NCBI RefSeq assembly: GCF_009914755.1
Contig: NC_060927.1
Reading direction: 5' to 3' (one strand)
DNA length: 64,000 nt
Source of the DNA: the human T2T-CHM13v2.0 reference genome, Homo sapiens
Each line of letters begins with the position of its first letter. The first letter of the stretch is position 1. Of the stretch, positions 1 through 64,000 are shown in pieces. A program made the translations under genes and the position numbers. The notes beneath the pieces are model-generated. The model had not been told where the DNA came from and made no database searches. It saw only the letters and a program-made list of their open reading frames with translations.

Positions 1-267
1 GACAGAAGTGCCCTTCTGGTTTTTTTAGCTTTTAAAATGTGTGACCTTTGATTCTGTGAGCATCTGCAAACCTAGAGTAAAAGATGGGAATGCAGTTTGT
101 GCAACTGGGAAGTAATTCTGAAACTTGATATGAGAAAAAAATTGTCCTTAGAGGTGATCCTGGTTTGCAGTATGCGTTGGGTGAGGTCTATCCTGGGGGC
201 GAGAAGTTAGACTCAAAGATTATCTTTGGGTTTGGAGGGAAGAAAGGCAAGCATGAATGTTTTGTCT

Positions 268-588
<321 letters not shown>

Positions 589-969
589 CTAGTAGGCTAG
601 CTAAGATTGGAAATCAGCTTCACTATGTCATATTCTTTAAAAAAATTTTTTTTTTTAGAGATGAAGTCTCACTGTGTTTCCTACTCAGGCTGACCTGGAA
701 CTCTTGGGCTCAAGTGATTCTCCCACCTCAGCCTCCCAAGTAGCTAGAACTACAGGTGTGCACCACCACACCTGGCATGCTATGTCATACTTTTTATGAA
801 ACTCCTGGTTATTTTGGTGATTAGATCAATTATTACCGTGATGAGTGTTCAAAAGAAAAGAGGCAAGACATCCCCATCAAAGCTAAATATTTGGAAGATG
901 CCAGGAAGCTAGTTCTGCAAGTTGAAAAAAAATTCTTTAAAAATTTCTCCTATTTGAGTCTTAAAAAAA

Positions 970-1428
<459 letters not shown>

Positions 1429-1464
1429 AAACCTGGATAATTTTGAAATTTTGTTGTTGTTGTT

Positions 1465-1600
1465 GGTTGTCACAACTTGTAGGTAACATCAAGTGGGTAG
1501 AGGCCAGGGATGCTGCTAAACGTCCTACGATGCACAGGACGGTGCCACAACAAAGAATTATATGGCCTCCAGTGTCACTTGTGCCACAGTTGAGAAACTG
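1465..1600. mobile_element. MER20 fragment
   Basis: gtgggtagaggccagggatgctgctaaac...gttgagaaac. Confidence 0.8.
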
Positions 1601-3115
1601 AAACTGGATATGATTTTCACAACATTAAAGTCCTTTCTGACCTTGCATGTAGTTGCCTCTTCCAAGAAGATCAAAGTATTCTCCTAAACCGGACCCTCAG
1701 AAACCCTCTGGATCCTATTTGACGCTTCCCAATCCTAGAGGCCACTTGGGGTGTTGCTGCCTGTGGCTGGATGGGTTTGGGGTCTGTCATGAGCTTCTGT
1801 GCGGCTCTCTGGTGCTGTACCAAGGAAACTGCTGATTCAGGGGAGCAGGACAGCACTCAGGAGGTGTGGGCAGAGGTTCTTACACTGCTGCAGGTTGGGA
1901 TCCTCTTCTTTTTAAGTAATATATTAACAGCAGCCTTTGCTCTTAGGCATTTTTCCAGAAGCTGTGGCTGTTTGGCTGTTGGCATTGGGTGTTTGCCTTG
2001 TGATATACCCAGAAAAGGATTCATACGTTACATATGATGAAGTCTGGGGATGGGACTGGATTCTGAGAGTATAAAGATGGCAATGCAGACCCTGCCCAGA
2101 GACTACTCAGGCATCTCAATAGGCCTGAGCAGTGGCCATGCAGGGTGGTGGAGGTATGGCAGGGCTGCCTAACTCTGCCTGTGAAGTCAGGCAAGATCCC
2201 AGCAGTGCAGAGTGAATGCTTAGTATCTGCCTGTCACTGCTTTGAACAGTTTCCTTGCATCATCCCATTTCATCCCCACACTGAGGTAGAATTCTAAGAG
2301 GTTAGGTCACTTGCTACAGTCACATGGCAAGCATGTGACCAGAGCAGAGTCACAGTGGTCAATGGCAGAGCAGAGATTTGAACCCAGGTTGTTGAGCTGC
2401 AAAACTGAACTGTCAGGAGCATTTACAGAGAGCGGCAGTGCTTTAATAGCTAAGACTTTTAGGATGGGCTGGAGCTCGCCAGGCGAGAGGGAGAATAGGC
2501 GTGCCGGGGAGAGAGGAGCAGGTGTGTCAAAGTCCCGGAGGTGTGGGAGAGCACGGCATGTCTGGGGGTTGCAGATCATTATTGGAAGGGATGGAGGGCA
2601 GGCAATAGGCAGGTGATAGAAGAAGATGACCCTTGAGAGATGGGCAGCACCAAATCCTAAGTGGCCTTCAACATCATGCTGAGAGCCACTGCCAACCACC
2701 AGTGAATTAGCAGAGAGGAAGAGAAAGCTGTGTGACATTGAGCAGCTTGCTTAATTTCTCTAGGACCCAGCTGCCCATCCAAACTAAAACCTCTAAAACT
2801 ATACTGCTCTGACGAATGTTTCTTTCATTTGTGGCCATATGAGCAGAGTGAAGGAATGCCTGCATTGACACTGGTGGGGCAGCCCTGTTGATTCATGACT
2901 TCTCCCCCTAAGGCTGTGTGATGGGTGCAGGGAGTGGTTTCTTCTCAGTCAGCAGTTGGTTTTGTTTCAGCTTTCCAGCTTATCATTTGGCATTGACCAA
3001 GTGTCTGCCAAGGGCAAGGCACAGTGTATGCTAAGTACTGTGACAGAGGCAAAGATGTGGTCAGACTTGTTTTTGAGGAGCTTGCAGCCTAGTGGAGGGT
3101 CCAGCCAGTGTTCTT

Positions 3116-3734
3116 TTTATTGTTATTATTATTATTATACTTTAAGTTCTAGGGTACATGTGCACAACGTGCAGGTTTGTTACATATGTATACATGTGCC
3201 ATGTTGGTTTGCTGCACCCGTTAACTCGTCATTTACGTTAGGTATTTCTCCTAATGCTATCCCTCCCCCATCCCCCTGCCCCACGACAGGCCCCGGTGTG
3301 TAATGTTCCCCACCCTGTGTCCAAGTGTTTTCATTGTTCAATTCCCACCTATGAGTGAGACTGTGCGGTGTTTGGTTTTCTGTCCTTGGAATAGTTTGCT
3401 CAGAATGATGGTTTCCAGCTTCATCCATGTCCCTACAAAGGACATGAACTCATCCTTTTTTATGGCTGCATAGTATTCCATGGTGTATATGTGCCACATT
3501 TTCTTAATCCAGTCTATCATTGATGGACGTTTGGGTTGGTTCCAAGTCTTTGCTATTGTGAATAGTGCTGCAATAAACATATGTGTTCATGTGTCTTTAT
3601 AGTAGCATTATTTATAATCCTTTGGGTGTATGCCCAGTAATGAGATTGCTGGGTCAAATAGTATTTCTAGTTCTCAATCCTTGAGGAATCACTGCACTGT
3701 CTTCCACAATGGTTGAACTAGTTTACAGTCCCGC
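3116..3734 (-). mobile_element. 5'-truncated L1PA (3' ~620 bp)
   Basis: ORF2 C-terminal peptide and L1 3'UTR on the minus strand; 15-bp TSD ccagccagtgttctt at 3101-3115 and 3735-3749. Confidence 0.95.
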
Positions 3735-4017
3735 CCAGCCAGTGTTCTTATCACGAGATACAAATCTCAAGTGTCTTGAGAGAGAAGTGTTCATACCAAA
3801 TACTGTGGGGCATGGAGGATGAAATAGAGATTACTGGGGGATTGAGGAAAGTCTAAGTGAAGGAGATAACTTCTAGCTCCACCAGAAAGATTTTTTAAAG
3901 GAGAACTGGGGGTAGACAGAGGACGTCTTATAGGTAGAGAGTGGAGAAAATAGAGAAAAAAACAGAAAGCCAGTGCAGGTATAGTCATGAGAAAGTCAGA
4001 TTATTAAGTGTATCTAG

Positions 4018-4536
<519 letters not shown>

Positions 4537-4885
4537 TAAACAATGGAAAGTAAAATTGCAACTCTTAAGAGAGGCAATATCTCTTGAAATCAAAGCCAGT
4601 GATGTTAAGGAACTGCTTGGATGATGTGTCAAAGCAATAATAGGATCTGGCAATGTGAGATCTGCCAACAATTGATAAAGAGAAGGGATGAACACTCCTT
4701 TAGGGGAGAGACTTGAAAATCAAACAATTGAGAGGCCCTTGAGAAATCAGTGAGGCCATAAGATATTTTTGCAAAAATGGCTTCTTTATGATAGCACAGT
4801 GATGACCAAATGTTAATTGGAAGGACTTATCATACCGTAAAAGAGTCTACACAAAATGAAGTCTTTGTTCTAAGAATTCGCACAG

Positions 4886-5175
4886 GGCTGAGCATGGTGG
4901 CTCGTGCCTGCCCACCACTTTGGGAGGGCAAAGCAGGAGGATTGCTTGAGGCCAGGGGTTCGAGAACAGCCTGGGTAACATAGAGAGACCCCATCTCTGC
5001 AAAAAATGAAAAATTAGCTGGGCGTGGTGGTGCATGCCTGTGGTCCCAGCTGCTCAGGAGGCTGAGGTGGAAGGATCACTTGGGCCCAGGAGGTCGAGGC
5101 TGCAGTGCGCCACTACAGTCTAGCCTGGGCAACAGAGCAAGACCCTGTCTCAAATTAAAAAAAAAAGCAAAAAAA
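4886..5175 (+). mobile_element. AluJ-like
   Basis: Alu consensus with A-tail. Confidence 0.88.
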
Positions 5176-5489
5176 AGCACAGAAATGTAATTGTAACCTA
5201 AATTTTGCTTGGTATTTACTATTGCTTTTAAAATAGATAGATTCGATTTTTGTTTTATTTAGATAAAGTACTAAACAAAACTGTATTTTACTTTTAACTA
5301 TGAAATTCTGAGTGTGGCTTTACCATATATCCTTTTTTCTGGTGTTTATCTTCCTGGGCTACTGAGGTCTCTGGGAAGGAGATTCTGGCTAGAAAGAAGA
5401 TGTGGATCAGTGCACAAGGACCCTGAATGCTAGACTTTGTGCTGGGAGTGAGAAGTCTTGTCCTGCCAAAGCCTGCCAGTGTTTATTAA

Positions 5490-5877
<388 letters not shown>

Positions 5878-5879
5878 TA

Positions 5880-6286
<407 letters not shown>

Positions 6287-7439
6287 TTATTTAAAAGTGC
6301 AAGTTTGGCCAACAGGAGAATGTTTTGGGTGCTGAGGTTCTATTTTTTCCATCTGCTATATAGCACACCAATAGAGGGCTATTTTAATTCCTTTCAGCCA
6401 TGTGGCAAATAGTCACTTACATGATGCTCTTTCTAGCACTTCACCTTTGAGGGGTGACCTGGCTGATGACAGTTACATGTACTCATGCTAATTCAGTGAG
6501 AAACGTTCAAATCAAAGCCTGTTGTGGGCTCCACTAGAGCCTGAAGACTTTGGGCTCCTTAAACGTAAAGGGTCAAGTGGCTTTTGGCTCCTGTTTTATC
6601 CAGCAGGAGACTGGCTTGTATTTCTGTAGGGCTGTCTTGTTTTAAACATGATTTCAAGCAGGCGGTTATTCCAGACTATCACCACAGCCCCCATCCTGAC
6701 AAAAGAGGCTGATGTTGCCAGGTCAGTGTATGTGTGACATGTTTCATCACCTTGCTTCTTGGCCAGCATGATTTGTTAAAAGCTGTACCACAGGATACAC
6801 AACCCCCCTGCCTTCCAGCTGAGCCTCGGACTGATCTGCCTGCCTGTCCCTCCTCTGCCTGTCACTTCTCTAGAGAATCAGGTAGCACGGCTTTCTGGTT
6901 CTCTCTGATCCTCCACCCACAGGACCAGCCTGGCTGGGCTGAATTCTCTTTCCCACAGTGCTGCCCAGGTGGCCAAAGCAGGGAGGGGACTGTGGGCTGG
7001 GCTGGTTCTTTAATGAGAACCCCCATGAGGAACCAGTTGTCAGAGTTTTGGTGCAAAGCAGGAGAGAGTGAACCATCTAATCAGTACCTCTCCCAGAATC
7101 ACGAAGGAGATAAGAATTTGTGGTTTATGGATGGTCATGTGTTTCCAGGATAGAACAATAAGAACGTTTATCATTTGAAAAATTTAAATTCCTATCTTCT
7201 ACCTTAGAGTACTGGACTTTGAGTCTTAAGGACTAAAGTTCCTGCCATGCAGGCATAACCTTTGGACAGTCATGTGGGCAGTAGTCCGCCAGTCATTGAA
7301 TGTTAATAGAGTGGGCTGCTAGGCTGCATAGTGTGGAGATGGAGGGAGTTTCATCCTCCATCCTTCCAGCATTCACATTTGTATTTCTTTCCTCATAATG
7401 AAAAACAGTTAATATTTGGTTGCCGTCTCTAATGGGCCT

Positions 7440-9121
<1,682 letters not shown>

Positions 9122-10276
9122 TCATTAGGTCAAGGATATGTGCATTTTACGTAGCCACAGATTTTGCCAAATTGCAATCTGTAGAGTTTGCTGATGAGAA
9201 TGCAAATTGGTACATTATATGAGAGCATCTATTTTTCCATAGCCTCAGCAGCACAGTCTGTATTAAACTTCTTGTTCTTTGCCAGTACAATAAAGGAAGA
9301 TCACCATCACCCTGTAGATTTAATTTGCATATCTCTTATTATAAATGAGATTGAGCATCTTTTTATATGTTTAAGAGTCATTTGTATTTCCCTCCTGGTA
9401 AATTATCTGTTCAGATCATTTGCTCATTTTTCTATTAGGTTTTGTTGTTATTGGTCTTGATTTGTAGGAACCCTTTATACATTAAGGAAATTACTATGTT
9501 GTCTCTATTATGTATTTACAAATTTTAATCTTATTTATGGTATCTCTTTCCATGTGGAGATTTAAAAACTTTTTTATGCAACTAATACTCTTTGTTATGG
9601 CCTCTGGATGTTAGACATTACTTAGAAAGCCCTTTCCTATGGAGATACTTTTAAAATAGAATTCTCATGTTTCCTCCTAGAACTTAGATGGTTTTATTTT
9701 TTATATTTAATTCTTTGATTCATCTGAAACAATTCAGGGGTTTTTCTGGTTTCATTTCCTTTGCTCATCTCATTCTCTTGCTGCTGAGCAGTTTGTAGCG
9801 CCTCCCTGCTTCTGCCCAACCCAGTTTTGGAGCGGTGCAGCCCCCCTGACAGTACCAGTGCCATCACTCTGGTAACAATATTATCCTCACTTGCCCATTG
9901 GTTGCTGCCTTGCTTCCATTCCTTTCTGAACACACTGTTTAGGTAAGCCCTAACCCCGATGGAGGAGAGCTTTAACTATCGTTCCATGCTTGACTACTTA
10001 CCAGATTTCTTCTTTGACCTCTGTCAATTCTTCCTAGTCCTGGCTCATTATCTGAGACGCCCTGCCCTTTGTGCACGTTTGCCTTATTGCCTCACTGGGG
10101 GAGGTGACCTGAACAAGAGGCATAGTATAAAGCCACAAGCTGTTTGTACTTTGCCTGTGCTGAGGAAAAGAGTGCTCCACCTTCACTGAAGCCAGCAATT
10201 TGGCCGGCTGTTAGCACTTCATTCATATTCCCTAGTATGAGTTAATTCTTTGTCATTTTATTTCTTGTGATTCCAG

Positions 10277-10341
10277 AATCTCATTTTCAGCTTCTGCCAG
10301 AGCCAGTAGCAGTTGGGAAAGAAGGCTGTGCTCTTTGAAGA
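10277..10341 (+). other. ABHD6: Probable non-coding 5'UTR exon of ABHD6 (65 nt)
   Basis: Pyrimidine-rich tract ending ttccag (10271-10276), donor GA|gtgagt at 10342, no ATG inside, unique sequence upstream of the first coding exon. Confidence 0.7.
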
Positions 10342-13300
10342 GTGAGTATGGATTTTAACCACCATAGATTTCCCCCAAAAGGCAGCCTTTAATTAAACTG
10401 GGACTGCTGTTGTAAGCCCTGCTTCCAAGCCCTCTGCAGGCCAAAGTGTGCTGCATGATTTTTCTGATCAGTAGGTCTAGTGGGAAGGGATTTGGCACCT
10501 GAAGGTTTTCAAAGCTCTGACGCACACCCTAAAAGCCCCCTGCAAATAGTTCTGAAAGACTATGTGGGGGAACCTGGCTCTGAATTTGAAGGGAGTCTGG
10601 AAGGCATGGGTTCATGGGCCCCAGTGCTTTCCTGAAAAGGGGACACTTGAACAGGCTCTGAAGGCAGGGAAGAGTTCATCAGGCAGCCAGACGTGGGAGT
10701 GCTCTACACCAAGGGGTCAGCAGGAAGGAAGACAGAATGAAGCTGTATGGGGCTCGCGAGCTGGTTATTTGGAGTGCAGGCAAAGACGTGGGAGTCAGGA
10801 CTGGGAAGTTGAGCTGGGACTACATGGGGCGGTCAGAGTTCACATTTTATTTGGTGGACATGAGACCAGCACAGCCTGATCCCTGGTGTGAATTGAGAAG
10901 ATTTCTCTGGCAGCTGGGGTGGTGGGACTATGGGGTGTGAAAGAATAGCCTTTACAGAAACAGGAGGGAGAGGAAGGGAGGACCTGGACCCAGTGTGGTG
11001 GCTGAGGGGAGCTGCGGTCCGAATCATACAAAGTCCTACACCTGGTGAAAATTTTTCTTTTTACCTTACATTCCTAGTAAATGTTGAACCCAACTGGGAT
11101 TGGGTTTTTAGGTATTAGTTTTTAGGGGTGTAAGTCCCCTAAGGCTGTGCTGTCTAATATGGTAGTTCTTATCCACATGTAGCTGTTGAGCACTTGAAGT
11201 GTGGCTGGTGTGGCTGAAGAACTGAAGTTTGAATTTTCTTTGGCTTTAATCAATTTAAGTTTAAATTGCCATATATCAGGCAGTGTAGTTTGTTTAGACT
11301 TGGACAAGTTGACTCCAGTGCTGGTGCCTCTTCACCTTTGCCTAACAGGAGTGGTGAGCAAGTAGGAGAATGAAAGATGCATTGGCATCTAGGAGGTTAG
11401 ACTGATGCAATTACTGTCAGCAGAAATCAGTAAGTCGGCTAGGTGCAGAAGCTTGCGCCTGTAATCCCAGCACTTTGGGAGGCCGAGGCGGGGGGGATCA
11501 CCTGAGGTCAGGAGTTCGAGACCAGCCCAGCATGGTGAAACCCTGTCTCTACTAAAAAGACAAAAATTAGCTAGGCATGGTGGCAGATGCCTGTAATCCC
11601 AGCTACTCAGGAGGCTGAGACAGGAGAAGCACTTGAACCCAGGAGGCGGAGGTTGCAGTGAGCCAAGATTGTACCACTACACTCCAGCCTGGCTGACAGA
11701 GCGAGACTCCATCTAAAAAAAAAAAAGAAAGAAAAAAAGACAGAAATCAGTAAGTCAGGCGAAGCGAGGAGAGATGTGTCTATGAGATTCTATGAAAGTG
11801 TTTTACGTTGTTTATTCTTGGATTTTACTTTATACCCTGAAGACTAAGATATTGGAACTCAAGATCCCAGTTTTCAAAATCAGTGACAACATTAAAGAAA
11901 ATTGTGAGATGTGCCTTACTCCTAACCCCAGATTAAACTTCATTTCCCTGATGTAATGTTTATCTGGATCCACTGACATGTCCCCTATCCAATTAATCTT
12001 TGCCACTGTATTCAGACATAAGGGCCCCCAAATGCACAGCTTGGGTGTTGAGCAGTGGCAGAGGATCCTGAGCCTGGGATGTGAGAGTATGTTTTCCCTG
12101 GTGCCAGCATGGCCAGCTCTCCTTCCTGGCATTGCCTGCTTCACACTGTGCCGCAGTGTCTTTAACCCTGGGGTGCCTCACTTTACACGATAAATAGATA
12201 AAATGAAGTGTTTTTCTTTTTCAGTGTATTCAGTCAGGCGATAAACATGATCAAGCACCAAGTCTTTGCCAGGTGATGTTTTAGGTTCTGGGAACTCTAT
12301 TAGGAAAGAAGATTCTTGTGGGAGCAAGCCAAATCCTACTCTTTAATTGCCTGGCATAATTCCAGAAATGTTTAAGTCACCAAAGTAAGAAAGAACAGAC
12401 ATGACTATTTGAATGTTCTCATTAAATAGATGAAGAAGCCAAGGTCTCCCAGCTGATGTGTGGAAGAGCCACGATGGAGAGGGCCAGCTGCCACACTGGT
12501 GCCCCCAGCCTGGTGCCATCCATTGCACGAGTTTGTCCCTCAGTGGCAGCCATTCAAGGATGACCATCACGATTTTTGCTATATTCATGTGTCACCTACT
12601 AAGCATTTTTCTTTAAATTGACTGCTTGTTTTTTTTTTTTTTTTTTTTTTTGGAACAGTCTCCCTCTGTCGCCTAGGCTGTCGGCTCACTGAAACCTCAG
12701 CCTCCAGGCTCAAGTAATCCTCCCACCTGAGTCTCCTGAGTAGCTGAGACTACAGGCGCATGCCACCATGCCCGGCTAATTTTTGTATTTTTTGTAAAGA
12801 TGGGGCCTCTCCATGTTGCCCAGGCCGGTCTCAAACTCCTCTACTCAAGCAATCTGCCCGTCTCGGCCTCCCAAAGTGCTGGGATTACAGGCATGAGCCA
12901 CCACGCCCAGCTGTGGTTTAACACCACCACACTGAGAGTTTCTCTTTGACCCAAGCAGGACTGAAAAGAACTGAAAAGAGATGACTTTCCTAGTATATAT
13001 GTTGTTATCTAATGCTGTGTACCCCTGAAACATTCTTTAGTACTCTCCTGCTCACTAAAGTCATCTTGCAAACTCTCAGTTGTATGGGTGCCATGCTTTG
13101 GGAAACTCAAGTTACACTTCTTGGTTGATCTCTGATTTTTGGCCATTGGCAGTTCCTGGTTCATAATGCTTCAGTTTGTTCTGCCTCCAGCCTCTCCCTG
13201 GGGTACATAGAGTACTCTAGAAATAAACACCAGCATGGCAGGGGAGCTGTCTTTTTAAAGGAAAGCTGAAGCAAGACCTTTGTAAAATGAAGGATGTTGT

Positions 13301-14677
13301 AGAGATAGGAATAAATTGCCTACCCTTTATCTGTACAGAAAACTCAGAATTGTGGTTTCTTCAACTAAGGTCTGGATTTATTTGACCTTGTCAGGGAGAG
13401 TGTGCAGGGTTTTCTGTAATAAGTGCAAACCTTACTAAATTGATCATGTTCTACAAAAGCTGCTTATGGAAGACTTTATTCTGCTGTTAAATAGAAGATG
13501 GAGGCAGATGCGACCTTCGCTGAAACTGACTGGCATTGTGGCAGGCACCGACAGAGCACAGAGGGGTTTTTTTTTTTTGATGATCATGCCTTCATTTCGG
13601 GGCTATCATCTCCAGTGTCAGAGTCTATGATATATATGGCTTTGGGCATAAACTGTTCTAATTCCTAGTCCAAAGGACTCCCTGCTGCTCAGTAATCTGA
13701 ATTTACAGTGGCCCCCAGCAGTTTTTAAGGACTTTGTATGATGTGGAAAAGTCTTCTCAAAGCTGACAGTTCCCATCTGTGTCAACTCATTCACAGCCCA
13801 TGATGTTCAAACAGATCTGTACAGATTCCCTTCAGTCTGTGATTAACTTGCTTACTCCTTGAAGGTGATGCCTTTTAGCAGGGTAAATTGTAGCCAGTGT
13901 TAAATAGGTGACTCCTTCAGGGATTTTTGTAATTACCGAAAGAGGAAAGATGTCAGGTCTCTTACAGAGTCATTGGGAATGGTTGTTCCTAAAAGAAATG
14001 AAACAGATGGAACCCATTTTGTAAATTTGCTTTTCATTGATTCATTTGTACCTTATTTGTGTCCTGTGCCATACTTGACACTGAGGAAGAACATACATGA
14101 TTGTCCCTACCCTCAAGGAGCTCTGGTTCCAGAAGGAGAAGCAGGCCAATGATTTCAGTGTGCTGGGAAAATTGTTTACAGTGACTGAGAAACTGAGAGG
14201 GCAATTGCATCAGAGACAAAGACAGTGCTTATGCCCTGGGAAGGTGGCAGCTTTCATCACTGTAGACTCAGGACTGTACTTAGGTAGAGTATGGGTATGT
14301 AATGAAAAGAACCATCTAACCCACCTATGGGTGCATCTGTCTCCTTCTCCAGGCTGTGAGGTGCTTGCTAGGCAAAACCTCTTGAAGATGGAGAGCTCAT
14401 ATCTTCATTGAGAAATTAGGGATGTTGAATGTAGATACCTAACAGCAAAGAGGTTACAGAGACTAAGGACAGGCCATTTGAAAAAAATAAAAAATAGACA
14501 AAGTGGAGCTTGGTGCAAAGGTAGTAGATTGGAGTTAGAAATCTGTTTTGTAATCATGACTACCAGCTGGGTGACCTTGGGCAAGTTACTTAGCCTCTCA
14601 GAGCCTCAATTTCCTCAGCCTATAAAACAGGATGAAACACTTGCCTTTCCTATGTGACAGGGTTGATGTGCTATATC

Positions 14678-14891
14678 AAGGGTTGGCAAATTACAGCCTA
14701 CAGGTCAAATTTGGCCTACAGCCTATTTCTGTGAAGTTTTATTGGAACACAGTCATACTCATTCGTTACATGTCTTCAATGGCTGCTTTCTCATCCAGTG
14801 GCAGACTGAGTAGCTGTAATAGAGACTCTGTGTCCCACAGTGCTAAAATCGTCACCGTCTGGCACTTTACAGAAAAAGTGTGCTGACCCTT
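14678..14891. mobile_element. MER58-type MITE (further copies ~30660-31092, split by an Alu, and ~46877-47085)
   Basis: gggttggcaaa...gctgaccct terminal inverted repeats. Confidence 0.8.
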
Positions 14892-15175
14892 GTGCTTAGT
14901 GGTCGAGAGGTTATACTGTGCTGCATTGAACTTATTATCAAATTGAATTAAGTATCAGTCGATAGAGGCATATGGGAGAGATCACTCCATTTCCCAGGAA
15001 ATGTAAGGAAGGCCATGATTTGCTAGATGTTAATGCTTTTTCTTGAAGAAATCTGTATTATGTTTGGTGAGTCCTGCACACTTAGCACAGATGGCAGGGA
15101 ATCAAGGCAGAGGGCCACGCCTGGCTTACAGGTCCTTCCAGGGGTTTTCTGTGTTGGAGAGAATGACTGGACTTG

Positions 15176-15247
15176 AAATATATATTTATTATATATTTAT
15201 ATTTATATACTTTATGATATATATGTGTGTATATACATATATATGTG

Positions 15248-15295
<48 letters not shown>

Positions 15296-15297
15296 AA
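15176..15297. repeat. (TA)n/(CA)n compound microsatellite at an Alu tail
   Basis: Read directly from sequence. Confidence 0.9.
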
Positions 15298-16068
15298 ATA
15301 GAGATGAGGTCTTGCCATGTTGCCTAGGCTGGTCTTCAATGCCTGGCCTCAAGTGATCCTTCCACCTCTGCCTCCCAAAGTGTTGAGATTACAGGCATGG
15401 GCCACGGAACCCAGCCTGAAGTATTTTTCATTCTATGCTAGAATGAACTGTATTATAAGCTCATAAGACAGGACAGGGCAGGGCCTCTGATACAGCTGGA
15501 ATTCTAGTGCCCCAATGGTGTGTCAGGTCTTAGTGTTGGTGCTGGGGACACCCAGTCCTTACTCTCATGCATCCCACATTCTAGCCTTCAGATGTGTAAG
15601 TCTTTAGGAAGACATCAGAAAGTACACTGAAAACTACCTTTTTGGCTTATTCTCCCTTAACTTTGTATTATGTATTTATTTTTTGAATTGGTTACATATT
15701 TACATAACAACTTAAAAGTTTTAAAAAGTGAAAAACCAAGTTTCCTGTCTATTCCTGACACTTAGCTATCTACTTCCCCACCTTAGATCAATCACTGTTA
15801 CTGGTTTCTTGTATCCATGTGTACATGTATATTTGTTCATTGATTTCTTTAAAAGTCTGTCTTTTTTTTTTTTTTTTTTAAAGGTTCTCACTCCGTTGCC
15901 TAGGCTAGAGTGCAGTGGTGCAATCATAGCTTACTACAGCTTCAAACTCCTGGGCTCAAGTGATCCTCCCACCTTGGTCTCCCAAAGTGCTGGATCACAG
16001 GCATGAGCTACCATGCCCAACCTGTCCTCCTTTTTTATTTTTATTTATTTTTTATTTTTATTTTTTGA

Positions 16069-16256
<188 letters not shown>

Positions 16257-16474
16257 TAGTCTCGAACTCCTGACCTTAAGTGATCCGCCCACCTCAGCCT
16301 CCCAAAGTGCTGGGATTACAGGTGTGAGCCACTGCACCTGTCTCCTTTTTTATTTTTAAATACTGCAAGCCTACAGAAAGATTGAAAGGATAATATCATG
16401 TAACCTTCACCTGGATTCCCCAGTGGTTAGCATTTTACCATATTTGCTTTATTTCTCTCTCTTTTCCTCCCACC

Positions 16475-16476
<2 letters not shown>

Positions 16477-16513
<37 letters not shown>

Positions 16514-16517
16514 ACAC
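16477..16517. repeat. (CA)~20 microsatellite with one interruption
   Basis: Read directly from sequence. Confidence 0.95.
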
Positions 16518-16985
16518 TACTTTTTCTCTCCTGAACCTTTAAAAGTGAGTAGCAGATACCATTATACTTCACCCCTTACAACTTCAGCAAACATCTCCTA
16601 AAAGGGAAGATATTCTCCTACATACATACATAATCACAATTTCATCATCATACTCAAGAATTGTGTCACTGATACATTGACGTTGTCTAATACCCAGCCC
16701 TTACTCAGATTTTCACATTTGTCCCAACTATGTCCTTTATAATGTTTTTTTTTTTTACAAATCCAGGCTCCTCTGAAAAGTTCCTCATTACTTTTAGTTG
16801 TCATGTCTATTTGGTTTTTTGTAAAGCACTTGCCTGCTTTGGTTTCCTCCTGTTCTTTACCCTCACTCTGGGAACTTCACTTTTCTTGTCCCCTTTACTT
16901 CTTCGCCTTTTTTCCTTTGATACAGAGTTTTAATATCGTCATTCTCTTTGGCCCCTGCAGGAGTCAGCCAGCCTGAAAGAGCAGG

Positions 16986-17104
16986 ATGGATCTTGATGTG
17001 GTTAACATGTTTGTGATTGCGGGCGGCACGCTGGCCATCCCAATCCTGGCATTTGTGGCTTCATTTCTTCTGTGGCCTTCAGCACTGATAAGAATCTATT
17101 ATTG
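16986..17104 (+). CDS. ABHD6: ABHD6 coding exon 1 (exon starts 16961): MDLDVVNMFV...RIYY, N-terminal transmembrane anchor
   Basis: cctgcag acceptor at 16960, aggATGG Kozak context, TG|gtaagc donor, 119 nt coding; recognised ABHD6 N-terminus. Confidence 0.97.
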
Positions 17105-17783
17105 GTAAGCCAGTTTTATCATTGATGTTTTCAAGAGTATCATAATATTGACATCTTCTCTGCTTGTCCTTTTTGTGGTTATTGTCCAACATTTTATCAG
17201 GAAGTATTTCAGACAGAGAGAAAAGTTGAAAGGTACTCATCCTGTTTGGAATTTTGGGAATGCTCTTGAAGAATATTACCAGATCAGTTCTTTCAGGTTT
17301 GTTTGTTTGTTTGTTTTTTGGAGACAGAGTTGTGCTCTGTTGCCCAGGCTGGAGTGCAGTGGGATGATCTCAGCTCACTGCAACCTCCACCTCCTGGCTT
17401 CAATCAATTTTCCTGCTTCAGCCTCCAAGTAGCTGAGATTTTACAGGTGTATGCCACCACGCCCGGCTAATTTTTTTTGTATTTTTAGTACAGATGGGGT
17501 TTCACCATGTTGGCCAGGCTGGTCTCCAACTCCTGGCCTCAAGTGATCTTCCCATCTTGCCTCTCTAAGTGCTGGGATTACAGGCATGAGCCATCATACC
17601 CGGCCCTTTTAGGTTTCTGATAGCATCTTTCTCCACCCACATTCCCAAAGTCAGTGATTCTGTCTTCAAGCAAGAATTGTACATTTTTATGGGAACTCCT
17701 TTGGTATCTTCTTGATCATTGGTTGTTTTTGTTTGTTTGTTGGTTGGTTGGTTTTTTGGGTTTTTGTTTGGTTTTTTTTTTGA

Positions 17784-17921
<138 letters not shown>

Positions 17922-17924
17922 TAG

Positions 17925-18092
<168 letters not shown>

Positions 18093-18375
18093 TGACAGGT
18101 GCAGCGATGTCACTGAAAAATGAACAAGAAAGACCAGAACCATTGAGATGGCATGTTTAGGACAGAATGCTTTTAGAGTTGTTCTAGAAGTGTTCATTAG
18201 TAAAGAAGTGACAGAAAGAAAAAGAAGTTTCCAAAATATGTCATTCTTGTACCACTGTTATTATTCTTGTCCTATCTGGATACCACCTGTCCTTTTATTT
18301 TGTATTTCCTTTAGAGTGAGCCATCTTTTTAAAAAAATCCTTAAATCAAGTATTTAAAAAGTGATATGAATATCA

Positions 18376-18765
<390 letters not shown>

Positions 18766-19739
18766 TTATTAAATTGTATCTCCTTTTACTTTGTTACAAA
18801 GCATGAGCAGCGTGAAAGATGTAGCAGCCCTGAGCTGAGCCTTTCTCCTTGTTGGAATCAGAAGGTTAACAGTCAAAAAGAAAGTGACTTTCTCATGATG
18901 TGCTTCATTGCCTTTTCATGCCACTGTCCAATTATCAAATGAAATTGCCCTTCCCACCCCCATGGTGTACATCCCCTGATGAAGGGAGCATCGAAATAGA
19001 CCTGGTTCCTCTCTGTGCTATAGGTAAGCCCATTGAGATCTAACTGGGACTTCAGGAAGTCGGAACTCACTTCTGTACGTAGAAGAGTCCAGAGAGGGTG
19101 TTATGCCCTTTATCTGCCCTCCTTTCTGGCTCCTTTTTGCTTCACTTGAGTGTGGAATTTTCCGCCTGCCAGCCAAGCTCTAATCCTTGAAACTAATTGA
19201 ATGGAAGGGAGCTTTTCATCTTTTGCTCTTGCTCTCTGGGGGCGGGAGTGGGGAGTTGTGACCCCCTCCCAAGTCACCCGGGACCCACCTTCTGCACTGA
19301 GAAAGCGAGACTCACTCTGAAGCTGAAATGCTGTTGCCCTTGCAGTGCTGGTAGCAGGAGTTCTGTGCTTTGTGGGCTAAGGCTCCTGGATGACCCCTGA
19401 CATGGAGAAGGCAGAGTTGCGTGCCCCTTCTCATGGCCTCGTCAAGGCATCATGGACTGCCACACACAAAACGCCGTTTTTATTAACGACATGAAATTGA
19501 AGGAGAGAACACAATTCACTGATGTGGCTCGTAACCATGGATATGGTCACATACAGAGGTGTGATTATGTAAAGGTTAATTCCACCCACCTCATGTGGAA
19601 ACTAGCCTCAATGCTGCATAGTCCCCCAACAGTTCCCTGGGCTGTCGAGGAGAAGGCTTTCAGAGTAAGGGTGTTAGGGTAATTTTGATGTTTCATTTGT
19701 AATGAGAAAAATAAGTTGATAGCAAATAATTTGCTTTTT

Positions 19740-20540
<801 letters not shown>

Positions 20541-21559
20541 GCAAATAATTCACTTTTATTAACAAATAATACCACAAAAAAACCAGAGAAGCCCCACAGT
20601 GCAGAGCATTCAGAGCCTCTTTAATTGGCAGTATGGATGCATGGGGTCTTAAAGCCTGCCCATGCCTGTCACCCAGCTCAGTGCCGTGGCTGAAAGACAA
20701 ACACAATGCTCTTTATTTTGTGAACTCAGGCACACAGGCCAAGAAGAAAACCCAGCTGGTTTGGGAAGATGAAAATCCTAGAAAACCTTTCAGATCATGC
20801 CAGGTGGCATTGTGACACGGGGGATTATGATTTTAGTAATAAAACCCATGATGCCATTGCAGAGAGCTGTCAGCAATCCTGTGAGGCACTTCCTCCGCAT
20901 CACTGAAATGCACAGACTGCTTCCTCCAAATAGCCTCACCACAAGTGACATTTACACAGTGGTTGTCATAGAATGAGCAGCATCACCATGAGTCACTTAT
21001 ATCCCTTAACCACAGCGACTCCTCCAAAGGCCTTCATTTGCTCGGCTGCCAGTGATGACCACCAGTGGGTTCACCTCGCAGACCTAGGTGGGTCAGGTTA
21101 ATTTTCAGGATTGCTACACAAACAGGATCAGCAGGCAGTAGAGGTAGCTTGGCACCCAGTCCCCGTTCCCCGCTGCCCTGCCATATGAGCATAAGGGTTT
21201 GGTGAAGTCATCACATCGTGCAAGCTCCTGGAGTTCCCTCTGGGATTGTCTCAGCTCCTCAGGGAACAAGAACAGGTGTCCCCAGTAGGCCACAGCAAGT
21301 CTTCAGAGCAGCTCTCTCTGGGTCTAAGTGTCCCTGGAGCATGGCCAGCACACTTCCACAACACCGTGGACTATGGCTGCTCCTGCAGGAGGTACCAAAT
21401 GCTTCAACATGAGTCAACAGAGAGCCACACCGGGGATGCTGTGGCCACTGCGGATGACATCAGGTCTGATTTTCATTGTGTAATGAAAATATCAGGACTG
21501 TTCACAAGATGAGAAAGACTGAGATTTTCTAAGATTTTTGTTTTCCCAAAGAAACTCAG

Positions 21560-22745
21560 TTGTGAAATCAAGGTAAGAAATAATAGTGAACAGTTCACTT
21601 ATATAAATATAAGAAAGAAAAGGGGATAAGAATTGGAAAAGAAGAAATAATAATAATCTGACATTGTTTGCAGATGACACAATTGTGTACATAGAAAGTC
21701 CAAAAAAAATCTATAAATAATTTGTTGGAATTAATAAGTGAATTTGGAGCTGGGTGCTGCAGCTCATGCTTGTAATTTCAGCACTTTGGGAGGCAGAGGT
21801 GGGCGATTGCTTGAGCCCAGGAGTTTAAGACCAGCCTAGGCTGCTCACTGCAACCTCTACCTCCCAGGCTCAAGTGATCCTCCCACCTCAGCTTCTAGAG
21901 TAACTGGGGCTACAGGTGTGTGCCACCTTGCCACCTAATTTTTGCGGTTTTTGTAGAGACAGGCTCAAACTCCTGGGCTCAAGCGATCCACCCACCTTGC
22001 CCTCCCAAAGCTCTGGGATTACAGTTGTGAGCCACCATGCCCGGCCTGGTTCTTTCTTTTTATTGTGGTAAAATATACATAACTTTAAAAAATGGAAAAT
22101 AAGTGTTGGTGAGGATGTGGAGAGATTGGAACCCCCTATGCACTGCTGTTGGGAATGTAAAATAGTATAGTTGCTATGCACAAATTTGTCGGCTCCCCAG
22201 AAAGTTATACATTTAACGTAACATCCAGCAATTCTACTTATGAGTGTAAATCCCAAAGAATTGCAAGCAGGGTCTCAATGTGTGCACCAATGTCCATAGC
22301 AGCATTCTTTGCAATAGCGAAAAGATAGAAATAACCTAAATGTCCAACAGACAAATGGATAAACAAAATGTGGTATATACACAATAGAATATTATTCAGC
22401 CTTAAAAAGGAATGACACTCTGATTCATGCTATTAACACAACATGGATGAACCTTGAGAACAACTGTGCTAAGTGAAACTAACCAGACACAAAAGGACAA
22501 ATTTTGTATGATTCCACTTTTACCCAGAATAGACAAACTCATAGAGAAAGTAGAATAGAGGTTGCTAGGGGACTGGGGGAAATGAGGAGTTAATGTTTAA
22601 TGGGTACAGAGTTTCTATTTAGGATGACAAAAAGTTCTAGAAATGGATAGTGGTGGTAGTTTTACAATGTTGTGTAATGTCATTGATCGTACACTTGTTA
22701 AAATGGTAAATGTTTATGTTATGTCTGTTTTACCACAGTATAAAA
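21560..22745 (+). mobile_element. Old L1M fragments (RT LFADD-coding piece and 3' end) separated by fused inverted Alus
   Basis: ttgtttgcagatgac at ~21664; L1M 3'UTR 22090-22745. Confidence 0.75.
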
Positions 22746-23185
22746 AAATCTGTAAGTACTTTTCTTCAGAAGTTCCCGTTAACTAGACAGAGACATAGGA
22801 TGAGGACTCTGGGCTCCAGGAGACTTTATTAAAGAGGAACCCCGAGGAGGTCCTCTTTGGGGCTTTTCTATTTAGGTCAATAGAGCCTTCAATGACTTCT
22901 GTCCCTGAAACAGGAGCAGTTTGGCTCTTGTACTGAGATTGTAAAAGATCTTGCTCCTGAGACATTCATTCATCCCACCTTAATTCTTCTCTTTGTTTCT
23001 GTTCTGTAAGGTTCTGCTTTTGTGAATTAGAGGTAATCTATTCTCTATTATCTATTATCATTAAACCAAAGAAGATTTTTTCCATCTGGGCCATGGGTCT
23101 TTCAGAATTTTTCAGCTGGCCTGGTATCTTAGAGTCATCTTCCTACTCTTTCGTTGAGGGGATCATTTGAAAATATTAGTTCTCT

Positions 23186-23816
<631 letters not shown>

Positions 23817-24786
23817 TTAGTTTTCCAGTTTCTTGTTTCTGGAGCCTAGGTAAACTTGTCCAGTGGATGTACCAATTAAATGAAAAATATCGAGTAGTAC
23901 CAAAGAGCTCTGTCTGATAATGAAGAAGCCCTTAATTCCTGAATCCGGCAGTCTGGCCGCCTTCCAACCCTGTGTCTCTTCATTCTGGTTCAAGTCATAC
24001 TTGGCTCTCCCCGAGGCCCTTGCCTCTGCTGTCTCTACCTCCTGGCACACCTTCTCCAGCTTCCAGCTGATGTATGTTGAGTATCCAGTAGTCTGCTGAA
24101 GTTTCACCTTTTCCACCAGGTCCTTCCAGCTCTTCCATGATCTCACACTGTACTTTGTATGAGAGTTATAGAGAATTTGATGATTATAAAAACGTAACCC
24201 ATTCGAGCCCCACTCCCAGTACCAAAAATAAAAAATAATAAATAATTTAAAAATAAAAAGGTAACACAAAGAAAATGTAAATTACCCATAACCCCTGGAA
24301 TAATTAATTTTCTTCAATGCTTCTTTTGCTCTTCCCACCTCTCTCCCCCACCACTTCATCTGTGTATACTTAACAGTTTTTTTTAACAGAATTGGAATCA
24401 ATAGTATTTAAAAAAATTGGGTCCTGTTTTTTCACTTGACATCATGTCATAAATATTTTTCCATGTTATTGAATATTCTTTGAAAACTCCATTTTAAATA
24501 ATAGCAAAATAAGACATCACCTAGCTATATGGTAGTTTATCTAATATATTTCCTATTCATGGACACTAAAGTTAGTATTGATTTTTTCTAATTTAAACAA
24601 CACATAACGCTGGCTGGAACACTTTAAAAATATTCTTTTTCAAAGTTTCTACTTATTTCCTTGAGACAGATTATTCTTGGAATTATACTTACTAGGTCAA
24701 CAAGGGGCATGAGGTTTCAAAGATTCTTGATATTTTATGCCAGATTGCTTTCTTAGAAAGCCTGAACTTTATAACTGGTTATATAA

Positions 24787-24790
<4 letters not shown>

Positions 24791-24850
<60 letters not shown>
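24791..24850. repeat. Perfect (AC)30 microsatellite
   Basis: Read directly from sequence. Confidence 0.97.
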
Positions 24851-24854
<4 letters not shown>

Positions 24855-25159
24855 GCCAGGTGCAGTGGCTCAGTGGCAGGATCACTTGAGTTCGAGACCA
24901 GCCCGGGCAATACAGGGAGACCCAGTCTCTACCTAAAAAATAAAAAAATTAGCCAGGCATGGTATATGCACCTGTAATTTCAGCTATTCAGGAGGCTGAG
25001 GTGGGAGGGTCAGTTGGGCTTAGGAGGACAGGGCTGCAGTGAACCGTGATTGTGTCACTGCACTCCAGCCTGGGTGACAGAGTAAGACCCCATCTCAACA
25101 AAAAACCCCACCACTTTTCTAATTTAGAAGCTCATAAAGGGTGTTCATATTTTTTCTTT

Positions 25160-25625
25160 ATTAATTTTTTATTTAAAAATTTGGGGGGTACATAGTAGGT
25201 ATATATGGGGTACACAAGATGTTTTGATACAGGTATGCCATGTGAAATAAGCACATCATGGAGAATGGGGTATCCATCCCCTCAAGCATTTATCCTTTGA
25301 GTTACAAACAATCCAGTTACACTCTTCAAGTTATTTAAAAATTTACAACTATTATTGACTATAGTCACCGTATTGTGCTATCAATAGTAGGTCTTATTCA
25401 TTCTTTCTATTTTTTTTGTACCCATTAACCATCCCCACTTCTCCCCTACCCCCAGCTACTCATCTCAGCCTCTGGTAACCATCCTTCTACTATCTATGCC
25501 CATGAGTTGCATTGTTTTGATTTTTAGATCCCATAAATAAGTGAGAGCATGTGATGTTTGTCTTTCTGTGTCTGGCTTACTTCACTTAACATAATGATCT
25601 CCAGTTCCATCCATGTTGGTGCACT
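25160..25625 (-). mobile_element. L1MA-type 3' end fragment
   Basis: Typical L1MA 3'UTR text (gggtacatagtaggtatatatggggtac... tccagttccatccatgtt). Confidence 0.8.
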
Positions 25626-26034
25626 ATTCATATTTTTAATTACTAGTGAACTTGAACATGTTTTTTATGTTTGTTAGTCATTAATATCTTTTCTACTCTA
25701 AGGTACCTTTTCATTTATTTTGCCTAGTGTTGAATTAGGGTTTTAGCATGGTTGAGATCAATTTGTAAGCTTTTTATTTATTAAGGATATCATTCTGCAG
25801 CTGTCATATTCATTGCAAATATTTCCCCTAATTTTTCCTTTTAATTTTTGGCAAATGATGTATTTGGAAGGACAAAATCATCTTTACATAATACTAATAA
25901 CTATCATGTACTGAATACTTACCATTTGCTGGGCATTGAACAAAACTTTGTACATGGATTACCTCATCATTTAATCTTTGCCATATTCTTAGTGGAATGC
26001 AGCATTTCCTCATATTATAAGATTATATAGTTAG

Positions 26035-26392
26035 TGTCTTATTCCATTTTGTGTTGCTACAGCAGAATGCCACAGACTAGATAATTTATAAAGAAAAGAA
26101 ATTTGTTTGGCTTATTGTTCTGGAGGTTGGGAAGCCCAAGAGAATGGCACCAATATCTGGCAAGGGCCTTCCTGCTGTGTCATCCCGTGGTGGAAGGTAG
26201 AAGGACAAGAGACTATAAGAGTGAGCCAGAAGCAAGAGGGGACCAGACTCACTTTTATCAGGAATCTACTCCCTCAATAATAGCATTAATCTATTTATGA
26301 AGGCAAAACTGTCAGGGCCTAATTACCTCTTAACAGTCCCACTTCACAATGGCAATTAAATTTCAACATGAGTTTTGGAGGGGACATTCAAA
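26035..26392. mobile_element. MaLR solo LTR (MST-like)
   Basis: tgtcttattccattttgtgttgct... taatttataaagaaaaga... ttttggaggggacattcaaa. Confidence 0.8.
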
Positions 26393-27594
26393 GTCAGTAA
26401 GTGAATGAGCTGGGATGTGAATGGATGAACAAAGTCGTGTTATGATTTAGAATTTTGAAATACGCTTGCCTTGCTGTAAGAAGAGCTTTTAAGCTAGCCA
26501 ATGCTATTATGTTCTTTACGTTTTGAGTAGGCAATGCAGTCATTAAAAAAGTTTCAAAAGAAACCAACCAGGTGCGGTTTAACCAGCTGGACGTCTGTAA
26601 CCCAAGCACTTTGGGAGGCCAACGTGGATGGATCACTTGAGGCCAGGAGTTTGAGACTGGCCTGGCCAACATGGCGAAACCCTGTCTCTACTAAAAATAC
26701 AAAAATTAGGCAGGCATGGTGGTGTGCACCTGTAACCCTAGATACAGGCTGAGGCACAAGAATTGCTTGAACCCGGGAGGTGGAGGTTGCAGTGAGCGGA
26801 AATTGCCCCAGCGTGGGTGACAGAGCGAGACTGTATCTAAAAAAAAAAAAAACCTGACCAAACAAACAACAAAAAAAAAAACCTTATGTATGCTCTCACA
26901 TTTTTTGTATGCGGATAAAAGTAAATGAATATATATCTTCTCTCCCTCTCTGCTTATTTTACACAAAGAGTTAAGACCAGTCAGTTTAGGTTATTTGCTT
27001 TTGCAAGACTTGGCTACTTCTTTAGTGTGAAGTATCTTACAAAGTGCACCTCTGATTGAATTAATTATCTCTCATCTTGGAGGGATTCACCATGCAGAGA
27101 GTTCAATTTGTTTAGATGGTAATTTCATATTGAAATTGATTTTGGGCCAAAGTCCAGCACTGCCAAGTCTTATGTAACCAGCAGAAGCTGAGCTTTCAAC
27201 CAGCTGCCATATGTTATGAGGAACAAAGCCAGAGGACCAGTGCAGATGGTTCTCAAGAAATAAGTTATCACTCTCAAAGTCTCTAGAAAGACATATTATC
27301 AAAAGGTTATCATGTGTGGCATACTTCTTAAGAAAACACCGCATTTCCCTTCCTAGAGTGATTAGTAAAATATATACCAAAATAGTTCATTTAAGGTGTT
27401 CTCTGGAATGGTTTGGCTTTGTGTTCCTTGAGGGTAAAGCTCAGGAGGACTCTAGAGACTGATGGAGGACAAGGGCTGGAGAAGTGTTTGTGTTATCACT
27501 AAGGAAGACTTATAGAGAGGACCTGTGCCCATCTTGAAGCCACTCATCTAGAGCTTACTGATTTCGTTTTGTCTTTATTTCTCACCCCTTCCAG

Positions 27595-27751
27595 GTACTG
27601 GCGGAGGACATTGGGCATGCAAGTCCGCTATGTTCACCATGAAGACTATCAGTTCTGTTATTCCTTCCGGGGCAGGCCTGGGCACAAACCCTCCATCCTC
27701 ATGCTCCACGGATTCTCTGCCCACAAGGATATGTGGCTCAGTGTGGTCAAG
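27595..27751 (+). CDS. ABHD6: ABHD6 coding exon 2: [10 protein letters not shown]...[17 protein letters not shown] (HGF oxyanion motif)
   Basis: ttccag acceptor, AAG|gtgcaa donor, 157 nt, phase matches exon 1 (cumulative 92 codons). Confidence 0.97.
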
Positions 27752-29726
27752 GTGCAATTCTCGATTCTTCTCTCTTATAAGAAAAGGGAGTTGGGTGCTG
27801 TGGCTCATGCCTATAATCCCAGCACTTTGGGAGCCTGAGGCAGGAGGATTGCTTGAGTCCAGGAGTTCAAAACCAGCCTGGACAACATAAAGAAACCCTG
27901 TCTCTACAAAAAATTAAAAAATTAGCCAGGTGTGGTGGTGCATGCCTGTAGTCCTGGCTACTCAGGAGACTGAGGTGGGAAGATTGCTTGAGCCTGGGGG
28001 GTCAAGTCTTCAGTGAGCAATGATCATGCCACTGCACTTAGCCTGGGCAACAGAATAAGACTCTGTCTCAAAAAAAATAAAAATAAAAAAAGGAAGAAGA
28101 AGAAAAGGGTTTCCACTAGGACATGATGTCATCAACAATGGTAGAAAGCAAAGGGAACTCAGAACTGTGGTGGTTCAAGTCATATTAGAACTAATGCAGT
28201 GTGGCCTGGCACAGTGGCTCATACCTGTAATCCCAGCACTTTGGGGAGGCCAAGGCAGGCAGATCACTTGAGCCCAGGAGTTTGAGACCAGCCTGGGCAA
28301 CATAGGGAGACTCCGTCTCTACAAAAAAATTAGCCAGGCATGGTGGCATGCACCTGTAGTCCCAGCTACTTTGGAGGCTGAGATGGGAGAATCACCTGAG
28401 CCTGGGAAGTCAAGGCTGCAGTGAACCAAGATCGTGCTATACCACACTCCAGCCTGAGCAACAGGAGTGAGACCCTGTCTCAAAACAAACAAACAAACTA
28501 ATGCAATATGTTACTCATTCTTTTGTCAGAAAAAAATTATTGAGTTGAATATTATATATAAAACGTATGGCTTAGAAATCTTTTTACCTCATGGATATTT
28601 CTTTGGGGAGGCTTCTGACACAGCTGCATCTCAGAACTGCTGTGAGATCAGAGTTGGGCTTTGAAAAGTCATTTTTTTTGTACTCCCAAGTTTCTTCTCT
28701 TCCTTCCCCTCCATATTCTTCCTTCATTCCTTCTTTTCCTTTCCTTCCCACTCCCTCTTCTACGTCTGCTTTTTTCTTTTCCTTTGCCATTTAGAGAAAC
28801 AGTCTTGATCTAGCAGCTTTCTGGAAGAGTTTTCCAAGTCACTTTTTGTCTTGGTTTACTTGGGTGTGGCAACTTGCTGCTCTTGGTAAGAGTGATCAGG
28901 TGTGAAGGTTGGGGCTGGCAGAAGTCTTGGGCAGGAAGCATCCCTGGCTCCCACATCAGGCAACACCATACCTGAGGGATCCCAAGTATCATCTACACCA
29001 GTAGGTGAAGACTCACACACCCTCTAGTTAGTTGTATTCTTATTTCCAAATTCCACTATGAGGACAGTCATTTTCATGCCTTGATGAACTTCCTGTCCCC
29101 TCCTCAGATAAATATCTTTCTTATAACTGGATGTTTGTTTGTTGGTAACTTATGTTTCTCAGTTTCCTGGTTAAAAGTGGTACATATCTAAATGGAAGAA
29201 GGTGTTTTAGGATAATAATAATTTGGAAAAGTAGACCTTAATGTAAAAAGAAACCAAACAAACCAGAATCGGGGTGATCAGATGTGGTTCTTGGGGAAAA
29301 CATTGCTCCTGTTGGCTCTGGAGCTGGCTAGGATATGAGAGAACAGAACCATCCCTTCCAGATCCAAGTCAGCAGCTGCATGGCTGGAGTAAGTGTGGAA
29401 GGGGTGAGGGAAAGGAGGAGGCAGTACATGTCAACTAGTGTGAAGAAAAAGCAAGAGACTTAAGCCTGCTGCCCCGACTTTGTCCCCTTTTTACAGGCAT
29501 CTCCTGAGCCTGCTTCCATCTATGTATTAGCCTTTGTGGGCCTCTGCTCCCGATGAGGCTACTGGCAATGCTTATTCAATTACTGGGGTAAAACACTGAG
29601 TGGCCAAGACCCATACATCCCCAGGGATGGCTGTCTGGGTCACTGTACATGGGGCAACCTCCCAAGAAAATGGGCAGACATGTTTTGCACACCACATACT
29701 GACTCTCTGGGTCTGTGTGTCCTCAG

Positions 29727-29840
29727 TTCCTTCCAAAGAACCTGCACTTGGTCTGCGTGGACATGCCAGGACATGAGGGCACCACCCGCTCCTCCCTGGA
29801 TGACCTGTCCATAGATGGGCAAGTTAAGAGGATACACCAG
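29727..29840 (+). CDS. ABHD6: ABHD6 coding exon 3: FLPKNLHLVCVDMPGHEG...KRIHQ
   Basis: cctcag acceptor, CAG|gtaagc donor, 114 nt, alpha/beta-hydrolase DxPGHxG motif. Confidence 0.97.
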
Positions 29841-30524
29841 GTAAGCAGGAGGCTCTACCAAAGATTGCCCAGACTGTCTCAGCCACCATTACATGTCTGA
29901 GTCTGGAGAGCAGGGAAGGGAGTCCTGTGCTACCTCATGACCAGTCTCCTGTACATTCTGTCTACAAGTGATGGCAAGCCAAATGGCAACCTGATGATAT
30001 CTCTGGTTGGCAATGGAGGGCCAGGGCTTATTACAGACTTAAGCCTATTGCAGTTGTTTGTAACGAAATACAATCTGAGCATTTTCTCAACTCTTTGAAA
30101 AGGGGTTTAGAATTTCTTAAAACCAATTCCCTTCCTAGGGATCTCTCTTTCTGCTCACCAGTTATATGATAACAGTAATAGCCCCTCTGCCTAGCTGGGG
30201 AGGGTGTTCTTCACATTATAACGTACTTTAGCATCTATTGCTAGCACCTATTTTAGAATCTATCTCTAGCCTTCTCTGGCTAAGCTTTCAAGATCATAGG
30301 AGTTTAAGAGCCATTTCAGAATGGGGTAGCCTGTAAGTTTCAGGTTGACCTTAAATATTTTCCCCCAAATGAGGATATTTAATATCTGCCTCCTCCATTA
30401 AACTGTTTTTTAAATTCGGTCAGGAACCTTGTCTTTTTAGCTCTTTGCTGTGTTTTCAGCATCTAATCATAGTTTCCTGTACATAATAGATATCCAATGA
30501 ATATTTTTTAGAATGCTGGATAGT

Positions 30525-30635
30525 TGGGTGGATGGCTGATTGGATGATTGGATGGATAGATGGATGGATGGTTGGATGGATGGATGGTTGAATAGACAAA
30601 TGGATGGGTAGTTATATGAATGGATGGTCAGATGG
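30525..30635. repeat. Degenerate (GGAT)n
   Basis: Read directly from sequence. Confidence 0.85.
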
Positions 30636-31337
30636 ACGAGAAGAGCTTTAAATTAGCACAGGAGCCCTCAAACTACAGCCCATGAGCTATGTTTAGCTTG
30701 TACCTATTTTTGTAAACTAAATTTTACTGGAAAACAGCCACACTCACTCATTTATTTAATACATATTACCTTTGACTGCTTTTGTCTGCAACAGCAGAGT
30801 TGAATAGTTGCAACAGATCATATGGCTCTCAAAGCAGAAAATGTTTACTCTCTGGACCTTTATAGAAAACTTCATCAGCCTGGACAATATGGTGAAACCT
30901 CATCTCTACAAAAAAAAAAAAAAAAAAAAATCAGCCAGATGTGGTGGTGCATGCCTGTAGTTCTAGCTACTCGGGAGGCTGAGATGGGAGGATCACCTGA
31001 GCCCCAGAGGTTAGCCATGATCACGCCACTGCACTGCAGCCTGGGTGACAGAGTGAGACCCTGTCTCAGAAAAAAAGAAAAGTTTGCTGACTCATTAATT
31101 AGCAGAATCCCTGTTGATTTTATATTTATAAATGACCTCTCAATCTCTTGTGCCAGACAGAGAAGTCCATGCATGCCACAGGGCTCATCTTATAATGGAT
31201 CCAGTAGAGTTTCAGACTCTTTAAACAGTAGTCATTTTCAGTTGTCCATAGGAAGTCCAGGGGGCTTCTATGCTGTAGTCACCATTGCCATTGTCTACAG
31301 CTGTATAACCAAGCTGCTTTCTCATTTCCCTTCCTAG

Positions 31338-31470
31338 TTTGTAGAATGCCTGAAGCTGAACAAAAAACCTTTCCACCTGGTAGGCACCTCCATGGGTGGC
31401 CAGGTGGCTGGGGTGTATGCTGCTTACTACCCATCGGATGTCTCCAGCCTGTGTCTCGTGTGTCCTGCTG
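31338..31470 (+). CDS. ABHD6: ABHD6 coding exon 4 with nucleophile elbow G-T-S-M-G (Ser148 codon 31389-31391)
   Basis: ttcctag acceptor, CTG|gtaagt donor, 133 nt, GxSxG motif. Confidence 0.97.
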
Positions 31471-32199
31471 GTAAGTTATGAAGCTGAAACATCCCTCGGC
31501 AGGGATGAATCCCTGAAGAAACAAGTAGCTAGTGTCTGCTATGACCGTTTTTTGGAATCATCTTTTTGATGTATGCTTGAGAGATATGCAGTGTTTTACT
31601 GATAACTCTAACCAACCAATAGTTATATAATCATAATCATAACCAGACTGATTTTGAAAATATAGAGCCAGCCTTGTTACACCAAGAATTTGAGGTGGGG
31701 CCAGGCACAGTGGCTCATGCCTGTAAACATTTAAAATTTAAAAAAAAAAAAAAGGAATGTTTGAGGTGGTTGATTAAAATGTATATAGTGCTTTGCAGCA
31801 CATACTTTGAAATATAATGTTACTATTAACATCCAACATTTATCGGGCTCTTACGAGCTAAGCTCTTTATATGAATTTAATTCTTGCAGTAGCCCTGTGA
31901 GGTAAAGGTACTATAATTATGCCCCTCTCCTTTTTTGGTAAAAACTGAGAGATCTTTATTTATTATAATAAGATCTTAAAAAAAATCCAGCTTTAGTTTC
32001 TCTACTGTTATATGTACATATGTCAACGTGAAGTGTAACATGTTCTCCGATATTACCGTTTGAAGTTGGATTTTTAAATTTGTTTTTCTTCTATAAGTCT
32101 TTAGAGTTGTATTTATAATATATAATAGATAAAAATCATATTTTTTCTCTCCTCTATCTCCCCCTCTCTCTGTTTTTTTTTTTTTTTTTTTTTTTTTGA

Positions 32200-32589
<390 letters not shown>

Positions 32590-33823
32590 TGACTTTTTAC
32601 GTATGCAGTTACCATGCAGGTCAAGATATTATGCCCATTTTATAAATGGGAACGTTGAGGCACAGAGAAATTACATTAGTGCCAAAACCACAGTAGGAAC
32701 AGAGCCCAGGCTGCCTGACTCCAGAACCCAAGCTGTGATGTTTGGAAGTCCTTGCATATTTACTGCCTCCTTTTTATGACTCATATCTTCTACTTCCTCT
32801 GTATGATTCAACTAGAATCCAGCCATGAATTGAACATTTAATGACTTTTACTGAAACTTAACTAAATTGACCTTTAAAATCCTTCTGCCACTCTGAAAGC
32901 TAATCATTTTCGATATGTTGAGGACATTGAAATCGAAGAGAAGACACCAAAGGGTCTTCTCCTCTCTTTTTTCAAGTAGCATATCTGAAATAATTTGATC
33001 TTATAATAATAAGTTTGAGAATTGAAGGAACAGCATCTATGGAAGGTTTTTAGATTTTAAATCACTTACAGGAAGTAAAATCTAACTGGCTTTTTCAAGT
33101 ATAGGTTCATTTGCTCAGAGAAAAAATTGACATCCGAATTTCAACTGGAAATTTAAAATTAAGTTTGTATGTGAAAACTAAAAAGTAGAAATAAATTCAG
33201 GATTATATCCTACCAAGAGTTTTAAAATAAACTTTCTAAAAATTTTGAAATAATTTTTAATTTACAGAAAAATTGCAGAGATATTATAGAGCGCCCCATA
33301 TAACCTATACTCAGTTTCCCCATTAATAGCTCACATTACCACAGTAAATTTTTTCACAACTAAGAAACCAACATTAGTATATTACTGTTAACTAAATTCC
33401 AGGCTTTATTTGGATTTCATTTAGTTTTTCAACTCATGTCCTTTTTCTGTTCTGGGATCCAGTCCAGGATGTACCACATGACATCTAACCTAGGTTTAGT
33501 TTTAAAGAGAGGGGAAATAGATAATGTCATCTGCTTCATGGCATCGTGAAAGCCATACATCATACCCATGTTAGATTTAAAGGGTTTGCTGGACATAGAT
33601 TTGCAAAGCGTGGGTTTCTGCATCACGACCAATATTATTGATGCTACTGCCTTTCATTATAAAATCTAGCTCTTTTCTAGATTTTGCTGGGTGAGGTAGC
33701 TCACACCTGTAATCCCAACACTTTGGGAGGCTAAGAGAGGAGGATTGCTTGAGGCCAGGAGTTCAAGACCAGCCTAAGGGAGACCCCATCTCTGCAAAAA
33801 TATAAAATTAAAAAAAAATCTAA

Positions 33824-34301
33824 CATTCACACATATGTTTATTGCAGCACTATTTACGATAGCAAAGACTTGGAACTAACCCAAATGCCCACCAATGATA
33901 AACTGGATAAAGAAAATGTGGCACATATACACCATGGAATACTATGCAGCCATAAAAAAGAATGATTTCATGTCCTTTGCAAGGACATGGATGAAGCTGG
34001 AAGCATCATTCTCAGCAAACTAACACAGGAACAGAAAACCAAACACCGCATGTTCTCACTCATAAGTGCGAGTTGAACAGTGAGAAGACATGGACACAGA
34101 AAGGGGAACATCACACACTGGGGCCTGTCAGAGGGTGGAGGTCACAGGGAGGGAGAGCATTAGGACAAATGCCGAATGCATGAGGGACTTAAAACCTAGA
34201 TGACGGGTTGATAGGTGCAGCAAACCACCGTGGCACATGTATACCTATGTAACAAACCTGCACGTTCTGCCCATGTATCCCAGAACTTAAAGTAAAAAAA
34301 G
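33824..34301 (+). mobile_element. 5'-truncated L1PA 3' end inserted at the tail of an Alu monomer (33686-33820)
   Basis: L1 3'UTR ending ccagaacttaaagtaaaaaaa; aaaaaaaaatctaa present on both sides as a TSD. Confidence 0.9.
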
Positions 34302-34704
34302 AAAAAAAAATCTAATTATTTGGCTAAGCTAAATGCCTAGAAATTTGCTCCATGCTGGAAGTGAAAATTAGTTTTGCCCTCTTGCATACATAGCATCAGC
34401 TTCTGTGGACTCTCGTGTCGTGCCCTGAGGTGATGGGAGATAATGAGCAATCTCAATTTTGCTCTCCTAGAGGAAGAGCAACTGTGGAGAAGGCAGCAGG
34501 GTTGCTGCCCTAAAGCAAGGGACAGCTGGGAAGACTCCCAGTCCCCCTGTGTTTTATCATTGACCCCAAATAAGAGAGTACCACGTGGGTCCAGGCCAAG
34601 GGAAGGAGTGTCATTCATGCCAGCCCTATGTTTTCTTCCGGTCATGTATTTCCTCACATTTCCTGTCAACACTCAGATATGCTTAGGCAAGTTGTCTTCT
34701 AGGC

Positions 34705-34850
34705 TAACCCTCCTTAAATTCTATCATACATATGAATCCCCTGGCAACTTGTAAGAAGGCAAATTCTGGTTCAAGAGGCTCAGGGAGGAGCAGCGTCTGC
34801 ATTTCTTGTGGGCTTTTGATGCTCCTGGTCCATGGACTACAGTGTGAGTG
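34705..34850. mobile_element. MER5-type MITE
   Basis: gaatcccctgg...aaattctggttc...tctgcatttc...gatgctcctggtccatggactac. Confidence 0.6.
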
Positions 34851-35064
34851 ACCAGTCCCTGAAATATGTGGAAGGATTTTTTTGTGTGTTTCTCAGTGTG
34901 GTTTTGATTTGAGCAAGGATGGCAGTACCAACAAAAAAGAAATCTACTCATGAAATAAACCTGAAATATATTAACTCTGGGCTGCTGTCAGAAGTTCCCT
35001 ATATAAAATGGGATTGGTAAGAAGGTGGATGTATCATCAAGCCATTTGGGTTTGAATCCCACAG

Positions 35065-35222
35065 GCCTGCAGTACTCAACTGACAATCAATTTGTACAAC
35101 GGCTCAAAGAACTGCAGGGCTCTGCCGCCGTGGAGAAGATTCCCTTGATCCCGTCTACCCCAGAAGAGATGAGTGAAATGCTTCAGCTCTGCTCCTATGT
35201 CCGCTTCAAGGTGCCCCAGCAG
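35065..35222 (+). CDS. ABHD6: ABHD6 coding exon 5: LQYSTDNQFV...FKVPQQ
   Basis: cccacag acceptor, CAG|gtaacg donor, 158 nt (cumulative 227 codons, phase 0). Confidence 0.97.
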
Positions 35223-35668
35223 GTAACGTGGTTGCAGCAGCGACACAACTACCCTCCCCAGAGGCCCGGGGGCGAGTACCAGCTTCCTGCACGTATTCCC
35301 TCCTTCACCTACTCATTGACTACTTCTTGTCCTCTTCTGCATATATTCAGCAAGTGTCTCTGCAGTGCCTGCAACACGCTGGGCACTGTGCTGGTACAGT
35401 GATCAATAAAGACAAGAAGGTCCCTGGGCAGACACAGTCCAGTGGGGGAGGCAGACAATAACAAGTAAACAATGAACTACCAGTGGTCATGAGTTTTATA
35501 GCAGAAATGAAGATGGTGTAGTGATTGAATACGGGGAGGCAGGGGTGGCTTTGATAAGCCTCTTCTAGGGACAGCATATGCAGAGGTGGAAAAACATACA
35601 TATTCAAGACAAAGGAAGCCAGGGTAGCTGGAGCCCCAAGAATAAGAGAATGGTGAAGATGGAGTTAG

Positions 35669-36033
<365 letters not shown>

Positions 36034-36395
36034 AGGACCCCTTATCCTCTTTTTTATTTTTTAAATATACTTTAAGTTCTAGGGTGCATGTGCACAGATT
36101 GCAGGTTTCATACATAAGTATGCATGTGCCATGTTGGTTTGCTGCACCCATCAACTCACCATTCACGTTAGGTATTTCTCCTAATGCTATCCTTCCCCCA
36201 GCCCCCTACCCCCTGCCTGGTGTCCAAGTGTTCTAATTGTTCAGTTCCCACCTATGAGTGAGAACATGTGGTGTTTGGTTTTCTTTCCTTGTGATAGTTT
36301 GCTGAGAATGATGGTTTCCAGCTTCATCCATGTCCCTGTAAAGGACATGAACTCATCCTTTTTATGGCTGCGTAGTATTCCATGGTCTGTATGTG

Positions 36396-39854
<3,459 letters not shown>

Positions 39855-41705
39855 TTAGTAGATCTTCCCCCATCCCTTTATTTTGAGCCTATGTGTGTCT
39901 CTGCATGTGAGATGGGTCTCCTGAATATAGCACACTGATGGGTCTTGTCCAATTTGCCAGTCTGTGTCTTTTAATTGGGGCATTTAGCCCATTTACATTT
40001 AAGGTTAATATTGTTATGTGTGAATTTGATCCTGTCATTATGATGTTAGCTGGTTATTTTGCCCATTATTGATGCAGTTTCTTCATAGTGTCAATGATCT
40101 TTACAATTTGGCATGTTTTTGCAGTGGCTCATACCGGTTGTTCCTTTCCATGTTTAGTGCTTCCTTCAGGAGCTCTTGTAAGACAGGCCTGGTGGTGACA
40201 GAATCTCTCAGCGTTTGCTTGTCTGTAAAGGATTTTATTTCTCCCTCACTTATGAAGCTTAGTTTGGCTGGATATGAAATTCTGGGTTGAAAATTCTTTT
40301 CTTTAAGAATGTTGAATATTAGCCCGCAGTCTCTTCTGGCTTGTAGGGTTTCTGCCAAGAGATCCGCTGTTAGTCTGATGGGCTTCCCTTTGTGGGTACC
40401 TGACCTTTCTCTCTGGCTGCCCTTAACACTTTTTCCTTCATTTCAACCTTGCTGAATCTGACAATTATGTGTCTTGGGGTTGCTATTCTCGAGTAGTATC
40501 TTTATGGTGTTCTGTGTATTTCCTGAATTTGAATGTTGGCCTGCCTTGCTAGGTTGGGGAAGTTCTCCTGGATAATATCCTGAAGAGTGTTTTCCAACTT
40601 GGTTCCATTCTTCCCATCATTTCCAGGTACATCAGTCAAACATAGATTTGGTATTTTCACATAGTCCCGTATTTCTTGGAAGCTTTTTTTGTTTCTTTTT
40701 ACTTTTTTTTCTCTAACCTTGTCTTCTCACTTTATTTTATTAATTTTATCTTCAATCACGGATACCCTTTCTTTCACTTCATCAAATTGGCTATTGAAGC
40801 TTGTGCATGCATCATGAAGTTCTCGTGCCATGGTTTTCAGCTCCATCGGGTCATTTAAGGTCTTCTCTACACTGTTTATTCTAGTTAGCCATTTGTCTAA
40901 CCTTTTTTCAAGGTTTTTAGCTTCCTTATAATGGGTTCAAACATGCTCCTTTAGCACGGAGAAGTTTGTTATTACTGACCTTCTGAAGCCTACTTCTGTC
41001 AGCTCAGCAAAGTCATTTTCCATCCAGCTTTGTTCCGTTGCTGGCGAGGAGCTGCAATCATTTGGAGGAGAAGAGGCGCTCTGGTTTTTAGAATTTTCAG
41101 CTTTTCTGCTCTGGTTTCTCCCCATCTTTGTGGTTGTATCTACCTTTGGTCTTTTATGTTGGTGACCTACAGATGGGATTTTGGTGTAGATGTCCTTTTT
41201 GTTAATGTTGATGCTATTCCTTTCTGTTTGTTAGTTTTCCTTATAACAATCAGGTCCCTCAGCTGCAGGTCTGTTGGAGTTTGCTGGAGGTCCGCTCCAG
41301 ACCCTGTTTGCCTGGGTATCACCAGCGGAGTCTGCAGAACAGCAAATATTGCTGCCTGATCCTTCCTCTGGAAGCTTTGTCTCAGAGGGGCACCCGGCCG
41401 TATGAGGTGTCAATCAGCCCCTACTGGGAGGTGTCTCCCAGTTAGGCTACACGAGGGTCAGGGACCCACTTGAGGAGGCAGTCTGTCTGTCTCAGAGCTC
41501 AAATGCTGTGCTGGGAGAACAACTGCTCTCTTCAGCGCTGTCAGACAGGGACATTTAAGTCTGCAGAAATTGCCTGCTGCCTTTTGTTCAGCTAAGCCCT
41601 GCCCACACAGGTGGAGTCTAGAGGCTGCTGGCCTTGCTGAGCTGTGGTGGGCTTTGCCGAGTTCGAGCTTCCAGGCCACTTTGTTTACCTACTTAAGCCT
41701 CAGCA

Positions 41706-42050
41706 ATGGCAGACGCCCCTCCCCCAGCCAGGCTGCCGCCTTGCAGTTCAATCTCAGACTGCTGTGCTAGCAGGGAGCAAGGCTCTGTGGGCCTGGGACC
41801 CACCGAGCCAGGCACGGGAGAGAATCTTCTTGTCTGCCAGTTGCTAAGACCTTGGGAAAAGTGCAGTATTTGGGCAGGAGTGTCCCAGTTTTCCAGGTAC
41901 AGTCTGTCATGGCTTCCCTGGCTAGGAAAGGGAAATCCCCCGACCCCTTGCACTTCCCAGGTGAGGCGATGCCTGCCCTGCTTCAGCTCGCCCTCTGTGG
42001 GCTGCACCCACTGTCCAACCAGTCCCAGTGAGATGAACCAGGTACGTTAA
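41706..42050 (+). CDS. Intact L1 ORF0 homologue (114 aa) in the antisense L1 5'UTR; expression unproven
   Basis: MADAPPPARLPPCSSISDCCAS... matches the L1 ORF0 N-terminus (MAGAPPPASLPPCSLISDCCAS); gcaATGG Kozak context; open to TAA at 42048-42050. Confidence 0.75.
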   Translation: MADAPPPARLPPCSSISDCCASREQGSVGLGPTEPGTGENLLVCQLLRPWEKCSIWAGVSQFSRYSLSWLPWLGKGNPPTPCTSQVRRCLPCFSSPSVGCTHCPTSPSEMNQVR

Positions 42051-42639
42051 TTGGAAATGCAGAAATCACCCGCCTTCTGCGTTGATCACGCTGGATGCCG
42101 CAGACCGGAGCTGTTCCTATTCGGCCATCTTGGAACCTATCCTCGTTATACTCTTAAAAATTGTTGAGGAACCCAAAGGGTTTTTATTTATAGGGGTTAT
42201 ATTTATTATTAATGTTTACCATATTAGAAATTAAAACTCAGGCCGGGTGCGGTGGTTCATGCCTGTAATCCTAGCACTTTGGGAGGCCAAGATGGGAGGA
42301 TTGCTTGAGACTAGGAGTTCAAGACCAGCCTGGTCAACGTAGCGAGACCCCATCTCTATTTAAATACAAATAAAAGAAAATAAATGAAAACTCAGAAGAT
42401 TCCAAAATGCAATGAATGTACAAGCACTTATTCCAGTAGCCAAGAGCAAGGACATCATCCCACATTTTATAGGCTCTGAAAAACAGTGTACTTTTGAGAG
42501 AATGTAAGTGAAGAGGCAAGTAACATTGAGTATTAGGAAAGTAGTTTGACCTCCTAGACTCCCAAGAACCACTTTGAAAAATGCTGGACTAGATCCTGTA
42601 GGACCTTATAGGTACGGAAAGGAGCCAGGAGTTTTTCTA

Positions 42640-42993
<354 letters not shown>

Positions 42994-43919
42994 TTAGCCA
43001 AGTGTGGTGGTGCGTGCCTGTAGATCCAGCTACTCGGGAGGCTGAGGTGAGAGGATCACCTGAGCCCAGGAGGCAGAGGCTGCAGTGAGCCAAGATCATG
43101 CCACTGCACTCCATCCTGGGCAACAGAGTGAGACCCTGTCTCAAAAAAACAACAACAAAAACAAAAACAGAGGTAGTATATTCTGAAGAGTAGAAGGGCA
43201 GGCTTGGGGAATATGCCAAGGACTCCATTTTTCATGTGTTAAGTTCAGGTTGCCTGTGAGGCCTCCAAGTGCAGAGGTCAAGGTGTAGCTGAGGGAAGTC
43301 TGGCCTGAAGCTGTACCACTGGAGCCATCAGCAGACGCTAATATTGAAGGTTATGGGACTGAATGAAGTCATCTAGGGAAATGGTGTGAAGAACCAAGAG
43401 AGGAGAGTCCATGGCTGAGGCTTCATAACCCCAAATTATCTCCCTCTGTTGTAGGAGCTGGACCCTGCCTGGAGGTGGGCAGGTCCTCCTAAGACTTGAG
43501 GGAATAGATCCCATTCAGAAGTTGTGAACATGGCTCAGTTAATAGATACGGCCTGTCCCTCAGGAAACACCCAGAATCTGATGCTGTGGCATGTTCCACC
43601 CCTGAAATCCCTTTTTAGCCATGAAGTAGCATTCCTTTCTCCCAGCACTGATCTCTTCCCAGAATAGAGTGGCCAAATGATGTTTTAGAAAACTCCATGT
43701 TTTGGGTTGTCAGGGATATGAAAACACCAAGAGAAAAATAAATGGCAGCTCCAAAAGTCTTTCCTTCCTAGGAGAGAAGGAGCACCTGCACACTCAGCCC
43801 ACCATGTCATATTGTGTTGTGATTGCACGTCTGTGTCTTCCACTAGGGACTTTGTCTTAATTGGCTGTTCTATCCCCAGACTTTAGCACAGTGCTTGCAT
43901 GAAGTAGGTCCTAGGTATA

Positions 43920-44255
43920 GATTGGATGGATTGATGGATGAGAGGATGCCTGGATAATGCAGGGATGGACAATGGATGGGTGGGTAGATGCAGGATAGAT
44001 TTTTGCATGAATTGATTGATGTGCCAGTGCACAGATGATTTAGGTCTGCAGGATGGATAGATGGCTGAATGGTTGGATGGATGGATGGATGGGAGGATAT
44101 CTGGTTAATGCAGAGATGGAGGTTGGATGGATTGATGAATACAGGATAGATAGGTAGACAAATGCATATGTGGTTCAGGATGGATGGCTGCATTGAGCAG
44201 AGGTGGAGGATGGATGGACACAAGATGAATAGATATGTGGGTACAGGTGGATAGC
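43920..44255. repeat. Degenerate (GGAT)n
   Basis: Read directly from sequence. Confidence 0.85.
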
Positions 44256-44796
44256 TGAACAAAGAAAATCTCTGATGCTGAGCACAATGTTGTTATTCAA
44301 CAAATTGTCATTGTCCTCATGTCCAGGCTGAATGAGTTAGAGTCTAGTGATGCTCCAGAGGGTTGGTTTAGTCCATAGCAGCCATGGCTGGTTCTTCCCC
44401 ACTTTCAGTCAGTGCACAGGACTCCTGAGAGAGTGTAATTAAAGGGTTCAGACCTGTTTGCAGGTAGAGGAGAGGAGTAGAGGAGTACAGCCACTAATGT
44501 GAACCCTGTACTCTACCTCAGGAGTCCTGAGGCAGGAGGAAGAGAAGAACTGTGTTCCTTCCAGCCACCACTACCTCTTTGGGTCAGTAGCCCAGGTCCA
44601 GAAGATGTGGCCTGTCCACATTGGCTGCAGCCCTCACCAGCCCTCAGCAGGGAAGGCAAAGACAGTGTCAAATGATAAACAAAGGGCTGTTGAACCCTCC
44701 CAGTGGGACTGTGGAACCCTCCCCAGAATCTTTTCAATAGTTTATTTCTTTGTTGTTTAATAGACCTATCATCCCCCAGTGGCTTAATTTTTTTAA

Positions 44797-45116
<320 letters not shown>

Positions 45117-45491
45117 TGAAGTGCTGGGATTACAGGCATGAGCCACCATGCCCGGCCCATCCTGATTATGTCTTAAGTGAAGCAGAGAATCTCTCAAGCT
45201 AAAGTTGCTGTCAGGCCATCTCAGGTGTATTTAACATGCTGTAGGGCACCTCCAGTTTCACGATATTACCCAAGTTCCTTTATAATAATAATAATAATAA
45301 AAAGCTTCTTAGAAGCCTAACTCCCCATTAGACTGTGTGCTGCATCATGGGAATTCAGAGGACCAGGCTCTAAAGACCTTGACAGTGCAATAAATTGCTG
45401 GACCTCATTCCCATTCATTGTCCCAGAGCTGTGAGAGGCCTGAGGAAATGAATCTTCTCTTGCTCTCTAACTTTGGGTTATTTATCCTTAG

Positions 45492-45546
45492 ATCCTGCAA
45501 GGCCTTGTCGATGTCCGCATCCCTCATAACAACTTCTACCGAAAGT
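45492..45546 (+). CDS. ABHD6: ABHD6 coding exon 6: ILQGLVDVRIPHNNFYRK
   Basis: ccttag acceptor, T|gtaagt donor, 55 nt. Confidence 0.96.
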
Positions 45547-45759
45547 GTAAGTAGCCCTACTTTCAGCTTGGAGCTTGTTACAAGTGAAGCTCTGTGGATG
45601 GATGGCTTTTATTTCTTAAATCTCTGACACTTTGAATGTCTCTTTGGGCCCCTGAAGAGAGGAAGTGGTGGCCTGGATCTGGTGACTATCCCTTGATTCT
45701 GCGGTGGTGCCACAGGCACAGTCCAGCACATACTCACTTTGTTTTCCTTTTCTGACAAG

Positions 45760-45860
45760 TGTTTTTGGAAATCGTCAGTGAGAAGTCCAGATACTCTCTC
45801 CATCAGAACATGGACAAGATCAAGGTTCCGACGCAGATCATCTGGGGGAAACAAGACCAG
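45760..45860 (+). CDS. ABHD6: ABHD6 coding exon 7: LFLEIVSEK...IIWGKQDQ (catalytic Asp278 codon 45855-45857)
   Basis: aag acceptor after U-rich tract, CAG|gtatgt donor, 101 nt, WGxxD motif. Confidence 0.96.
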
Positions 45861-46211
45861 GTATGTAACACATCCCCGCGGCAGTCTGTGCTGGTCACCA
45901 GGGCCTCTGAGGAAAAACGTCCTTGAGGAAGAACAAGTGGTTATTTATGGAGTGAGCTGATCGCTGCTGTCAGGAAGAGGGGGAAGGCACCTGTGTTGGG
46001 TGCCAGTGTTGACAGTGGGCAGAGTTCTGGGAGTGGAGAGAAACAACATTTGGTCTGGTAAAAGGAAAGACAATTTTAAATCATTTTCAAAAATTGTTTT
46101 TATCAAAGCCATGTAGTCACATGGTATAAAAAGATCTTCAAAGAACACCAAAAGGTTTATAATGAAAACTTTTCTTTTTCGCATCCCAAATTCCATTCTC
46201 CATTACCATGA

Positions 46212-46631
<420 letters not shown>

Positions 46632-46665
46632 TAGCCAGGATGGTCTCGATCTCCTGACGTCATGA

Positions 46666-46899
<234 letters not shown>

Positions 46900-47224
46900 T
46901 AAAGGGCCAGATGGTAAACATTTTCAGCCTTGTGGTCCAGTCTCTGTCACACCTGGACACAGTTGAGTAACTGTGACCTTATAGTATAAAAGCAGCCATA
47001 GGCAATATGTAAACAAATGGCATGGCTTTTTCCAGTGAACCTTTATTTATAAAAACGGGCAGTGAGCCATTGTTTGCCTACTCCTATTCTAAGCACACGT
47101 ATAGTGTATATATATGCATACCTATACATATCTGAGCTTTCAAACATGCTAGATACACTGGCATCTAAGATGCATGTTTGAAAGCTTAGATATATATAGG
47201 TGTGCATATAAGATATATAAGATC

Positions 47225-47229
<5 letters not shown>

Positions 47230-47276
<47 letters not shown>

Positions 47277-47290
47277 GTATATGTATATAT
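47230..47290. repeat. (TG)n(TA)n compound microsatellite
   Basis: Read directly from sequence. Confidence 0.93.
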
Positions 47291-47316
47291 AAGTAGGTAT
47301 CTTGGAAATCATTTTA

Positions 47317-47683
<367 letters not shown>

Positions 47684-49179
47684 CTATCTCAAAAAAATAA
47701 AAATAAAAAAGAATACAGAGTATACCTGCATACCCTTTACCTAAATGCATCAATTTTTAACTGGCAGGAGGTCACACTGTGGCCACAAAGACCCACAAGT
47801 GCATGAATGACCCAGGCAGGAGAGAGTGGGGAGGAGCAGCCAGGCTGTGCCCATGGCGTGTACGCAGAATAAGAGGCAATGGTGTCTTAGATGAGCCAGG
47901 CATGGTGAGGATTCACAGCATGGTTTTGTGGACGTGGAGAGAAGGGGATCTCATGTGCTCTCTTCTGCAGCGCCAAGGGACTGAAAGAAGCTTTGTTTGT
48001 GCCCTGGGCTATGCCAGCAGAGAGTCATTTGATCAGGAATCAGAGCCTGAGCAGCGAAGGCCTTCTGTTGTTCTAAAAACCCCAAAGGTGATTTGGGGCT
48101 CTCAGGAGCCAACAGGGAGAGGCTGTAACCCATCTTCCTGTGGAGACAGCGCAGAAGCAAGGGCACTGGCCTTGGATTCTGAAAGTCTATGTTCCAGCCC
48201 TACTTTTGTCCTTGGTCAGCCCATGCATGACCTTGAGCAAGTAACTCAGCCCCTCTAAATTAAGGGTTTCTGAAACTTCTAGTACCAGGGTTATTTTGAG
48301 GCTCAAATGAAATAATATGTATGAAAATGATCTTCCAGTTGCAAAAAAGTTAGGTTAGCTGGTATTAGATTAGACTGCTCATGTCCTTTGCCTCTGTTGG
48401 TGGCTTCAATGCATGGTCCAAATTTTTTTCCCAGACTCAGAAGTCCGTTTCATTCCAGAAAAAGAGCCTAACATTCTATGGGCTTGCTATAAATGTGATC
48501 AGATCCTTCATGTGTTTTGTGGACTGTCCCTGGGACAGAGGCCAAATAGCAGAGGCTTCAGGGAGTCTTTTATTTCACAGCCTTTTGCCTCCCAAGCTCG
48601 CTGGCTCTTTTCCTGCTCTGTCATCAACATTTGGTGTCACAGCACCTGCCCCTACCAGGCCAAATTCAGCTTCCTTCTTCTTTGGACCCCTGTAGGCTGA
48701 CTGCTATACTGCACAGCTGCAGGGGGAGCCATGTGCATTGTCATTTTTGTGAATGATGGATTTGGTCTGTATACAACCTGTACACCCAAACATGGCAGCC
48801 CTTCCTGAGAGGGTTTCTGCATGCTTCATTTCAAGCATCGCTCCTCTATGTTCAGTCCATCAAAATGGGAGGGCCATCTAGAGACAGACAGGCTATTATT
48901 CTTTATGTCCCTTCTCCCTGCCAGCACCGTGCCTGGTATGCAGGAGACCCAGAGTACACAGTGAGTGAGCAAACAAGTGAGAAATTGAGTGAACAAACCA
49001 ACTAGTGAAGGGATAAACCCACTGACTGACTACACATTTAAGCCAGTTAACAGGCATTTATTGAGCACCTAGTATGTGCCTAACACTGTATTAGGCCCTG
49101 AGGATACAGTAGGGACCAAGACAGCCAGGATCCCTGCCCTCCAGCAATTTATCGTCTACCTACCCTTATAGTGCATAAC

Positions 49180-49406
49180 AGGCCCGAGACAAGGGTGAGA
49201 TGAGAGAGATGTGTCATGCAGGTGCAGGGTCAGATCCTGTCTGTATTTATGATTTTGATATTTTGTTCATCATGTGCCTTTTTCCATTAATGTTTTTTTT
49301 AACATACTGCACTAAAATATTTTCTCTTAATTTATGAGTTTTTTGGCACTTAAATTTTGTGCCTTAGGCAAATGCCTCATTTGCCTCACCATAGTTTTAG
49401 CCCTGG
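49180..49406. mobile_element. MER96B-like hAT MITE
   Basis: gcagggtcagatcctgtc...gcctcatttgcctcaccatagttttagccctg. Confidence 0.7.
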
Positions 49407-49411
49407 TGTGA

Positions 49412-51978
<2,567 letters not shown>

Positions 51979-52244
51979 TGACCATTTATATGAATATTCT
52001 ATCTAGGAAATCGCTGAAATGGTTCCCACAGATGTGCATATCTCATCAGGGGGTCGTTCAGTAGTTGCACATACCTCTGGGTGGCCATGGAGAATGATGG
52101 ATTTGTAACGCTAACCAGCAAACAGTGCCAAAGCCAGCAGCTCATATGGGTATTTTTGCCTGTGAGTTGTGGTTTCTGATATCTCTCCAGGATAGACACT
52201 CAGTTTTGCCTGGGCATGATGGTGCGTACCTGTCATCCCAGCTA

Positions 52245-52376
<132 letters not shown>

Positions 52377-53995
52377 TCAGTTGGGAGTTTCCACTTTTTC
52401 ATGCTGTTTTCACCTATTGACTGCATCTGCGTTTCTTCTGAGTGTTTCCACAGTAGCTGGGTGTTATTCCTGCTCAGTGGGTTGCCGTGGCAGCCTTAGC
52501 TGTGAGTGAGTGACAAGGCAGAGGTTTCCATTTCCTTGGCTGGAATTAGCTGTTAAGCTCCCCATTAGCTGTTCCTTTTCCTGGTCCAGGGATGCCCTGC
52601 AGGACTCTTTTCCTTGACTGAGGCATCGTCTTACCTTAACTCCCCAGTGGGCAGAAAATCTTGGTTTTAATAATTTGAGTTGGTGAGAATAGAGCAAAGA
52701 CACAGAAGGTGCTTGAGTTTGTTGGGGCTTTTGCTTTTGCCGTTAAGGATGGGGAGGAGGGGCCCTCTTGTCTAGGATGAATTGAAGGTAAAGGCAGCTA
52801 AGAGAAGGGGAGTGAATGCGGATCCACTTCTGAGGGAGGATGTTGGGGAAAAAGATGGAGGTGGATTGGCATAGTAGCTGGGAACCCAGAGGAAAAGGAG
52901 AGGAAATGAGTTGTTTGAAAAGGATCAGCCCTGGAAAAGTTCTGGCTTTCATGTTGGAAAAGCATTCCCCATATCTGCAGAGGTTAGAGCCAAGAAACAC
53001 ACAGCTCTGGGGATCCCCAGAGGACCTTCAAAGAGACCTCCAGCTGGGTGCGGTGGCTCAGGCCTGTAATCCTAGCACTTTGGGAGGCTGAGGCAGGTGG
53101 ATCACCTGAGGTCAGGAGTTCGAGACCAGCCTGGCCAACGTGGTGAAACCCCATCTCTACTAGAAATACAAAAATTAGCTGGGCATGGTGGCGGGCACCT
53201 ATAATCCCAGCTACTGGGGAGGCTGAGGCAGAAGATCACTTGAACCTGGGAGGCGGAGGTTGCAGTGAGTTGAGATCACGCCACTTCATTCCAGCCTGGG
53301 CGAAAGAGTGAAACTCCTTTTCAACAAATAAAGAGATACCCCCAGCTTGTGATAATTAGCCTTCCCCTCTTGCATCCTTCCTACAGCTTGGGCTGCCCTA
53401 ACCAGCCACAGGGCCAGCCTGATCAAGTCACTCACCTTAACACAGCCTGTGGTTCCCCATGGTCCGTGTGGCTGTAGGAGCAGCGCCCTCCTCTCTGCCC
53501 CTTCTCCCCACCATGCCACCCCCACTGCCCATGTGCTTGGTGTCTCAGCCGCCGTGCTCCTTGGTGGCCCCTGCACTCGCCATGATCTCCCACCCTGTGC
53601 CATTCCCACATCCGTGAATGCTCCTCCCCTGTCCCCTTTCTGCTCTCCCGGGACTCAGGAACGAGGTCTTCCCTCGACCCTGCTCATCCCCTGTGCTCTC
53701 TGACTTCCCCACCATACCATAACCTCCTCAAGGGCAAGGAACGTTTGTTTTCTACCTCAGTATTGCTGACATCAGCCCAACTCCTGGCACAGAGTTGCAG
53801 AATAAAACAGGAGGCATCATGGTTACTTCCATTCAGACAGCCACAAGCCCCAACACCAAAGGGACTTGGTCCTAAAATTCACATCCTCCTGCCCCACTGA
53901 CCCCTGCCAGGCCTTGGTGGAAGTTCTGTCCACAGAGTGCACACGTGGGTGTCTGAATCTTTGTGTATCATCCAGCTCCCTTTCTTGCCCAGCAG

Positions 53996-54172
53996 GTGCT
54001 GGATGTGTCTGGGGCAGACATGTTGGCCAAGTCAATTGCCAACTGCCAGGTGGAGCTTCTGGAAAACTGTGGGCACTCAGTAGTGATGGAAAGACCCAGG
54101 AAGACAGCCAAGCTCATAATCGACTTTTTAGCTTCTGTGCACAACACAGACAACAACAAGAAGCTGGACTGA
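53996..54172 (+). CDS. ABHD6: ABHD6 last coding exon: VLDVSGADML...CGHSVVMER...KKLD* (His306 codon 54074-54076)
   Basis: cagcag acceptor, 58 codons plus TGA; spliced total is 337 aa. Confidence 0.97.
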   Translation: MLDVSGADMLAKSIANCQVELLENCGHSVVMERPRKTAKLIIDFLASVHNTDNNKKLD

Positions 54173-54899
54173 GGCCCCGACTGCAGCCTGCATTCTGCAC
54201 ACAGCATCTGCTCCCATCCCCCAAGTCTGACGCAGCCACCACTCTCAGGGATCCTGCCCCAAATGCGGTCGGAGCGCCAGTGACCCTGAGGAAGCCCGTC
54301 CCTTATCCCTGGTATCCACGGTTCCCCAGAGCTTTGGGGACCACGCGAAAACCTCCAAGATATTTTTCACAAAATAGAAACTCATATGGAACAAAATAAG
54401 AAACCCCAGCCATGAAATCTACCATGAAGTCTTCAAGTTCATGTCACTGAGAAGCTTGTGCAAAGCAGCCACCTTGGACCATAATTAAATCAAGGACATT
54501 TTCTTTGAGACATTCCTTATAGTTGGAGACTCAAGATATTTTTGTTGCATCAGGTGTATTCCCTTGCATGGGCAGTGGCTTTTATAGGAGCATTAGTCCT
54601 CATTCGCTGAACCCTGTTGTTTAGGTCTAATTTAAGTTTTACATAGAGACCCATGTATGACTGCAGCCCATTGGCTGCAAGACCAGGGAGGAAAGTGGCA
54701 AGCTGTAGAAAATGTTTACACGCATGGAGGGGCATTGCTCTAGCCCTCAGAGCGTCCGGAGCAGCAGGGTACATGGGTGGGAGGTTCATTCAGCACCCAC
54801 CAGTCAGGTATGTTCTGAGTGAACCCACAGCAGTCGCAGAATGAGCACCTGGCAGGGTGGGTTTCCTAGGAATAATTTATTATTTTTAAAAATAGGCCT

Positions 54900-54905
54900 A
54901 ATAAA
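54900..54905 (+). terminator. Proximal polyadenylation signal AATAAA
   Basis: Canonical hexamer in an AT-rich part of the 3'UTR. Confidence 0.55.
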
Positions 54906-55113
54906 GCAATAATGTTCTAGACATCTGTCTAAGTAATCAGACTCAGGTTCCACACACAAGCAACAACTCGTGGGCCTCTTTTCTATTTCAATGTGCTACT
55001 AAGAACCCTTGGATGTAACATACTAGTTAGTTAATGAATTCTGTGAATTCTGTGAAGAGTAATGTGATTGAAAATAAGTCTAAACAGCTGTAAAAGTGAC
55101 CACAATGACATGA

Positions 55114-55119
55114 AATAAA
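55114..55119 (+). terminator. Distal (likely main) polyadenylation signal AATAAA
   Basis: Canonical hexamer, upstream TGTA, downstream ggtggtttctattt. Confidence 0.75.
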
Positions 55120-55281
55120 TTTAATAAGTCTAGATCAGCAACATGCAGGTGGTTTCTATTTCTGAACTCCTAATTAGGTGCAATGTTGGCAGATTTTCTG
55201 TTAACTTTAAAATGTGTTTTTTAAAATAAGGCTTGTTTAACAGGCTTTGGAAGTCTTTGCATGGATGATTTATTAGGTTTA

Positions 55282-55608
<327 letters not shown>

Positions 55609-57985
55609 TCAAAATAATATAATAATAATTCACTGGAAATTGTATATCAAAAAAGGCAAGAGTCATCAAAATATTCTTTTTGACTCTTTCTGTAGGATTT
55701 AGGAGCCCTAAACTCCCCAGGAGCTTCACTCTTTCCAATTTTTTTTTTACAGAAAATCTACAGCCAAGTCATTCTGGGAATAAAGTGAGATAAACTTTAC
55801 AGTTTAAATCTGAATTCAGGACTGTGTTTGAATATTTCAGTTTACCAGAGAAGAATGGAACTTAGAGCTTAAAAACAAGAAGAAGATATGAAAATATGAC
55901 ATCAAGCTGGGCTGCAGCTAAAGCAGTGCCTCAGAGGGAAATTCATAGGCTTCAATACGTATATTAGAAGGGAAGAGGCTAGGTGGAGTAGCTCACACCT
56001 GTAGTTTCAACACCTTGGGAGGCCAAGGCGGGAGGACTGCTTGAGCCCAGGAGTTTGAGACCAGCCTGGGCAACATGGCAAGACCCCATCTCTTATATAA
56101 AAAGAAAAAAGGAAAGAAAAATCAATAAATTAAGCTTCTAGCTCAAGAAATGAGAAAATAAATAGTATCAAAGCCAGAGCAAATTAGAGGGAAGAAACAC
56201 AGACAAAAACAAAAATCAATGAAGTAGAAAAGAAAGTAGATATTAGACATTTTATTTGTTCCAATTTCCTATATTCACCAAGAATTCTGAGCATAGTGGG
56301 AGAGGGGTTCAGTGTTGGTGGGCCTAGGTGATGAGAGATGGTTTCCTCAGGATCAATGAGGAAGCCCCAGACCTGGGATAAGTACCTCAGATCAGAAACC
56401 GTACAGGATACAGGAACTCTTATGCTCTGGGTTGAATACCAGCTAAAGATGACATCAAAAGCAGTCCCTGAACTGTGCCCACCATGGGGTCATTCAGGCG
56501 GGGTGTGTGCCATCCATCCGAACCCAGGACAGTAGGCAGGTTCTGCATCTGGACACAGCTTCCATCTCCTCTGCTGTCACCAGAAAGCACTGACTACAAG
56601 TTGTGAGCAGAGAGTATGAAAGAGTCATTTTGAACTATAAGGTGGGTTTTCAGGTTCTCGCTTGGTGCTGCAATTCTGGGTGCACTCGGAAGACCCTTGT
56701 GCCTCACTTCCTGCCTCTGTGACTATAGCGAGCCTGCTGGTTACTGCCAGCTCTGAGTCCCCCTTGCCACACACCCCCTGGGCTCTATGGTGTGTGCCTT
56801 TGATGACAGTCGGGAAGAAGAAAGTACTCATTCATCACAGCACCCCCTGAAAGACTGCCAGGAACTTCTGAAATAACAATGGATAGCCCCAGGAATCACA
56901 GCTGCAGCTGGTCTCTCGATCTCACTGCCTGGAGTTGGGGCCTTCAGGGCCGCTGTGGGCAGACCCTCCTGGTCAGGTGTTGAAGAAGGACAAGCAGTGG
57001 TGAGAACTCAGTTTGCAGTCAGTCTGGGCTCCTTGTCCTGGACAGAGGTAACACTAGGAGTGAGTGATGTAACAAATGCATCAAACTGATGAGACTGCCT
57101 GTGTAAGCCTGTATCTTCCATTTGAGCCCCAGTGAGTATTCTTGTTGCTTTGCCCAGAGGAAATTCTCAGAACGTATGTTAGGCCAGGCTGGAGGACTAA
57201 ACTATGTGCCAGGGGCTATTCTAAGTGTTTTCACGCAGCCCTGTACATATGACACTGTGCCAGTTTTTCAGCAGAGGTACCGAGGCATGGAGTGGTATTT
57301 TGTCCAAGGTCACACAGCTTATGAGGAGAGGGAAGCCTCTCGGTATATAACTAAAGGTAATGGTAACACGTGAAAACAATGCTTTTACCTGTTCAGGCAG
57401 GAGCTGTCCCACATACCTTACCAATCCACCTGGGGCTCCATTGGCTCACCCAGACCAGGCCAGTGTGTGGCAGCTTCAGCCGTAGATTGCTGGGGCCACC
57501 CTTCCTGGCTTGAGCCCCCATTGAAGAAGGTCACCCGGTTGTTCATTCATCATAGTTAAGGACTTCCAACTGCCCAGCCTCCTGCTGGACAGGAAACAGA
57601 ACCCACCTGAATTCCGACATCATTCTGCTAAGGACATATCCAGGGACAGCTTGCCCTCTCCACTCCAGCCTCTTTAACAACCAGGACTGGTGTGTCATCT
57701 ACTTTGGAAGGGCTCGTTCACCTTGCTGATATCCTCTCCCTGCCCCCATACTCTGGATATGAGTGTTGTTTGTTCCCAACAATATTCTCCTTTGGGAGAA
57801 GTCTCGGCTCAGTCTCATTGCCTCTCTGGGGTCTGGCATGGAAAGCAGTCAAGAGATGTGGCCTGGCCAGGTGCAGTGGCTCACGCCTGTAATCCCAGAA
57901 TTTTGGGAGGCTGAGGCGGCTGGATCACCTGCAGTCAGGAGTTTAAGACCAGTCTGGCCAACATGGCAAAACCCCTTCTTTACTA

Positions 57986-58261
<276 letters not shown>

Positions 58262-59515
58262 TTACTGGCCAGGGGCTATACCTGCCTTCAAACACATTTT
58301 GGGTCTAATATTTATAATAAATGCTGAATGTAGGCCCCCTTATTTACTTTCCAAGCCCTGGATATTGTTCTTAGGACCATGGGTTGCTTAGGTAACTACC
58401 ACCGTTCTAAAATGGTGGCTGCAGATTTTAACACGTGCAGGCCCCAGCCTTCTGCTTTGGAGGAGCCATCACCTTTCAGCTCTTCCAGCATCACCCTTCA
58501 ACCACAGACTGGACCTTCTCATCAGCCTTTTCTCCCTCCCCAACCCCAAACTGGGTGCTGTTCTTGCAATTTCTCCATTTCCTGAAAGGAGACAAAAAAG
58601 TAGAGGGTTTTTTTTAGAGGGACGGGGCTGGTCACAGATAGGGCAGTGGAGATATCCTCAAATTACCTGCCAGGTGACAGTCCTGGGGCTGGCTCTTCTG
58701 GTGTCCCCAGCTGCCGCAGGGCTCTGGGGCCCAGTATTTGCTCCCTGGGGCTGGTACCAACCAGGGTGTGGACTTGGGGTTGCCTGTGCTGGCAGTGGGA
58801 GGAGAGTCTTGTGACCATCATCAGCCTAGTCTGGCAGAGGGACAGAGGGAGAGGACAGGTGACTGCTCGGGTCTCCTTTCAGCAACAGGACAGTCCCTCT
58901 CTCTTGGCTCCTGGAGGAACCTTCCCTTCATTGGTTTCTGGATCTTAGGGTCTTTAAATCCTCAAGGCAATGAACAGGCATCTGAGGCCATACCAGGAGC
59001 TGCAGCAGGGGGTGGAAGAAGGAAGAGTTCGTAGGGGCAGTAAGGGGGTAACAATTCCAATGACCAAAGGCCAAAGCTGGCTGGGTCGGGGGCAGGTGAC
59101 TTCCTGAAGGACAACTGGAAAGGTGGCTGCCAAGACAACCCCTCCCCAAAGCTCTCAGGCCAGACGTGATTTGAATTCAGAAGCGTTTCGACCTGGAAAG
59201 GTATCACAGTGTGTATACCATGTATCATGTGATGCCCTCTGCAGGGTCTGGGGCCACCACACATGGTCAAATAAATGCATTTGTATTTCTGCCATGCAAT
59301 GTATGTGTAGCCACAGTAAGTGGGACAAAAGCTGTAAGCCTCACCTTAGTTCAGATTAAGCATTGGCGCTGGATGAAGATACTTGGTTTCCAGTTGTTTT
59401 TTTTTTTTAGGATTTCAGATAAGGGATGGGAGCCTGCTTTCTAGGTCCGGCTCTCCTGCCTTGGGGGTGGGCTGAGGAGGCATTTTTTTCTTCCAGCATG
59501 GAAGGCGCAGCATAT

Positions 59516-59745
59516 AGATAGGTCCATAGATCCCTCTTGTGCCTAACTATGTAAGTAGCAGGTCCTGATTTTTATTTAATAATTATTAGTGTTACCAAAA
59601 TGATGCTCTGTCACTTTAAAAGAAATCAAACAAAAAGATTGCTTAAAAAAGGAGAGTCTCCTACACCCTCTGCACAGCCCCACCCTTCCCCCATCAGTCA
59701 GTCCATTGGGGTTTCTGTGCATTTGCACACATACATACGGGTAAG
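59516..59745 (+). repeat. Unique ~230-bp segment duplicated at 60688-60808 plus 61419-61539
   Basis: tccctcttgtgcctaacta...catacatacgggtaag present twice; the second copy is split by Alus. Confidence 0.92.
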
Positions 59746-60523
59746 CAGTGTAAAACTGGTTGGCTTTGTGGATTTTTTTTTTATAACACAATTGGGGCTA
59801 TGCTAGACATTACTGTTGCCCACTCCTCCTGCTCTTTTCCCTGGAGCTCTTCTAGGTCCAAACCCACAGAGCCCTCAGGTTCCTATAACAGGGATGCAGA
59901 GTCCTCCAGAGAAAACGGGGTACAAATCTCTTTGTAAGGACCTCTTTGAACCCCCAGGAGAAGGTCTCTGAATTTGAAGAAAGGATTTAAGGCCCCTCCA
60001 GAAACGGGCTGCTTTATTACAGGGTCGTTATCCCCTCCCCAAAATCTCCCTTCCTGGGGCCCTGGAGCCATTTTTTTAGGAGGGAGATTTCTAAGATCAC
60101 TTCCAAGGAAAGTTTCCTCCGTCATTTAAATACAGTTCAGAAATGCTGGGTGAGACAAAGTTAAACAGCATGGCTCCAGCTATAACCCCCAGACAAGCAG
60201 GGGAATGACTGAAGGAGAAAAGATGTCCTCCAGTAGCTGCTGGCAGAGGGGTGGGTGCTGGGGCAGGGGACCAGGCTGTCTTGCTGTTCCCTGGGTGATG
60301 GGGGTGGTTTTGATGGTCTAGGAAAGGGCTTTTAGTCTTTTTTACCATTGTCTGGTGCACTGCCCCCAGAGTTCCTGCCCGAAACGGGTGTGCTTATGTC
60401 CTTCCCAGGTCCCCTTTACTGACTGCTGCATCCACCCCCCACCTGCTGGGTTGGCTGCCCAGTTGAGCCACCCTCAGATGACTGGAGGTGCCTGCGAAGC
60501 TATACCTTTTCTCCTCTTATGTC

Positions 60524-61654
<1,131 letters not shown>

Positions 61655-61782
61655 ATAGGTAGCAGCCAATGACACCTATAGAAGGCTTGGCCCCCTTGCC
61701 TCAAAGCCTAGAAGCTTCCTTAGTATCATTTATGCTCCAGGACTCCCCATGGGATCCAGCTGAGGCTAGACTCAGCTGAATC

Positions 61783-62274
61783 TGTTACTGAAACACCAAG
61801 TGTTGCTTCTAGGTCCTGCTGCTCACCAAAGAGAAAGCTAATCACTGAAACAATGAATATTGCCAGGGAAGAAGGCTTTCTTTGAGAGCTGCTGCTGTGG
61901 ACATGGGAGATCAGTCTCAAATCCATCTCCCTGACTGACTAAAATTAGGAGTTTATACAGCAGAAATATAACAAATGCAGGAAAACAGGAATCAGGGAAG
62001 GATAAGGAAGGGGAGTTGGTCAACAGAAAGCAGGTCGTGGGAGACAGGCAGTCATGAAGGGTGAAGGGTCTGGACTGTCATTGTCCAAATGCAGTGATCT
62101 GGTGAGTTTCAGCTCCTTGATACTACCTGGGAAGCCTCATGGTTGGTTTACTGAGAAAGGAACTCAGATAAGACAAATGTAACTTCTCAAATTTTAAGAT
62201 GAGAAGGTCAATCTCTACATATACTCAAAAGAAACCGTAAGCATCAGTTCTGTGGGATGATTGGACCGGTTTCA
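61783..62274 (-). mobile_element. ERV1-class solo LTR (LTR26-like) nested in an older ERVL-like LTR remnant (~61740-62410)
   Basis: TG...CA termini, 4-bp TSD aatc at 61779-61782 and 62275-62278. Confidence 0.8.
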
Positions 62275-64000
62275 AATCCACATCTTTGCTTGGCTTCTTC
62301 TCCTGCCCTATCTTGCTTCCCTCCTCCCTTACAGATTTCACTTGGGGGCCATCTCCCAGTAAATCACTTCCGTGAGGGTCTCTCTCTCAGGCTTGGCTTC
62401 TAGGGATTCTAAAGCACTGCCTGCTTTTCAGAGTTTCTTGTTTGGAGATGACGCTTGAGTTGATGACACTTGAGTTGCCTCAAAGGAGCAGCTCCCAGAC
62501 TGGTCTTCCACATGGGAGGGATGGAATGCAGCTTTTTAGGCTCTGGAGCCTCTCACCACCTTAGATAAATGACTTAGCTTCATTTTCTTCATCTGTGAAA
62601 AGTGGTAATTATAGTGACATTGCATGGTTGATGGAATAATGTGAGCAAGTTAGCTGGTACTTGGCAAATCTCCCTAAACTATGTGATCTTATTCTCGAAA
62701 CAGAAACAATGGCTACAGTTCCATAGGTTTTAACTTCTGATCATTTTCACTTCCTTTGTCCTATCTCCACAATCTGCTGACATAGGGGGTGTTTTCCATT
62801 AAATCAATGGAGAACAGGGGGACTGGAATCTCACTTGGACCCTTCTCTCTTGCCTTTTCTTCCCCAAGTTGAGAAAGCTCCTCAGCTTTAGAAAAATCCA
62901 TTTGGCACCAATAAGTAAGGCAGGGAGGGGAGCCACACAGCAGAGGGGAAGTGTGGACTTAACTCATTCTTGGCTGCCGTACCTTTCAGGGACATAAAAT
63001 AGAGACCGACCCCAACAACTTTGCTCTGAAACACAGAGGGTACCTGAAATGGTCCTCTTAAGAACTAACTGGCTCCACCCAATGCAGTACAGGGTAACTT
63101 TCATAAAGACTGAGGCAGCTAACCTGGGCAACATAGCAAGATCCCCTCTCTAAAAATAAAAATCAAAAAAATTAGCCAGGTGTGGTGACACATGCCTGTA
63201 GTCCCAGCTCCTCTGGAGGCTGAGGCAGGAGGATCACTTGAGCCCAGGAGTTTGAGGCTGCAGTGACCTATGTTTGCACCACTGTACTCCAGCCTGGACC
63301 ACAGAGTAAGACCCTGTCTCCAAAAAAAAAAAGAAAAAAAGACTGAGGCAGCCTTGTGTGTTTTGATTTGGAGCAATTTTAGATACATCGTCAAGAGGTA
63401 AAAGCCCCCATATCATATTTTTCAGGGGACACTTAAGAAACTCATACTAGTTGTTGCTCCTGGAGAGGGGAGAGGCTGACAGGGGAAGAGGTGGAAGGGA
63501 GACTCACTTTTTAATATCTATCCCTTTATGTCATTTGAAATGTATGCTGTAAGCCTACAGTACCTATTCAGAAGATAAAATTTAGGCATGGTGCAGTGCC
63601 TCACACCTGTAATCCCAGCATTTTGGGAGGCCAACGCAGAAGGATCGCTTGAGCCTAGGAGTTCAAGACCAGCCTGAGCAACATGGTGAGACCCTGTTTC
63701 TACAAAAAAATTAAAAATTAGCTGGCCATGGTGGCATGCACCTGTAGTCCCAGCTACTTGGGAGGCTGGGGTGGGAGGATCGGTTGAGCCTGGGAGGTTG
63801 AGGCTACAGTGACCCATGATCACATTATTGTACTACAGTCTGGGTGACAGTGAGACACTGTCCAAAAACGATTTTTTAATATAAAATTTAGTTGAAAAAC
63901 AAAAGTTTTTTTTTGTTTTTTGTTTTGTTTTGTTTGTTGGCAGAGTCTCGCTCTGTCATCTCGGCTAGAGTGCAGTGGCGTGATCTCAGCTTACTGCAAC

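What the first reader, a model, noticed from the sequence alone, without database searches (positions are those of the whole stretch)
41706..42050. Intact L1 ORF0 with two splice donors in frame with ABHD6 exon 6: predicted ORF0-ABHD6 fusion proteins
Seen: ORF0 is open for 114 aa with a good Kozak context although ORF1 and ORF2 are broken. Donor CAG|gtgagg after 41960 follows exactly 85 codons and donor CAG|gtacgt after 42041 follows exactly 112 codons. Both are phase 0, matching the phase-0 acceptor at 45492. The predicted products are 195 aa (...PCTSQ-ILQGLV...) and 222 aa (...EMNQ-ILQGLV...), soluble, with Asp278 and His306 but no TM helix or Ser148. A third donor, CAG|gtacag after 41896 (phase 2), enters a +1 frame that stays open through exons 6-7 to TAG 54081 (144 aa), so all three avoid NMD. 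Known: ORF0 is translated from L1 antisense-promoter transcripts and can splice to nearby exons. Whether this copy is transcribed is unknown, and a short ORF can survive by chance.
Basis: partly seen in the sequence, partly recalled or inferred. Interest (0 to 1): 0.8.

Follow-up and report, generated by a model that had tools for sequence, protein, structure and literature searches.

The report
Decayed L1 ORF0 inside ABHD6 intron
An old, broken LINE-1 retrotransposon in an ABHD6 intron still carries an open antisense reading frame and splice donors that could in principle join the next ABHD6 exon, but the match comes from random decay of this copy and no transcript is known, so it looks ordinary.

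Summary
There is a 114-aa ORF (41706-42050, +) with context gcaATGg. Its three GT donors have phases 2, 0 and 0, the ABHD6 exon at 45492 has a phase-0 acceptor, the predicted products are 144, 195 and 222 aa, and all stops lie in the last exon.

The host is a full-length, decayed L1PA6 on the minus strand (36050-42135), with ORF1 and ORF2 in pieces.

"Intact ORF0" is only half right. Against 29 paralogues, this copy has two private 1-bp deletions, after 41917/8 and after 41971. Only codons 1-71 follow the family frame, and the last 43 residues are a frameshifted read-through. In the family frame donor 2 is phase 1, and donor 3 lies past the stop and is weak. Its +5 G is found in 0 of 29 paralogues. 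So the phase-0 match to ABHD6 is a by-product of decay.

A long open ORF0 is common: 11 of 29 paralogues keep 100 aa or more.

The locus is absent from every L1-chimera data set I could search. The predicted proteins keep only ABHD6 residues 228-337.

Verdict: an ordinary L1PA ORF0 locus. The fusion is possible but unsupported.

The parts
36050..42135 (-). Full-length, decayed L1 (L1PA6 by RepeatMasker) in the ABHD6 intron between exons 35065-35222 and 45492-45546
   Evidence: Pfam L1 ORF1, endonuclease and RT matches on the minus strand. The 5' end carries ...ccaagatggccgaataggaacagc... read on the minus strand. The 3' poly-T on the + strand starts about 36050. The 6086-bp length and the strand equal the RepeatMasker row chr3:58261370-58267456 (-), L1PA6, 6.4% divergence, in Pinson 2022 Table S1.
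41706..42050 (+). ORF0-derived open frame, 114 aa, Kozak gcaATGg
   Evidence: no Pfam family
41706..41918 (+). Codons 1-71: the part still in the family's ORF0 frame, homologous to the 71-aa ORF0 of young L1
   Evidence: 48-60 of 70-71 residues identical to the 11 long-ORF paralogues, and 39-40 of 70-71 identical to 5 young copies
41919..42050 (+). Codons 72-114: frameshifted read-through tail, not the family's ORF0 sequence
   Evidence: 6-10 of 36-43 residues identical to paralogues. Two private 1-bp deletions: an extra base after 41917/41918 in 26 of 29 copies and after 41971 in 22 of 29.
41809..41817 (+). Site of a donor-like CAG|GT of young L1 copies; here CAG|GCACGG, so not a GT donor
   Evidence: GT in 8 of 8 young copies; GC in the window and in 29 of 29 older paralogues
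41894..41902 (+). Donor 1, CAG|GTACAG, phase 2. It is weak (6 of 9 consensus) and is the only one of the three inside the conserved ORF0 frame.
   Evidence: GT kept in 29 of 29 paralogues, phase 2 in 22 of 29. The homologue CAG|GTGCGT lies inside the ORF in 5 of 8 young copies.
41958..41966 (+). Donor 2, CAG|GTGAGG, strong. It is phase 0 here only because of the 1-bp deletion upstream.
   Evidence: U1 duplex -11.6 kcal/mol, top 0.06% of 3,578 GT sites. GT kept in 28 of 29 paralogues. Phase 1 in 18 of 29 and in all 11 long-ORF copies. Past the stop in 8 of 8 young copies.
42039..42047 (+). Donor 3, CAG|GTACGT. Its phase 0 and its +5 G are both private to this copy.
   Evidence: G at +5 in 0 of 29 paralogues (23 of 29 read CAG|GTACCT). 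Past the stop in 10 of the 11 long-ORF copies. 8 of 9 consensus.
41535..41735 (+). Stretch that corresponds by position to L1 nt 400-600, where the classical antisense promoter lies (inferred, not tested)
   Evidence: Position counted from the L1 5' end at 42135. The promoter location comes from passages. Only two upstream ATGs (41402, 41503), both short ORFs ending before 41706. CpG observed/expected 0.31 over 41230-42135.
45492..45546 (+). ABHD6 coding exon with the phase-0 acceptor tttatccttag|ATC, the proposed splice target
   Evidence: hub annotation
45760..45860 (+). Next ABHD6 coding exon in the predicted fusions
53996..54172 (+). Coding part of the last ABHD6 exon. It holds the stops of all three predicted products (54081-54083 and 54170-54172).
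40104..40936 (-). L1 ORF1 remnants in three separate frame pieces
   Evidence: Tnp_22_dsRBD 3.8e-38, Transposase_22 2e-22, Tnp_22_trimer 2.8e-05
38011..39854 (-). L1 ORF2 remnants (endonuclease, reverse transcriptase) in separate pieces
   Evidence: Exo_endo_phos_2 8.7e-10, RVT_1 2.4e-18 and 3.4e-4; ORF list

Best explanation
This is the antisense 5'UTR of an ordinary, full-length, roughly 6%-diverged L1PA6 that inserted antisense into an ABHD6 intron. Its family began with a long ORF0, which still runs 110 aa in many copies, and with GT donor motifs on the antisense strand.

This copy has decayed at the usual rate. Two private 1-bp deletions moved the reading frame twice, the G+C-rich sequence happened to stay free of stops, and one private C-to-G change improved a third donor. 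Together these produce a 114-aa ORF whose two downstream donors fall in phase 0, the phase of the next ABHD6 exon.

Nothing indicates that this happens or that the products would be stable. Most likely the element is silent or gives only unspliced or rare noise transcripts, and has no function.

Shown: the anatomy, the family comparison, the private changes and the absence from the searched data sets. Inferred: silence and lack of function.
For: - L1 identity and breakage. The matching RepeatMasker row is L1PA6, 6.4% divergence.
- Ordinary decay: my star-tree estimate for this copy is 5.7% over 530 bp, against a median of 5.8% over all 30 copies compared, this one included.
- Family ORF0: 26 of 29 paralogues keep the ATG, 11 of 29 keep 100 aa or more, and 8 of 29 are exactly 110 aa.
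- Private deletions: 26 of 29 and 22 of 29 paralogues have an extra base at the two sites. The tail is 6-10 of 36-43 identical against 48-60 of 70-71 for the head.
- Donor phases: in the family frame they are 2, 1 and (past the stop) 2. The +5 G of donor 3 occurs in 0 of 29 paralogues.
- Openness is cheap here: 59% G+C, 1-5 stops per frame in all six frames, and P(43 further codons open) = 0.26 in 20,000 first-order Markov simulations.
- No sign of use. No RefSeq exon lies in the L1 (hub table).
  - ABHD6 and the hg19 coordinates are absent from Criscione 2016 (11 supplementary files, including the EST table).
  - They are absent from Pinson 2022 Table S2 of 1,677 brain and glioma chimeras, which is held whole, although the element itself is in their Table S1.
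  - ABHD6 is absent from the Garza 2023 supplement and the Jonsson 2019 supplements.
  - 0 papers hold ABHD6 together with 'L1 antisense', with 'L1PA', with LINE-1 and 'chimeric transcript', or with retrotransposon, promoter and chimeric.
- Base rates are low. 57 of about 3,200 ORF0 loci were seen fused to an exon (Criscione's account of Denli 2015). Only 44 of 1,509 L1 chimeric transcripts (2.9%) were spliced at the 5' end.
Against: - The configuration is the favourable one. The L1 is antisense to the gene, intronic and full-length with its 5' end present, and L1PA6 is within the range reported to have antisense-promoter activity (passages).
- Donor 2 pairs with U1 better than all eight annotated ABHD6 donors scored (-11.6 against -11.0 for the best of them). 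Donor 3 matches 8 of 9 consensus positions.
- The acceptor at 45492 is a real, constitutive one only 3.4-3.5 kb away.
- The ORF0 ATG has a strong context, and at most two short upstream ORFs precede it.
- All predicted stops are in the last exon.
- I could not query large junction compendia, CAGE, Ribo-seq or primate orthologues, and I could not read Denli 2015 or its fusion list. The data sets searched cover ESTs, brain, glioma and neural progenitors only.
Confidence: 0.8

Rival explanations
1. The L1PA6 antisense promoter is active in some state, such as pluripotent cells, placenta, or hypomethylated tumours. It then yields low-level spliced L1-ABHD6 chimeric mRNAs through donor 2 or donor 3, translated into ORF0-ABHD6(228-337) fusion proteins.
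For: - Correct orientation, strong donors, a phase-0 match, a strong Kozak context and stops in the last exon.
- Antisense-promoter activity is reported for L1PA1 to L1PA6-8, and 13.5-20.6% of such elements gave chimeras in brain and glioma.
- ORF0-exon fusions have been detected at other loci.
Against: - The locus is absent from every data set searched, and there is no RefSeq model.
- Only 2.9% of chimeras are spliced at the 5' end.
- CpG observed/expected is 0.31 and identity to young copies is 76-78%, so promoter motifs may be eroded.
- The phase match rests on private decay, not on a conserved design.
- The product starts inside the cap region and lacks Ser148 and most of the eight-stranded core, so a stable fold is unlikely. 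That last step is inference.
Confidence: 0.13
2. The donors matter, if at all, inside the ordinary ABHD6 pre-mRNA, which reads through this L1 in the same direction. Paired with the acceptor-like site ...ctgccttttgttcag|C at 41591, they could define a cryptic exon (41592 to 41896, 41960 or 42041). That exon would carry the in-frame TAA at 41694-41696 and give a nonsense isoform.
For: - An acceptor-like polypyrimidine tract followed by CAG ends at 41591, 305-450 nt upstream of the donors.
- A TAA at 41694-41696 closes the ORF0 frame upstream of the ATG.
- The donors are strong.
Against: - No annotated ABHD6 transcript has such an exon (hub table).
- I did not score the acceptor or look for a branch point.
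Confidence: 0.05

Closest known systems
L1 ORF0 loci of primate L1PA1-L1PA8 elements (Denli et al. 2015, Cell 163:583). I saw this only through other papers' passages; the paper itself is not held.
   Same: - An antisense-strand ORF in the L1 5'UTR, downstream of the antisense promoter position, with a strong ATG context.
- An N-terminal 71 aa homologous to the young 71-aa ORF0 (39-40 of 70-71 identical).
- GT donor motifs in or behind the ORF.
- One of about 3,000-3,500 such loci.
   Different: - The ORF is 114 aa, against 70-71 aa in young copies and 110 aa in its own family, because of two private frameshifts.
- The young family's upstream donor-like site is GC here.
- The two in-phase donors lie where young copies are already past the stop.
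- No evidence of transcription or translation.
L1 antisense-promoter chimeric transcripts (Criscione 2016, PMC4908685; Pinson 2022, PMC9396940)
   Same: A full-length L1PA element antisense to a host gene, with a downstream host exon in reach. The element is listed among the 9,123 L1PA1-8 elements with a 5'UTR in Pinson's Table S1.
   Different: The locus is not among the ESTs of Criscione's Table S1 or the 1,677 chimeras of these two studies. It is therefore a candidate by sequence only.
[quoted passage not shown]
   Same: The predicted products would carry ABHD6 residues 228-337, including D278 and H306.
   Different: They lack the N-terminal transmembrane helix and S148. They also lack everything before the middle of the cap region (V220-I237), which is most of the eight-stranded core. 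Neither activity nor the normal fold is expected; this is inference.

Membership tests
LINE-1, full-length L1PA element | ORF1 and ORF2 (endonuclease, reverse transcriptase) homology in L1 order on one strand | tested here: met
   Pfam: Tnp_22_dsRBD 3.8e-38, Transposase_22 2e-22, Exo_endo_phos_2 8.7e-10 and RVT_1 2.4e-18, all on the minus strand in the expected order but split over frames
LINE-1, full-length L1PA element | Complete 5'UTR shared with other genomic copies; A-rich 3' end | tested here: met
   5,512 first-look candidates in the same genome. The 39 scored non-self matches are 89-92% identical over about 340 nt. The 29 fetched copies align over the 530 nt up to the L1 5' end at 85-90% identity. 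Poly-T on the + strand at about 36050. RepeatMasker row: L1PA6, consensus positions 5-6154.
L1 ORF0 locus | ATG-initiated ORF on the antisense strand of the 5'UTR, homologous to the 71-aa ORF0 | tested here: met
   ATG at 41706 aligns with the ATG of 8 of 8 young copies and 26 of 29 older copies. Residues 1-71 are 39-40 of 70-71 identical to the 5 young ORF0s of 70-71 aa.
L1 ORF0 locus | Frame intact over the family's full ORF0 length | tested here: not met
   Two private 1-bp deletions. Residues 72-114 are out of the family frame. The frame is intact only over the stretch that equals the young 71-aa ORF0.
L1 ORF0 locus | Transcribed from the L1 antisense promoter and translated | not testable with these tools
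   No expression, CAGE, Ribo-seq or proteomic data are on hand.
ORF0-exon fusion / spliced L1 chimeric transcript | Donor in or behind ORF0 in phase with a downstream host acceptor | tested here: met
   Donors after 41960 and 42041 are phase 0, and so is the acceptor at 45492.
ORF0-exon fusion / spliced L1 chimeric transcript | Observed junction (EST, RNA-seq or long read) between the L1 5'UTR and the host exon | tested here: not met
   Absent by gene name and by hg19 coordinate prefix from the Criscione 2016 supplements and from Pinson 2022 Tables S1-S3 apart from the element list. Absent by gene name from the Garza 2023 and Jonsson 2019 supplements. Large compendia and Denli's list were not searchable here.
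ABHD6 / alpha-beta hydrolase | Complete catalytic triad Ser-Asp-His on an eight-stranded core | tested here: not met
   The predicted fusions start at residue 228. S148 and the first 227 residues are missing. The fold description comes from the review read.

The most novel reading that the evidence does not exclude
Two private 1-bp deletions and one C-to-G change in this L1PA6 copy have by accident built a new alternative first exon for ABHD6. When the L1 is de-repressed, as in early embryo, placenta or hypomethylated tumours, the antisense promoter would make an mRNA for a soluble ORF0-ABHD6(228-337) protein. That protein would lack the membrane anchor and the nucleophile, and would be a lineage-specific product with some activity of its own, for example as a tumour-specific antigen or as a competitor for ABHD6 partners.
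Probability: 0.04. Interest if true: 0.45.

Novelty: new member of a known kind. Interest (0 to 1): 0.12.

Why it matters
If the junctions were real, this would be one more entry in the list of L1 ORF0-host exon fusions. It would also be a tidy example of random decay of a dead retrotransposon creating an in-frame alternative first exon for a lipid hydrolase gene of pharmacological interest. As it stands the value is methodological. Checking an 'intact' repeat-borne ORF against its paralogues showed that half of it is a frameshifted read-through, and that the phase match is accidental. Several thousand L1PA elements carry the same raw material, so sequence-only predictions of this kind have a low prior.

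Tried and rejected
- Denli 2015 (by DOI), Speek 2001 (PMC86790) and Matlik 2006 (PMC1559930) are not held. I therefore could not read which two sites Denli named SD1 and SD2, nor the list of 57 fusion genes. My mapping of donors onto young copies rests on 8 genomic copies.
- Pfam gives nothing for the 114-aa ORF.
I dropped it and used the ABHD6 review instead.
- I did not fold the fusion proteins. They are joined sequences that the folding tools do not take, so the claim that they would not fold is inference from the known ABHD6 structure.
- I considered selection on ORF0 in the family. 11 of 29 long ORFs is not clearly above a rough neutral expectation, and the sample is biased towards the copies most like this one, so I make no claim.
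- I considered a segmental duplicate of the locus. The best non-self match is 92% identical, so there is none.
- Primate orthologues are not available in any collection here.
- I built no consensus of the L1 family. All comparisons are copy by copy.

Full report
**Observation.**
- An ATG at 41706 (context tcagcaATGg) opens a 114-codon frame that ends at TAA 42048-42050.
- Three GT sites follow CAG: after 41896 (191 nt, phase 2), after 41960 (255 nt, 85 codons) and after 42041 (336 nt, 112 codons).
- The five ABHD6 coding exons upstream of 45492 sum to 681 nt, so that acceptor (tttatccttag|ATC) is phase 0.
- Joining each donor to 45492-45546, 45760-45860 and 53996 onward gives 144 aa (+1 frame, TAG 54081-54083), 195 aa and 222 aa. 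Every stop is in the last exon. S148, D278 and H306 are at the stated positions of the 337-aa ABHD6.

**What the element is.**
- On the minus strand, Pfam finds the L1 ORF1 domains at 40104-40936, split over three frame pieces. It finds the ORF2 endonuclease at 38787-39854 and reverse transcriptase pieces at 38011-38662.
- The L1 5' end lies at about 42135 and its A-tail, poly-T on the + strand, starts at about 36050. That makes 6086 bp.
- Table S1 of Pinson et al. 2022 (PMC9396940; supplement searched) has a RepeatMasker row chr3:58261370-58267456, minus strand, L1PA6, 6.4% divergence, consensus positions 5-6154. It has the same length and strand and lies inside ABHD6. My recalled hg19 position of ABHD6 agrees to within about 300 bp. 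I take it to be this element.
- The element lies antisense to ABHD6, in the intron between exons 35065-35222 and 45492-45546. Its antisense promoter would therefore point towards exon 45492.

**Comparison with paralogues.**
- A search of the window's own genome with the 345-nt ORF gave 5,512 first-look candidates. 40 were scored, and the 39 non-self matches are 89-92% identical. I fetched the best 29 and compared each with the window, pair by pair and without building a consensus.
- 26 of 29 keep the ATG. Measured from the aligned ATG, 11 of 29 are open for 100 aa or more and 8 of 29 for exactly 110 aa. The other 18 are shorter or lack the ATG. A long ORF0 in a dead L1 of this family is therefore common.
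- The window copy is not one of the intact ones. 26 of 29 copies have one more base after window 41917/41918, and 22 of 29 have one more after 41971. The window thus carries two private 1-bp deletions.
- Accordingly, residues 1-71 are 48-60 of 70-71 identical to the 11 long-ORF paralogues, while residues 72-114 are only 6-10 of 36-43 identical.
- The family frame survives here as a separate 40-aa ORF (41909-42031...LARKGKSPDPLHFPGEA...).

**Donors.**
- Donor 1 (GT in 29 of 29 copies, phase 2 in 22 of 29) is the only one of the three that sits in the conserved frame. It is weak: 6 of 9 consensus positions.
- Donor 2 (GT in 28 of 29) is very strong: U1 duplex -11.6 kcal/mol, top 0.06% of the 3,578 GT sites of the window. 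In the family it is phase 1, in 18 of 29 copies and in all 11 long-ORF copies. Its phase 0 here comes from the first deletion.
- Donor 3 reads CAG|GTACCT in 23 of 29 copies and has G at +5 in 0 of 29. It lies past the stop in 10 of the 11 long-ORF copies. Its phase 0 here comes from both deletions together, and its better consensus match from a private substitution.

**Young copies.**
- Eight young-type copies were found with the published ORF0 primer, which has 856 exact matches in the genome.
- ORF0 is 71 aa in 4 of the 8, 70 aa in 1, and cut short (29-33 aa) in 3. The homologue of donor 1 (CAG|GTGCGT, phase 2) is inside the ORF in 5 of 8. The homologues of donors 2 and 3 are past the stop in 8 of 8.
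- A further donor-like CAG|GT in young copies (8 of 8) is GC in the window and in 29 of 29 older copies.
- I could not read Denli 2015, so I cannot say which sites its authors call SD1 and SD2. Reviews say only that two donors lie within ORF0 (passages).

**Chance.**
- The ORF stretch is 59% G+C and has 1-5 stops per frame in all six frames.
- In 20,000 first-order Markov simulations of its composition, 114 open codons occur 2.9% of the time and 43 further codons 26% of the time.
- The relevant null is not random sequence but decay from an ancestor that was already open, and the paralogues answer that directly: 11 of 29.
- This copy's own branch length (5.7% over 530 bp) is typical of the set of 30 copies compared (median 5.8%, range 4.9-6.9%).
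- One acceptor phase matched by some of three donors is not remarkable.

**Evidence of use.**
- None was found. RefSeq has no exon in the L1 (hub table).
- ABHD6 and the hg19 coordinate prefixes of the element are absent from the 11 supplementary files of Criscione et al. 2016, which include the EST table.
- They are also absent from Table S2 of Pinson et al. 2022, which lists 1,677 chimeras from 11 brain and glioma samples and is held uncut.
- ABHD6 is absent from the one supplement held for Garza et al. 2023 and the nine for Jonsson et al. 2019.
- Four full-text searches pairing ABHD6 with L1 terms found 0 papers.
- These sources cover ESTs, brain, glioma and neural progenitors. Large junction compendia, CAGE, Ribo-seq and Denli's list were out of reach.
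- Base rates are low. 57 of about 3,200 ORF0 loci were seen fused (Criscione's account). 161 of 8,744 L1PA1-7 elements had EST-supported chimeras, and 44 of 1,509 chimeras (2.9%) were spliced at the 5' end.

- The geometry is the right one.
- L1PA6 is within the range reported to have antisense-promoter activity.
- Donor 2 pairs with U1 better than all eight annotated ABHD6 donors scored, and donor 3 matches 8 of 9 consensus positions.
- The ATG context is strong, and only two short upstream ORFs (from 41402 and 41503) precede it.

**The predicted proteins.**
- They would start at ABHD6 residue 228, inside the cap region V220-I237. They would lack S148 and the bulk of the eight-stranded alpha/beta-hydrolase core (ABHD6 review PMC9412472, passages).
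- I infer that they would neither be active nor fold like ABHD6. This was not tested, because joined sequences cannot be sent to the folding tools.
- The ORF0 part has no Pfam family.

**Verdict.**
- This is an ordinary decayed L1PA6 ORF0 locus. Its in-phase donors are a by-product of private frameshifts and one private substitution.
- An ORF0-ABHD6 fusion is mechanistically possible and belongs to a published class, but has no support here. I put about 0.13 on real spliced chimeric transcripts in some cell state, and about 0.04 on a stable product with any activity.
- Interest is low.

Noticed in passing
window 35722-36051: An Alu on the minus strand (poly-T at 35740-35755, body to about 36033) is flanked by an 18-bp direct repeat, aggaccccttatactctt / aggaccccttatcctctt. 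It sits right against the L1's A-tail end, so the Alu landed in or next to the L1's own target-site duplication. The motif ttatactctt recurs beyond the L1 5' end at about 42145-42154.
   Followed up: partly
window 41572-41592: An acceptor-like site, ctgctgccttttgttcag|C, lies on the + strand 115 nt upstream of the ORF0 ATG and in the ORF0 frame. With the downstream donors it could define a cryptic exon in the ABHD6 pre-mRNA. The in-frame TAA at 41694-41696 would make such an exon a nonsense exon.
   Followed up: no
window 42033-42035: An ATG in the ORF0 frame lies three codons before donor 3. A transcript starting in the published +200 antisense start region would miss the ORF0 ATG, yet could still encode MNQ plus ABHD6 228-337 through donor 3.
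   Followed up: no
L002-L030 (own-genome paralogues): In this older L1PA family the ORF0 frame runs 110 aa (8 of 29 copies exactly, 11 of 29 at 100 aa or more). The 70-71 aa quoted in the literature describes young L1. In young copies a stop falls at codon 72, close to where this window's copy is frameshifted.
   Followed up: partly
L031-L038 and genome-wide: The 22-nt 3' end of the young-type ORF0 (the published primer) has 856 exact matches in this genome, 428 on each strand.
   Followed up: no
window 41693-42046, minus strand: The opposite strand of the same stretch, which is the L1 sense 5'UTR, is also open for 117 codons from stop to stop. This shows how stop-poor the G+C-rich segment is.
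   Followed up: no
window 42240-42300: A sense-oriented Alu begins about 100 bp beyond the L1 5' end (ggccgggtgcggtgg...), inside the would-be intron between the L1 donors and exon 45492.
   Followed up: no
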